From the human T2T-CHM13v2.0 reference genome, Homo sapiens: 64,000 nt of DNA. Numbering within the stretch: position 1 is the first letter of the stretch; the number at the start of each line of letters is the position of its first letter. A program made the translations under genes and the position numbers. Positions 1 to 64,000 of the stretch are shown here, piece after piece. The notes under the pieces are model-generated. The model saw only the letters and a list, made by a program, of their open reading frames with translations, was not told the DNA's origin and did no database searches. The DNA lies in assembly GCA_009914755.4 (NCBI GenBank), contig CP068257.2, positions 31,264,001 through 31,328,000 of the forward strand, in the 5' to 3' direction.

Positions 1-279
1 TATCAATGTTGACATTTCTTCTTCCTATATATAGCTGAACATTGGAGAGATTATGTTTGTTTAGAAAAGTTTTCACAAATCCTTTGTCATGAAGATTTCA
101 GAGAAAGGTGACCATGAATTGTGTTAAGGTGACTTTTTATACACCAATTAAATAACCTGATTCAATGATTGCAGGGCATGAAGAGAAACGACAACAGTCT
201 TGGGTGTTCTGATCTGAGTAGCTTGTCAGTGCCTAATAGCTCCTTTGCTGCATGTAGATACAAATGACCAATCTTACAC

Positions 280-280
<1 letters not shown>

Positions 281-305
<25 letters not shown>
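281..305. repeat. (T)25 homopolymer tract
   Basis: Uninterrupted run of 25 T read directly in the sequence; no adjoining Alu body. Confidence 0.95.
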
Positions 306-310
<5 letters not shown>

Positions 311-1217
311 CTCAAGCTAGATTTTCTTTCCTCAAGAAAATGTGAAAATGTCACTGGTCACAACCTCTAAGCCCTATAAGTTTATGTCTTTATTTTATGT
401 TCTGGAGAGAAAAAAAAATTCACAATCAGAGAGAAAAGTAATTTTTCCGTTACTAATAAGCTACGTATGTGCAAAAGGTTAGTTTTGGAATTTCTTTCAA
501 AGATCCTGTGATTCAAAGTAAAATATTTGGTAAACTATAATGAGGTAATTGTGAGAAATGAGACATTAAAGTGTGTTTGGAGCCTTTTATATATTTCAAC
601 TTTAAAAACAATTTGGTGTCTCCATCATTAAAACTAAACTTTCACCTGCTACAGATCTCCTTCTTTGCTCCAAAGACTATTGTTTGTTTGAACAGGGTGG
701 AAAGGAGGTTGTCAGAGGCCTTTTACACAGTGCAAATGAGAGCAGAAATCAGCGGGGCCACAAGTGTTAATGAGAGAATGGCTGCTGATCAGAGCGTGGA
801 CTTGGCCACAGAAAGTTTATCTTGAATTTTAGAAGTTTTTCAGTTGGTTATTGGTGGTTGCAATAAAATAAATTACTTCTAAAATATAAATATTGAGTGA
901 GTCATAATGTCTTAAATGATTATGACCACAGTTTGCAGACCTTGTGTTGTAACTTAAACTTGACATTTAAGCATTCAGCCTGCATTTAGAATTTCTAAAT
1001 CTTAATATGTATTACTGCACACACATTTTGAAAAATATATAGATGAATATATAGCATTTATACCAATACATATAAACACATATTTCTTTTAAAAGATAGG
1101 CAAATACCATCATTTCTTCACTGGTCAACTCATGGAAGTCATGCTTACTAATCAACTTTTCATGGATCTAACATTTTATGCATTCATCTATAACACAGCT
1201 TTTCCATTGGATAATAA

Positions 1218-1561
<344 letters not shown>

Positions 1562-1640
1562 ATCCTCGTTTTCTAGATGAGGAAACTGAGGCTCAGCAAA
1601 TGACATTGTTACTGAGACAAATGTTTGAGCCAGGGAGGTG
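1562..1640 (-). mobile_element. MIR SINE fragment (interrupted by the Alu at 1271-1561; second part about 1225-1270)
   Basis: Matches the MIR core in antisense: TTTTCTAGATGAGGAAACTGAGGCTCAG. The TSD of the Alu lies inside this MIR. Confidence 0.55.
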
Positions 1641-1849
1641 CTTGGAAAGACTATGGGGCTCTGAAGAGGGCAATTAAATTAAAATAAAGGGTGAGTTATT
1701 GTGAATATATGAACTACTCTAAAAAGATGAGAAATGTCACTCTCCCACTCAAAGTAGGGGAACTGGATGAGTGCAGGACCCTGAAATGTGGAAAGGCATT
1801 TAATGTAGGGAATGATGCTTATAAGAGGGTTTGAAGAGCTAGAGCAGAA

Positions 1850-2200
1850 GGCAGAGGGCATCCCCTGTAACTATTAGCCAATAACTCCCCACTCTTCCTC
1901 TTCCAAGCCACTGGTAGCTTCTAACCTACTTTCTCTCTCTAGAAACTTGCCTATTCTAAAAATTTCATACAAGTGGAATAATACAATCATACAACATTTG
2001 TCATTTTGTGCCTGGATTATTTCACTTTATATAATATTTCCAACATGTTACATGTTGTAGCATGCACAGAACTTTCTTTCTTTCCATGTCTGAATAATAT
2101 TCCGTTGTATGGATATGCCACATTTTCTTTATCAATTCATCTGTTGATAGATGCTTGGGTTGTTTCCATCGGATTGTCTTTTGATATGACACATACTATC
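1850..2200 (-). mobile_element. L1 (LINE-1) 3' end fragment, antisense
   Basis: Matches the antisense L1 3' end: ...TTTCCATGTCTGAATAATATTCCGTTGTATGGATATGCCACATTTTCTTTATCAATTCATCTGTTGATAGATGCTTGGGTTGTTTCC. This is the same L1 segment as at 51980-52110. Confidence 0.65.
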
Positions 2201-4350
2201 CTCAGATCTACCTCCCTCCCTTCCTCTTCCCCAAAGCTGCTCAACCAGAGGCTTGGGTAACAATTGGCCACACCCAACTTATCTAAGTCTGTTCTGTCCT
2301 CCATTCAGATGGGAGCCCACCCTTCAAGACGACTATATAGAAAATAAAACTATTGTCCTGAGAGACCATCTTTCTTGCTATTTGGCACCCACTATAAATC
2401 CTCATGGGCTATATCCTTTTGAGAGACACCATCATTTTAAATTTGAAGATGTGCTATTTATTGTTGTTTTTCAGCTCCAGACTCACCCTTCTAAATTCTG
2501 CTCTATGCTATTGGATTGGAGCAGAGGTTTTACAAACCACATGTTCACTTTCCCTGCAGGCTCCATGTTAGGCTCTGCCAAGAGGGTGTACTGAAGAGAA
2601 GCTAAAAGATTGGAGCAGAAAAAAGGAACCTGCTCCTTCTTGTTTGCTTCCTGTCCCTCTCTGCATCACCCAAGCATGCTTCTTCACCCCAGCAGCAGCA
2701 GTTCTTTCACACAGTAGGAGCTGCATGCAGTGAGCGGTGTTTCCAACAGTTATAGATCCTACCTCATTGTACCACTCCCCCACCTTGAGGACCAGCACTA
2801 GCTGGCAGGAGCATCTTCCTCACAGAACTGAATTTAAGCCCTACAAGGTCCCTCTTGTTAGCCCAGAAACATCATCAGCAGTTGGGCAGGGCCCTGTCCT
2901 CTGAGATCTGAGTTTCTGTTCCTCAGAGTCATTACATTATATGTTTTAAACATACCTCTTCCCTTTGTTTCTGCCAGCCCTAAGGTGGTGCTGCTTCTTG
3001 TAGTTGCTACTTCCATCTGTGACTTTCCAGTTAACTTTTAAACAATTTTATAACTAGTTAACAGCTATTTGTGTTAAATTCTCACTTTAAGTCCTTGGTT
3101 ATAAGGTGTCTTCTCCCCGTCCTCTCCCAGACCATACACAATACATGGACATCGCACACATACTGCATGTGCATATGGAGTAGGAACATTCCCAATCAAG
3201 ATAGTGAATATACTGTGGAGGGCTTTAGAGTGAGGCCAGACCCCATGGATCCAGGGACCTTCCCTGAAAAGGACTGAAGCCCACTGTGGTCATTGAAGAA
3301 CAGTGGAAAGCTCTGGTGGGAACTGCGCAAGTAGAAGTTCCTCCAGATCAGGAACCTTTTCTGTCTCTTGACAAGGTAATATTGAGGAGTCTAAGAGAGG
3401 GTGGTCAAGGTCAGGCAGTCCCAGGTGATGGAAGAAAGGTGGCTTCTGAGGAATGGTATCAGACCTTCATGTCTCCTTTCTTCTGTGGTGCCCATAAACA
3501 AAGATTGGCTTAAACATACCAACTTAGTTCTACTAGGGCAGATTAGGTGATGGGTCCTGTACCCATCTAACATTAGATACCAGAATCAAATGTTAGAAGG
3601 GAGCAGTGACTCCCTCCCCCAGGGGTGAGTGGCAGCTATAATTCATAAGAACTTTCCACTGGGGAAGGTGAATCGGTCCAAGACTGACTTGCAATAAGGC
3701 TTGGAGCTGAAGACAAGAAACACTGATGGACATGAAAACTATTGGATAAAAGTTTGAAGAGGGACAAGGTATTAAATTCTCTGAAAGTATTTCTCCACAG
3801 ATTATTTATTAATTACAAAGGGAATTATAGTAATCAGGTGAAGAAACTTGGCAGACCCCACCCTATGGAAGTGATCAAAGTTGACACCACTCGCAATGGG
3901 ACAAACTGACATCATTTGGCTCCTGATATGATGCACTGAGAAGGGCACAGCATTGCTTATGTAATACACCTGTCAAATGCACAATTAAGCAGCTTGAATT
4001 CACATTGTGGAATAGTCTGCAAAGCCACTGGCCGGCACTCTTCAAGAATGTTATGACTTGAAAGACAAAGAAAGGCTAAGGAACTTTTCCAGATTAACAG
4101 AGACTAAAGAGACATGGCAACAAGCTGCAATACGTGATCAAGATTGGAGCCTGGGTCAGGGGAAAATTGTCCCAAAGGACATTTTTAGGATGATAGGCAA
4201 AAATTAAATATGGGCTATCTATTAGATAATGGTATTATATTAACATTACATTTTCTGAGTTTGATTAATTGTGCTATGATCAGAGACTCTCCATGCCATG
4301 TTCTTGGGAAACATACACTAAAGTGTTTGGGGGTAAAGAAAGGGGTTGAG

Positions 4351-5810
4351 AATAGCCAGAGCAAGCCTAAGCACACACACAAAAAAAAGCTGGAGGCATC
4401 ATACTACCTGACTTCAAACTATACTATAAGCCTATAGTAACCAGAACAGCATGATACTGGCACCAAAATGGACACATAGACCAATGGAATAAAATAGAAA
4501 ACTCAGAAATAAAGCCACACACTTACAACCATCTGATCTTCGATAAGGCCAACAAAAACAAGCAATGGTGAAAGGACTTCCTATTTAATAGATGTTGCTG
4601 GGATAGCTGGCTAGCCATATGCGGAAGATTGAAACTGGACCCTTACATATCACCACATACAAAAATTAACCCAAGGTGCATTAAAGATTTAAATGTAAGA
4701 CCTCAAACAATAGAAATCCTACCAGAAAACCTAGGAAATACCCTTCTTGACATCGGCCTTGACAAAGAATTTTTGGCCAAGACCCCCAAAACAACTGCAA
4801 CAAAAACAAAAATTGGCAAGTGAGATGTAATCAAACTAAAGACATTGTGCACAACAAAAGAAACTATCAATAGAGTAATGGACAACCTACAGAGGGGGAG
4901 AAAATATTCACAAATTATTCATCTGACAAAGGTCTAAAATCCAGAATCTATAAGGGACTTAAATCAACAAGCAAAAACCAAATAACCGCATTAACAGATG
5001 GGGAATGGACACAAACAGACACTTCTTAAAAGAAGACGTGCAAGTGGCCAAAAAACATATGAAAAAATTCTCATCATCACTAACCATCAGAGAATGCAAA
5101 ACCAAAACCACAATGAGATACCACCTCACACCAGTCAGGATGGCTGTTACTAAAAAGTCAAAAACCAACAGATGCTTCTGAGGCTGTGGAGAAAAGGGGA
5201 CAGTTATACACTGTTGGTGGAAAGGTAAATTGGTTCAGCCACCGTGGAAAGCAGTTTGGAGATTTCTCGAATAACTTAAAACAGAGCTATCATTCAACCC
5301 AACAATTCCATTAGTGGGTATATACCCAAGGGAAGATAGATCATTATACCAAAAAATATATATACTCATATGTTCATCGCCATGCTATTCACAATAGCAA
5401 AGACATGGAATCAACCCAGGTGCCCATCAATAGGCAATTGGATGAAGAAAATGTGGTACCATGGAATACTATGCAGTCATAAAAAGAATGAAATCATGTT
5501 CTTTATGTCAACATGGATGGAGCTGGAGGGTGTGATCCTAAGCAAACTAATGCAAGAACAGAAAACCAAATACTACTTATTCTCATTTATAAGTGGGAGC
5601 TGATCATTGAGCACATAGGGACATAAACATGGGAATAATAGATGCTGCAGAATACTAGAGGGGAGAGGGAGGGAGGGGGCATGGGCTGAAAAACTACCTA
5701 CTGGGTGCTATGCTGACTACCTGGATGAAATATACCCATGTCGCTAACTTGCACATGTACCCACCCCTATATCTAAAATAGAAGTTGAAGGTTTAAAAAA
5801 AAAGAAGAAA
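4351..5810 (+). mobile_element. L1 (L1PB/L1MA-like) 5'-truncated copy: ORF2 C-terminal region, 3' UTR and poly-A
   Basis: Continuous match to the L1 ORF2 3' region (AGCTGGAGGCATCATACTACCTGACTTCAAACTATACTATAAG ... CCATGGAATACTATGCAGTCATAAAAAGAATGAAATCATGTTCTTTATGTCAACATGGATGGAGCTGGAGG) and to the 3' UTR. A perfect 16-bp TSD AAAGAAAGGGGTTGAG sits at 4335-4350 and 5811-5826. Confidence 0.85.
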
Positions 5811-5864
5811 GAAAGAAAGGGGTTGAGGATGCAATGAACTCTCAAACAGTTTAGGAAAATAAAG

Positions 5865-5960
5865 TGAGAAGGTGAATCTCAGGATACACATGAGAAAGAG
5901 AGATAGGGAGATTGAGAGACTGTGGGAGAAAGAGAGACAGAGAGAGATGGGGGAGAGGAC
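5865..5960. repeat. GA-rich low-complexity stretch
   Basis: GAGAAAGAGAGATAGGGAGATTGAGAGA...GAGAGACAGAGAGAGATGGGGGAGAGG read directly. Confidence 0.7.
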
Positions 5961-8668
5961 TTATACTATGAGAGTTTTTGTATTATTCTGGCGACTCTTC
6001 TGGAAATTTGGAATCATTTCAAAGTAAACAACATGAAAAAAAAAAAAAGAATTGGGGCTGAAAGATGCAAGCAGCCTTAAGACATTTCCCATGTTTGTAT
6101 GGTTTCCTCTCTACTGTGTTGCCCCCGCACTTGACAGGACAAAAATGGAGTAGCGCTAAGAGGGTGGAGATGGAGAGGAATAAAAGTATAAGGTGGAAAA
6201 AAGAAAAGAAACCAGCCAAGTCCTTGTGCCCACCATGGCTTCCAGCCTGAAAAAGGTCTGAGCTGGGGTTGAGGAGAAAGATGAACACCACTTCCAGGTT
6301 GGAACTGTTATCTATATATGTCACAGATGTCCTAATAGCAGAAATAAGACAGTATTTTTGACTTAAAGTGCATGTCGAACTCCTGAGACCTGCGGAAACT
6401 TTTACCTAAAGCAGGGGAAGATGATTACCACTGAATATTCAAGTGGTGAGAGGCCAGAAATACAGTTTCATCTTTAATCGTGTCCCATAAGTAAAGTTCT
6501 CTCCTGTTGCCAGTCTGGGAGAAAGAGGTCGTTTTAGTTAAGGAAGCCTGCTGTTTCTTTGCACTCTCATTACATAATTACTTGTAGAAACCCATGCTTG
6601 ACAGAGTTTCTCACTTATTGTAAACAGCGTGGATAATGCCTTAGAAAATCTGTTAACTTCCCAGTTGTCAGGTGACATCTTGAATAGGGGTGCTTAAGAA
6701 TGGGGCATTGAGCAGCAGCTGGCGAGGGCTAAGGAGACAGCTTCCCCAGCCTCGCAGTTTGGGCGTGGCTTGACTTAGAACCCACAGACTTCCACAGAGC
6801 ACCTCCGTGATGGGGCCCTGCATATATAGTTTTATTCCTGGTATGATTTGAAGGTCCTTGCTATGGGATTGCAAGGCAGGTGTTACTTTCTTCACCTCAG
6901 GAAGGATTTACAAAGGACTCCTTACACTTAGATGGCCTGAGAGTCATTCACAGAGCCTGAGACAGACAGAAGGAAGGGTCAGGTACTGCAGTACATGGGC
7001 CCAGGAGATCTGAGATGGGTCCCTGCCCTGCCCCTGCTTGGCTAAAGGACCTTGGATTTCTCACTTCACCACTCTCGACCTTGGCGGCTTGTCTCATCTG
7101 GAAATGGAACATGAGAGTTGTCAGAATTAAAATGGAGTCACTATGTTAAAAACCCAACCTCACAAATAGAGCCAGGGAAAGCCATGAAGAGAGGGCTCTT
7201 ACGTTTGTGTGCTTGATAACACAAACTGTCACAAAAGACTGCAAAAGCCGCAACCCTGCACAGAGGCCATCACAACCTTACACAAAGAGTACTTCTGCAG
7301 GAACATCTGCGCAGCAACTGTCTGCCCAACCTTGACTGGAATCACCCTTGGTATTGATATTTGTAGCCAAAGATAGTTACCTCAAAACAATGATGTGCTC
7401 ACCTCAGTTCTTCCTCTAAAAACCTTTGTATTCCTTCACCTCCCTAACTATGCATGTAATTTACTGTGGCACATGTATTCTCATTGCAATGCTGTGTTCC
7501 CAAATCAATATCTTATTCTTTTACAGAGCCTCTCTCTGTTTGTTATCTAGGTTGGCTGGAAAGTGGTCTCAACTCTACCCACAGTCCCTTCTCATCCATG
7601 AGTCTCTGATTATCTTCTTTGGAGAGATGCTCAGAGCTCAATAAGCCCAAATAGTCCTTTATCACTCAGGGTACAGCAGGCAACAGACAGCATGCTCAAA
7701 TTGTGTTATTTGAGGAAAGTGTAATAAAGGGACCCTTTACAATGATGTGGGCAGGTTACAGGGCAGCCACAAGGAGTACTGTGGTGTTTCTGGGCTAGTA
7801 ATCATGGTGGGCACTTACCCTCTTCAGGCCTAAGAGCGCAGGAGCCTGAGACACAGAGGGCTGGGGTTGGAGGGATTTGGCCAGCCTGCAGTGACCCCAG
7901 AGAGGGATCAGGAGAGGACATGGACTGATCTCACATTTCTATCCCCATCTCTTCTGCAGCCCATGACGTCCCCATTGACTGGAGACAACCAGAAGTTGGA
8001 GAGCAGGGGAGCCCATTGATGTGGCCCTTTGAGGTCAGACCCATGGCATAGAGCAGGGGTGGAAGCAGGGCTGGAGGGGCAAATGAGAGACATCCAGCAC
8101 AGGGTACCCTTCATCCCCCAGTGTTTATGTTTGTCCTTTACCCAGGTTATAAATGTGTGTCCCCAAAAAGGACAAAGTCATTCAAAGTCCCAAAACCTAA
8201 AATATTAGCCACCTTCATTCAAGGTAATGAGGGGAAAGGGAAAGGAATGGCTGATGTGTATAACCACCATAGTACCTGATGGAGCAGGTTACAAGTCCAG
8301 GTTGGCCATCACAGCTGCCTTCTTCCTACCACCCTTCTACAGTTCCCTTTGTCTTATGCCAGTTTCGGTTTGCCTAAGTTCTTTACCTAGAGGGATGAGC
8401 TAAGCCTTCATTCTGGAAGTATCTCTGTCCTTGGAGATCTTTTCTCCATTGTCTAAGCCTACTGGGCAAGGAAGTACTAAGAAAGTTCCCAGTGTATCTC
8501 TGGGGATCCACACATAGAACTCCATTCCCCCATTAGGTAACTTGCTCCTTGGTTATTGGAATCAATTACTGTGTTCAACACAGTGACCCTTTCTCTGCTT
8601 GCTGATTAAGCAGCAGGCAGATTTCTCCCCAAAACGCATGACTTGGAAAGCATGTTCCCCTTGGACAC

Positions 8669-9091
8669 TGTATCAGTCAGGGTTCCAGCAAAAAACAAAA
8701 CAAACAAACACAGAACAAGTAGCATATATACATCAAGAGATATATTGCAAGGAATTGGCTTATGAGGTTGTGGCAGCCACCTAGGCAAGTCTAAAATCCA
8801 GAGGGTAGGCCATCAGGAAGGGCCACCTGGAACTCTAGGGCAGGAGCTGATGCTGCAGGTCAAAGGCAGACTTTCTTCCTCAGGGAAGCCTCAGCTCTGC
8901 TCTTAAGGCCTTTCCACTGATTGGAAATCTCCACCCAGAGTGTAGAGGACAATCTCCATTCCTTAAAGCTAGTGATTGTAGATGCCAATCACATCTGCAG
9001 GATACCTTCACAGCAACACCCAGATTCGTACTTGATTGAATAACTGGGTATTACAGCCTTGCCAAGTTGACACTTCAAACTGACCATTACA
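8669..9091 (+). mobile_element. Solo LTR (MaLR/ERVL-type; family with TGTATCAGTCAGGGTT...ACCATTACA termini; exact RepeatMasker name not asserted)
   Basis: Begins TGTATCAGTCAGGGTTCCAGC and ends TGACCATTACA. Homologous to the copies at 15727-16213, 19936-20412 and 26501-27077. Confidence 0.55.
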
Positions 9092-9550
9092 GGCACTAAG
9101 ATCTCCACACCCTCCCAGTCTAAGAAGATAGGGATGGGATGCAAACATCCCTCCAAAGAGTTTCACGACATGATAGTGACAGGGATACTCTTATCTCCCC
9201 CACTCACCCCCCAGTCCCATGGATTCTGACTAAAGGAAAGACAGCACCAAACCTTAGATATCTTTAAGGACACATGGGGCAGAGGTAGACAGCTCTCTGA
9301 CCTCCCAGCATCTTGTCTCCCACCTAGAACTATACCCGAGCCATCCTCAGGCCACTCCACTTTTTATTAAACCAGAAGTTTCTGGGTGATGTGGCCCTTT
9401 GGGTTAATCTGGGCATGAGTTCATTGCCACACTTCCTTTGCCCTAAAATATGTCACCTGATCAGAGGTGATAATATAGGATACTATGGCAATGATGGAGG
9501 AATTCTGCAAGTGCGGGAATAGTGGTACTGATCAAAGCATTATGAATAGG

Positions 9551-9760
9551 CATGTTAGTCCATTTTGTGTTGCTATAAAGGAATACTTGAGGCTGGGTAA
9601 TTTATTTTTAAAAAGAGGTTTATTTGGCTTATGGTTTTGCAGACTGTACAAGAGGCATGGCACCAGCATCTGCTTCTGGTGAGGCCTCAGGAAGCTTTTA
9701 CTCGTGGTAGAAGGTGGAAAGTGAGCCAGTGTGTCACAGGCTGGGAAAGGGTGGGGGGGT

Positions 9761-9791
<31 letters not shown>

Positions 9792-9989
9792 TGATGCTAG
9801 GCTCTTTTAAACAATCAGATCTCACGTGAACTAAAAGAGCAAGAGTGCACTCCTTACCTCAGGGAGGGCACCAAACCATTCATGAGGATCTGCCTCGTGA
9901 CCAAAACACGTCCCACTAGGCCCCACCTTCAACATTGAGATCACATTTTAACATGAGATTTGGAGGGGACAAACATCCAAACTATATCA
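9551..9989 (-). mobile_element. MaLR solo LTR, THE1/MST-like, antisense
   Basis: Reverse complement of the THE1/MST LTR: GTCCATTTTGTGTTGCTATAAAGGAATACTTGAGGCTGGGTAATTTAT ... GAGATTTGGAGGGGACAAACATCCAAACTATATCA. Confidence 0.75.
9760..9791. repeat. (GA)n microsatellite inside the LTR
   Basis: GAGAGAGAGAGAGAGAGAGGGAGAGAGAGA read directly. Confidence 0.9.
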
Positions 9990-10721
9990 ATAGGGAAGAC
10001 AAATCTGTATCAGAGATATATCTATCTCTGTGAAGAATAAGTTCTACCACATTCATGATGGAAGGGCCCTGTGGGGGTTACTTTCATGTGTCAGCTTGGC
10101 TGGAACATGGTGGCCAATTGTTTGGTCAAGCACCGGACTAGATGTTCCGGTGAGAAGATATTTTAGATACGACTGGTATTTAAATCCATGGACTTTATTA
10201 AAGCAGATTGTTCTCCGTGATGCATGTTGGCTTCATCCAGTCCACTGAAGGCCTTAAGAGCAAAGACTGAGGTTTCCTGAGGAAGAAGGAGTTTCCAGCC
10301 TGCTGCCCTATGGAATTCATACTCAATACTGCAGCATCAACTCTTACATAGGTTCAGATTTTGGACTTGCCAGTTTCCACAGTTTCGTGAGCCAATTCCT
10401 TAAAATAAATCTCTTTCTCTCTCTTCTATTGGTTAAGTTTCTCTGGAGAACTCCCATTAATACAGGGTTCAATATAATCAACTTGCTGGTATCCCTGGGA
10501 AATAGTAACAGCTTAGAGGCTCAGATACAGTCTCTGCTGTTGACAAATTGGAAACTCATCAATAGCTGTAGCTAAATCAGCCCTGGCGAGGAAAAGTCCA
10601 TAGTGATGAACCCATGTATAAACCTCCACCCCTGCCATATGGCCACTTTGTATCTGAGCCCATTGAGTGAGCCACATGGTTAGTCAACCTCTACAGGACA
10701 GGTCAACTTAACCACCTCAAT

Positions 10722-11120
10722 TATTCTGCTCAAGCTGCTGTAGCGAGATACCACTGACTGGTTAGCTTAAACCATAGACATTTAGTTTCTCAAAGTTCTG
10801 GAGGCTGGAAGTCCAAGATCAAGGTGTCAGCAAGGTTAATTTCTGGTGAGGACTCTATTCGTTACTTGCAGATGGCTACCTTCTTTGCTGTGTCCTCACT
10901 TATCCTCTTTTCTGTGTGTGCAGAGAAAGAGCTCTCTGGTGTCTTTTCCTTTTCTTATCAGGACACCAGTCCTACCGGATTAGGGCCACACTCTTATGAC
11001 CTCATTTAACCTTAATTACCTCCTTAAAGGCCCCATCTCTGAATATAGTCACATTGAAGAGTTAGGGCTTCAACATGTGAATTTGGGGGGCGGGGTTAGA
11101 CACAATTCAGTCCATAACAC
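10722..11120 (+). mobile_element. MLT1-type MaLR solo LTR (CTGGAGGCTGGAAGTCCAAGATCAAGGTG ... CACAATTCAGTCCATAACA family)
   Basis: Contains the hallmark segments TTCTGGAGGCTGGAAGTCCAAGATCAAGGTGTCAGCA, CTTGCAGATGGCTACCTTCT, GGATTAGGGCCACACTCTTATGACCTCATTTAACCTTAATTACCTCCTTAAAGGCCCCATCTC and TTCAACATGTGAATTTGGGGGGCGGGGTTAGACACAATTCAGTCCATAACA. Confidence 0.6.
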
Positions 11121-12159
11121 CACCTGATTTTTGAGAACCTCCTCCACAGTGAATGCCCTGTAGTGAAGAAGGCATGAATATCCATGCCCATTCTAAGAGA
11201 TCCATCCACATACTCCCAGACCTCTTTATCATCAATTTTCAAGTCTTGTTCCAAGTCACTGACTGGCTAACCAATCCATCAGTCACTCACCATGGATTGG
11301 ACTGGATCTACACCTCTGGCCACCTTTCCTGATTGCTTCCTGGATCTGCATAGATATCAGCACCTCATCCTCAGCCTTCCTCACCGCCTGATTTTCAAGC
11401 TTTCTGGCCTAGGCTATGACCTCAGCTCAGATGTTGAATTTAAGTGTAAGCTTGCAGAGCAAAATAAACTAATGAGGATTCCCTGAGTAACAATGAGTGA
11501 ATAGGCAGGAGCCCAGTGGTGGGCTTGCAGATGGCTACCTTCTTTGCTGCGTCCTCACTTAGCCCCCATTCCCCAAAGCATGTGCCATAGGACCATCAGA
11601 AGCCAGCTGGCTCCCAAATGTTTAGAATCACTATAGGATCAAAGTCTCTTTACACTTTGCCCTCAACTTGAACTTTATCTCATGCCAGCACTGTTCATAA
11701 TTTGAGTAATAACACATCACAGTGTGCCACGGATTACCTGTGTGCCATTTCCCCTTGGCAAGATAGGTATTACGGGGCAATGCAAATAGATGAGCAACTA
11801 GTGGCTTGCTGGTAAGTGTTGAACAACTGATTCTTAAAAAGAAAGGAGGAAGGTGAGGAAGGTTAGAAAGGAAAGGAGGGAGAAAGGTAGGGAGGGGAGA
11901 AACAAAGAAAGAAACAAAAAAGAGAAAAGAAAGAAGCCCTCATTGGTAGCATTTGCAAATTTCTATGGTATAAATATTCCCTACTATGGCTGATTTCAAT
12001 CTACCAACATAATTTCACTGAACACGTAGTTGGAAAGAGATGTACACAGTCAGCTCTTGTAAGCCAGTCATAGCTGGCTCCAGCACACCACGTGGCTATC
12101 TCAATCTTCAGAGTCTGTTCTGAGGGTCTGTTTCCTGGGGCTACTCCTGGAACCCATTA

Positions 12160-12225
12160 CTGTATCAGTCAGGGACCTAGCAACAAATAGATGGCCCACT
12201 AATAGGGAGTAATTTGAGAAAATTT
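12160..12225 (+). mobile_element. 5' end of a solo LTR of the TGTATCAGTCAGGG family, running into an AT-rich expansion
   Basis: CTGTATCAGTCAGGGACCTAGCAACAAATAGATGG... corresponds to the LTR start and abuts the AT-rich block. Confidence 0.4.
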
Positions 12226-12785
12226 TAACAAAGTAATTATTTACAAATAGTATTTTATAATTATTTAATTATCAGTTAATTTAATAATTATTCATTATAA
12301 TTAATAATATATACAATGTATAATATATAAATTATATAATATATTTATTATAATTAATAATTATAGAAATATATTTTTATATTATATTGTATATATAGAT
12401 GTATAAAATATTTAATATATAAATTGCATATTATATAAAATTTAAATGAGATTTATAAGATATATAAATTAATTAATTATATTTATAATTTATAAGTATG
12501 CATTTATAAATTTATATACATTATTTATAATGTATATACTTAATTATTATCTTATTAATTATATAATTATATTATTAGTTGCCTAATTACACTTATATAA
12601 TTAATTTATATAGTTATATTTATATAATTATAACAAATATAACTATATAACTTATAATTATATTTTATCTATATATGGAAATATTTTATATATTATAACA
12701 TATAAATAGTATAATTATAATGAAAATATATGAAAATATAAATAATAAATAATTATTCATTTAATAACTATTTAATTATTATTTA
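12225..12785. repeat. About 560-bp AT-rich (TA-type) low-complexity block
   Basis: Near-exclusive A/T composition with degenerate TATAAT/ATTATA units, read directly. Confidence 0.9.
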
Positions 12786-14187
12786 CGAGTTAAGAGTGGG
12801 TAGGGTCTAGAGAAACCACAAAGGACAGTGAAGGTTTCTTGGGCTAGTAAGAGCAGGGCTCTGTTACAGTCCCTGGGCCTGAAGTGCAGAGGGAAAGAGC
12901 AGTTACTGGAACATGGAGACAGAGAGAAAGCCACGTGACAAGTCCTGGGTGCTTTGGTCAAGGAATGAAGCCAGCCTTATATCAATTCCTTAGGGAGGGA
13001 GCTGTAATTTCTTTTCCTCCTGCCCTCCAAACTACAATTTTTCCTCGTTGGTAGGGTGACCAATCGTCTCAGATTGCCTGGGATTATCCTGGTTTTAGCA
13101 GTTAAAGTCCTAAATCCTGGAAAATCAATTCGGTGATATGCACAGAAGCTTGGGGGAAATGTGTAAAAACCATATGGTGGCCCAAAAAATAGGGGCTGAA
13201 TGCAATACTGTTTTGGCTGTAAATGGGTACAGTGCAGATGATCCACCTTCCATAACCCCTGTTGCTGTTTCTCCCCTGACTGCTCAGGTTGGGGACCACA
13301 ACTTGTCATTCAGAATAGTGGATCATCCACGGTTGCAACTTTCCCAAGGTTGCAACTAAGTGTGCGTCACAAGTACACTGCAATCACAGGCATTAAGAGT
13401 CTGTCTTTGACTTTACCTGTGAACTAACTGTTGTCCTTTGTATCAAGATAGTACTCATTTAATTTTTAGCAGTTGTAAATATTGTGGCCATATTTTCTAA
13501 GAGTTCGGATAATTAAAAAAGATAGTGATTACAATACCAATGCTGGCGTAAACCAAGGCATCACTGGAAAAGAAGGCTAACCAACTGTGTTATCTTAATG
13601 ACATATGGAAGGACATGTACAACCAGATTAGAGAGGTAAATAATCAAAACAGAGCACGCTGCTCAATATGCAGAAAAGAGTTTTGAGCCAGGCACAGTGG
13701 AGAAGGGGATGTGAAAGTGCATGTGGAGACGACATCTCACAATTCTAAGATGAAACCGATATCCCTAAGTCAATCAAAAAACGTTGTCTACCAAAAAATG
13801 TCCAGTCAAAAATAGCAGCTGCTGCATTAGCTCAGTCATACCACACAAATCACTTTATCAAATCACTCTTTTGATCATTTTATAGGATTCAGTAAGGCTA
13901 TATTTCCTGATTCAGAGGTTACAACTGAAATGTCTTGCAAACAAACAAAAGAGATGAATAAAAACAATAAGAGATGTGTTGGTCCCTTACATGGTAGAAC
14001 TGATCTTTTCCTATCTTCCCCACAATCATGCTTTCTGCAGCTCTGAGTTTATAAGCTCTTATAAACTCAGAATATAAACAGCACTTATCAGAATATAAAC
14101 AGTGTTTCTGCAGCACTCAGTTTATAAACTCAGAAAATGTAAACCAAAAGATTACTGATACCTTATCTGAATAAAAACTAGACATTT

Positions 14188-14283
14188 ACATCTCTAACCC
14201 CAGTGCCTTGGGAGGCTGAGGTGGGAACCTTTCCTGAGGCCAGGAGTTCAAGACAAGCCTGGGCAAAATGGTGAGACCCCCTG
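14188..14283 (+). mobile_element. Alu left-monomer fragment (about 95 bp)
   Basis: CCCCAGTGCCTTGGGAGGCTGAGGTGGGAACCTTTCCTGAGGCCAGGAGTTCAAGACAAGCCTGGGCAAAATGGTGAGACCCC matches Alu positions about 25-115. Confidence 0.75.
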
Positions 14284-14625
14284 TATTAGTCTGTTTTCAT
14301 GCTGCTGATAAAGACATACCTGAGACTGGGCAATTTACAAAAGAAAGAGGTTTAATGAACTTACAACTCCACGTTGCTGGGGAGGCCTCACAATCATGGT
14401 GGAAGGTGAAAGGCATGTCTTACAGGGCAGCAGGCAAGAGAAAAGAGCTTGTGCAGGGAAGCACCCCTTTATAAAACCATCAGATCTCATGAGACTTATT
14501 CACTATCATGAGAACAGCATGGGAAAGACCTGTCCCCATGATTCAATTACCTCCCACCTGGTCCCTCCCACAGCACATGGGAATTCAAGATGAGATTTGA
14601 GTGGGGACACAGCCAAACCATATCA
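14282..14625 (-). mobile_element. THE1-type MaLR solo LTR, antisense
   Basis: Reverse complement of THE1: TGTATTAGTCTGTTTTCATGCTGCTGATAAAGACATACCTGAGACTGGGCAATTTA...GGAGGCCTCACAATCATGGTGGAAGGTGAAAG...GAGATTTGAGTGGGGACACAGCCAAACCATATCA. Confidence 0.85.
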
Positions 14626-15726
14626 CCCCCCATCACTACAAAATATATATATATAAATACATAAAAAGAATAAAAATAAAAACTAGACTTTGTTAATCTA
14701 CCTACAGATATGACTGAGAATGCAAAGGTAAATTTTGGCAAATTATTTTCAGTCTATAAACTTCTTACCAATGAAAATGGAAAACTCTTATCTGCTAATT
14801 GTCATATATTTAGGGGGTGTGATTTGCTTATCTGGGATATTGATGATTTCATAATGAAAGCTTTTGGTCAGCTTTCATTTCTTTCAAAATGTGTAGAAAC
14901 AATGAGACTTTTGACTTTGTAGAAATGGTAGGAGGTAGTCTCCTTAGACGCATGCCTACAAGGTGGCTATTATCATTGCCTGCCATAGAGAAAATATTAA
15001 ATTGTTGGTCTATTGCAAAGTAATATTTTCAAAGTTTGGGATAAGAAGGATGTCCCTGTTTAATTTGGAAATACACTGAGGCTGATAATGGAGACAAGGA
15101 CAGAACTTATGTGCTCTTTCTCCAAAACTGTTTGGTGGTATTTGAAGAGCCCATAAGGAGCATAGAAAAGGATGGGCAGACTGGACTTCAGTTATTTGAT
15201 GTTATGTGGACATTGTGAAAAAACTCACTAAAAAAAGGACTTAGCAGATGAGGACAATAAGGCTTAGATTCATTCTAAAAAGTGATACTTTAAAAAATAA
15301 TAATAAAGCAGGTTTAAAACTATAAAAAACAGAAAATGGCAACAGAGCTTTCTTAATTTCTCTACTAAATTGGTAGTTTATTTGTAATCCAATTTAAGAT
15401 TTTAAAACTTAAAATTATCTCTGTGCTTTAATACCATTTTCTGTGAGAAACAAAGGTTTAACTTATAATGCCATCCAATGTACTTCAGACTAGGTAAAAT
15501 GATGGCCGTTTTGGACATGACTAACTCATATAACTAATTTATTGATACAAAGAATCTCACTGAGAAACACCTGGTTTTTCAAAATAAGTCTTTAGATACA
15601 AAGTGGATGGACAATCTTGGAGAGCTGCAAACTAATTCTTGCTTGTCTAAAAACTTGTTCTTGCTAGCGGATTACATGGCAAAATTTTAAAAGGGTTTCA
15701 CAGAATGTATGTGTTTACTATACATT

Positions 15727-16213
15727 ATTATTACCCTTTCTCCAGAGAAACAGAAGCAATAAAAAAGCTATCATCTTATTGTCTATCTATCATCTATCTA
15801 TCTATCTATCTATCTATCCATCCATCCACTGAGAAATTTATTTGAAGGAATTAGTCCACACAATTGGGGCTGCAAGGCTGAGATCTGCAGGGCAGGTGTC
15901 AGGCTGGAGACTCAGGGAAGAGTAGATGTTGCAAACCTGAGTCCAAAATCCACTGGAAACTCAGGCAGGGTTTCTATATTGCAGTCTGGAAACAGAGCTC
16001 CTTCTTCCCTGGGAAACCTCAGTCTTTGCTCTGAAGGCCTTTGACTGTTTGGAAGAGGCTCATTCACATTAAGGAAGGTCATCCGCTTTACTCAAAGTCT
16101 GCTGATTTATGTGTTAATCATATCTAAAACATACCCTCACAGCAACATCTAGAGTAGTGTTTGACCAGACAACTGGGCACCGTAGCCTGGATGACACATA
16201 TAATTAACCATTA
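15727..16213 (+). mobile_element. Solo LTR of the TGTATTAGTCAGGG...ACCATTAA family, carrying a (TATC)n expansion
   Basis: TTATTACCCTTTCTCCAGAGAAACAGAAGCAAT at the start; ...GGAATTAGTCCACACAATTGGGGCTGCAAGGCTGAGATCTGCAGGGCAGG... in the body; ends ATAATTAACCATTAA. Confidence 0.6.
15777..15828. repeat. (TATC)n / (GATA)n tetranucleotide microsatellite, about 11-12 units
   Basis: TCTATCTATCATCTATCTATCTATCTATCTATCTATCCATCCATCC read directly. Confidence 0.9.
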
Positions 16214-16333
16214 ATTCCTGTAGGGGCGCCACATTAAAATGCTTTTTTTGAGAACATTGTTAGCTCAATGTCATCACCTTGGGCTGACACCAGGGCTCAG
16301 TGTAATATGGGCTTGATAAGAGGACAGCTGTGG

Positions 16334-16632
16334 CCGGGTGCGGTGGCTCACGCCTGTAATCCCAGCACTTTGGGAGGCTGAGGCAGGCAGATCACTTAAG
16401 GTCAGTAGTTTGAGACGAGCCTGGCCAACATGATGAAACCCCGACTCTACTAAAAGTACAAAAATTACCTAAGCGTGGTGGCAGACACCTGTAATTCCAG
16501 CTACTCAGGAGGCTGAGGCGGGAGAATTGCTTGAACCCAGGAAGCAGAAGTTGCAGTGGGCCAAGATCACGTCACTGCACTCCAGCCTGGGTGACAGAGC
16601 AAAACTCCATCTCAGAAAAAAAAAGAAGACAG
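16334..16632 (+). mobile_element. Alu SINE (AluS/Y-like), full length with A-tail
   Basis: GGCCGGGTGCGGTGGCTCACGCCTGTAATCCCAGCACTTTGGGAGGCTGAGGCAGGCAGATCAC ... GCACTCCAGCCTGGGTGACAGAGCAAAACTCCATCTCAGAAAAAAAAAG. TSD of the AAGA[G/A]GACAGCT type. Confidence 0.9.
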
Positions 16633-17224
16633 CTTTAAGACGAAGTGAATTTTACATTTGACTATGTTGAGTTTTTCTACTACATGCAAGAGAAATAAGG
16701 ATGTACTAAAGGCTCTTGAAAGTTCAGAGAAGTATTAGCAGAAAAGGAAACAGAAGGAGCAAAAATATCCTACTGTATCATTGAATAGAAAAAAACATAT
16801 TATTGCTATTTTTTATTAAATCTAGATAATATCTACTTAATTAGTCCTATTGTATTTATGTTTTCTTTTAAAGGGCTTACATTTATGTATCTTAGAGATA
16901 TACAACAATGTAGCATACAAAATTTAAGAATCCAATAAACAGTTAAAATAAATTTCTGGTATCAGAGGACAGAAAGAAACATAAAAATATTGTTTTCTCA
17001 TATATTATTTGTTAATTAATCCTGCTATGAATTACTCTTAATTGCCACTATTACCTAGTACTACTATTATTTTGTTTAAATAATAGCATTTATATAACAG
17101 AAAATATTGAGTAACATATATAAATTTTAAACAAATACCTATTTTTCATATCTTCATGTTAAAGTAATAACACGTGTATATAAGTACTTATCATATATTA
17201 TGTTACTGCGGGGGGTGGTGGTTG

Positions 17225-17784
<560 letters not shown>

Positions 17785-18189
17785 TAGTCTTATATGGCCC
17801 TGTCCCAGGTTGATTCTCTAAATCATTGGTCATTCTGCCATTGGTCAGACATAGCCAGGAGCCAGAGAGTAGGGAACCTGTTGCTATAACCCATGCAGAT
17901 AAAGGACACAGAACAGAGCAGAGGTAAGTGAAGAATGGGTTTGGAGAAGCAAATGGCAGCCCTCTGAGTTGCTGGCTTGTTGTTGGTATTAATATGATCT
18001 CGGTGGTCCAAGACCACCAACAGCACGGCAACACTGACAGTTCAGCAGGGAAATGGAGAGTGCCGATTTCCACAGAGGTACCAGGGTTTCCCAGGGCTGC
18101 TTCCTAATCTCCTTTCAAGAAATGGTAGCACTTCTTATATCCCAGAGAGTGTCAAGTGAGTGCGACTTTTTGTCCCTGTGTCTATGGCC

Positions 18190-18350
18190 AAAAGCATGCA
18201 GTCATCTTGTGCTTCAGTTTTCTCTTCATCCTATGGCTCAGTTTTCTCTTCATCTGTAAAATGAAAAAAAAAAAAATACAGATTTGTTGAGGGATTAGGG
18301 ATAAAAGATATGAAGGTACTTTGAAAAATGTAAGAAGTGAATGATTTACT
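18190..18350 (+). mobile_element. MIR SINE fragment with an internal duplication and an A-run
   Basis: CTTCAGTTTTCTCTTCATCTGTAAAATG matches the MIR core GCCTCAGTTTCCTCATCTGTAAAATGGG. The segment CAGTTTTCTCTTCATC is duplicated. Confidence 0.5.
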
Positions 18351-18454
18351 GGCATTTCTCTCTTCTGCCATTCAGGCCACTGGAGCACTTTTCAAAAAAT
18401 AATGCTATTCTAAAGTTGGATATTTGGTTCTAACCAGGAAGTAATAACTATCAT

Positions 18455-18745
18455 AATAATGGAAGACATTTATTGAGGGCTGACTGTGTGCCCTCACAGT
18501 CAATTCTCACAGAGAATCTGTGGGACATGTTTTCCCATGGCTTATCTTCTTTAATCCTCAGAACAACTGCAGGAAGTTATGCTATTGATGTATGTTGCAG
18601 ATGAGGAAAATAAGGCTTAAAGCATTAAATAACTTGGCCCAAGTTTCCATAACAAATAAGTAATAGATCTGGGACTTGAACCCAGGCAGTCTTTAGACCA
18701 CTAAGCACTCTGACTTCCTAATCATAGCACTTTGTAAAGCCAAGG
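18455..18745 (-). mobile_element. MIR SINE, antisense
   Basis: ATTTATTGAGGGCTGACTGTGTGCCC...CAGATGAGGAAAATAAGGCTTAAAGCATTAAATAACTTGGCCCAAG...GGGACTTGAACCCAGGCAGTCT matches the MIR reverse complement (CTCAATAAATG ... CAGATGAGGAAACTGAGGC ... GGGATTCGAACCCAGGCAGTCTG). Confidence 0.65.
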
Positions 18746-19369
18746 TAACAACTAGGCGACTATTTCCTGTAGGGAGATTGTTTTGATAAAATATTGCAGA
18801 ATGGTCATGAGAAATATACACAACGGGGAAAGTTAAACCCCATCAAGATTTATGCTTTGAGCCCCCCATCTGTATCAATGCAGAGTAATGGTAGAGTTTT
18901 TAAAAATGACCATGCTGAAAAAAAAGATAACATCTCTGTGGGCTAGAAACTCAAAACGGAAATCAGCTACTGAAGCTAGCAGCCTACTGGGTTGTGAATC
19001 TGCAAGCAGTCAAAGGAAGCAGAGAGTTCATTTTCTGCAGTGATTGGAAGGCAGAAGAACAGAGCCAGGGTGGAATGTGGCTCCCTCTTATAAGAGAATA
19101 TAAAATGCTTACATCAACCCCTGCATAACTGAAAATACAAGATGAGAGAAGGCAAATACAGCCTTGTATCCAGCATCTGGCCATTTTACTAAGTGGCTCA
19201 GTGACTAGAACTAAAATATCCCCAGTTATCTCTGTAAGATGAGCACTCTGAAAGCCCACTGTAAGATGTGATTCTGAACCAGAGACTCTAAGAGGGCACA
19301 TAGACACAAGAAACCACTAGAAAAGGAATGGTGAGTACAGGGCCACTGCAACAAAATGAAATAAAACAA

Positions 19370-19930
19370 AAATAAACTAATTAAAAAAAATTAAAAGTCA
19401 AGAGATGAAATCACTTAAGAGAAAATGAAATCAATGATGTAATCTGAAAATGATTTAAAAAGTCACTATGCTGAATATCTTCTAAGAGTTAAAGGAAAGA
19501 TGAACAGGATGTTTTTTTAAAAAAAGGACAAGAAATTAAGAACTTGAACCAGGCAGAAATGAAAAAAAGACAGATAGATATGAAAAAGAATCATTTAGAA
19601 ATCTTGGATTAAAAGGAGAAAGCAGCTAATTACTGAAATTTACAAAGCCCAATAGATGGGATAAACTTTAGATTGGATAGCTAAAGAGAAAATTGACAAA
19701 CTGGAAGATGATTATGGAGGAACTCATCTAGAATGTAGCACAGAGTGATAAATTATCCAAAAGGCCAACAATGAAAGAATATGTTTGACATCATTAGTCT
19801 CAGATTACATTTTTAAGAAACATACATATTGGTTGCATACATATTGGTTACAAGTCAGTCCTAAAGCAAAATGAAACAGAAATGCTGAAAATGTGGGGAT
19901 ATAAGAAGCTGCCATGTGTAAAAGCTGAAC
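19370..19930 (+). mobile_element. Probable ancient L1 (L1M-like) ORF1-region fragment
   Basis: A-rich coding-like sequence whose segment order resembles L1 ORF1. Assignment is by pattern only, so confidence is low. Confidence 0.3.
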
Positions 19931-19935
19931 AAATG

Positions 19936-20412
19936 CTGTATTAGTCAGGGTTCTCCAGATAAACAGAACTAATACAATGTATACAGAGATAGACAGAGAT
20001 TTCGTATAAGGAATTGGTTCACATGATTATGGAAGCCAAGTTCAAAAATCCGCAGGGTGAGTTGGCAAGCTGGAGACCCAGTGGAGCCCCAGCAGCCTCC
20101 AGACCCAGGAAGAGCTGATGTTTCAGTTTGCATCTGAAGAGAGGAAAAAGTTGATGTCCTAGTTTGCAGGCAGTCAGGCAGGAGGAATTGTCTCTTACTT
20201 GGGGGAGGGTTGGCTTTTTTGTTCTATTCAGGCCTCCAGTTGATTAGATGAAGCCAACCCACATGAGAAAGGATAATCTGCTCTGCTGGGTCTCCTGATT
20301 TAAAAATGAATACCATTCAAAAACACCCGCACATAAAAAACCATAATAATGTTAATCAAATATCTGGGCATCCTGTGGCCCAGTCAAGTTGACACACAAA
20401 GTTAACCATCAC
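19936..20412 (+). mobile_element. Solo LTR, TGTATTAGTCAGGGTTCTCCAGA...AACCATCACA family
   Basis: Starts TGTATTAGTCAGGGTTCTCCAGATAAACAGAACTAATACAATGTATACAGAGATAGACAGAGATTTCGTATAAGGAATTGGTTCACATGATTATGGAAGCCA and ends GTTGACACACAAAGTTAACCATCACA. Confidence 0.6.
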
Positions 20413-20529
20413 AATTGGCCTTGGGGAACTTAACAGGCACAGCACCCTGGTCAGCCAGGGAAATAGAGGGAGGAAGTGCTTGCTCCTTCTTGGCAAGAAA
20501 AGAGAATAGATCCTAAGCATGGAGGTCTC

Positions 20530-20800
20530 TAGGTGCAGATGGCTGGAGTTCTGGGTGCTGTGTTAGAAAACACTTGTGCTTTGAAGCCAGAGATGCCTGA
20601 GTGAGACTCTCTCCTATCAGCCGTTTGTCTTTGGATGTGTTACTTAATTCCTGAGTTTCAGTTTCCTCATCTTTTAAAAGAGACTAATAATAGTACCTAT
20701 CTCAAAGGGATATTGAGAGGATTTTAAAAGATGATATATAAAATCCTTAGCAAACATCTGACATATGTTAGATCTCTGATGGTCAGCACTGGAATGTGGA
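20530..20800 (+). mobile_element. MIR SINE
   Basis: GCCAGAGATGCCTGAGTGAGACTCTC...TGTGTTACTTAATTCCTGAGTTTCAGTTTCCTCATCTTTTAAAAGAGACTAATAATAGTACCTATCTCAAAGGGATATTGAGAGGATTTTAAAAG follows the MIR consensus. Confidence 0.65.
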
Positions 20801-20990
20801 CAGCTGAGCCACCACTGGTGACACCATGACTGGGGAGGACTGTGAAGAGGAATGAGCCAGGACATAAGAGCCAACAGACAGCAGGTCTAAGTCCTGCTCT
20901 GCCTCCTACTAGCTGTGAAGCTTCCATTCCTCTTTCACAGGGTGTTTGCCTCTCATCTACAAACTGAGGGTGGTACACCTACCTCCAGAC

Positions 20991-21215
20991 CCGTGTTTCT
21001 GAACTGAGGGACACTCCCCCTGCTGGATGTCCAGTGACATTCGGCTATGTCTGGAGACATTTTTGGTTATCACAGCTGGGTTGGGGGTGTGAATGGCACC
21101 TAGTAGGTAGAGGCTAGGGATGCAGCTCAGCATCCCACATTACCCAAGACAGTCCCTTACAACAAAGAATTATTCAGGCCAATGTGTCAGTTGTGCTGAA
21201 ATTGAGAAACCCTGG
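20991..21215 (+). mobile_element. MER5-type hAT-Charlie non-autonomous DNA transposon
   Basis: GACATTCGGCTATGTCTGGAGACATTTTTGGTTATCACAGCTGGG...GGTAGAGGCTAGGGATGCAGCTCAGCATCCCACATTACCCAAGACAGTCCCTTACAACAAAGAATTATTCAGGCCAATGTGTCAGTTGTGCTGAAATTGAGAAACCCTG matches MER5A. Confidence 0.6.
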
Positions 21216-21260
21216 GGTGAAAAACTTAAATGAGATCATGTTTATAAAAGGCTCGGCTTA

Positions 21261-21488
<228 letters not shown>

Positions 21489-22282
21489 AGGGGGGAAAGA
21501 AAGAGGGATTAGATAGACAGTAGGTAGGTTCCTGCTCTTCTTCCCCATGCTTTCTTCCTGCCATGGCTGGGGACTAGCGAGGAGAAGGAAGTGTGACTGT
21601 CCCACTGCAGCATTCCCCCTGCTCAGAGCCCAGGAGGAAGGGAACTCACTTGCAGCTTTGCATAAAGAGAGTCTGCCAGCTGCAAGCCAAGTTCTGGAAC
21701 ACAGCTTCCGGGCAGCGGCCTCTGGAATGCTTTCTGGCTCTCTCTGCAGACTCAGCCTCCTGCAGCTCCTTGGCTAACCTGGCAGGAACCTCAGCCCAGG
21801 CCAAGGAGGCTGCAGCCAACCCGAGCCCCCTGATGGGCTTCCACCCCGACCTCCACAGCTGCTGGTGAGATTTGGCTCAGCCCTTAGTCATGACCCTTCC
21901 ATAGACTGACTTCTTTAAAATTCACGAAGCCTTTTCTTTACAATTATGATTATGCCTGTCCTGTGTGCAGGCACCGAAGGAGGAGGAGATACTAGGAATG
22001 AAAGGTTAAGGGACAGAAAAGGAACATCCAGTCCTCCTGTAAAAGCTATCTCTCTGTGTTGTCCTTGGACTTGAGTCTTCCTGTGGCCTGTGACTAATGC
22101 TCACATCCCTGAAATTTCCCAGGACAGAAAAGACCCAATCACACAACCCCAGAAGAAAAACACCAACAAAACCAATTTTCTCTACAAACGTGCATGTGAT
22201 AGCTCCGACCAGTTCTCTAAGCCATTCCCATCAGCCCAGGGTTCACAATCCAGCCCTCGGCTGGATTTCAAAGGTGGGAACA

Positions 22283-22600
22283 GGCTGGGTTCATGTCTGT
22301 AATCCCAACACTTTGGGAAGCCAAGGTGGAAGGATCACTTGAGGCCAGGAGTTCCAGACCAGCTTGGGCAACATAGCGAGACCCTGTTTCTAAAACAAAA
22401 ACAAACCCAAAAAACAAAAAACAAAAATTAGGCAAGCTTGGTGTTACACGTCTATAGTCTCAACTACTTGCTTGAGGATGGGAGGATCACTGGAGCCCAG
22501 GAGTTGAAGGCTGCTGTGAGCTATGATGGTGCCACTCCAGCCTAGAGCCTAGGTGACAGAGAAAGACCCTGTCAAAAAAAAAAAGGGGGGGGGGTGGGGG
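22283..22600 (+). mobile_element. Alu SINE (AluJ-like, diverged), full length
   Basis: GGCTGGGTTCATGTCTGTAATCCCAACACTTTGGGAAGCCAAGGTGGAAGGATCACTTGAGGCCAGGAGTTCCAGACCAGC ... CAGCCTAGAGCCTAGGTGACAGAGAAAGACCCTGTCAAAAAAAAAAAG plus a G-run. Confidence 0.9.
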
Positions 22601-23341
22601 GAGCAGACAGACCACACTCAATTCATCAAAAGGAGAATTGCTACTTTTCATTTGTTTAGCTACAGTAGAAAAAGTCTAATCACATAACTTTCCCTGGGGC
22701 TGCGGAAGATTTCTCCTTTGAGGCAGTTCCTCACAGTAACACTGTAATCGAAACAAAGCCTGCTCTTCTCATGCGGAGCATATTTTCTCCTGGAGAACCA
22801 CAACTGGGTTTGCAAGGGTAGAGCCAGGCTCCTTCCCATAACATGCTTGCCTTGCCTGCCTGGGGTTGAACTTTTTTTTTTTTTCCACAAGAGAGCCATA
22901 AACACATAGATACCAAAGAGTTAATTTGCGTTTTTTAAACCTTCTTCCCAAAGCCTGCTCTCATTCCTGCATAAAATCCCCATGTCCAGACATCAAATCA
23001 GTAAGCCCTGTTGCCTGTCAGAGAATACAATGTCAGGCCATTAGTATGTTAATAAGTCCGGAGGGCGACAGGTGGCCTACTAGACAGCTCAATTAAGCTG
23101 CTCATTAAACACACGCTAACGAACAGCCGAGGCAGGGCCTGAACAGCACCATTCTGTAATGACATGATGTCAGAGTGAACAAATGAGGAAAAATAACAAA
23201 AACATTACAGCAGGGACAGACGCCACTAATAAGGACCCCTCGCACTACATCAGCCCGCAAATCAATGAGTCACCGGGATCAAAAAACTCGACCCAACATT
23301 CTCAGGAGACTGAGTGCAGCAAGATTTTTTTGGTCACTACT

Positions 23342-23362
23342 AAAAAAAAAAAAAAAAAAAAA
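23342..23362. repeat. (A)21 homopolymer
   Basis: Read directly. Confidence 0.95.
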
Positions 23363-24127
23363 AGCCCAAACCCAACCCTAAAATTATTGCAAAATATCGC
23401 AAATTAACTGCTTTAAAAAAATGAAAAAGAGCAAAGTTTATTTGACACGGAACTAATCACGAAGTCTGAGAAATCTGTATTGCTGGGTTTAAATGAAAAT
23501 CATTATTTAATGGGATCATCATTTACATTTGATTGGCATCCTCTTTTTATAAGCCCACAGGTTTGAACCATTTCTCTGCTCTGGTACCCAGGCAGTAGAA
23601 GGGCACAGTGGAACGGAAGGAGCGTGTAGCCAAATTTCTTAGGTGAAGATTCTGCTTGTCATTATTTTAAGAGAAGGGACTTCCAGCAGCTGCTAGAGGT
23701 TTCTCTCATTTTCAAGTAAGGCGCTTCCTGAATAATAAAAAATCAAACCTCCGCCAGGCATGGCTCTGACATTGGAGACATATATTGCTAAACTAATAGG
23801 CTGGCTGGCCATTAGGAGATCACGACCTCGGCTCTTATCTTTTGTCAAGTTAACAGCTGACACCTCCTCTGCATGTAGACCTTCTTCTAGGCCTAAGGTA
23901 GATGCTGCTCCTCTAGCTAAGCTGGTGAGCTGAAGGCAGGCAGGAAACCAGTGCAGTTGGGCTTAAGGAGCTGATGCAGAGTCCCTCGGAAGCATGGTTC
24001 TTTCCATATTGGTTGAACTTTCTCTGCACAAATCTATGGTCCAAATCTATGAGTGAGGCAGATAAGGCTCTCACCTGAGTGACCCTGAGCAGGTCCCCTT
24101 AATCCCTGGCTCTGTTTCCTTATTCAT

Positions 24128-24428
24128 ATTTATTTTATTTTTAGAGACAGAGTCTCTCTCTGTTGCCCAGGCAGGAGTGCTGTGGCGTGATCATGGCTCA
24201 CTGTAACTTCAAACTCCTGGGCTCATGTGATCCTTTGGCCTCAGCCACTGGTGTAGCTGGGACCACAGGCATGTGCTGCCATGGCTGGTTAATTTTCAGA
24301 ATTTTTTTTGTAGAGATGGGGTCTCGCTATGTTGCCCAGGCTGGTCTTGAACTTTTGGGCTCATGTGATCCTCCTGCCTCTGCCTCCCACAGTGTTGGGA
24401 TTACAGGCGTGAGCCACTGCACTCAGCT
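24128..24428 (-). mobile_element. Alu SINE (AluJ-like), antisense
   Basis: TTTAGAGACAGAGTCTCTCTCTGTTGCCCAGGCAGGAGTGCTGTGGCGTGATCATGGCTCACTGTAACTTCAAACTCCTGGGCTCATGTGATCC ... GGGATTACAGGCGTGAGCCACTGCACTCAGC. Confidence 0.9.
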
Positions 24429-25385
24429 CTTTATTTATAAAATGTGATTGGACTGGGATTTCGCCTTGCCTTTTCCATTCTAGAAAGGACTTCAGCACAA
24501 AATAAGAGTAAAATCCTCATGGAATTTGCCATCTGGTTGAAAAGAAAAACTAGTGGCTGAAAATAGTCACGAAGAATTCAAGAACACAGTATAGTGTGTT
24601 ACCTAGAATTATAAGAAGAATTTAAAAAAGGGAGACATTGGGGATTTGTAAGGGCTCCAGGCCAATTCCCTGAAATCAGCTGGGCCTGAGTGGGTGGAGC
24701 AGACGCAGGGAGAGGGCGGAGCTTCTGCCGACCTTGCAGAGTGAGTAGGATGGAAGGGCAGGAGGAGGTCCAAGCGACAAAGGCAGGCATGAGCATGGGG
24801 CCTGCATGCGTCTGGGTGTATGTGGACAGTGGGATGGGAGCTACCTGTGATCAGACCTGCTACATGGAGGCAAGCTGGGGGGTGCAAAGCCAGAGGAGAC
24901 AGATGTGCAGGGGCAGAGGCAAGAGACATTTGGTGAGTGCAGAGGCCACAGCAATCTGGCTTTTTATCTCAGTGACTCTAAGGTCTGTCTTCAGGCTGAT
25001 GGATGTGACAGCATGCCATCACTCGACAGATATTTACTGAGGTTCCCTCTTTGCTTGAGGAACTGTGGGGAATACAAAAATCAGAATATTCTGGACCTGC
25101 CCTCAGGGAGTTTATAATCGAGTCATTCCTTCAACTAATATTTCTTCAAGGACTTCTCTTTGCCAGGCTCTGCTAAGAATAATGGCAAATAATGGTTTCT
25201 TGGTCCCAGCCCTCGTGAGTTTATGGTCAAAGAGAAGAGACAGGCATATTATTTGACTAACTCCATTTCAAGTCAGACTGTGATGAATGTTGTGGCCAAG
25301 GTGGGAACAGAGACTTGTAGGAACACAGATAAGGGTGTGCTTAAGTCTGTCTGTGAGAATCACAGAAACTTCCAGGCACCTTCAA

Positions 25386-25585
25386 GGGCTCTAGAGCAGC
25401 ACTGTCCAGTAGAACTTGCTGGAATGACAGGAATGTTCTTTACCTGCATTGTCCAGTGTGGTAGCCACATATGGCTGTTGAGCACTTGAGATGTGGCTAG
25501 AGTGACTGAGAAGCTGAATTCCTCATTTTAATCCATTGGAATTTAAATAGTCACATGTGATTAGTGGCCACCATATTGGATAGTG
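25386..25585 (+). mobile_element. Probable MER53 palindromic non-autonomous DNA transposon
   Basis: CAGCACTGTCCAGTAGAACTTGCTGGAATGACAGGAATGTTCTTTACCTGCATTGTCCAGTGTGGTAGCCACATATGGCTGTTGAGCACTTGAGATGTGGCTAGAGTGACTGAGAAGCTGAATTCCTCATTTTAAT...AAATAGTCACATGTGATTAGTGGCCACCATATTGGATAGTGCAGC. The two halves are reverse complements of each other, as in MER53. Confidence 0.5.
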
Positions 25586-26500
25586 CAGCTGTAAAATGGT
25601 TAATAAAATGGTAGTGCGGATGACATGACTGGTGGTGCGATTTATTGGAATGACATGTCTTCTTCCTTACAAAGGGCACTTTCCTTCTGTGCAAGGGTAG
25701 CAACATCCTAGAAGCCAGAGAAATAGCTGTTCCTTCAGTAATGCTATATCCCTTTGACCAACATCTCACTATCTTCATAGGCCACACACAGTGGGTGTAT
25801 TGATTGATGCTGGCATAGACACACTGATAGGTAAAAAATGAAAAAGAATTTTAGATATAGAACGTCTTTTCTCCTCTTCTCTTCTAGTCTGAGTTCAAAT
25901 CTCTCCTCTTCTGGCAATGTTTGGTCTTCCCTGGACCATCTTGGAGAGCTGAGAACCCTAAAAGCAGCACCAGCCTGCCCACCAGGGGGCAGCGCACGCA
26001 CCATGAGGTTGTTCACTGGGCTTATCAAGATCTATCTGGCTAGGGTTGTTTTCCAAGGATTGGGAAGAATCGCTTCGGTCCTTCTTTGGAATTTGCTCTG
26101 AAGTCTTCTTCCCTTCATTGCTCCTGTTAGATTCTCCACAACAAGTGAAGAAATGAGGAAATAGATTTCTCTTCCCACATTAAAGCAAAGTTAATAAAAT
26201 GGTCATGGGCACTGGAGAAGTCTTTGGCTTTGGTTTTGTTTATGCGATCATTTTTATGATAAAGATAGGAAAGGAAGAGTCCCAAAGCCAAGGCCATTGA
26301 GAGGAGATGAGTGGGGATTTCCACTCAAGGATGGCGAGTTGAATGCAGGGGTTAGCCTCCAGTCCCTCCTGAAACCCCACTAAAGCAACAACAGGGGAGG
26401 TATTTTGGAAGACATATAAACCTACGGAATGAAGAGAACAGAAGCAATGATAATAGCAATAAAATCTGAAAGTTTGGAAAGCAAATGTAAGTTTGGTAAC

Positions 26501-27077
26501 TGTGATGGTGAATATTAGGTGTCAACTTGATGGGATTGAGGGTGGCTGGTAAGGTATTGTTTCTGGATGTGTCTGTGAGGGTATTGCCAGAGGAAATTGA
26601 CATTGAAGTTGGTGGGCTGGGAGAGGAAAACCCACCCTTTATGTGGGTGGGCACCATCCAATCAGCTGCCAGCAAGGCTAGAGCAGAGCAGACGCAGAAG
26701 GAGAAGGTGCAATGAGCTGGCTTGCTGAAGCTTCTGGCCCTCCTTCTTCTTCCCATGCCAGACACTTGCTTCTGCTCCTCCTGCCCTTGGATATCAGACT
26801 CCAGGTTCTTTGGCCTTTGGACTCTGGGACTTGCATCAACAGTTTCCCTGAGGGTTCTCAGGCCTTTGGCTTAAAGGTTGCAATGTTGGCTTCCCTGGCT
26901 TTGAGGTTTTCGGACTTGAAGTGAGCCACTACCAGCTTCTCACTTTCCCCAGCTTGCAGATGGCCTATTGTGGGACTTTGCCTTGTAATCATGTGAGCCA
27001 ATTCTCCCTAATAAACTCCCTTTTATATATACATGCATCCTATTGGTTCTGACCTCTGGAGAACCTGGACTAATACA
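26501..27077 (-). mobile_element. Solo LTR of the TGTATTAGTCAGGG...CCATCACA family, antisense
   Basis: The right end reads CTGGAGAACCTGGACTAATACAG, the reverse complement of CTGTATTAGTCCAGGTTCTCCAG. The left end reads TGTGATGGTGAATATTAGGTGTCAACTTGATGGGATTGAGGGTGGCTGG, the reverse complement of ...CCCACATGAGAAAGG...CCATCACA. Order is colinear with the 19936-20412 copy. Confidence 0.6.
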
Positions 27078-27599
27078 GTAACTGATGCAACAGGGCTGAG
27101 AAAGCGGAACCATAAGCAGCCAGTGGGGCAAGCTAAAGTCAACCCAGTTGCTCATAAACTGGTGACACCAGAGACCTATGGAAGTGGGAATCAAGGTGGA
27201 TCTACAAGCAGAAGGACAGATTAAACATCCTTCAGGTCCTTTTAAGAAGTAGTTAGATCTCCAGCCTTCCTCGCTTATTCTTCGATGTCAGGCGAGAGAA
27301 ATGTTCGCATTCCAAACGTTGAGATCACTGGTCATTTTCCTGATCATGTTTCCAGAATAATGGTAATAAGGACTATAGCTTCCACGGGAGAGCCGTGAAG
27401 CCTTCACTGCAGCTCTTCCAATAGTATGAGAGGAAAGAGTCATACATACTGCCATCCAAGATTCCCCAGGGAAACGGCCCAAGCAGGTCACTGTGCTGAA
27501 GCCCAGACAAGCCCCATGTAAACGCACAGAGCTTACCATCAGCTGTTAGTGACCCATTATTCAATACGGGGAGATAGTTAAAGACCATTTGGTATTTGA

Positions 27600-27763
27600 G
27601 AACAGCCTCTAAGGCAGAACCAGAGAAAGGTGGAAAGTAACTCAGAGCTAACATAAGTTATAGAAGCTATGAAGGGAGAAGAAATGTTTAAAAATTATTA
27701 ATCATTACTATTCTAAGAATAAGCTATTGCATCCATGGAATAAGAATAAGATACTAATTTTAT
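27600..27763 (+). mobile_element. Old L1 (L1M-like) ORF1-region, left part, split by a nested L1
   Basis: Colinear with L1 ORF1 upstream sequence (GAAGAAATGTTTAAAAA...). It continues at 28943 after the nested insertion and its TSD. Confidence 0.45.
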
Positions 27764-28927
27764 TTTTAATTGACAAATGATAATTGTATTTATTTTATGA
27801 GCTACAAGGTGATGTTTCAGTACATGTATACATTGTGAAGTGATCAGTTCAAGCTAATTAACATATTCATCACCTCAAATAGTTATCATTTCTTTGTGGT
27901 GAGAACATTTAAAATCTACTCTGTTTCCTATTCTTAAATATAATGTATATTAACTATAGTCACCATGCTATGCAACAGATAACCAGAACCTATTTCTCCT
28001 GTCTTTGTACCCTTTGACCAGTATCTCCCCTTTCTCCATTCTCCTTTTCTCCCCTGCCCCAGCATCTGACAATCGCCATTCTTCTCCCTGTTTTCATGAA
28101 TTTGACTTTTTAAGATTCAACATATAAATAAGATCATGTGGTGTTTCTGCTCCAAACCAGTTCTCTCGAACTTAGCCAAATGTCCTCCAGGTTCATCTAT
28201 GTTGTAGTAAATGACAGATGTCCCCTTCTTTTTTTTAAGGCTGAGTAGTATTGCATTTGTGTGTGCGTGTGTGTGTATAAAATATTTTTTATATCAGGCA
28301 CTTTGGTTGTTTCCATATCTTGGCTATTGTGAAGAATGCTGCAGTGAACATGGAAGTGCAGACATCTCTTTAACATACTGACTTCAGTTCCTTTGGATAT
28401 ATACCCAGAAGTGGGGTTGCTGGATCATATGATAATTCTATTTTTAGTTTTTTCAGGAACCTCCATACTGTTTTCCATAATAACTGTACTAATTTACATT
28501 CCTGCCAGCAATATACAAGGGTTCCTTTTCTCCATATCCTCGCCAATACTTATCTTTCAACTTTTTGCTAATAGCCAGTTGAACATGTATAAGGTAATAT
28601 CTCATTGTGGTTTTAATTTTCATTTCTCTAATGATTAGAGATGTTGAGCATTTTTCATATATCTTTTGCTCATTGTATGTCTTCTTTCGAGAAATGTCTA
28701 TTTGTCTTTGGCCATTTTTTAAAGGGGTTATTTGTTTTCTTGTTTTTCAGTAGTTCGAGTTCTTTGTATATTTTGGATGTTAGCTCCTTATGCAATGTGT
28801 AATTTGAAGATATTTTCTCCCGATCTGTAGGTTGCCTCTTCACTCCACTAATTGTTTCCTTTGCTTTGCAGAAGTTTTTTTAGTTTGATGCAATCCATTT
28901 GTCTATTTTTGCTTTTGTTGCTTGTGT
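27764..28927 (-). mobile_element. L1 3' UTR and ORF2 C-terminal region, antisense; nested insertion
   Basis: Antisense L1 3'-end consensus match throughout: TTTTTAATTGACAAATGATAATTGTATTT...GGATATATACCCAGAAGTGGGGTTGCTGGATCATATGATAATTCTATTTTTAGTTTTTTCAGGAACCTCCATACTGTTTTCCATAATAACTGTACTAATTTACATTCCTGCCAGCAATATACAAGGGTTCC...CTCATTGTGGTTTTAATTTTCATTTCTCTAATGATTAGAGATGTTGAGCATTTTTCATATATC. Flanked by a 15-bp direct repeat AAGATACTAATTTTA (27749-27763 and 28928-28942). Confidence 0.8.
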
Positions 28928-28942
28928 AAGATACTAATTTTA

Positions 28943-29979
28943 AACAAACATTCAGAGAACAAACAAAAGTGCTTGGAAACAGGAGAAGTAAAAAAGTTAA
29001 GAAAATCTCTCAGGATATAGAGTAAAAACACGGAAAATAGGAGAGAAGAAATAATGAATTTATAGAACCACACCAGAATGTCAAACATCCAAATATGGAA
29101 AGTAGATTTAGAGACAATGGAAGGCAATTTTCCAAAGAAGCAATTCATGAAAACTTCCCAGGTATCAAGTTCCTGAATCAAGTTCCCAAGGTATCAAGTT
29201 TCACAATTGTACCTAGCACTATGGATGGATGAAAATTTATTCACTGAGACAAATCATTGTGAAATTTCATCATGATGAGAATAAAGAGAAGATCCTACAT
29301 GTTTCCAGAGAGAAAAAAGATAACATGCTTTATACAAAGGATCAACAATCAGAATGTCATTGGACTTCTCCAAAGCAATATGGTGGAAGACAACAGAGAA
29401 ATATTTCACTATTTGAAGAAAAAATATTTCTAAAGGCAGAATTTTATACCCAGCAAAACTATTAATCAAATGTAAGGGTATAAAAAATAGGTTTTCAGAC
29501 ATTCCAGGCCTTATACTAAAGCTATTGGAAGTTTTTTTTTTTTAAATAAAAAAGGAGTAAAATTTTAAAAGAGGAAGATGTATGGTCCAGGAAACAGAGA
29601 CTCCATCATAGAAGGGAGGTGAAGGAAATCTGCACTAATATAATAACTGCATAGTAGACTTATAGGACAACAATCCAGAAGGTTCCAGAAGAGACTGCTT
29701 CAAAAAGATGGAATTATTGTGCTTGAACAAATTGAGAGGAGGGCACAGTTTGGGGACAAATGATTAAAACAAACAAAAAAATTGTCTTTGTTTATAAAAA
29801 ACAAAATATCTACCTATATGGATTAGAGAAAGTAAGTCAGGTAAAAAAGGGAATTTTTAACCTCAGGAAAAGCATAAGTTGTTCAGAAATGGAAAAATAA
29901 ATGTAGTATTTATGGTTCAGTGATTCACAGTATTTAAAGAATTATAACAATGTAAACATTGTTAAAAAGTAAATTGAAG
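28943..29979 (+). mobile_element. Old L1 (L1M-like) ORF1 to ORF2-start region, right part
   Basis: GAGAATAAAGAGAAGATCCTACATGTTTCCAGAGAGAAAAAAGATAACATGCTTTATACAAAGGATCAACAATCAGAATGTCATTGGACTTCTCCAAAGCAATATGGTGGAAGACAACAGAG...TTTTATACCCAGCAAAACTATTAATCAAATGTAAGGG parallels L1 ORF1 (GACAAAGAGAGAATCTTAAAAGCAGCAAGAGAAAAG...CTATACCCAGCAAAGCTATCCTTCAAAAATGAAGG). Confidence 0.5.
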
Positions 29980-30281
29980 CTGGTTGCTCCAGCTTACCCC
30001 TGTAATTTCAGTACTTTGGGAAGCCAAGGTGGAAGGATCACTTGAGGCCAGGAATTTGAGACCAGCCTGGGCAACATAGCGAGACCCTGACTATACAAAA
30101 ACCTTTTTTTAATTAGCCAGGAGTTGCGGTGCACACCTGTAGTCCAGCTACTTGGGAGGCTGAGGCAGGAGGATCCTTTGAGCCCAGGACATTAAGAATT
30201 CAGTGAGCTATAATCGTGCCACTGTACTCTAGTCTGGGTGACAGAGCAAGATCCTGTCTCTAAAAGAAAAATAAAATAAAT
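29980..30281 (+). mobile_element. Alu SINE (AluJ-like) inserted in the old L1; TSD TAAATTGAAGC
   Basis: GCTGGTTGCTCCAGCTTACCCCTGTAATTTCAGTACTTTGGGAAGCCAAGGTGGAAGGATCACTTGAGGCCAGGAATTTGAGACCAGCCTGGGCAACATAGCGAGACCC ... TCTAGTCTGGGTGACAGAGCAAGATCCTGTCTCTAAAAGAAAAATAAAAT. The TSD copy TAAATTGAAGC precedes and follows the element. Confidence 0.9.
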
Positions 30282-30468
30282 TGAAGCACAACTTTAAAGA
30301 ATATATTTGAGCAAACAATGATTCATTAATCAGACAGCTCCAAACGAGGAGTATTCAAGAGCTCCACCAACAGACCACAAAGCAGGAGACTTTTATAGGA
30401 CAGATACAGAAGTAAAGCAAAGAAAAATTTGATTGGATATAGTTATCCAGTTGCCTTATTTGGTCTAT

Positions 30469-30883
30469 GTCCGTTAGTCCATTCTTGCATTGCTATAAAG
30501 AAATACTTGAAGCTGGGTAATTTATAAAGAAAAGAGGTTTAATTGGCTCATGGTTCTGCAGGCTGCACAGGAAGTGTTGTACTGACATCTGCTTCTGGTG
30601 AGGCCTCAGGAAGCTTCCACTGGTGGCGGAAGGTGAAGAGGAAGCCAGTAAGTCATATGACAAGAGCAGGCATGGCGGCGGGGGAGGAGGGCAGGTGCAC
30701 ACACTTTTCAACAACCAGAGTTCACGTGAACTTATAGTGAGAACTCACTCATCACCAAGGGGATGGCTATTCATGAAGGATTCGCCCTCATGATCCAATA
30801 CCTCCCACCAAGCCCCACCTCCAGCACTGGGAATTACATTTCAACATGAGATTTCGGTGGGGACAAACATCCAAACCATATCA
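30469..30883 (-). mobile_element. MaLR solo LTR, MST/THE1-like, antisense
   Basis: GTCCGTTAGTCCATTCTTGCATTGCTATAAAGAAATACTTGAAGCTGGGTAATTTATAAAGAAAAGAGGTTTAATTGGCTCATGGTTCTGCAGGCTG ... GAGATTTCGGTGGGGACAAACATCCAAACCATATCA. Confidence 0.75.
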
Positions 30884-31169
30884 GTCCCACTGGAAAATCC
30901 CTAATTAAATAATTACAAGTTTTTGGCTACTTCTGATTGTTTGGGCTTAAATTATGTTTTTCTTTAATACAGGCATTTGCAAGAAAAATCTGAAGTTAAG
31001 TTTTGCTTATGTTTGCAATCAAGCAAGGTTTAGGTCACTTAAGAGGCCTAACTTGTTTTGTCTGCTCAGAGATTCTTCAGGCCTGACCTCCACTTTAATT
31101 TACTTGAAGAGCATCGAATATGAATCTGCAGAATTTCAGTGAAACTATAGAGGAAGAATGGAGGTAAGG

Positions 31170-31198
31170 GGTGTGTGTGTGTGTATGTGTGTGTGTGC
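31170..31198. repeat. (GT)n microsatellite
   Basis: GTGTGTGTGTGTGTATGTGTGTGTGTG read directly. Confidence 0.9.
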
Positions 31199-31470
31199 GC
31201 CCACAAGCACTTGTGCATGCTCTTGTGTGTATATGTTGTATGTTATGTGAAACAGTAAAATCCTTTTTTATCTGTAGAGGAAGTCAATGTTCAATGCATA
31301 AGATGAAAACACCAAGAAATAGTAATGAAGTCATGTTATTATAGATATATGGATGTAAATATCAAAAGAATCCATTAAAATGAAAGTGATTGCTTTAGAA
31401 TTAGAAAATGGCAGAGGGAAAATGGAGAGTTGAGGAACTGCTCTCTATCATAAGCTTTAAATCTATCTTC

Positions 31471-31790
<320 letters not shown>

Positions 31791-32330
31791 CAAACAATCT
31801 AACCCTAAACTCTGTGGATTTACAACTTTCATTTTAAAAAATTTTAATAAAAGGAAGAGATCAATGGTCAAAATTATAGAGTAGTATAGCAGAATGAGAA
31901 TTAACTAAAAATCACTTCCAGGGACCAGCAGGCTACTATTTGGCAATGGAACAGTTCTGGGTTGGTCCACCCTAAGTGCTAGAGTCTGCCTCTATTCTAG
32001 GTCCCTCCTCAGTACAGGACAATTTGTTTCATGAAACTACCAAGTTGCTTTGTTACTATATATAAAAATTATTCAGATTTATCACGTCACCACCCGCTAT
32101 GAGAATTTACGCAACAAACACCGAGCGCTTGCTTCTCAATGCCTCTTTCTAACGTTGTGTCTCTATTTCTTGTACCATCTCCCCCCACCCACCCTGACAC
32201 ACATTAAATCTAATCAGGGTGTTATCTAGATTTCAATACAAGTTTGACAAGTAGACAAGTATATGAATAAGAGATTAACACAAACTCAAACTGCCCCATG
32301 TGTCCTGTCTTCATGGAAATTAGCTTGTAA

Positions 32331-32628
<298 letters not shown>

Positions 32629-32659
32629 TGAGTTGTTTTTTCTCTTTGTTCTCACATCA

Positions 32660-32803
32660 TCCCTTTCTCCTTCTTGCATATCCCTAAGTTTAAGCCCCAG
32701 GTTATGCCGCATCTCCTTGATGAAGTCTTTCTGATCAGGGTCGGGCTTCCCAAAGATAACTTCTTCGTTCTCTCTCACCCTCTTACTGAAAGGCACCAAC
32801 AGC
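32660..32803 (-). CDS. Candidate internal coding exon (about 127 nt) with an acceptor and a donor; unassigned, hypothetical
   Basis: Minus strand reads ...TTGGTGCCTTTCAG|T AAG AGG GTG AGA GAG AAC GAA GAA GTT ATC TTT GGG AAG CCC GAC CCT GAT CAG AAA GAC TTC ATC AAG GAG ATG CGG CAT AAC CTG GGG CTT AAA CTT AGG GAT ATG CAA GAA GGA GAA AGG GAT GAT|GTGAGA. It has a polypyrimidine-AG acceptor and a GTGAGA donor, and an open frame coding KRVRENEEVIFGKPDPDQKDFIKEMRHNLGLKLRDMQEGERDD. Support is weak and there is no homology check. Confidence 0.2.
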
Positions 32804-33430
32804 TCTTCTTAGCAATGTACTGAGTGCCTGGCACTTAGTGTTGTTTACTTTATTGTTCCAAGCTCCATCTGGGGGCAAGCTCCCCAACTGAGACATTATT
32901 AGTACTCCCTGCATCTACGAAGGACTTCGTTGGAACTTGTAGATTTGGCTCCTGAAACCACACAAAATAAAACAAAATCCTGAACATGCCTACATAAATA
33001 TGCACAAAAACACATTCAGTTCCACTGAATGGTTATTTGATGAAATTGAAATTATTTTTCATTCTTCAGGCATGACCATCATTTTGTTTAAATACAGACT
33101 TCTTATCTTTTAAAGGCATATACTAAATATGTACATATGAAATGGTATAATGTTTGGGATTTGCTTCAAAATAACTTGGTACTTGAAGAGAACTAGGTGG
33201 CAGTGTAAGTAAAATCAGAGGGCCAGGAATTTCTGCTTTTTGTGGCCCAAGGATGGGTAAATAGAGGTAATTTGTGCTATTTCCTCTATTTTTAATTTGT
33301 TAGAAATTTGTATAATAAAATATTAAATACATAAATATATATTTATATCTAAGATATAATTATAATAGATATTAAATATACGTAAGTACATATATATGCA
33401 TTCAATTATGGAATAAAGAGTGTTTGACCT

Positions 33431-33722
33431 GGCCGGGCGTGGTGGCTCATGCCTGTAATTTCAGCACTTTGGGAGGCCGAGGCAGGTGGATCACGAGGTC
33501 AGGAGTTTGAAACCAGCCCGGCCAACATGGTGAAACCCTGTCTCTACTAAAAATACAAAAAATTAGCCAGGCATGGTGGCTGGCGCCTGTAATTCCAGCT
33601 ACTCGGGAGGCTGAAGCGGGAGAATCACTTGACCTGGGAGGTGGAGTTTGCGGTGAGCCGAGATCGCACCATTGCACTCTAATCGGGGCGACAAGAGTGA
33701 AACTCCATCTAAAAAAAAAAAA
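33431..33722 (+). mobile_element. Alu SINE (AluY-like, CpG-rich, young), full length
   Basis: GGCCGGGCGTGGTGGCTCATGCCTGTAATTTCAGCACTTTGGGAGGCCGAGGCAGGTGGATCACGAGGTCAGGAGTTTGAAACCAGCCCGGCCAACATGGTGAAACCCTGTCTCTACTAAAAATACAAAAAATTAGCCAGGCATGGTGGCTGGCGCCTGTAATTCCAGCTACTCGGGAGGCTGAAGCGGGAGAATCACTTGACCTGGGAGGTGGAGTTTGCGGTGAGCCGAGATCGCACCATTGCACTCTAATCGGGGCGACAAGAGTGAAACTCCATCTAAAAAAAAAAAAG. TSD AGTGTTTGAC. Confidence 0.9.
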
Positions 33723-34309
33723 GTGTTTGACTTTAATGAGTTATTACTTCCTGGCTTAACCCCTTTTACTTTACAGAAAAGACATAAAAAAGTGAAATTA
33801 CTTGTCTAAGTTCACAATAATGGCTGACTGTGACAATGCTGGGCCTAGACTTCAGATCTAATCATTCTAAGTGTAGTGGACTCGGAGATAGCTGAGATAG
33901 AGGAGGTGGCGGGGGAGAAGTGCTAACTGCTTTATTCTCTCATCTGAAAGCTTTAAGTCTGTTAAAAATAGAACTTGCCTAGTCAAAGTAATACTCTCAG
34001 CTATTATTATTCAATTATACCTTGGTGTGAATGAGTGTGACATCCTTTTCTGAGAAATAACCCATTAAAGAACCACAGAGGAGAAAAGAGTAGAGGCTGG
34101 AGAAAGTGCAGGACTTGAAAGACAAGGAGTCTAACCATACATTTTATCTACTCAAAATGTAGAGCAGATGCACCAGAAAATATTAACAGTGGCTATCTCT
34201 GGGTGTTAGGATAAGAGTTGCTTTTGTTTTGTTTTAGTTTTTTTATATTTTCCAAGTTTTCTGCCTAATACACATATTACTTTTATCATTCATTCTTTGT
34301 TATCTAACA

Positions 34310-34603
<294 letters not shown>

Positions 34604-35082
34604 TTTGCCCCAACCTTTTTGGTACCAGGGACCAGTTTCACGGAAGACAATTTTTCCATGGATGGGGTGCGGGGGGATGGTTTCAGAATAATTCAAGTGC
34701 ATTACGCTTATTGTGCACTGATTTCTATTATTATTACATTGTGATAGACAATGAAATAATTATACAACTCACCATAATGTAGAATCAGTAGGAACCTGAG
34801 CTTGTTTTCCTGCAACTAGGTGGTCCCATCTAGGGGTGAGGGGAGACAGTGACAGGTCATCATGCATTAGATTCTCATAAATAGCAGCAATCTAGATCCC
34901 TCGCATGCGCAGTTCACAATAGCGTTCATGCTTCTCTGAGAATCTAATGCTGCCTCTGATCTGACAGGAGGTGGAGCTGAGGCAGTAATGCGAGTGATGG
35001 GGAGCAGCTGTAAATACAGATGAAGCTTGGCTCGCTTGCCTGCTGCTCAGCTCCTGCTGTGCGGGCTGGTTCCTAACGAGCA
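34604..35082 (+). mobile_element. Palindromic DNA-transposon-derived element (recognisable dispersed family; name not asserted)
   Basis: CCCCAACCTTTTTGGTACCAGGGACCAGTTTCACGGAAGACAATTTTTCCATGGATGGGGTGCGGGGGGATGGTTTCAGAATAATTCAAGTGCATTACGCTTATTGTGCAC...GGTGGTCCCATCTAGGGGTGAGGGGAGACAGTGACAGGTCATCATGCATTAGATTCTCATAAATAGCAGCAATCTAGATCCCTCGCATGCGCAGTTCACAATAGCGTTCATGCTTCTCTGAGAATCTAATGCTGCCTCTGATCTGACAGGAGGTGGAGCTGAGGCAGTAATGCG...CTGCTGTGCGGGCTGGTTCCTAACGAGC. Internal inverted repeats are GCATTAGATTCTCA and TGAGAATCTAATGC. Confidence 0.4.
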
Positions 35083-35715
35083 AGAAGAAACCTGGAGGAC
35101 ACTTTGGTTTCATCAAGCAACACTTGCCACCAGGAAGGCGTTGAGTGCCAATTCCACACCCAATACCCCCAGGTAGAGGAAGTCTTGGGCCTTGGGGTTT
35201 GCAGTCTAGTTTCCTGGTAGTGTCTGTCATGGGGCTGAAGACCAAGCTTCGTCTTCATGCTAGACTTTGCCCATTTGGATATTTCATATCTTGAGAGGCA
35301 AAGAGAGCTTCTGCAATGTTTGAGGCCAAAATTCAAAGCAGAGCCAGGCCCAGGAATCCCATCAAGCAAGGCCTGTTGCCCATTCTGCTACGATTCAGAT
35401 AACTTTTGAGAATATAAATGGCTCCCTGGGCCACTGTCTTAATCTTTCTATACCTTGGTGAGGCTTCTGTTAATGGTAGAATCTAGATGAAGGATAGTTT
35501 GGGCCACTTCGTAAATGTGGGTAGTGATCTTATTCAGATTAGATGATTTTGTTCAGATTAGGATGCCAAAAGTCTGGAACAAGGCAAGACCAGAAAGTCT
35601 GGTTAGGCAAGAGGCAAATGGTTTAAAACAGAGACCTTCACAATTTGGCAAGCTTTTAAATTACTTGGAGTATGCAAAATACAGTTGCCTGGACCTTACC
35701 CGAGACCCACGGGAA

Positions 35716-35735
35716 AACAACAACAACAACAACAG
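35716..35735. repeat. (CAA)n microsatellite
   Basis: AACAACAACAACAACAACA read directly. Confidence 0.85.
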
Positions 35736-35858
35736 GGCAGGTTCCATGGATCTGTGCCGGGCTATTCCCCCAGAGAAATCAGGGAAAATTATGGATGTCC
35801 ATAATTCCAGACAGAATTATAGGTCCCTGAGCTTGGTTTGCTGAGATAACATGTTGCT

Positions 35859-35889
35859 TTTCTCTCTCTCTCTCTTTTTCTCTCTCTCA
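35859..35889. repeat. (CT)n microsatellite
   Basis: TTTCTCTCTCTCTCTCTTTTTCTCTCTCTC read directly. Confidence 0.85.
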
Positions 35890-36240
35890 ATGTCTCTCCC
35901 TTTTCAAAAGTAGATGTCACCTTTCTGATCCAATGCTTGATTGCTAGGTGGGCTGAACCAGAAGCATCACGTCTAGTTAGTCTAGATGTGGATGCAATTC
36001 AGTAATCATAAACATTAGAGCTAGAATATTGTAGGTAATTGATGTAACCAAATGAAGAACCGGAGACCCAGAGATGAAAAGTTCCTTGCCCAGATCTGCA
36101 AACTCACATCCAGGTTGCTCCCTGCCTACCCTCATCTCTTACAAGCCAGCATCCTTTTACAGCAGACTGTGGGCCCCAAAGCACAGCTGTGGACAAGAGG
36201 GCACTGTACATTCACCCCAAGGCCACCAGGGGCTTGGTCA

Positions 36241-36595
<355 letters not shown>

Positions 36596-36982
36596 ACAAA
36601 ACCCACTTCCTTTCACCTTAGCACCCTAATGAGTAACAAGGAAGTTCAGAGATGAGTTCCTTTGCCCCAGCCTCTGCAGCAATGTGTTTTGAGAGCGCTG
36701 GGCTCCCTCGTGGTGCAGAGAGGGGACATCATCTTGCAGTGGACTTTCACAGCAGACCACACCTAAGAAGCAAAAATCCAGTCCATGTAGAGTGCATCCT
36801 CAGGCTCTAGGGGCCCATGGTCCCCTGTTCCTTGCACCATCAGATAGTCCCATGTGTGGGTCGCTGGCCTTGTTTCTGGTACCTTGCAGGGAGACCAGGC
36901 CAAGTGTGAAAATCCACCAGGGCCCTTTGCAAGCCCAAATTGAGGATTTTGTGGCCGCATTAAAATGCCTTTCTCCTTCTGA

Positions 36983-37495
<513 letters not shown>

Positions 37496-38086
37496 GCCAC
37501 CCACTTCTTGAAGGTGATTTTTTTACATAGTGCCACCAAAACTGGTAGGCGTGGAAACAGGAGTTTACATCTTCTGAGAGCGTCCAACAGCCTCGGCTTC
37601 AGGCGCCTTATCTTATTTAATCATGACCATATTACCTCTGTTCTGGGCTGAATTGTACCCCCAAAATTCATATGTTGAAGCCCTAATTCCCCATTACCTA
37701 GGATTGTAACCATAACAGGAGATATGGTTTTTAAAGGGGCAATTAAGTTAAAATGAGGTCATATGAGGGGACCCTAATCCAATATGATTGGTGTCATTAT
37801 GAGAAAAAAAATTAGGACACACGCATACACAGAGGGAGTCCATGTGACAGCACAAGAAGGTGGCTGTCTACACCCAAGGTTAGAGGCCTTGGAAGAAACC
37901 AGCCCTGCTGACACCTTCATCTCAGGTTTCTAGCCTCCAGAATTGTGAGAAAATAAAATCTGCTGTTGAAGCCACCCAGTCCGTGGTATTTTGTTATGAC
38001 AGCCTTAACAAAATCATCCAACCTCCATTTTACAGATGGGTAAACCAAGGCTTAGCCAAGTGAGTTAACTGACCCAATGGTATATA

Positions 38087-38421
<335 letters not shown>

Positions 38422-39605
38422 TGAGTATCACGGGCCCAGGTCTGATTTGTCTGATTCCAAAACTCTTATGTTTAACCCCCTCATTAACTGCCTGAAGAAG
38501 GGAGCCGGGGGACAGAATTCTAACACTCCCTGGGCAAGAGTGAACACCTAGGCTTTATGATGCTTTTAGTAAGGGGGCTGTTAGACCAATGTCTCCCACC
38601 GTACTGTTGTAATGTGGGCAGGCCTGTCTGGGGGCTTCCACAGCACGATGTTTGACTGGGGACTTGAAATGGATTTGTCACATAAATTGACTGACAAGTG
38701 GTTCTCAAACCTGTTTGCAAATTAAAATCTTGGGAGCAGCTAGAAAACAAGAGCCATCTTTTTGGGCCTAGCTAACAGCTGCTGGGAATGGACTCCTGAA
38801 ATCTGCATTTTTGGTAGATTCTCTGGGTGAGTCTAATGCATAGTCAAGTTTGAGAACCAATTTAGGAGAGAAAGCATTCAAAGGATATAGTTTCCCAGTG
38901 AGGATAATTTTCATATGGGAAGGACCATTTATTTAAAAGAAATTCACAGGCAGCTCCTCAGTATTTCTGTCCCCCAGGTAACTGGCATGACCTATAGTAT
39001 GCAGGGGGACATCAAGAACCCAAGGCAACCTCTGCTGATCTTTAACAGAAGCTTCCTGCAGCTTCGGGTGCCCCCCATTCCATAGATGGATCCACCACAG
39101 CCCCAGTAACTGATCCATGTCTCCAACCAGCCAGGCAGCAGACAGGTCTTCCTTAAAGGGTCTCATGCTGCAGTTTAATGCTGTCCTCAGTTGAAGAACT
39201 TCAGTGGGGATGTAGGACATGTTTGCTACAACCCTCACGGTATGTTTTCAGGTGCATTAGCATAATTATTAGGTCATAGGCCCCAGCCCTCCAGGTGAGA
39301 GCGGCTTGGGGCCCAGCTTCTTCAGCCCAGTTGGCTGATTACATGCTTAGAATTCAGAAAACTGGCTTGTTTCTTAGGGCACTGACAAAATAAACCCCAC
39401 AGTGTCAGGGTGAAGGAATTCTGTTCTGCTGAAGTCTTTTAGATTAGAAAGGGCAACATCAGGTTCCGATTATAGCTACAAGGGATATTTCCTCATTGGG
39501 AACTCTGTCCTACCTGCCTTATAGGTTTAGACCTCCCCATATTAGTTATCCATTGCTGTGTAATTAAACACCCTAAAACTTATGGGCTTAAAACAACAAC
39601 AAACC

Positions 39606-39905
39606 GGCTGGGTGCAGTGGCTCACACCTGTAATCCCAGCACTTTGGGAGGCCGAGGCGGGTGGATCACAAGGTCGGGAGATCGAGACTATCCTGGCCAA
39701 CATGGTGAAACCCCGTTTCTACTAAAAATACAAAAATTAGTCAAACGTGATGGCACATCCTTGTAATCCCAGCTACTCAGGAGGCTGAGGCAGGAGAGTC
39801 GTTTAAACCCAGAAAGCGGAGGTTGCAGTGAGCAGAGATTGGCCACTGCACTCCAGCCTGGTGACAGAGTGAGACTCTGTCTCAAAACAACAACAACAAC
39901 AAACC
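39606..39905 (+). mobile_element. Alu SINE (AluY/S-like) with a (CAA)n-rich tail
   Basis: GGCTGGGTGCAGTGGCTCACACCTGTAATCCCAGCACTTTGGGAGGCCGAGGCGGGTGGATCACAAGGTCGGGAGATCGAGACTATCCTGGCCAACATGGTGAAACCCCGTTTCTACTAAAAATACAAAAATTAGTCAAACGTGATGGCACATCC ... CACTCCAGCCTGGTGACAGAGTGAGACTCTGTCTCAAAACAACAACAACAACAAACC. Confidence 0.9.
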
Positions 39906-40222
39906 TTATTTTATCTCCCAGTTCCATGGGTCACGGATTCAGGAGAAGCTTAGCTGGGTGGTTCTGACTCAGGGTCCCTCTTGAGGTTCATGTCGTGTGT
40001 CACCTGGGGATGTAGTCTTCTGAAAGCTAGATTGGGGCTGCAGGGTCTGCTTCCAAGGAGGCACACTCACACACCTGGCAAGTTGGTGCTAATTGTTGGT
40101 GGGAAACCTCAATTCCTCCCTCATGGGCTGTTCACAGCCTGCTTGAATGGCCTCACAACATGGCAGCTGGCTTCCCTCTTAGATGGTGATCCAAGAGGGA
40201 GCAAGGCAGAAGTCAGAAGTAC

Positions 40223-40315
40223 TTTCTTTCTTTTTTTTTTTTTTTGAGATGGAGTCTCGCTGTGTCGCCCAGGCTGGAATGCAGTGCCGCAATCTTGGCT
40301 CACTGCAACCTCTGC
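40223..40315 (-). mobile_element. Alu 3'-end fragment, antisense (about 90 bp)
   Basis: TTTCTTTCTTTTTTTTTTTTTTTGAGATGGAGTCTCGCTGTGTCGCCCAGGCTGGAATGCAGTGCCGCAATCTTGGCTCACTGCAACCTCTGC, after which the Alu sequence stops. Confidence 0.75.
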
Positions 40316-40430
40316 TAATCTGTTTTTATATTTTCAGTTAATCTAATGCTAATTTATTATGATACCACTGGCCCAATTAACAGAACACATTATTCCAATC
40401 TGTGGTGAAACCTCCAAGATATGTGTCAAA

Positions 40431-40449
40431 CATATATATATATATATGT
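40431..40449. repeat. (TA)n microsatellite
   Basis: CATATATATATATATATATG read directly. Confidence 0.85.
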
Positions 40450-40870
40450 TTAATGCTACCTTTATGGTTGTGAACAAAATCACTATTTATATTCAAATGT
40501 TATTTGCAGAGCCTTTACTATGTTCCAGAATGCTCTTTCGTATATTTTCCTATTAAATTTTCAAAATCACCCTATAGGCTGAGTATTTCAATGTTTGATT
40601 CATTTCCCTCCATATTCACCTCTAGAGAGGCTAGAGGACTCAATCAAAGTCACATAAGGGGAAGAACCAGTTAGTGACAGAGTCCATTTCCACCATTTGA
40701 AGCCGCATTTGTGACCCTTCACCAGCTGCTTCCTTGAGCTTGGTGAACACATGGCCTCGCTGTCTTCTCTGCGTCACTGGGACTATCTTCTGTGATCACT
40801 GAAGATGATGGTTGTGAATAATGGTGGCATCAGGAAAGTGCGGTGGCGGCCACTTACTGGGAGTTACTGG

Positions 40871-41050
40871 GAGCTTACTGTGTGCCAGGCATGGTGCTAA
40901 ACCCCTGCTTGTGTTGTCCACGCGGCAGGAATTATCATCATTTCACAGATTAACAGACGTAGGTGCAAAAGGCTAAGCCATTTGCCCAGGTCACAAACAA
41001 TTGTTGGGGCTGGAAATGAGGCCTCCTGTGTGACTCACATCCATGCATTT
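40871..41050 (-). mobile_element. MIR SINE, antisense
   Basis: GAGCTTACTGTGTGCCAGGCATGGTGCTAAACC...ATTATCATCATTTCACAGATTAACAGACGTAGGTGCAAAAGGCTAAGCCATTTGCCCAGGTCACAAAC...GGGCTGGAAATGAGGCC matches the MIR reverse complement (CTTACTATGTGCCAGGCACTGTGCTAAGC ... TTTACAGATGAGGAAACTGAGGC...TTGCCCAAGGTCACACAGC ... GCTGGGATTCGAACC). Confidence 0.6.
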
Positions 41051-41154
41051 ACCTGCCAGCTCCTCTCCCCAGGGCTCTGCTTCTGTAACTCTCAGTTGGC
41101 AGGTGGAGACCCTCCCTAAATGATTGATAGCCAGGTTTCCTTTGAAAAGCCTCC

Positions 41155-41523
41155 TGATATGGTTTGGCTGTGTCCCCACCCAAATCTCATCTTAAATTGT
41201 AGTTCTCATAATCCCCATCTGTCATGGGATGGACCAGGTGGGAGGTAATTGAATCATGGGGGCTGTAACCCTCATGCTGTTCTCGCGGTAGTGAGTTCTC
41301 CCGAGATCTGATGGTTTTATAAGGGGCGTTTCCCCCCTTGCTCGGCACTTCTCCTTGCTGCTGCCGTGTGAAGAAGGATGTGTTTGCTTCCCCTTCCGCC
41401 ATGATTGTAAATTTCCTGAGGCCTCCTCAGCCCCGTGGAACTGTGAGTCAATTAAACATCTTTCCTTTATAAATTACCCAGTCTCAGGTATTTCTTCATA
41501 GCAGCATGAGAACGGACTAATAG
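41155..41523 (+). mobile_element. THE1/MST-type MaLR solo LTR
   Basis: TGATATGGTTTGGCTGTGTCCCCACCCAAATCTCATCTTAAATTGTAGTTCTCATAATCCCCAT...GGTGGGAGGTAATTGAATCATGGGGGC...CCATGATTGTAAATTTCCTGAGGCCTCCTCAGCCCCGTGGAACTGTGAGTCAATTAAACATCTTTCCTTTATAAATTACCCAGTCTCAGGTATTTCTTCATAGCAGCATGAGAACGGACTAATAG. Confidence 0.8.
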
Positions 41524-42164
41524 ACTTTGCTTTCCACACTTGCTGCAGTTCCTCAAAACATCACGTAATTGTTTTTATCTGTGTCGACTTTGCAATGTTT
41601 CTCCTAAGCAGTTATATTGCGTTATCAGGTGATTGGGTGAAAACCCAGTTTGGGGGTCAAAATAATTTTATTTCTCTGCTTGATAAATGCTATGTTGTAG
41701 TATTAAGTAATAATGGTAGTGATTTGTAGGAATCAGGAGCATCAGCAGCAAAAGCGAAAAAAAATCATAGGAAAGTCTACTTCATTCATTAAAAATGCTT
41801 ACAATGGAGAGAAGTTAATTTCACCATAACAATAGTGTATTCATTGTCTGGGGCTGCCATAACAACGTACCATACAGCCATCTCTTGGTTTCTGTGAAGG
41901 ATTGGTTTCAGGACCCTCACAGGACACCAGAATCAGAGGAAGCTCAAGTCCCTGATATAAAATGGCACAGTATTTGCATATAACCTGTGCACATCCTCCC
42001 ATATATTTTAAATTATCTCTAGATTACTTATAATACCTAACGCAATGTAACTGCTATGCAAATAGTTGTTATACTGTATTTTAATTTGTATTATTTTTTA
42101 TGGTTGTATTGTTATTTTTTATATTCTTTCAAATATATTCGACCTGTGGCTGGTTGAATGCACA

Positions 42165-42657
42165 GTTGTGGAAACTGTAGATGCCATGCTACAAATTGTG
42201 TGGCCTAAAACACAAAAACTTATTATCTGAAAACTCTGGAGGCTAGAAGTCTGAAATCAAGGTGCTTTCTTTGAGGCCTCTATGGGAGGAGGCTTTCTTA
42301 TCTCTCCTGCTTTCTTTGAGGGCCTGCTTCCTTTGAGGTCTCTACGGAGGATGCCTTCTTCTCTCTCCCAGTTTCTGGTGGCCTCGGACCTGCTGTGACC
42401 TGTGGCTGCATCACTTCAATCTCTGCCTCCATCTTCACACGGCTTTCTCCTTGTGTCTCTGTCTTCTCATGGCTGTCTTCTTATAGAGGCACCAGACATG
42501 CTGGATTAGGGCCCACCCTACTCCAGCATGACCTCACCCGAATTACATCTGCAGTGGCTCTATTTCCAAATAAGGTCACATTTGTCTGAGGTCCTGGAAA
42601 TTAGGACTTGAACATATCTTTTGGTGGGATACAATTCAACCCATGGCAGGTAGTATC
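42165..42657 (+). mobile_element. MLT1-type MaLR solo LTR (same family as 10722-11120)
   Basis: TCTGGAGGCTAGAAGTCTGAAATCAAGGTGC...ATCTCTGCCTCCATCTTCACACGGCTTTCTCCTTGTGTCTCTGTC...CTGGATTAGGGCCCACCCTACTCCAGCATGACCTCAC...TTTCCAAATAAGGTCACATTTG...TTAGGACTTGAACATATCTTTTGGTGGGATACAATTCAACCCATGGCA. Confidence 0.6.
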
Positions 42658-43435
42658 AGGGCTTACCCTTAAATCTAAAAGCTGATGCTCAGGACTTATG
42701 CAGCATTTGGTGTTGATTTGGGATAATTTCTAGGAGTTGGGATACATGGGGGACTTTGGCCTGATCTCATAAACATTCAAGAAGGAAACAAGAAGAAATG
42801 AACGGAAACATCCTTTGCTTTCTGTTCCTCTGGGGGCAGACGGGGCAGGTTTGGTTGGTGAGAAATCTGGCATAAATCTTACAAGCAAATGTGCATGAGA
42901 AGGAGTCCTGTGGGACATTTTCTTGTGCGCATACACCTGGGAGATTTGATGAGCAGGGAATAGCTTATTTTTATGGATGACTTTCTGGTAACCAGATAGA
43001 AGATAGACACCCTGTGTCTCCTCTGCAATGTTTAGTTGCTTCTGTCAAAGACACAAAGTGACAGCTATGCTCCTGGATTCTGGAGAGAGATAAACAGGAC
43101 TTGGTCGCAAATGGCAATTCAAAATGGAGGAAGGCTCTTCCCAGCTGGGCAAGGAGCATCCACTCCACAGCACAGCCTTTGGTAGTCACCTGCATCCACT
43201 CCTACCACTGCCACTTTGTTGTCTACACTCCCTAGTGGCAAACACTTGTACCCTCCTTATCTCAGCAGTGTGATAGCCAGCCTCCAAGATGGCCCCTAGT
43301 AATTCTCACTTCCTTGCATTCACATCCTGTATAGTCCCCTCCCATATACACAGAGCTGACTTGTGTAACCAATAGGATATTTAAGGAATAATGGTATTGA
43401 CTTCAGAGGCTAGCTCATAAAAGTACTTCTGATGG

Positions 43436-43707
43436 CCGGGCATGGTGGCTCACGCCTGTAATCCCAGCACTTTGGGAGACCAAGGCGGGTGGATTGCTTA
43501 AGCTCAGGAGTTTGAGACCAGCCTGGGCAACATGGTGAAACACCTTCTGTACTAAAACTACAAAAGTTAGTTGGGTGTGGTGGCATGCACCTGTGGTCCC
43601 AGCTACTTGGGAGGCTGAGACTTGAGCCCAGGAGGCAGAGGTTGCAGTGAGCCAAGATTGTGCCACTGCACTTTAGCCTGGGCGATAGAGTAAGACCCTG
43701 TCTCTCA
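43436..43707 (+). mobile_element. Alu SINE (AluS-like) followed by a (CA)n tail
   Basis: GGCCGGGCATGGTGGCTCACGCCTGTAATCCCAGCACTTTGGGAGACCAAGGCGGGTGGATTGCTTAAGCTCAGGAGTTTGAGACCAGCCTGGGCAACATGGTGAAACACC ... CACTTTAGCCTGGGCGATAGAGTAAGACCCTGTCTCTCACATG, then (CA)11 at 43709-43731. Confidence 0.9.
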
Positions 43708-43819
43708 CATGCACACACACACACACACACAATTGTAAATGACATCCAAAAATCAAAAAGAACTTTGAGTGGTAGTTTCATTTTCATTGAGGGGAAAGTG
43801 CTTTTAAAGTATGTATACT

Positions 43820-44378
<559 letters not shown>

Positions 44379-45230
44379 CCCGACTCTGCCTGTGTGCCCA
44401 GGGAAGTGGGGTCAGAGTCTTTTTCCTTTTTCTCAGAACCGGTGTATGTGAGGTATGGGCAAGGTCAGTGGAACAGGAAAAAGTCATCGTAAAAGACACG
44501 CGGTAGTGAAATTTGAGGTCAGAAAGAATGCCGAAAACAGTGAGGAAGCAAACCAAAATTTGAGCTCAGAATTGCTACCTCTGTTGTCCTTGGAAAGTTG
44601 AAGGATATTAAACTCTGAAAATGAGTTACCCGAAAGAATTCCTCCAGCTTTCTAAATAAAGGAATTGCGCCTTTGCTCAGGCACCTTTGCAACCTTAATG
44701 AGCTACTGCTGTCTTACTTGAGAACACCAGAGGGCGCTCAAGAGAGGAGGAGGCGACTGGCGACTATCAAGGTATTCTTGTATTTGTCTTTACACCGCCC
44801 TGGTCCCGAGGGTGAGAAGAAAGAAGACAGATTCAACTGTCTCTCTTTCATCTCAGCCCCTCATTAACCAACTTTGGTTCCTCTGCCATTCTTCTACTCA
44901 AAGAGCCTCGGCAAAACTTCCTGACACTGGAGCTAAATAAACCTTCGCCACGGGGAGACCGGCTCGCCGAAAGGGCTGAATCTTGGGTGTCTTTGTATTC
45001 TCAGCCCCTTGGTGCTTGAGAGGGAGATTTTGATTTGAAAACAAGCCCTGGAGAGGGATGCTAAGTGATCTCTCAAGGCAAGGCCTATGATTATTGCCTT
45101 TGGTAGTGAGTTTAGCGACACAATAATGGAAAGTTTGTTGGACCCCAAATCAGGCTCTAAGAAGTCTCAGTTTTGCCGTAACTACCTAATTAATGGGACT
45201 CAGATGCTCATCTGTAGACTTAGGTGGACT

Positions 45231-45669
45231 GCATGGTAATTTCCTAGGGCTGTTGCAATGAAGCACTGCAAACTGGGTGGCTTCAGCAACAAAAATATAT
45301 TGTCTTGGTTCTAGAGGCTGGAAATCCAAGATCAAGGTGTCTGCGCAATTGGTTCCATCTGAAGTCGCTGTGGTAGAATCTCTTTCATTCCTGTCTCCCA
45401 ACTTCTGGTGGTTTGCTGGCAATCTTTGCCATTTCTTCACTTATAGATGCAACATCCCAATCTCTACCTTTATCTTCACGTGGCATTCTCCCTGTGTATG
45501 TGTCTGTCTGTTCAAATTTCCCCTTTTCATAAGGACAGCAGCCATATTGGATTTGTGCCAACCCTGATGACCTCATCTTAAGACCCTGTTTCCAAATAAG
45601 GTCACATTCACAGGTACTGAGGGTTGGGACTTCAACGTCTTTTGCAGGAACACAATTCAACCCATAACA
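45231..45669 (+). mobile_element. MLT1-type MaLR solo LTR (third copy)
   Basis: TTCCTAGGGCTGTTGCAATGAAGCACTGCAAACTGGGTGGCTTCAGCAACAAAAATATATTGTCTTGGTTCTAGAGGCTGGAAATCCAAGATCAAGGTGTCTGC...CTTCTGGTGGTTTGCTGGCAATCTTTGCCATTTC...AATCTCTACCTTTATCTTCACGTGGCATTCTCCCTGTGT...TTTCCAAATAAGGTCACATTCACAGGTACTGAGGGTTGGGACTTCAACGTCTTTTGCAGGAACACAATTCAACCCATAACA. Confidence 0.6.
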
Positions 45670-46380
45670 AATGGCTTCTAAAGTCTCTCCTGGTTTCTTG
45701 ACATTACAGCTATGGAGTTTTGAGAACAGGACTTCCTCCACATGGTGCTAATGATGCATCCAGCCTACACCTCCCCGGAGGAAGGGGTAGTTGTTTTCAG
45801 CCAGAGAAAACTGATTCCAGCCTGGGCACTGGAAGGTTCAAGTTGATTGGTGACAATTCTTTCCGAGAGGCGGTTATCACTGCTTATTGCCACCCTCAGT
45901 GGTTTGGAATCACTTTGTTGCTGGTTGGAGTAAATGGAAAACATATTTAACTTAAAAAGTGAAACATACAATGCTATCATATTGCACAAGCAAACGTGGA
46001 GAGGGGCAGGGGGGCAACTACTGTTTCAAGATGATTTAAGAATTTGATCAAATGTCTGGCTGCACAACTGCGTGTTTTGAAAGCACCTCACAGATGGGTT
46101 CTATAATTGAGAAATGCATTTGTTCTTTGTTTGGTGCATTTAAATAATGTGATTCAAAGTTTGGAGTTGAATGCCTTTCTGAAATGACTTCCCTCCATCT
46201 CGCACACACACGGTAGTGTGTTTTCACAGAACGGCGTGCAGTGGGGAAAGGACTGCATGCTTTTGGAAAGATGTAGCGCACATCCATGAGAAAATATGTC
46301 AAAGAATTTGCAAACAGACACAGAAAAGTAATAACCAAAAATAAGCATCTGTGAAGCCTTGCTTTGTGTTTAGAAAAGAT

Positions 46381-46440
46381 AGGCCAGGCATAGTGGCGCA
46401 CACCTGTAATCCCAGGTGGCTCACACCTGTAATCCCAGGG
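46381..46440 (+). mobile_element. Two tandem 5'-Alu stubs
   Basis: GGCCAGGCATAGTGGCGCACACCTGTAATCCCAGGTGGCTCACACCTGTAATCCCAGG: the unit GGCTCACACCTGTAATCCCAGG is duplicated. Confidence 0.7.
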
Positions 46441-46501
46441 TTTTTCCAGAAAAACCCTCAGCACCTTTTTGTATCTAGGTCTTCCAAGAAAGAAAACATT
46501 A

Positions 46502-46930
<429 letters not shown>

Positions 46931-47366
46931 ACAATACAGAAAAAAATAGCCACAGAGAATTAAAGACATGGCATATTTTTAAGAGCGAAGCACCTCACAG
47001 AAACTGAGAACTCACAGGACTTAATAGGGCGAGGCATTTCAGTGTTCTGAGAACACCGTAGAGCAAACTTCTCCAGTAAGTATTCCTTCCTTAGCATTTC
47101 TGGAGTCCATAGTACTCGAAAAGCTTGATAGAATATTCAGTATCACTAGCTACCAGTGAAAATAAACAACTTACTTTAAAAAGGACGAAGTGAGCATTTC
47201 CAAGTGTCAGGTGATTAGAGCTTCCTAGTGTTCCCTGGAAAGTGGGGCATTTCCCAAAGCCCACTCGCTCTGATCCTGTCCTCTTGGATGGCTTTGGACA
47301 CTAGGACATCATATGGCTTTTCAACATTCCAGGATTCCTGACTTTGGGGGCAGAATCCTGCCCAGT

Positions 47367-47411
47367 GTTTTCTTTTCTTTTCTTTTCTTTTCTTTTCTTT
47401 TCTTTTCTTTT

Positions 47412-47421
<10 letters not shown>
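47367..47421. repeat. (TTTTC)n pentanucleotide microsatellite, about 11 units (Alu tail)
   Basis: TTTTCTTTTCTTTTCTTTTCTTTTCTTTTCTTTTCTTTTCTTTTCTTTTCTTTT read directly. Confidence 0.9.
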
Positions 47422-47703
<282 letters not shown>

Positions 47704-47968
47704 TGATGTTTTCTTTCTTGGAAGACCTAGATACAAAAAGGTGCTGAGGGTTTTTCTGGAATGGGGAACACATGGGTTCTGGTTTTCATATACCTTTGTG
47801 TGGTCTGAACAGGTTCCTCCAATCATAATATGCAAATATATATGATCCTAATGGGCTCTTCCCAAACCCTTTCCAGCTCCAAGACACAGAGCTTGATTAC
47901 CACTTGGTTACAGACTCACAGGAGGATACACAGAAAACTGAATGGACACTGCTGACTCTAATGATCTG

Positions 47969-48165
47969 CAGCGGAGGCTCTTAACCTCCAATGAGCCGTA
48001 GAGTCACCTGGAGGGCTCATTAACACACAGACTGCAGGGTCCTGCTCCAGAGTTCCCAAGTCAGATTCAGCGGGTCTGGGGTGGGCCTCAGAATTTGCAT
48101 GTTTAACAAGATCCCAGGCGATACTGACGCTGCTGGCCAGGGAACCACACTCAGAGACCCCCAGG
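47969..48165 (+). mobile_element. MER20-like hAT-Charlie non-autonomous DNA transposon (family name tentative)
   Basis: CAGCGGAGGCTCTTAACCTCCAATGAGCCGTAGAGTCACCTGGAGGGCTCATTAACACACAGACTGCAGGGTCCTGCTCCAGAGTTCCCAAGTCAGATTCAGCGGGTCTGGGGTGGGCCTCAGAATTTGCATGTTTAACAAGATCCCAGGCGATACTGACGCTGCTGGCCAGGGAACCACACTCAGAGACC. It is colinear with the well-known element CAGTGGTTCTCAAACTTTAGTGTGCATCAGAATCACCTGGAGGGCTTGTTAAAACACAGATTGCTGGGCCCCACCCC...GATTCAGTAGGTCTGGGGTGGGGCCC.GAATTTGCATTTCTAACAAGTTCCCAGGTGATGCTGATGCTGCTGGTCC.GGGACCACACTTTGAGAACCACTG. Confidence 0.45.
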
Positions 48166-48473
48166 GTTCCAGTAATAAGGAACATAGAGAATGCTCCCTA
48201 GGTACCTGGCACCAAGGTTTCACCAGAGTCACCAAGACACACTAAGACTGACTGGCCTGAGCTTTCCCGCCCCTAAAAGCAAGGCTGATGTGCAGGAATG
48301 CAGGGAAAGGACTCAATGACAGGCTACTGTATCTGGATGACTGAAAAACAGACACCTTCACCCCTGGTCAATCTCAAGCTGGCTCAGCATTTGTTTAGGA
48401 GAGTTTAGAAGACTTTAGCAGAGCCAGAGCCCCCAGGAGGGGCCGTGACTCATGTGTCAAACATCATCAGGAG

Positions 48474-48752
48474 ACTGGGCACCATGGCTCATGCCTGTAA
48501 TCCCAGCACTTTGGGAGGCCAGGATGGTGAGATTGCTTGAGTTCAGGAGTTCAAGACCACCCAGGGCAACATGGCCAGACCCTGTCTTGACAAAAAATAC
48601 AAAAATTGGCCAGGCATGGTGGTGCGTGCCTGTAATCTCAGCTACTCGGGGGCCAATGTAGGGGGATCACTTGAGCCCAGGAGGTTGAGGCTGCAGTGAG
48701 CTGTGGTTGCACCACTGCGCTCCAGCCAGGGCAACACAGCAAGACCCTGTCT
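48474..48752 (+). mobile_element. Alu SINE (diverged)
   Basis: GGGCACCATGGCTCATGCCTGTAATCCCAGCACTTTGGGAGGCCAGGATGGTGAGATTGCTTGAGTTCAGGAGTTCAAGACCACCCAGGGCAACATGGCCAGACCCTGTCTTGACAAAAAATACAAAAATTGGCCAGGCATGGTGGTGCGTGCCTGTAATCTCAGCTACTCGGGGGCC...GCGCTCCAGCCAGGGCAACACAGCAAGACCCTGTCTTA. Confidence 0.9.
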
Positions 48753-48790
48753 TACAACACAACACAACACAACACAACACAACACAACAA
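48753..48790. repeat. (CAACA)n pentanucleotide microsatellite (Alu tail), about 7 units
   Basis: CAACACAACACAACACAACACAACACAACACAACAAAAAACC read directly. Confidence 0.9.
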
Positions 48791-49512
48791 AAAACCCACA
48801 TCATCAGGGAGCAAGACAGGGGTCTCAAGGGTGGTGGCAGGTCAGAATGTCACAGGCCGCATCAGCACATTCATTGCAGGCTAAGCAGTGAGAACATGGA
48901 GACTGTGGTCATCTAACCTTCCTTCCAAAAGGGGTTTTCAAATATTGTTTGAGTGGCAGACAAAGATATGAAAAACATTGAGGCAGAGCTTCTCTGGTTG
49001 AAGTGAGAAGAGGGTGGGCAAGGGGTCTGGAGGCAGGACAGGATGGGGAGAAGGATACCTCTGGCATCCCCCTTGCGTGGCCTTTCTCTTGATCTGGTGC
49101 ACCTGCAGGACCTCCATGGAACCCCAGGATTCCTCAGAACACAGTTGGAAAACCATTGAATGGACCTCTCCCTTCTCCCTCATTCACGCATCCACCAAAG
49201 GCTTTCTGAGCTCCTCTGTGGAGGAAACCTCTGAGGTGCTACAAAACACAGATACTCCCAGCACACTTTCTGACTTCCACAGAGTAGAAACTATCAGAAA
49301 AGATTAGATCATAGTTTTATTGGAGAATTGCTGGGCAATGCAACAAAATGAGTATGCCTGGGGTTATGAATACCATGAATACCTGGGGTTATGAATACCA
49401 AGAGCTATTCATGGTTATGGGTGGGTTTACCTAGTCATGGTAGCCTTACCTGAGACCTGGAGACTTAACCAGACAGTGGTAATGTCAGGCTCTGGCTCTG
49501 GGGGGAGGTTAG

Positions 49513-49552
49513 TGTGAGTGTGTGTGTATGTGTCTGTGTGTGTGTGCACATG
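49513..49552. repeat. Imperfect (GT)n / GT-rich microsatellite
   Basis: GTGTGAGTGTGTGTGTATGTGTCTGTGTGTGTGTGCACATGTG read directly. Confidence 0.8.
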
Positions 49553-51094
49553 TGCACGCTAATGGTAGTTCTTTCAGGCAACTGGACGTCTCTGCACATA
49601 GCAGGCGCTCAAGGGATATGGACTTTGACTGCTTCCATTGCCTACTCATGAGACCACCCTGTTCTATTACAGGAAGGTGGAATAGTCTCATGGTTTAGAA
49701 CATGGACTTTGGAGCCACGCTGCTGAAGTTCACAACCAGCCTGGGTGAACTTGGGCACGTGACTGAACCTCTCTGTTCTGGTTCCCTGACCCATAAAAAT
49801 GGGAGTGATGATAGCACTTGCTTCACAGAGTTGTTGAGAAGTTTGCATTAATCAACATCTCTAAAGCACTTAGGAAAGGCCTTGCTGTATGACAAGGACC
49901 ATCATTTGATATGTGGTTATAAGAGGTTTTTTAATACTTGGACATTTTACTCTCAATAAATATTTGATTTTTATTTTTAGGAGGCAAGACTGGGAAAGCA
50001 TTAGAAGCTAGCTGCTTGGAGGCCTAAATCCTCTAACTTCTCTCAAAATTTCTTAAATTTTTAAAATATATCAGCTGGTACCTTCAAGGCCAGATGTGAA
50101 AGTTATTTTATGATGGGAGCATCAGCTATCTGGTGTAAGAGCTGAATAGCTCTTAAGAGAAGCAAACAGGGTTGGAATCCAAGACTGACCCCTGATCTCA
50201 AGTTTTCTACTTCCCCCACCTCTTTGTCATAACTCAAGAATTAGTGGAGAAAAGAAAAGCATCCTTCATAAGCTATGATTATTAGAACAGCAAAGCCAAG
50301 AACAGTGGCCATTTAATGAGCACATACTACGTGCTCTAGGCCATGCTCAGTACTTTACGTAGGTTCTATCCTAGGCTGGGTTTCCCAGGAGCCCCAGAGA
50401 CAAAGTTCATGTGCAAGTCATTTATGAAAGATAAGCTCCCAGGGAAAAGAGGTGAGTGAGTGAAGAAGCAGGACACGGAGAGGGAGGAAACCGAGCAAAT
50501 GTATGATCTCAGGCAAAATCGCTCCAAGGCAACTGTCACCTGATCCTGCAGGGGACAGTGGAGTGTAAATTACCCCAGAGTTATGCCCAGTAGAAGCAAG
50601 GAAGCTGGGCTTTTCTTACTTGCATGCCATCAGTTAGAGGATCAGGCCCACCTTGGGGGAATACAAATTCCCAGGCACTTCCAGCTCCACGTCTTTGAGT
50701 AAAGTGGGGCTCCAGTAGACCAAGGGAAGCCACAGGTGCTGGCTGTAGGTATGGGAAGCAAAACGAATCTCAAGAAGAAGAGTGCAAAAAAATGAGAAAA
50801 AGGGGTCCAAGGAGATCTCAAAGGAGAAGGAGTGAAGAAGCCCAGTCCTTCCACATAAGTGTGACTTGGCTCCAAAGAGAAAATCTGGAAGCCATGATCT
50901 TGGCCTCCATCAGCTATCATCAACAAATCGCAGGGGAGGCCATGTGGCCCATGGTTGTGAGTCATCCCTCGAGTAAGATTCAAATCCTCCTGCTCCATTC
51001 ACTGACTGTGTGAACTTGGTGATCTCATTGACCTCATTTTCTGTATCTGTAAAATTGAGACAATAATAGAACTTGTATCAAAGTGAGTTGTTCT

Positions 51095-51245
51095 AGCTAG
51101 GTGTGGTGGCACACACCTTAGTCCCAGGTACTCAGGAGGCTGAGGTGGGAGGATGGCTTGAGCCCAAGTGTTCAAGGTTAAGGTGAGCCATGATCATGCC
51201 ACTGCACTCCAGCCTGGGCAACAGAGCAAGATCCTGTCTCCAAAC
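51095..51245 (+). mobile_element. Alu right-monomer-only copy (FRAM-like)
   Basis: GCTAGGTGTGGTGGCACACACCTTAGTCCCAGGTACTCAGGAGGCTGAGGTGGGAGGATGGCTTGAGCCCAAGTGTTCAAGGTTAAGGTGAGCCATGATCATGCCACTGCACTCCAGCCTGGGCAACAGAGCAAGATCCTGTCTCCAAACAAAAGG. Confidence 0.8.
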
Positions 51246-51676
51246 AAAAGGGAGAGTTGTTTTGAGAATTAAATAAGTTACAACATGTAAAGCTCTTGGG
51301 GCATCAGCTGGCACATAGTTGTGCTCAATAAATGACAACTGTGACAGTGTGGATGCAGTGTGGTTACACCAGGAATATGTACAGTGAGACAGGTATTGGT
51401 CAGGACACAGTGGGAGCAGGAGCTAGGTAAGCAGAAAGGGGCTGGTGGAGTGTGTGAGTCTGGGCAGGAAACAGATTAGAGTCCAGAGAAGCCCAAATCA
51501 AGGCAGGAAGCCTTGGGCATCAACCAGAGACTGAGCCAGGCAGGCTGAGACAAGACCCTGGAGACCAAGCAGTTAATAAGAGGCTTTGAGAGCAGGGTTG
51601 AAAACCCCAGATCATGGGTAGAGGTTCTTTGCTTTGGGGCTGATTTCATTTTGGCTGCTGGGTCAATTCTGTTTCC

Positions 51677-53017
51677 CTTTTTAAAAAATCTTTGTTGAGA
51701 CATAATTTGCATGCCATAAAATTTACTCATTTAAAATATGCAATTCAATGGGGTTAGTATATTCATAGAGTTGGGCACCTATCACCACAATCCAAGTTGA
51801 GAATATTTTCATCACCCCCGCAAAAACTGCATACCCATTAGCAATCACTACCCATTTCCCCTTCCCACCAGCACCTGGCAACCACTAATCTATTTTCTGT
51901 CTCCATAGATTTGCCTGTTCTGGACATCTCATATCAATGGAATCACATAATATGTGGTGTTTTGTGACTGACTTCTTACACGTAGCATAATGTGTTCAAG
52001 GCTTATCCATGTCATAGCATGTATCAGTTCTACATTCCTTTTCATGGCTGAATAATATTTCATTGTATGGATATACCCCTTTTATTTCTCCATTTATTAG
52101 GTGATGGACATTTGGATTTCTTCCATTTTTTAGCTATTATGAATAATACTGCTATGAACATCCATGTACTAGTTTTAGTTTGGACATGTGTTTTCATTCT
52201 TCTTGGATATATACTGAGGAATGTGATTACTGGGTCTTAAGGAACCTTTATTTTTAAGCTTTTGAGGAGCTGCCAAACTGTTTTCTGAAGCAGCTGCTCC
52301 ATTTTACATTTCCACCAGGAGACTACGAGGGTTTCTATTTCTCCTCATCCTCACCAACCCTTGTAATTATCTGTGGTTTTGATTCTAGCCCATCCTGGCA
52401 AGTGTGAGGTGGTAACTCATTGTAATTTTGATTTGCATTTCCCTAAGGGCTAATAATATTGAACATCTTTTCATGTATTTATTGGCTATGTGTTTTTCTT
52501 CTTTGGAGAATGTCTACTTAAAGGCTTTATCCATTTCTAATTGACTTATTTGTCTTTTTCTTATTGAGTTGTAAGAGTTCTTTATATATTCTGGATACCA
52601 GTTCTTTCTCACATAACATGATTTGCCAACATTCTCTCCTATTCTGTGGGTCATCTTTTCACTTTCTTGATAGTGCAGCACAAAAATCTAAGTTGAGGTA
52701 GTCCACTTTATCTATTTTGTCCTTGGTCTATTCCTTTGGTGTCATGTCTAAGAAATCATTGCCTAATCCAAGGTTAAGGATTTTTAAGACTTTTATAGTC
52801 TTGGCTCTTATATTTAGCACTCTAGTCCTTTTTGAATTAAATTTTGTGTATGGTGTGATGGAGGGGGTCCAATTTCATTCTTTTGCATGTGGATATCCTT
52901 CGTCCCAACACCATTTGTTAATGTCTGTTTCAGAGGTATGTGAACCAGAGCAACTCCATCTTGAATGGGAGCTGGGTAAAATGAGGCTGAGACCTACTGG
53001 GCTGCATTCCTAGATGT
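51677..53017 (-). mobile_element. L1 (L1MA/L1MB/L1PB-like) 3' UTR and ORF2 C-terminal region, antisense (about 1.34 kb)
   Basis: Antisense L1 3'-end match: TTTAAAATATGCAATTCAATGGGGTTAGTATATTCATAGAGTTGGGCACCTATCACCACAATCCAAGTTGAGAATATTTTCATCACCCCCGCAAAAACTGCATACCCATTAGCAATCACTACCCATTTCCCCTTCCCACCAGCACCTGGCAACCACTAATCTATTTTCTGTCTCCATAGATTTGCCTGTTCTGGACATCTCATATCAATGGAATCACATAATATGTGGTG...GCTATTATGAATAATACTGCTATGAACATCCATGTAC...GAGGAGCTGCCAAACTGTTTTCTGAAGCAGCTGCTCCATTTTACATTTCCACCAGGAGACTACGAGGGTTTC...CTCATTGTAATTTTGATTTGCATTTCCCTAAGGGCTAATAATATTGAACATCTTTTCATGTATTTATTGGCTATGTGTTTTTCTTCTTTGGAGAATGTCTAC...TCATTGCCTAATCCAAGGTTAAGGATTTTTAAG...CATTCTTTTGCATGTGGATATCCTTCGTCCCAACACCATTTGTTAA. Confidence 0.8.
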
Positions 53018-53479
53018 TTAACGCATTCTAAGTCACAGGATGAGATAAGAGGTTGGCATAAGATACAGGTCATAAATACCTTGCTGATAAAACAGGTTGT
53101 AATAAAGAAGCTGACCCAAACCCACCAAAACCAAGATGGTGACAAAAGTGACCTCTAGTCGTCCTCACTGCTACACTCCCACCAGTGCCATGGCAGTTTG
53201 CAAATGCCATGGAAATGTTAGGAAGTTACCCTTATGGTCTAAAAAGGGAAGGCATGAATAATCCACCTCTTGTTCATCATATCATCAAGAAATAACCATA
53301 AAAATGGGCAACCAGCAGCCCTTGGAGCTGCTCTGTCTGTGGAGGAGGCATTCTTTATTCCTTTACTTTCTTAATAAACTTGCTTTCACTTTATTCTATG
53401 GATTCACCCTGAATTCTTTCTTGCGTGAGATCCAAGAACCCTCTCTTGGGGTCTGGATCAGAACTCCTTTTGGGTAACA
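53018..53479 (+). mobile_element. ERV1-like solo LTR (about 460 bp; primate ERV family, possibly LTR12/ERV9-like; name tentative)
   Basis: Begins TGTGAACCAGAGCAACTCCATCTTGAATGGGAGCTGGGTAAAATGAGGCTGAGACC and ends TCTGGATCAGAACTCCTTTTGGGTAACA, giving TG...CA termini. It contains AAAACCAAGATGGTGACAAAAGTGACCTC, CCATGGAAATGTTAGGAAGTTACCC and a U5-like TTAATAAACTTGCTTTCACTTTATTCTATGGATTCACCCTGAATTCTTTCTTGCGTGAGATCCAAGAACCCTCTCTTGGGGTCTGGATC. It abuts the truncated end of the antisense L1. Confidence 0.45.
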
Positions 53480-55017
53480 TCTAGATGACCTCACAGGGGG
53501 TGGCATCAGTGTGCTCCCTGCCACCTCTGCTGGACATTAACAGCTAGGACTTACAGAGACTTGAAGCTCCCATTTATTCAGTGTTTTCTACACATTCTCT
53601 ACACCAGTCCAGGCCTTGCTTTAATTGTATTAGAAAACATAAAATTGAAAGCAAAACTCCTAAATTTTCGTTTTGCAAAAGAAAATTATTTAAGCTCAAA
53701 TAATTCCCCATTTGGCATTTAGTTTTGAGATCCTCTAGCCTTTGTTATTATTTATTTATTTTTGTCCCAATGCAGCTGAAATATTTCTCCTTCTCTATCT
53801 CTGGGGCCTGTTTAACCAGGTGAAGAGTCCACACAAAGCTACAAAAATCAGTTGAAAATAAAAAAAAATTAGTGGAGAATTAGTTTTCCTTGTCTATCTG
53901 ATAAATGTCCCTAGACTTGTTTGAGTGGCTTTGCATCAAACAGCAATTAGCATGAAAGGACAGCATGACTGGGTGGTTTGGCTTCCTGCAGACGCAGCTT
54001 TGCTCACAAGAGCTTACTGATCCTTGTCACCACCCTCCTCTGGGGCAGGGCCAGGCCAGCTTGTCACCTGGGACTGGTGACATCTTCTCACTTGGCTTTT
54101 CCAGTGGAGTCTCTAGAAACAAATATTTTAGAACTTTCATCCGGACTAGGCAGGATTAAGTGAGAATCTCTTTAGCATCTGCCTTTGTTAGAATTAGGTT
54201 CATCTGTCTGAAAGCAAGGCCTCAAATAAAAGTGGCTTGAAAATGACCCAAGTTTATTTCTGTCTCATGTGCCCAGGGTTGGTGGGATGGCTCTGCTCCA
54301 TAGGTCCTGAGGGGCTGCTCTACCTCCTTAGCACAGCTTCTTATAGCACCAGAGGTCCAGCCATCACGTCTGCATTCCAGTCAGCAGGAAGAAAGGAGAG
54401 CAAAGAAGGGAATGTCCCTTCCCTTACAGTATGCTTTCTGGAAGTTGTATACCACTTCTACCTTCAGCCTTTGGCTAGGACTTAGTCTCAAGGACACACT
54501 TAGCTGGAAGCAATACTGCAAAATGCAGTGTTGTTATTCCACGTGGACCTGTGCCCAGGTATAAACTGGGGCCTCTACTGCAAAGGAAGCAGAACAGAAT
54601 TGACATTGGGTGGGGCGGGCAGAGGGGGGTTACTGTCTAGACTCTGCCAGAGTCCAAGGGCACTCTGTCCCAAGAGTCAAGGGACCTTTTCCTAATTTCA
54701 ATTCTGCAAATGATTTGTCAGCCCGGTTGAGGAGCAGGCTAGGACAGCATGCACAGATGCCGTCTTGCTCAACTTAACCCTTCTTCATTTGTGCATTTTC
54801 ATTTAATACACTTGGATTTGGTACAGAGAAGGGGAATAGGGTTCTAGACACTGAAGGAAATGAAATCCCCACATGGCTCAGAGCGTGGGGATTTTGCTAC
54901 TTGAAATACCATTGTACCCTCTCCACTTTCAAATGAAGATCCTGACATTGTTTTCCAGAACAATTGCACCGTCCAGACTCAGGGACCCACAAAAGTGTCA
55001 ATTCACCGCATGTTGGC

Positions 55018-55034
55018 TTTTTTTTTTTTTTTTT
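55018..55034. repeat. (T)17 homopolymer
   Basis: Read directly. Confidence 0.9.
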
Positions 55035-57359
55035 AAACTAATTGTAACAAGTGGTTGCTGTGAAACGCAGGCTTCCGAAGGCTGCCCTTCCAGTGACCCA
55101 TACCCTGACCTGGACAGACCACCTTCTGTCCAAAAGAGGAAAAGTTTTGTTCTTAGATCAGATGAAACCCTGGCTTACCCCTGGTGACCAGCGGGATTAA
55201 TCAGACACCAGTAAAACAGCTGACAGAAACACTGAACCAACTCACAATAACCAGCACACACATCAGGCAGCATTCCTCTGCGGGGTCTTACCTCATCCCT
55301 TTCTTTTGCCCTGAGATGCAATCCCTGCTTCCTGAGGCCGTGTTCTCTGTGCTTCTTAAAGGGAGCCACTTGCAAGCTAAGAAGCTGCCCATTTTTAGGA
55401 TCAATATGGTATTCCCCCAAGTTGGTTAGAAAACACAATGGCAGGGACAGAATTTGCAGCAGGGGTTTGTAGAGGATTAGGGCTGCTTCGCCAGGATTTA
55501 TCGCCCCATGCACAACCCAGACTGAAACCCTGGTCGCAGTCTGGGTGGTTTAGAATGAGCCAACAGGCATTGCCATCAGTTTTAGGCCTTTGAAAAGTAA
55601 AATCTTCCCAACGTGCAAAAAGTAACCACTAAAAATGGACCATAACCAGATGCAAAGAAAGAATGAAAGATTGTGAAAGGAAAAAAAAATTCTGAAACTG
55701 TATTTGGAAGGTTCCTGCAGAAGGGGTCCTTCTGAAAGTATGCAGCAGGCTTCATAGCTTGCCCAACAGTCATGTACATTTCAGAATGTAACTTTCCAAA
55801 GCAAGTTGCTTCTTTGCTTTACTACCTGCAGAGAGCCACCTGCTTCATTTAATCGTGCTTTGGGTTCTGTTTTATTTTTACTGTATCCCATTTTCCAGGG
55901 CAAAAAGCAGAAAGCAAATAAAACCACATTTTTGCTACTAACTTAATATGAAATCTATTTTAATTCAGAATGATTTCCCTCCACTTTTATTTTAAAACAT
56001 GTTTAAGAAGAAAAGCAAGCTTAGAGGATTTCTGGTCCTAAATACAGCGATTTCAAGGATTGTTATCAAAACCCTGAAGGGCAGTGTTAAACAATGGGAT
56101 AACCTTGAAATATAGGATGGCTAAGAAGTGAGAGCAAAATATCACTCACTAGTGGCTATTTGTAACCAGAGTTATGCCAGGGAAGGGAGAAAGCAGTGAG
56201 AGCCGGCAATATTTGAGACGGAAAGAGATGACAGAGAAAGGTATCTTTAGCGAGGAAAGCATTTAGTGACTTTAAATCAGATGCCAAAAGAATATTTACT
56301 GGGGGAAAAATCAATTTTTCTGTGCTGTGGAGGAAGCATTTCAAAGTAAGACAACCTTTATTTCCAAATGCCTTCTGGAGGCCCTCCCCGGAGGACACAA
56401 CACCAACGCTATTAATCTTGACTTAGTGAATGAACGTATTATACGGATTTCAATCCAGATCTTCAAGTCTTAAAGAGTTCTGAAGAGCCCAGATAAAGCA
56501 ACCCGTTTTTCCTTTGGTGATTCCTCAGGGGTAACTCACTTTAATTCCCCTTTCATCTCTATGGGAGGACTCGGAACTTTAAAAGCAAACAGGTTTCCTA
56601 TACTAATTCCTGGAGAGAAGGCTTCTGTTGCTTTCTTGCTGCTGCGAGACTGAAGGTGGGTGACCATCTTCATTTGTTACCTTGGAAGATGTGGAGAACC
56701 AGAAGTAAGTTTGAAATAATAGGCCAACGGTAGCTGTCTCCTTTCTTCGAGGAAAGTTATTGCCCTTCCAAATGCCAGTTTGTTTTTTGATTTTCCACGG
56801 TCCAGCCCCGTATTTAACACAGAAAGATGCTTTAGAAGCCAGAACACTGATAATAACCCCAAATATACACAAAGACAAAGCAGAGGGCATGCCTGTTTTG
56901 TCCCGTCAGACAAATTATGATCTAAATTTTCTGCCAACACCACTTTTTTTCCCCTGATTGTTTATGGCAACAGCAGCCTGTTTATTGAGATTCTAAACTG
57001 CAATGAAATTTTCTGGGATTGAAAAAAAGAGAATAAGAGAGTTAGAGAGAGAGAGAAGGCTTATTATGTAGAAGTAAACTGTTTCAAATGGAAACCTGAC
57101 TCCCATTGTGGAAAGGGAAAGCATTGAGGAAAATTACGCCAGATTATCTAGGCTAAAGGAAAAATTTTATGCCTCACTGTGCCACTTGCAAGGAACAGGA
57201 GAGGAAAGAAAACACTAGAAACTGTGTGGCAACAAATGACTAAATTGGGATGCAGAGATAGCAGCCTTGCTAGGTTCAGTCCAACTTGTACAAGAATGGT
57301 AACAACCTAAGGCAGAGATATACCAACAATTATCTGTTACCCAGGGATTATATTAATAA

Positions 57360-57705
<346 letters not shown>

Positions 57706-59559
57706 ACTACATTTTGACATAAAGTCCGAAGACGGGACACAGGTCAGCACTTTTCATCCTAAAGGGTTATCAAAAGACATCAACTTGTATAAAAACTGGT
57801 GTGAAAATCGAGTGATGTTTTAGTTGATGTCATATGTTTTGTTCTCTCATGTGTCCAGATCCCGGAATAGGCTGAGAAAAATAGAACCTGGAGTGTAAAA
57901 AGAAAAAAGAAACATGTTAGTGGATATAGGACATTTTGCAGCTCTCAATTTGATCTGTTCCACAGTCGTCACACAGGATGAGAAGATTGTAGGAATGTGG
58001 AAAAAATTAGAATAACCTTGCATTTCGAGTTATGGAAAAGAAACTTTTAAGCTTTTAACATTTCTGTGAGAACAACATGAACCTGACAGCTAAATCACTG
58101 AAATATTGATCACATTACAAATAAAAATTCAAACAAATTCGTTTCAATTGAAAGAGGAAAAACATTGATACTACTACTGCTCATTGGTATGGTGATATGC
58201 AAATGTGGACTCCAATAAAGGAATTTGTCTAATTTTTGGACCACAATTATGTGAGGGAATATCAAAATGTTTATAATTTGCAACAACACAAGGATGTAGA
58301 TTTTGTCTGATTTTGTTAATCTCTGAAAGGCTTATTTTTGATGTGAATTAATTGGATAGTCTAATATGCTCCCTTTCAGCCCACCATAAATATCTGTGAA
58401 TTAAATTATGTAAACAGTTTCCTCAAAAGCAGAAGCATTGCTAACTCCCTTCCCCCGCATTAAATAGTTCTATATGAGTTGACAGAAGGAGTTGGCTGTG
58501 TGACCTTTCGCAATGAACGGGGAACATAGCCCCCTCTGGCCTGAATCTGAGAGAAGCCCCTTCCCAAAGCCCTTATGAGATGATATACCAGAAAACAACA
58601 CATCTGACCAAGAAGTCTCTGAAGTTGCAGCCTTTTGTATTTACACTTTTGAGCTATCTCCATTGTGATGCAAATCTCGATTTTCAATCAAAATTGGCTA
58701 GAAAAAAAAATCTTTCTCTGGAAACCGTTGTAGGAAGCACGTAAGCCTAAATCTTAAATTTTCTCTGTTCTGACTTCCTATTAAGCCACATAACAAATGT
58801 TATCAAACACATACACCTTTTGCAACTGCTGATTGAAAACTCAACCGTGTCAACTAGCATTTTTAACTAACTATAGTTTTAGTCTTAAAGGGTGCTGAGT
58901 TTATGCGTTATAAATGAACACCCCCCTCCCTTTTTTTTTCTCTCTAATTTGGGTGCTCACGTCAAAAGCATCTAAAAGCATTTTAACTTTTGTCGACTGT
59001 CCCAATTCAAGTTTGTTTGAGAGAGTCCTCCCTTCTTAGCTTGGATCCTTTATATAAGTCCAGATGAATAAAATAAAATGAAATGCAAAAGGAAGGCATC
59101 ATTAATGGCTTGAAGGCGTCCCACTTTTATTTTCTTGTATTTTAAGAGCTGAAGTTGGAAATATGGAATCCTCCCAAGCCGCTCAGAAAGTTTGAAGACA
59201 CAGGGGGCAGGGACCCAGACTTATGGAAGTCTCCGCCTCAGGCTGAAGGTTTGTGGGCGTCTGTGTGTGCGTGCGTCTGTCTTTTACTGTACCCTTCAAG
59301 ATCGAGTTCTGAAGGAGCATTTCTCCTGCCAAAATACACACACAGCCTGGGATTAAAAGGGCTGAAACCTACCAGCAAGTTCTTAACGCCCTCCCACAAT
59401 CATTAGACCAAATCCACCATCATTCCAGATTCATTTTTCCCTTATTCATCTGTCCAACTAATTCCTGCCACATTCACCAGGCTTATATCTTAATCTTTTC
59501 TGTTACATAGAGAATACATAATGAAAAGCTGCATTTTCTGGGTACATGCACACATTTGG

Positions 59560-59735
59560 AGCGGATGAACCATATGTGAAGCGACATACAATGCTGAATG
59601 CCGGCTGAATGGCGTCCAGCGCTAAAAACACCGCGAGCGCAGGAACAAAAAGCCGGCGAACAAGAGCCAGCGCCAGGCTTGCCTCTGCTGGAACACCAGG
59701 GGCTTCGCCGCGAAAACATGGGTATAATTTCACTG
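59560..59735. promoter_or_regulatory. CpG-dense core (about 14 CpG in 150 bp) followed by a TATAA motif; candidate promoter or orphan CpG-island-like element (hypothetical)
   Basis: GCGGATGAACCATATGTGAAGCGACATACAATGCTGAATGCCGGCTGAATGGCGTCCAGCGCTAAAAACACCGCGAGCGCAGGAACAAAAAGCCGGCGAACAAGAGCCAGCGCCAGGCTTGCCTCTGCTGGAACACCAGGGGCTTCGCCGCGAAAACATGGGTATAATTTCAC. Local observed/expected CpG is about 1, against roughly 1 CpG per 100 bp elsewhere in the window. Confidence 0.3.
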
Positions 59736-60878
59736 TTTTCACTCACACAAGCTGTGGGAAAGGAGTCACCATCTGATGTTTGATTGTGTGGGATATGTTT
59801 TTGGCAGTGGCCTTGTATTCCTCATTGACAAAAAAAAAGAAAAGAAAGAAAGAAACAAGAGAAAAGGGGCAGAGATGGAGGGGGGAGGAAAATAAAAAAG
59901 AATAGAGCTACATTTGCTGTTTTCAATTTGCAGTCTGGGGGACAGGCACAGCTGACAGTTCTGACCAGTGGCCACCTGAAAATCAGGGCCAGGGCCTGGG
60001 GACTGTCCCCTCTGCCTCCATCCCCTGGGCCTCCCTTTATGCCGAGGGACCAGGAGGGGACTTTTCTCCATCCTCCCCCGTCGGCTGGTTAACTTACGAC
60101 TGAGCTGTGGGGCTGACGTTTGCCTGATTTAATAAAGCCTTTTATCCAAGGTAGCGGCTGGGAAGGCAGGGTCCTGACAGCCCAGAGGGGGAAAGGGCCC
60201 AAGGCTCACAAGCAGACACTTTCCGGAGCCGGTGAGGAAAAGAGTGAAGCTTCAAAAAAACTCCCTGGCAATGCGTCTGGGGCTGAAGCCAGGTGGTTTC
60301 TCCCGTGGTTTCTGGCTGGAGACTGGCAGGGGTGTTAGGTTTACACCCTGGGTCTCTGCCCCAACCGAAGGTTCTAGAAAGAGATATGCTGCTCTTTGTC
60401 ACCATCTTTTCCTCACTCAGGAATGCCAGATTTAGCAAGTAAACATACAGGATGCCCAGCTACATTTGGATTTCAGAACAACAAGTACTAAGCCGTGATG
60501 TGCTGTTTCCCCAAAAGCCAATTTTCACTGAGTGTCTTGCACGTTATCTGACAATGCTACTCCCACGCCACCAGGCTTCCTGGTCCAGCCACCCACCTCC
60601 CCTCACCTGTGGCGGGTGGGCAGGGGGGCGGTGATCAACAGCCTCCTCTGCCTGCATCTCAGGATGTTAAGAGGATAATGAGAGAATAGATGGGTAGCTG
60701 CTTTCCAGAAAGGTCATTAATTAGCCCTGCTGGTTAGCATGTGGTTCCAGTGCCCCAGCTGTGCTAAAGGCCTTCCTCTTAGCATCCAGTTCAAACCAGG
60801 AGACATGACCAATGAGACTAGAGAGAGTTTGGTGTCATTTCCTCCTGGTGCCCAGAGCCCCTTCTCTGATGGGTTTCA

Positions 60879-61210
<332 letters not shown>

Positions 61211-62337
61211 CAATAAATTGAAATAAAACTCCCCAGTTCAGCACCTCTTGCTTTTACTAGAGGCAAATATAGTGTTTAATGGAAGATGTGGGGAGAAAGC
61301 CACATCCTTTCTAATCAAGTGCTCCTACTCCCGGGGATATTGGATTGCTACCTTTGAGTACAGTGCTTGCTAAGAAGCTGGTAACACCTAGTTGGCCTCC
61401 AGGATTTGTCTTGAGGTGGGCACCTTGCCTTGAGTTCCCCATTTGTAGGCCTGTGAAGCATATCTGGTTAAAGGCAGAGAGAAAGAAAAGGTTTCCCTTT
61501 GTGAGTAGCAGGCAAGTGACCAGGACAAATCGCATTGGCAGCCAGAGCCAGGGTCTGTGCTGTCATTTATCCTCCAGGTGGGGAGGTGGGATCAGGCACC
61601 GGCTTTAAAAGGAGGTGGTGTTCTGCACCAACCGGGTCCAAGCCCTAAAGAGAAGATGTCAAAGGAGCACTGCTCTTTTGAATATTCCCTTCACTGGAAG
61701 ACAGTCGTGGCTGCATATATTGGCCGGGACTAGAAGTGTGGTTTTCCCCATGTGGCGGAATTGCTTTCATTTTCAAACATGGGCCAGGGGCATAATGGCC
61801 GCTTGTAATGATCACATTAGCATCATGGAGCAATATATCTACAATAAATTAAGACTGCTTTGCAATTAGTACCGATGATCACAGCTGCGGAGACAAATGG
61901 CATATGTGCTAATTAAATAATTTGTCACTTCACTGTTAAACAAACAATTCAGCCTCTTTATATTACAAACTGCCATCTCCAGAACATCACCATGGGCCAT
62001 TAACCCCGTGGAAGGAACAGCTTGCCATGCCCACAATTGGTGGGGAGCGATGTTTGAATGGCAGGAAAAAGGTGATGGGGAAAAATCCACTTGGATGACA
62101 AGTCCCCTCAGACTTTGAAAATTTTCTTGGAAAATGAGTTCCAGGAGGACAAAACAAACTCTGCCACTCCACTCAGAAAACATTTGGAAGATAGCCCACT
62201 CCAGTGTTAAGATTTCTGAGCTCTATTCGATGTGCCCTTATTGAAGTGAACCATCAAACTGGTTGCAACCAATAAAAACTCCATCACGTCAAATCTCAAC
62301 TTCATCTGGTGACTTCAGCGAAAGTCCCTCCTCCCCA

Positions 62338-62395
62338 TTTGTACAGTTTTTCTTTTGTACAGATTTTGTACATACCTTTGTACAGTTTTTCTTTT
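62338..62395. repeat. Short tandem repeat of the unit TTTGTACAG (4 copies with spacers)
   Basis: TTTGTACAGTTTTTCTTTTGTACAGATTTTGTACATACCTTTGTACAGTTTTTCTTTTC read directly. Confidence 0.7.
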
Positions 62396-63357
62396 CTTTC
62401 TTTAAGTTTTAGCATTTCCTACCCCAAATGCTAATCCATAAAGCTGAATTGTGAACTAGGGTTTAATGGGGGCCAGCCATTGCTAGCCTATATAATGGCT
62501 TTGTGTGAACTAAGAGGACTCAGCTCTGTGCAGGGCACCAGTCTTGGTAAGCAAGGTGCAGGCTGGATTTGCGTCCCTGCTCACCGCCTTGGTCCAGGGC
62601 CCTTGTGCAGTGAACAACCTGTCCAACCACACAGGCAGCTCTGACTCACTTGCCTCTGAAACCAGGAGAGACCTGGGTAATTTAAAGCCACAGAACACTA
62701 GCAAGTCATGTGTCATTATTATCCTTTATTCCTTGCTCTTTTATCAGAGTTGTTAACTAATGGAACTTGATTTCTCCTTCTTATTCCTGCGCTCGCTCCC
62801 ATACAAGAGGCAGAATGGTCAGACAGAGAGAGAAAGGCAAGGCAGTGAGGACTTCTTGTCATTGGCCCTTCAGCAAATCCCTCATCAGGCACCGCCTTTG
62901 TAAGGAGCATGTGACACGGGTGGTGTTGAGTAGAAGGCATTTGTGATGTAACAGGTGTTTGGTGTAAAATACTCAGGCAGTGTTAAGTTCCACCAAAGTC
63001 ATTCTACTGCAGTAAATTTCTACCAGGCAGGAAACAGCTAGAAACAAGGTTGAGTGTTCAGTCTTCCTTCCTGCAGGAAAGGTGATTCCCTGGATAATTT
63101 CACATTAGGCTTTAAGAGCTCCTTTCCTGTGGCATTGTGGGGGTGGAAAAAGAAAAGCCAGTCTTTTATCTTTATGGAAATCTCACTGTTCGGATACAAA
63201 AGTCTGTAATAGAGGTGAGTTCCTCAGCAAATTGGTGCGTTACTCACCAAAAAGCCATTCTGTCTCTTTTTTAAAGTGAAATCTGAGTTTATCCCAGAAA
63301 GACTGGGGCATGGAGCAGCTTAGCTCACATCACTTAGGATAAAGGTGGGCACACTCT

Positions 63358-63663
<306 letters not shown>

Positions 63664-64000
63664 TGAATTTTATAGCATGGAGTGTCTTCAGCAGCACTTG
63701 TTAATATTGTCTGTTAGGTGTGTGCAGAGTGAGGAAAGGAGATTGCCTAAGAGTAATGTTTCTAAAAGAACTTTTCTGACATGTATTTGTACATGAGGAA
63801 ATGCAGAGAGTGCAGGGTGAGTTTAGAGGCACTGAAAGCACTGCCAGGACATAAGATGTTTTTCCTACGGCTCTACAAGATGCATTATTATCTGGCCTGT
63901 TTCGGAAAAGACAGGCTGTTTTCTAGGCAGCCTCCTGTCTTCTGGTACTTCAGAGAGTGGATTTCCATGTGTCCAAAGGCTGAGATGCGAGTCAGGAACC

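What the first reader, a model, noticed from the sequence alone, without database searches (positions are those of the whole stretch)
22900..24120. CpG-retaining, TAAT/ATTA-motif-rich unique block between two Alus: candidate conserved non-coding element
No recognisable repeat covers about 1.2 kb here.
- CpG density is roughly 2 per 100 bp, about twice the window background (for example CACACGCTAACGAACAGCCGAGGC, GGAACGGAAGGAGCGTG, TCACGACCTCGGC).
- Motif clusters typical of deeply conserved developmental enhancers are present: CAATTAAGCTGCTCATTAAAC, AATCATTATTTAATGGGATCATCATTTACATTTGATTGGCATC.
- The block also contains an (A)21 tract at 23342.

CpG retention together with homeodomain-type sites suggests a functionally constrained regulatory element rather than neutral DNA.
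Basis: inference. Interest (0 to 1): 0.5.

Follow-up and report, generated by a model that had tools for sequence, protein, structure and literature searches.

The report
Conserved non-coding element between two Alus
About 450 bases at the left end of the flagged block are 94-98% identical to the matching site in a distant non-primate animal while the flanks have diverged, so this is an ordinary conserved non-coding element, probably an enhancer; the other two-thirds of the block could not be tested.

Summary
The CpG excess is modest: 1.72 per 100 bp against 0.85 for non-Alu background, the 93rd percentile. It is carried almost entirely by 22886-23336 (2.44 per 100 bp, o/e 0.50, 97th percentile).

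One metagenome contig (L001, species unknown) is a collinear non-primate ortholog. It lacks the left Alu.
- Flanks: 46-64% identical.
- 22886-23336: 424/451 identical.
- 22904-23306: at least 95% identical.
- 22960-23209: 245/250 identical, no indels.
- Shared CpGs: 6 of 11 in the core, 0 of 8 in the flanks.

Substitutions show no codon periodicity. There are no protein homologs, no Rfam hit and no unusual RNA folding energy. The core is therefore a constrained non-coding element. Enhancer function is inferred only, because TAAT and TGACA motif enrichment is weak (p about 0.03 each).

My alternative, a young retrocopy (T13 tail plus an 11-nt direct repeat), was refuted. Homology runs straight through the supposed boundary.

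L001 ends at the A22 tract, so 23366-24120, including the second motif cluster, is untested. Its CpG level is unremarkable.

This is a known kind of element, of low interest.

The parts
22288..22590 (+). Old Alu forming the left border. It is absent from the ortholog L001, so it is a primate-lineage insertion.
   Evidence: BLAST to the Alu consensus. In the alignment, L001 12277-12292 bridges window 22282-22620.
22661..22809 (.). It is followed by a dip to 48% at 22810-22859.
   Evidence: Identity profile in 50-column windows.
22872..22884 (.). T13 run. It is TTTT in L001, so it is a lineage-specific homopolymer expansion and not a retroposon tail.
22886..23336 (.). Conserved non-coding element core. 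424/451 positions are identical to L001, 22904-23306 is at least 95% identical, and 6 of 11 CpGs are shared.
22960..23209 (.). Most conserved stretch: 245/250 identical with no indels. The longest exact run is 60 bp (23006-23065).
23090..23110 (.). First quoted motif cluster, CAATTAAGCTGCTCATTAAAC (two TAAT-type cores). It is identical in L001.
23160..23172 (.). 13-nt perfect palindrome TGACATGATGTCA (two inverted TGACA half-sites of the MEIS/TGIF/PBX type). It is identical in L001.
   Evidence: The assignment to TALE factors comes from my knowledge of their consensus sites.
23342..23363 (.). (A)22 tract at the right edge of the core. It is not present in L001, which has a T/C-rich run ending in C15 at this point and then stops.
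23366..24120 (.). Unique sequence of unknown status, including the second motif cluster at 23498-23540. CpG is 1.32 per 100 bp (about the 82nd percentile). No ortholog, no protein homolog and no Rfam hit were found.
24138..24417 (-). Old Alu forming the right border.
   Evidence: SRP and mir-3135 sub-threshold Rfam hits also fall here.

Best explanation
Window 22886-23336, with a weaker shoulder at 22661-22809, is a conserved non-coding element held under purifying selection since the split between primates and a distant non-primate vertebrate. That constraint, not young age, is why methylation-prone CpGs survive there.

It most likely works as a cis-regulatory element: an enhancer in which closely packed sites for homeodomain (TAAT), TALE (TGACA) and E-box (CAGGTG) factors must keep both their sequence and their spacing. 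This would explain the absence of indels.

Shown: conservation, non-coding nature and shared CpGs. Inferred: the enhancer role, the factor classes and the target gene.

My confidence that the core is a constrained non-coding element is about 0.9. My confidence that it is an enhancer is about 0.55-0.6.
For: - **Ortholog found.** An exact-match scan found one metagenome contig, L001. It aligns collinearly with window 21885-23336 and lacks the primate Alu.
- **Identity profile.** Flanks are 46% (21850-22282) and 64% (22601-22885) identical. The core is 94% identical (424/451), 22960-23209 is 98% identical, and there are no gaps across 22960-23309. The probability of this identity under 78% identity is about 8e-21.
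- **CpGs.** 6 of 11 are shared in the core against 0 of 8 in the flanks.
- **Not coding.** The 25 substitutions fall 10/8/7 over the three codon phases. The only frame open in both species has 3 synonymous and 8 non-synonymous differences. Six-frame searches found no protein homologs.
- **No structured RNA.** There are no Rfam hits, and the fold z-scores are +0.94 and -1.48.
- **Motifs.** TAAT/ATTA occurs 8 times against 3.6 expected, and TGACA/TGTCA 4 times against 1.2 expected (p about 0.03 each). All of these cores and the CAGGTG E-box are intact in L001.
- **Literature.** CNEs are described as TAATTA-enriched, often flanked by homopolymer runs, and mostly acting as developmental enhancers (PMC5728398).
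Against: - There is only one ortholog, and its species is unknown, so the depth of conservation cannot be dated.
- No chromatin, reporter or expression data are available.
- Motif enrichment is marginal. With 94% identity, intact motif cores are expected anyway.
- AT content of the core (55%) is not above the window average (57%), unlike the typical CNE pattern.
- No developmental gene or any exon was found in the window, so a target is unknown.
- An exapted ancient repeat as the origin cannot be excluded without a repeat library.
Confidence: 0.6

Rival explanations
1. The conserved core is part of a conserved transcript rather than a DNA-level regulatory element. It could be an exon or untranslated region of an mRNA or long non-coding RNA, or a regulated 'poison' exon.
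For: - High, indel-free conservation over 400 bp also occurs in the untranslated regions of developmental regulators (my knowledge).
- A conserved ATTAAA lies at 23104-23109.
- One frame (23168-23335) is open in both species.
- On the minus strand, the human T22 run followed by AG/TAG resembles a splice acceptor.
Against: - The splice-site-like features, both the T13/T22 pyrimidine tracts and the donor-like GT, are not conserved in L001.
- Conservation continues 230 bp past the ATTAAA at the same level.
- The shared open frame has 3 synonymous and 8 non-synonymous changes, and there is no protein homolog.
- No exon with a Pfam domain was found anywhere in the window.
- There is no Rfam family and no excess folding stability.
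Confidence: 0.15
2. The core is a constrained cis-element of another type, such as a silencer, an insulator or boundary element, or a chromatin-organising element, rather than an activating enhancer.
For: Conservation alone does not tell these apart. The review notes that the reason for extreme CNE conservation is unresolved.
Against: The best CTCF-like stretch (GGCCACCTGTCGCC, 23067-23080 on the minus strand) mismatches the consensus at several key positions, by my inspection against the remembered consensus. The motif content is of the homeodomain, TALE and E-box type usual for enhancers.
Confidence: 0.15
3. CpG retention reflects youth, not constraint. On this view the block 22875-24010 is a recent L1-mediated retrocopy on the minus strand, such as a 5'-truncated processed transcript, with an A13 tail and an 11-bp target-site duplication.
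For: - An exact 11-nt direct repeat, GGTTGAACTTT, abuts the T13 run at 22864-22874 and recurs at 24011-24021, in the geometry expected for a retrocopy. It is as long as the true Alu target-site duplications recovered by the same script.
- All 21 CpGs lie inside 22929-23987.
- Long pure homopolymers are present.
Against: - L001 aligns without a break across the supposed left junction and has TTTT where human has T13.
- The flanks outside the 'insert' are collinear.
- Conservation is graded, 98% in the core against 46-64% in the flanks, which an insertion does not explain.
- There is no polyadenylation signal before the tail.
- Across the 18 homopolymer runs scanned, about 0.2 chance 11-mers are expected, and a second such 11-mer occurs at 57386/58862.
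- The predicted empty site was not found in the metagenome or genome collections, which is uninformative.
Confidence: 0.03
4. The whole block is neutral unique DNA, and its CpG and TAAT excess is chance.
For: The block as a whole is only at the 93rd percentile for CpG and the 84th for TAAT. The right two-thirds are unremarkable.
Against: The core's identity to L001 is far above its flanks (p about 1e-20), and its CpGs are shared. This reading remains plausible only for 23366-24120.
Confidence: 0.05

Closest known systems
Vertebrate conserved non-coding elements (CNEs) as catalogued in ANCORA, CONDOR, UCNEbase and VISTA (review PMC5728398)
   Same: - Hundreds of bp of indel-free, near-identical non-coding sequence between distant species, with sharply less conserved flanks.
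- TAAT-type motifs.
- Homopolymer runs at the borders.
- No exon nearby.
   Different: - Only one pairwise comparison, with an unidentified species.
- AT content is not elevated.
- Membership of a CNE cluster around a developmental gene could not be examined.
Ultraconserved elements sensu Bejerano et al. 2004 (at least 200 bp, 100% identical in human, mouse and rat)
   Same: Very high identity: 98% over 250 bp.
   Different: The longest perfect run against L001 is 60 bp, so it is not ultraconserved with respect to that species. Mouse and rat could not be compared.
UCNEs of UCNEbase (at least 95% identity over at least 200 bp, human-chicken)
   Same: The numerical threshold is met against L001: 403 columns at 95.0%.
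   Different: L001 is not known to be chicken or any non-mammal. Its partly alignable flanks suggest a mammal at roughly rodent-like distance (inference).
Processed retrocopies / L1-mediated insertions
   Same: Homopolymer tail-like runs and an 11-bp direct repeat in the right geometry.
   Different: Homology with the ortholog crosses the junction and the tail is absent there, so the resemblance is coincidental.

Membership tests
Conserved non-coding element (CNE) | Sequence identity between distant species far above that of the flanking DNA, over at least 100 bp | tested here: met
   22886-23336 is 94% identical and 22960-23209 is 98% identical, against 46-64% in the flanks of the same collinear alignment.
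Conserved non-coding element (CNE) | Not protein-coding | tested here: met
   Stops occur in all frames in human. Substitutions fall 10/8/7 by codon phase. The shared open frame has 3 synonymous and 8 non-synonymous changes. No protein homologs were found.
Conserved non-coding element (CNE) | Single-copy, not an interspersed repeat | tested here: inconclusive
   There is no similarity to the rest of the window and no match to Alu, MIR or L2-end consensus sequences. No full repeat library was available, so an exapted ancient repeat cannot be excluded.
Conserved non-coding element (CNE) | Lies in a cluster around a developmental regulatory gene | not testable with these tools
   The genomic position is unknown, and no exon with a Pfam domain lies in the 64 kb.
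Ultraconserved element (Bejerano 2004) | At least 200 bp of 100% identity in human, mouse and rat | tested here: inconclusive
   The longest exact run against L001 is 60 bp.
UCNE (UCNEbase) | At least 95% identity over at least 200 bp between human and chicken | tested here: inconclusive
   403 columns at 95.0% against L001, but L001 is not identified as chicken.
Developmental enhancer | Reproducible tissue-specific reporter activity, or enhancer chromatin marks | not testable with these tools
   No functional genomics data or assay is available here.
Developmental enhancer | Cluster of conserved transcription-factor sites | tested here: inconclusive
   TAAT occurs 8 times against 3.6 expected and TGACA 4 times against 1.2 expected (p about 0.03 each). 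All are intact in L001, but that is expected at 94% identity.
L1-mediated retrocopy | Poly(A) tail and target-site duplication, with homology to the pre-insertion site breaking at the junctions | tested here: not met
   The ortholog aligns through the junction, and the T13 'tail' is TTTT in L001.
CpG island | GC at least 50%, CpG o/e at least 0.6, length at least 200 bp | tested here: not met
   The core has GC 44.6% and o/e 0.50. The densest 330 bp has o/e 0.66, but the GC content of that sub-window was not measured separately.
Structured non-coding RNA (Rfam) | Match to a covariance model, or folding energy beyond shuffles | tested here: not met
   No Rfam hit falls in the block even at E up to 1, apart from a 14-bit chance hit. 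Fold z-scores are +0.94 and -1.48.

The most novel reading that the evidence does not exclude
L001 could come from a non-mammalian vertebrate. The contig shows no SINE, MIR, poly(A)-tailed retroposon or L1 domain in 13 kb, and nothing but the element and about 750 bp around it aligns to human. In that case the core would be a UCNE-grade element (at least 95% over 400 bp) conserved for more than 300 million years. Such extreme constraint is still not explained by ordinary enhancer models.
Probability: 0.15. Interest if true: 0.35.

Novelty: already known. Interest (0 to 1): 0.15.

Why it matters
It shows that CpG retention in a repeat-free stretch of primate DNA can flag real purifying selection, and it points to one candidate regulatory element for a reporter assay. 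Elements of this kind are catalogued by the thousand in vertebrate genomes. This one is almost certainly already visible in standard conservation tracks, so it opens no new question.

Tried and rejected
1. **Retrocopy hypothesis.** It rested on the T13 tail, the 11-nt repeat GGTTGAACTTT at 22864 and 24011, and the A22 tract. It was rejected by the ortholog alignment. Scans for the predicted empty site found nothing.
2. **Reaching orthologs through spurious ORFs in the protein collection.** I used six-frame chimeric queries of 22886-23341, of 23366-24120 and of the L001 open frames. No hits were returned, so neither more orthologs nor the rest of the L001 contig could be fetched.
3. **Other DNA scans.** Genome contigs returned 0 for the second motif cluster. 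Three viral-contig scans returned 0.
4. **Naming the L001 species.** No hit was found to Alu, B1, B2, Can-SINE, MIR, Bov-tA, PRE-1, ID or CR1 hallmarks, to tRNA-like SINEs, or to Pfam domains in 149 open frames. The contig accession does not appear in the literature.
5. **Naming the locus.** 279 open frames of at least 60 aa gave no credible exon. Core 21-mers are not found in any paper.
6. **MIR at 24076-24125.** I suspected a MIR fragment by eye, but nhmmer with the MIR consensus does not support it.
7. **Homolog of the right part elsewhere in L001.** Only one weak, non-collinear hit was found.

Full report
**The sequence.** The window is primate-type DNA. About 10% of it matches an Alu consensus, and it also holds MIR, L2 and L1 fragments. 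The flagged block lies between a + strand Alu (22288 to about 22590, followed by a G-run) and a - strand Alu (24138-24417). The A tract is 22 A's at 23342-23363.

**Is the observation more than chance?** The interval 22900-24120 has 21 CpGs: 1.72 per 100 bp, o/e 0.37. The window as a whole has 0.96 per 100 bp and non-Alu sequence 0.85. 'About twice background' is therefore right, but it is only the 93rd percentile of Alu-free windows of that length.

The excess is concentrated on the left.
- 22886-23336 has 2.44 CpG per 100 bp (o/e 0.50, 97th percentile).
- 23366-24120 has 1.32 per 100 bp (o/e 0.28, about the 82nd percentile).

TAAT/ATTA occurs 18 times against 10.9 expected (p about 0.04). 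The block has no similarity to the rest of the window. It has no match to Alu, MIR or L2-end consensus sequences, although these found positive controls elsewhere.

**A rival I raised and then rejected.** CpG-rich unique DNA next to long pure homopolymers suggested a young retroposed insert. The 11-mer GGTTGAACTTT abuts a T13 run at 22864-22874 and recurs at 24011-24021. That is the geometry of a minus-strand L1-mediated insertion with a target-site duplication, and all 21 CpGs lie between the two copies. The same script recovered the true duplications of three Alus. Scans for the predicted empty site found nothing. The cross-species evidence below refutes this idea.

**Cross-species evidence.** An exact-match scan of metagenome contigs with CAGCTCAATTAAGCTGCTCATT returned one contig, Ga0065711_1041178 (L001, 13,026 nt held). 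It is a collinear ortholog from a non-primate.
- L001 11915-12995 aligns to window 21885-23336.
- The left Alu is cleanly absent.
- The T13 run is TTTT in L001, and the alignment runs straight through the supposed insertion junction.

| Window interval | Identity to L001 |
|---|---|
| 21850-22282 | 46% |
| 22601-22885 | 64% |
| 22661-22809 (shoulder within the above) | 70-78% |
| 22810-22859 (dip within the above) | 48% |
| 22886-23336 | 94% (424/451) |
| 22904-23306 | 95.0% over 403 columns |
| 22960-23209 | 98% (245/250) |

There is no indel across 22960-23309, and the longest exact run is 60 bp. Under 78% identity, the core's match count has a probability of about 8e-21. Six of the 11 human CpGs in the core are CpG in L001 too, against 0 of 8 in the flanks. 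Several of the 25 core substitutions are CpG transitions.

**What kind of constrained element is it?** It is not coding.
- Stops occur in all frames.
- Substitutions fall 10/8/7 over the three codon phases.
- The one frame open in both species shows 3 synonymous and 8 non-synonymous differences.
- Six-frame queries found no protein homolog.

There is also no sign of a structured RNA. The window gave no Rfam hits at gathering thresholds, nothing meaningful in the block at E up to 1, and fold z-scores of +0.94 and -1.48.

Splice-site-like features in human are not conserved in L001. These are the pyrimidine runs followed by AG on either strand. A conserved ATTAAA at 23104 is followed by 230 bp of equally strong conservation. 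This argues against an exon or a 3' end.

The core holds 8 TAAT/ATTA cores (3.6 expected) and 4 TGACA/TGTCA cores (1.2 expected). Two of the TGACA cores form the perfect palindrome TGACATGATGTCA at 23160-23172. There is also a CAGGTG box. All are intact in L001. The enrichment is marginal (p about 0.03 each), and intact cores are expected at 94% identity.

Published descriptions say CNEs are TAATTA-enriched, bordered by homopolymer runs, and mostly developmental enhancers (PMC5728398). On that basis, an enhancer with tightly spaced homeodomain, TALE and E-box sites is the most likely mechanism, but this step is inference.

**What remains open.**
- L001 ends in a C15 run 31 nt after the point matching window 23336, exactly at the human A22 tract.
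- That right part has no protein homolog, no Rfam hit, unremarkable CpG, and only one weak non-collinear similarity to L001.
- The species of L001 could not be named. It has no SINE, MIR or CR1 hallmarks, no tRNA-like elements, no Pfam domains and no literature mention. Its partly alignable flanks suggest roughly rodent-like or greater distance (inference).
- No exon was found in the window, so the locus and any target gene are unknown.

**Verdict.** This is an ordinary member of a well-known class, almost certainly already visible in standard conservation tracks. Interest is low.

Noticed in passing
window 37230-37510: A very young Alu, 98.7% identical to the AluY consensus, on the minus strand. 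It has a T26 tail (37242-37267) and a 14-nt target-site duplication GCCACCCACTTCTT at 37230 and 37496. It is far younger than the other Alus in the window (72-90%).
   Followed up: partly
window 58500-59900 and 44650-45000: Non-Alu stretches with higher CpG density than the finding itself: up to 4.2 CpG per 100 bp with o/e 0.75-0.8 near 59400-59900, and 3.3-3.6 per 100 bp near 44650-45000. They could be CpG-island-like or promoter sequence, or further constrained elements.
   Followed up: no
window 57386-58872: A T27 run at 57396-57422 (the tail of the minus-strand Alu at 57431-57701) has an exact 11-nt repeat, TTTAACTAACT, at 57386 and 58862. It may be chance, as the similar 22864/24011 repeat proved to be.
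   Followed up: no
window 24005-24114 and L001 9089-9199: A weak, non-collinear similarity (nhmmer E 0.001-0.02) between the right end of the block and a site 3.2 kb upstream of the conserved element in L001. It may be a shared ancient repeat. It does not match my MIR consensus.
   Followed up: partly
window 1-33032 (one open frame, not located): One of 140 open frames of at least 60 aa hits Pfam DUF4291 at E 2.3e-5, and another hits a putative RRM at E 4e-4. Both are marginal given 140 queries, and I did not trace which frames they were.
   Followed up: no
window 22872-22884 and 23342-23363; L001 12996-13026: In human the conserved core is bracketed exactly by two homopolymers, T13 and A22. 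In L001 these are TTTT and a T/C-rich run ending in C15. Low-complexity runs thus sit at the same borders in both species but differ in base.
   Followed up: partly
window 4572-5600, 25018-25311, 49681-49890, 18465-18693, 20576-20752: Ordinary old repeats: L1 ORF2-like open frames, an L2 3' end (minus strand) and several MIR copies. They served as positive controls for the consensus searches.
   Followed up: partly

What the first reader, a model, noticed from the sequence alone, without database searches (positions are those of the whole stretch)
61300..62300. Dense homeodomain/forkhead-like motif cluster in unique sequence: candidate developmental enhancer
Within about 250 bp the sequence reads GCTTGTAATGATCACATTAGCATCATGGAGCAATATATCTACAATAAATTAAGACTGCTTTGCAATTAGTACCGATGATCACAGCTGCGGAGACAAATGGCATATGTGCTAATTAAATAATTTGTCACTTCACTGTTAAACAAACAATTCAGCC...CATTAACCCCGTGG...CACAATTGGTGG.
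- There are multiple TAAT/ATTA cores.
- CAATTA and TAATTA appear as palindromes.
- A TGTTTAC-like forkhead-type site is present.
- CpGs are retained (ACCGATG, GCTGCGG, CCCCGTGG).

This is the sequence texture of ultraconserved limb, brain or craniofacial enhancers.
Basis: inference. Interest (0 to 1): 0.5.

Follow-up and report, generated by a model that had tools for sequence, protein, structure and literature searches.

The report
Deeply conserved non-coding enhancer-like element
About 200 bases inside the flagged kilobase are a real, deeply conserved non-coding element packed with transcription-factor motifs, most likely a developmental enhancer in a small cluster of such elements; this is a well-known and ordinary kind of feature in vertebrate genomes.

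Summary
The quoted sequence is at 61801-62043 in single-copy primate DNA next to an Alu. TAAT/ATTA cores are about twice as frequent as in shuffles (10 vs 4.5, p~0.01). The forkhead, SOX and E-box counts are not above chance. Two of the three "retained" CpGs are not conserved.

The decisive result is conservation. I recovered orthologous DNA from 12 unidentified animals by searching a spurious ORF over the element. The 140-bp core (61846-61985) is:
- 139/140 identical in two monkeys;
- 119-135/140 in five non-primate-like mammals;
- 127/140 in a distant group, probably birds, where only islands align.

Flanks fall to background (63-68% in mammal contigs, ~37% in the distant group).

It is not coding: stops in five frames, no codon periodicity, a 1-bp indel. 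It is not a structured RNA: fold z-scores +0.7 and +0.3, no Rfam hit. It is also not "ultraconserved", since the longest exact run with any non-primate is 75 bp.

It lies colinear with three more islands, including a stronger ~560-bp one at 59282-59844.

Best reading: a distal cis-regulatory element bound by homeodomain, bHLH, TALE and FOX/SOX factors, probably neural. The target gene, the tissue and the activity itself are untested. This is an ordinary member of a well-catalogued class.

The parts
61846..61985 (.). Deep core of the conserved non-coding element (140 bp, 35.7% GC)
   Evidence: Identity to the window is 139/140 (L001, L002), 134-135/140 (L005, L004), 131/140 (L003), 119/140 (L014) and 127/140 (L006-L008). 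Binomial P against local background is 1e-20 for L005 and 6e-40 for L016. The best 50-bp window is 49/50 against the distant group. The core is AT-rich with GC-richer flanks.
61788..62031 (.). Full block that still aligns to the distant (bird-like) contigs
   Evidence: blastn gives 82-86% over 215-244 bp to L006, L007, L008-L013 and L016. In mammal contigs the 61800-62000 bins are 92-100% identical.
61862..61869 (.). GCAATTAG, a homeodomain-type CAATTA site, within the block GACTGCTTTGCAATTAG (invariant except in L014)
   Evidence: Identical in all 12 sequences.
61882..61887 (.). CAGCTG E-box (bHLH-type site). The adjacent base 61888 is T>C in the window, shared only by L014 in a different context.
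   Evidence: The E-box is identical in all 12 sequences. At 61887-61890 the window has GCGG, 10 others have GTGG and L014 has GCCG.
61894..61906 (.). CAAATGGCATATG: two more E-boxes (CAAATG and CATATG)
   Evidence: Identical in 11 of 12 sequences; only L014 differs. Lies inside the 42-bp exact run 61889-61930 shared with the distant group.
61909..61927 (.). CTAATTAAATAATTTGTCA: palindromic TAATTA homeodomain site, ATAATT, and a TGTCA TALE-type (MEIS/TGIF) core
   Evidence: 61910-61921 is the longest run invariant in all 12 sequences, and TGTCA is invariant in all 12.
61926..61933 (.). CACTTCAC. In every non-primate sequence it reads CACTTGAC, an NKX2-type TCAAGTG on the other strand. The G>C change is specific to primates.
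   Evidence: Window, L001 and L002 have C; all nine others have G. The assignment to NKX2 is from my knowledge of the consensus and is not tested.
61936..61948 (-). TTAAACAAACAAT: forkhead-like core (TGTTTGT; TGTTTGC in the distant group) overlapping a SOX-like AACAAT
   Evidence: CAAACA is kept in all 12 sequences and AACAAT in 11 of 12. The count is not above chance in shuffles.
59282..59844 (.). Neighbouring, stronger conserved non-coding element in the same cluster
   Evidence: About 92% identity over 557-564 bp to L006, L016 and L017, and 91% over 583 bp to L022. Exact runs reach about 95-100 bp. Stops in all six frames, and two compensating 1-bp indels.
58561..58763 (.). Third conserved island, colinear with the others
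   Evidence: 77-78% over 211 bp to L006, L016 and L017.
56676..56922 (.). Fourth conserved island, colinear with the others
   Evidence: 77-78% over about 247 bp to L006, L016 and L017.

Best explanation
Window 61788-62031, with a 140-bp core at 61846-61985, is a conserved non-coding element under strong purifying selection. It most likely acts as a distal transcriptional enhancer.

Proposed mechanism (inferred): the core is a tightly packed array of binding sites. These are homeodomain sites (CAATTA, TAATTA, AATTAA), three E-boxes for bHLH factors (CAGCTG, CAAATG, CATATG), a TALE-type TGTCA, an NKX2-type CACTTGAC (altered in primates) and an overlapping forkhead/SOX site. Several factors would bind side by side, which explains why almost every base is constrained rather than only isolated motifs. 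Together with the neighbouring islands at 59.3-59.8, 58.6-58.8 and 56.7-56.9 kb, it would belong to the regulatory landscape of a developmental regulator gene lying outside this window. The motif mix points to the nervous system as the most likely tissue.

Shown here: the sequence, its uniqueness, the motif content, the depth and sharpness of conservation, colinear clustering, and the absence of coding or RNA-structure signals.

Inferred, not shown: factor binding, enhancer activity, tissue and target gene.
For: **Conservation**
- The peak is sharply bounded. The 61800-62000 bins are 92-100% identical in five contigs, while flanks drop to 30-70%.
- Core identity is 119-139/140 in ten other contigs (L019 and L016 agree).
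- The core is far above local background of 63-68% (mammal contigs) and 37% (distant group), with P = 1e-20 and 6e-40.
- The distant group comprises at least five species. They are 86-89% identical to each other over whole 5-13 kb contigs, but align to the window only at four colinear islands.
- Two contigs found through the neighbouring island, so not selected for the focal element, both carry it at the expected place (L016 and L019).

**Rivals excluded**
- Stops in five of six frames across the block.
- Variable columns by codon position are 14/14/10, and L014 has a 1-bp deletion.
- The upstream part of the only open frame is not conserved.
- Fold z-scores are +0.74 and +0.28.
- Rfam hits occur only in the adjacent Alu.

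**Motifs and composition**
- TAAT cores number 10 against 4.5 expected.
- The homeodomain, E-box and TGTCA sites are invariant or nearly so in 12 sequences.
- The core is AT-rich (35.7% GC) with flanks at 44-50% GC.

**Literature**
- Conserved non-coding elements typically act as developmental enhancers, are AT-rich with a drop in AT content outside their boundaries, and are enriched in TAATTA (PMC5728398).
- Arrayed TAATTA motifs with nearby NKX2.1, PBX, FOX and SOX motifs in a conserved core mark deeply conserved forebrain enhancers (PMC10327028).
- About 50% of VISTA-tested elements are positive, mostly in brain, limb or heart, and conserved elements lean towards brain (PMC11701537).
Against: - No functional data of any kind could be consulted: no chromatin marks, factor binding or reporter assays.
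- About half of tested candidates in VISTA show no reproducible activity at the stage assayed (PMC11701537).
- Apart from TAAT cores, no motif class is individually more frequent than in shuffles. All motif-to-factor assignments come from consensus strings I recalled, not from matrix scans.
- The species behind the orthologous contigs are unidentified. SINE and CR1 checks were uninformative, so 'birds' is an inference.
- No fish or amphibian copy was found.
- The target gene is unknown. The window has no exon I could recognise and no CpG island other than a young Alu.
Confidence: 0.65

Rival explanations
1. A constrained cis-acting element that is not a classical activating enhancer. Candidates are a silencer, a tethering or boundary element, or a site that organises chromatin within the regulatory domain.
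For: Conservation and clustering show constraint but say nothing about the sign or type of activity. Reviews note that known enhancer function does not fully explain such extreme conservation (PMC5728398; abstracts of PMC6730951 and PMC3826495).
Against: The invariant bases coincide with activator-type homeodomain, bHLH, FOX and SOX motifs. I saw no CTCF-like motif in the conserved core on reading it, though this was not formally scanned. Most tested elements of this kind behave as enhancers (PMC5728398).
Confidence: 0.15
2. Part of a non-coding transcript, either a long non-coding RNA exon or a very long untranslated region. Its primary sequence would be constrained, for example by protein or microRNA binding sites.
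For: This cannot be excluded from DNA alone. AU-rich conserved blocks do occur in untranslated regions of developmental regulators (my knowledge).
Against: - No thermodynamic structure signal on either strand.
- No Rfam family at E<=1 outside the Alu.
- No coding exon recognisable in the window or in 10-13 kb of the compact distant-group contigs.
- Conservation comes as discrete islands separated by unalignable DNA and an Alu.
Confidence: 0.08
3. Protein-coding exon on the minus strand (the open frame 61866-62183).
For: This frame is open in the window and in the contigs found through it.
Against: - The open frames were the means of discovery, so their presence is an ascertainment effect.
- Conservation continues 70-80 bp past the stop codon, where all frames are closed.
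- The part upstream of the conserved block is unrelated between species.
- There is no third-position excess of variation (14/14/10), and L014 has a 1-bp deletion.
- No Pfam domain is on record for any of the products.
Confidence: 0.01
4. No function: a local mutational cold spot or a chance similarity.
For: None specific to this element.
Against: - Identity of 127/140 holds where the surrounding DNA is unalignable, at P about 1e-22 even against the best flanking bin.
- The same sharp boundaries recur in independent lineages.
- Four islands keep their order and spacing.
Confidence: 0.03

Closest known systems
Vertebrate conserved non-coding elements (CNEs) clustered in genomic regulatory blocks around developmental genes
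   Same: - Non-coding and single-copy.
- A sharply bounded identity peak, 49/50 in the best window against a very distant group.
- An AT-rich core with GC-richer flanks, and enrichment of TAAT/TAATTA.
- Clustered colinearly with other islands over about 5.4 kb, as described in PMC5728398.
   Different: The anchoring developmental gene and the extent of the cluster could not be determined from this window. Depth beyond the bird-like group (frog, fish) is unknown.
Deeply conserved, TAATTA-anchored, broadly bound forebrain enhancers (cluster 1_D of PMC10327028) and VISTA-type brain enhancers
   Same: Several homeodomain sites lie close together, including a symmetric TAATTA. They sit beside NKX2-type, TALE, forkhead and SOX motifs inside a conserved core of about 200 bp.
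   Different: There are only one perfect TAATTA and two related sites, against roughly four per element in that class. E-boxes are prominent here. No binding or activity data exist for this element, so the tissue is a guess.
Ultraconserved elements (at least 200 bp identical in human, mouse and rat)
   Same: The same general kind of sequence and the same genomic setting.
   Different: Exact runs with non-primate contigs are 16-75 bp. Window-only or primate-only changes at 61888, 61931 and 61961 break the core, so a 200-bp exact match to any rodent is practically excluded.

Membership tests
Conserved non-coding element (CNE) | Not protein-coding | tested here: met
   Stops in five of six frames across the block. 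Codon-position variation is 14/14/10, and L014 has a 1-bp deletion. The upstream part of the only open frame is not conserved.
Conserved non-coding element (CNE) | Identity between distant vertebrates above the usual thresholds (for example at least 70% over 100 bp, or at least 45-49 of 50) | tested here: met
   82-86% over 215-244 bp and 49/50 in the best window against the distant group, whose flanking DNA does not align. Caveat: the species are unidentified, and 'birds' is an inference.
Conserved non-coding element (CNE) | Clustering with other such elements in conserved order | tested here: met
   Four colinear islands span 56676-62031 in the window. They span 4.5 kb in L006 and L016.
Conserved non-coding element (CNE) | Location near or within a developmental regulator gene | not testable with these tools
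   No vertebrate genome annotation is available. No exon or CpG island was found in the window, and the sequence strings were not found in papers.
Ultraconserved element (Bejerano definition) | At least 200 bp with 100% identity between human, mouse and rat | tested here: not met
   The longest exact run with any non-primate contig is 75 bp (L005); the others are 16-47 bp. Derived bases at 61888 (window), 61931 and 61961 (primates) differ from all nine non-primate sequences (61888: from eight of the nine, L014 also has C). Mouse and rat themselves were not identified among the contigs.
Developmental enhancer (VISTA type) | Reproducible tissue-specific reporter activity in transgenic embryos | not testable with these tools
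   This needs an experiment or the VISTA catalogue. About 50% of tested elements are positive (PMC11701537).
Developmental enhancer (VISTA type) | Enhancer chromatin signature (open chromatin, H3K27ac, p300) | not testable with these tools
   No epigenomic data are available here.
Developmental enhancer (VISTA type) | Cluster of conserved transcription-factor motifs | tested here: met
   TAAT cores number 10 against 4.5 expected, p about 0.011. Homeodomain, E-box and TALE cores are invariant in 11-12 of 12 sequences. Other motif classes are not individually enriched.
Structured non-coding RNA | Stable or conserved secondary structure, or a match to a known family | tested here: not met
   z-scores are +0.74 and +0.28. 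There is no Rfam match at the gathering score, nor at E<=1 outside the Alu. There are too few substitutions for a covariation test.
Human accelerated region | Excess of lineage-specific substitutions in an otherwise conserved element | tested here: not met
   In 140 bp there is one window-specific change (61888) and two primate-wide changes (61931, 61961). L005 has three changes of its own on its lineage. No formal rate test was possible without a species tree.

The most novel reading that the evidence does not exclude
Two derived changes hit otherwise invariant bases in the core. One is the primate-wide G>C at 61931, which abolishes a CACTTGAC (NKX2-type) site kept in all nine non-primate sequences. 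The other is the T>C at 61888 (seen otherwise only in L014, in a different context), directly flanking the invariant CAGCTG E-box. Together they could have altered the activity of this enhancer in primates or in the human lineage, giving a lineage-specific regulatory change in a deeply conserved element.
Probability: 0.08. Interest if true: 0.5.

Novelty: already known. Interest (0 to 1): 0.25.

Why it matters
Elements of this kind control when and where developmental regulator genes are expressed, and variants or deletions in them can cause congenital disease. Here the value is confirmatory. Nothing about the element departs from the well-described class. Conservation tracks and enhancer catalogues of the human genome almost certainly already list it, although I could not check that here.

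Tried and rejected
- **Rfam.** A whole-window scan at gathering score and a permissive scan of 59-62.5 kb gave only Alu-derived sub-threshold hits.
- **RNA folding** of both strands showed no stability signal.
- **Coding hypothesis** was rejected.
- **Locus identification** failed. No ORF of 110 aa or more looked genic. The only CpG-island-like stretch is a young AluY. Six 20-24-mers from the two elements occur in no paper in the library.
- **Naming the species behind the contigs** failed. Consensus SINEs written from memory (B1, B2, carnivore, pig and ruminant SINEs, MIR) hit nothing except an Alu in L002. CR1 3'-end repeats are absent. The long ORFs in L016 look spurious.
- **Deeper orthologues.**
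  - An exhaustive HMMER search of 1.84 billion representative proteins with the core's open frame added only three further clusters.
  - A degenerate 27-mer scan of GTDB genomes gave nothing.
  - No fish or amphibian copy was found. This is absence of evidence only, because the collections hold animal DNA only as contamination.
- **Third protein search.** I did not use it, because the expected gain was small for its cost.
- **Paralogues or a transposon origin:** there is no second copy in the window.

Full report
**Setting.** The window is primate, human-like non-coding DNA.
- It carries about 25 Alu copies, one of them 98.7% identical to an AluY consensus.
- It has no CpG island other than that Alu, no Rfam family at gathering score and no ORF that looks genic.
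- The flagged kilobase begins just right of an Alu at 60916-61205.

**Observation.**
- The quoted strings are exactly there, at 61801-61954, 61998-62011 and 62032-62043. The feature therefore occupies about 250 bp of the 1000 flagged.
- In 61790-62040 there are 10 TAAT/ATTA cores, against 4.5 +/- 1.9 in 2000 dinucleotide-preserving shuffles; 1.1% of shuffles reach 10.
- YAATTR sites are marginal (3 against 0.8, p = 0.05).
- Forkhead (1 against 1.3), SOX and E-box counts (4 against 2.1) are not individually above chance.
- The block is single-copy in the window.
- TAATTA is a palindrome and CAATTA is not.
- CpG observed/expected is 0.40.

**Getting orthologues without a vertebrate genome database.** A spurious open frame (61866-62183, minus strand) overlaps the block.
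- Searching its translation in the large protein collection returned five ORF calls from metagenome or SRA assemblies.
- An exhaustive HMMER search of representatives added three more clusters.
- The encoding contigs were fetched.
- One exact 20-mer scan of JGI metagenomes added a 15-kb contig.
- A second ORF search, over a neighbouring island, gave contigs that were not selected for the focal element.
- These contigs are host DNA of unidentified animals.

**Three tiers of divergence.**

| Tier | Contigs | Similarity to the window | Reading |
|---|---|---|---|
| 1 | L001, L002 | 92% identical over 2.1-2.3 kb; L002 ends in Alu sequence where the window has its Alu | Monkeys |
| 2 | L019, L005, L004, L003, L014/15 | Align through the flanks at about 50-80% and carry no detectable Alu | Non-primate-like mammals of varying rate |
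| 3 | L006, L007, L008-13, L016, L017/18 | Align only at islands 62031-61788, 59844-59282, 58763-58561 and 56922-56676, in the same order and similar spacing | Probably birds or other sauropsids |

Tier 3 comprises at least five species. They are 86-89% identical to each other over whole 5-13 kb contigs. The bird assignment rests on my knowledge of how little of the human genome aligns to chicken. It is an inference, because the SINE and CR1 checks were uninformative.

**Conservation profile.**
- In 50-bp bins, identity in 61800-62000 is 92-100% in the first five contigs, while flanks fall to 30-70%.
- In 100-bp bins over 59200-62800 there are two peaks, at 59300-59800 and 61800-62000. They stand over a background of 63-68% in tier 2 and 37% in tier 3.
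- The 140-bp core 61846-61985 is 139/140 (tier 1), 119-135/140 (tier 2) and 127/140 (tier 3) identical to the window.
- Binomial P against local background is 1e-20 for L005 and 6e-40 for L016. Even against the best flanking bin the values are 2e-10 and 4e-22.
- The best 50-bp window against tier 3 is 49/50, and the longest exact run is 42 bp (61889-61930, GGAGACAAATGGCATATGTGCTAATTAAATAATTTGTCACTT).
- Exact runs with tier-2 contigs are 16-75 bp. This is a conserved non-coding element, not an ultraconserved one.
- L016 and L019, found through the neighbouring island, both carry the focal element where expected.

- Invariant in all 12 sequences: GCAATTAG, CAGCTG and TGTCA.
- Kept in 11 of 12: CAAATG, CATATG, CTAATTAA, ATAATTTG and AACAAT.
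- The forkhead-like CAAACA core is kept in all 12. It reads TGTTTGT in mammals and TGTTTGC in tier 3.
TAATGATCACATTA holds only in closer mammals, and CACAATTGG only in primates.
- The CpG in GCTGCGG arises from a T>C at 61888; ten of the other 11 sequences have TG, and L014 reads GCCG.
- CCCCGTGG varies even in monkeys.
- A primate-wide G>C at 61931 turns CACTTGAC into CACTTCAC. All nine non-primates keep CACTTGAC, which is an NKX2-type TCAAGTG on the other strand by the consensus as I know it.
- The core is AT-rich (35.7% GC) between flanks of 44-50% GC. This is the compositional signature described for such elements (PMC5728398).

**Rivals.**
- *Coding.* Five of six frames are closed across the block, and conservation runs 70-80 bp beyond the stop of the sixth. 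The part of that frame upstream of the block is unrelated between species. Variable columns fall 14/14/10 on codon positions 1/2/3, and L014 has a 1-bp deletion. Rejected.
- *Structured RNA.* Minimum free energies are no better than shuffles on either strand, with z-scores of +0.74 and +0.28. A permissive Rfam scan finds only Alu-derived sub-threshold hits. There are too few substitutions for a covariation test. Unlikely.
- *Unstructured transcript or untranslated region.* This cannot be excluded from DNA. However, there is no exon nearby in the window or in 10-13 kb of the compact tier-3 contigs.
- *Mutational cold spot.* This would need population data. The sharp shared boundaries in independent lineages argue against it.

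**Mechanism.** The best-supported reading is a distal cis-regulatory element, most likely an enhancer.
- Its core would be a contiguous platform for homeodomain, bHLH, TALE, NKX2, forkhead and SOX factors.
- It would act with the neighbouring islands on a developmental regulator gene outside the window.
- Literature support: conserved non-coding elements typically function as developmental enhancers and are enriched in TAATTA (PMC5728398). Arrayed TAATTA motifs beside NKX2.1, PBX, FOX and SOX motifs in a conserved core of about 200 bp mark deeply conserved forebrain enhancers (PMC10327028). About half of VISTA-tested elements are positive, mostly in brain, limb or heart, with conserved elements leaning to brain (PMC11701537).
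- Binding, activity, tissue and target are inferred, not shown.
- My confidence is about 0.65 for an enhancer and about 0.9 for 'constrained non-coding cis-acting DNA'.

**Verdict.** Its limits are as follows:
- it is imprecise in extent;
- it is wrong on CpG retention;
- it is too strong on 'ultraconserved';
- it is untestable here on function.

The element is an ordinary member of a thoroughly catalogued class, so interest is low to moderate. The strongest feature in the neighbourhood is the unflagged island of about 560 bp at 59282-59844.

Noticed in passing
window 59282-59844: A larger and more strongly conserved non-coding island lies 2 kb left of the finding. It is about 92% identical over 557-564 bp to the distant (bird-like) contigs L006, L016 and L017, with exact runs of about 95-100 bp (for example 59487-59581). 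All six frames have stops. The CpG-rich middle part (59590-59720) keeps CpGs in the window that are TG/CA in L006. A 79-aa ORF (59503-59742, minus strand) is 'preserved' in L006 only because two 1-bp indels compensate, so it is not coding.
   Followed up: partly
window 58561-58763 and 56676-56922: Two further islands are 77-78% identical to the distant contigs. They are colinear with the other two, so the right end of the window holds a cluster of four conserved elements in 5.4 kb. The 7-9 kb of L016 and L017 beyond the last island match nothing in the window.
   Followed up: partly
window 61888, 61931, 61961: Three derived substitutions sit in otherwise invariant columns of the core. T>C at 61888 is seen in the window (and, in a different context, in L014). 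G>C at 61931 and C>T at 61961 are shared by the window and both monkey contigs. The 61931 change removes a CACTTGAC site kept in all nine non-primate sequences.
   Followed up: partly
window 60916-61205: An old Alu (74% identical to an AluY consensus) lies between the two main conserved islands. L002 (monkey) ends in Alu sequence at the matching position, while no Alu is detectable in L019 and L005. Sub-threshold Rfam hits to SRP RNA, mir-3135 and mir-1268 all lie inside this Alu.
   Followed up: yes
It is the only CpG-island-like stretch in the window.
   Followed up: no
window ~12100-12700: An extremely AT-rich low-complexity stretch (GC 6-17%), with up to 31 TAAT/ATTA cores per 250 bp. This shows that raw TAAT density alone does not mark enhancers.
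   Followed up: no
L014/L015 (runs SRR28256911, SRR28256706) and L021 (SRR28256722): These contigs have neighbouring run numbers, so they may come from the same project and host. They show the most diverged mammalian copy of the focal core: 119/140, with a 1-bp deletion and a 3-bp insertion. The neighbouring island is still 85% identical over about 950 bp. The focal element may be under relaxed constraint in that fast-evolving lineage, possibly a rodent.
   Followed up: no
method: Spurious ORF calls over conserved non-coding elements are present in the metagenome and SRA protein collection as host contamination. They can be used to pull orthologous vertebrate DNA when no vertebrate genome database is at hand. 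No copy identical to the window's ORF was returned (the best hit was 95% identical), so the window's own species may be absent from the collection.
   Followed up: yes
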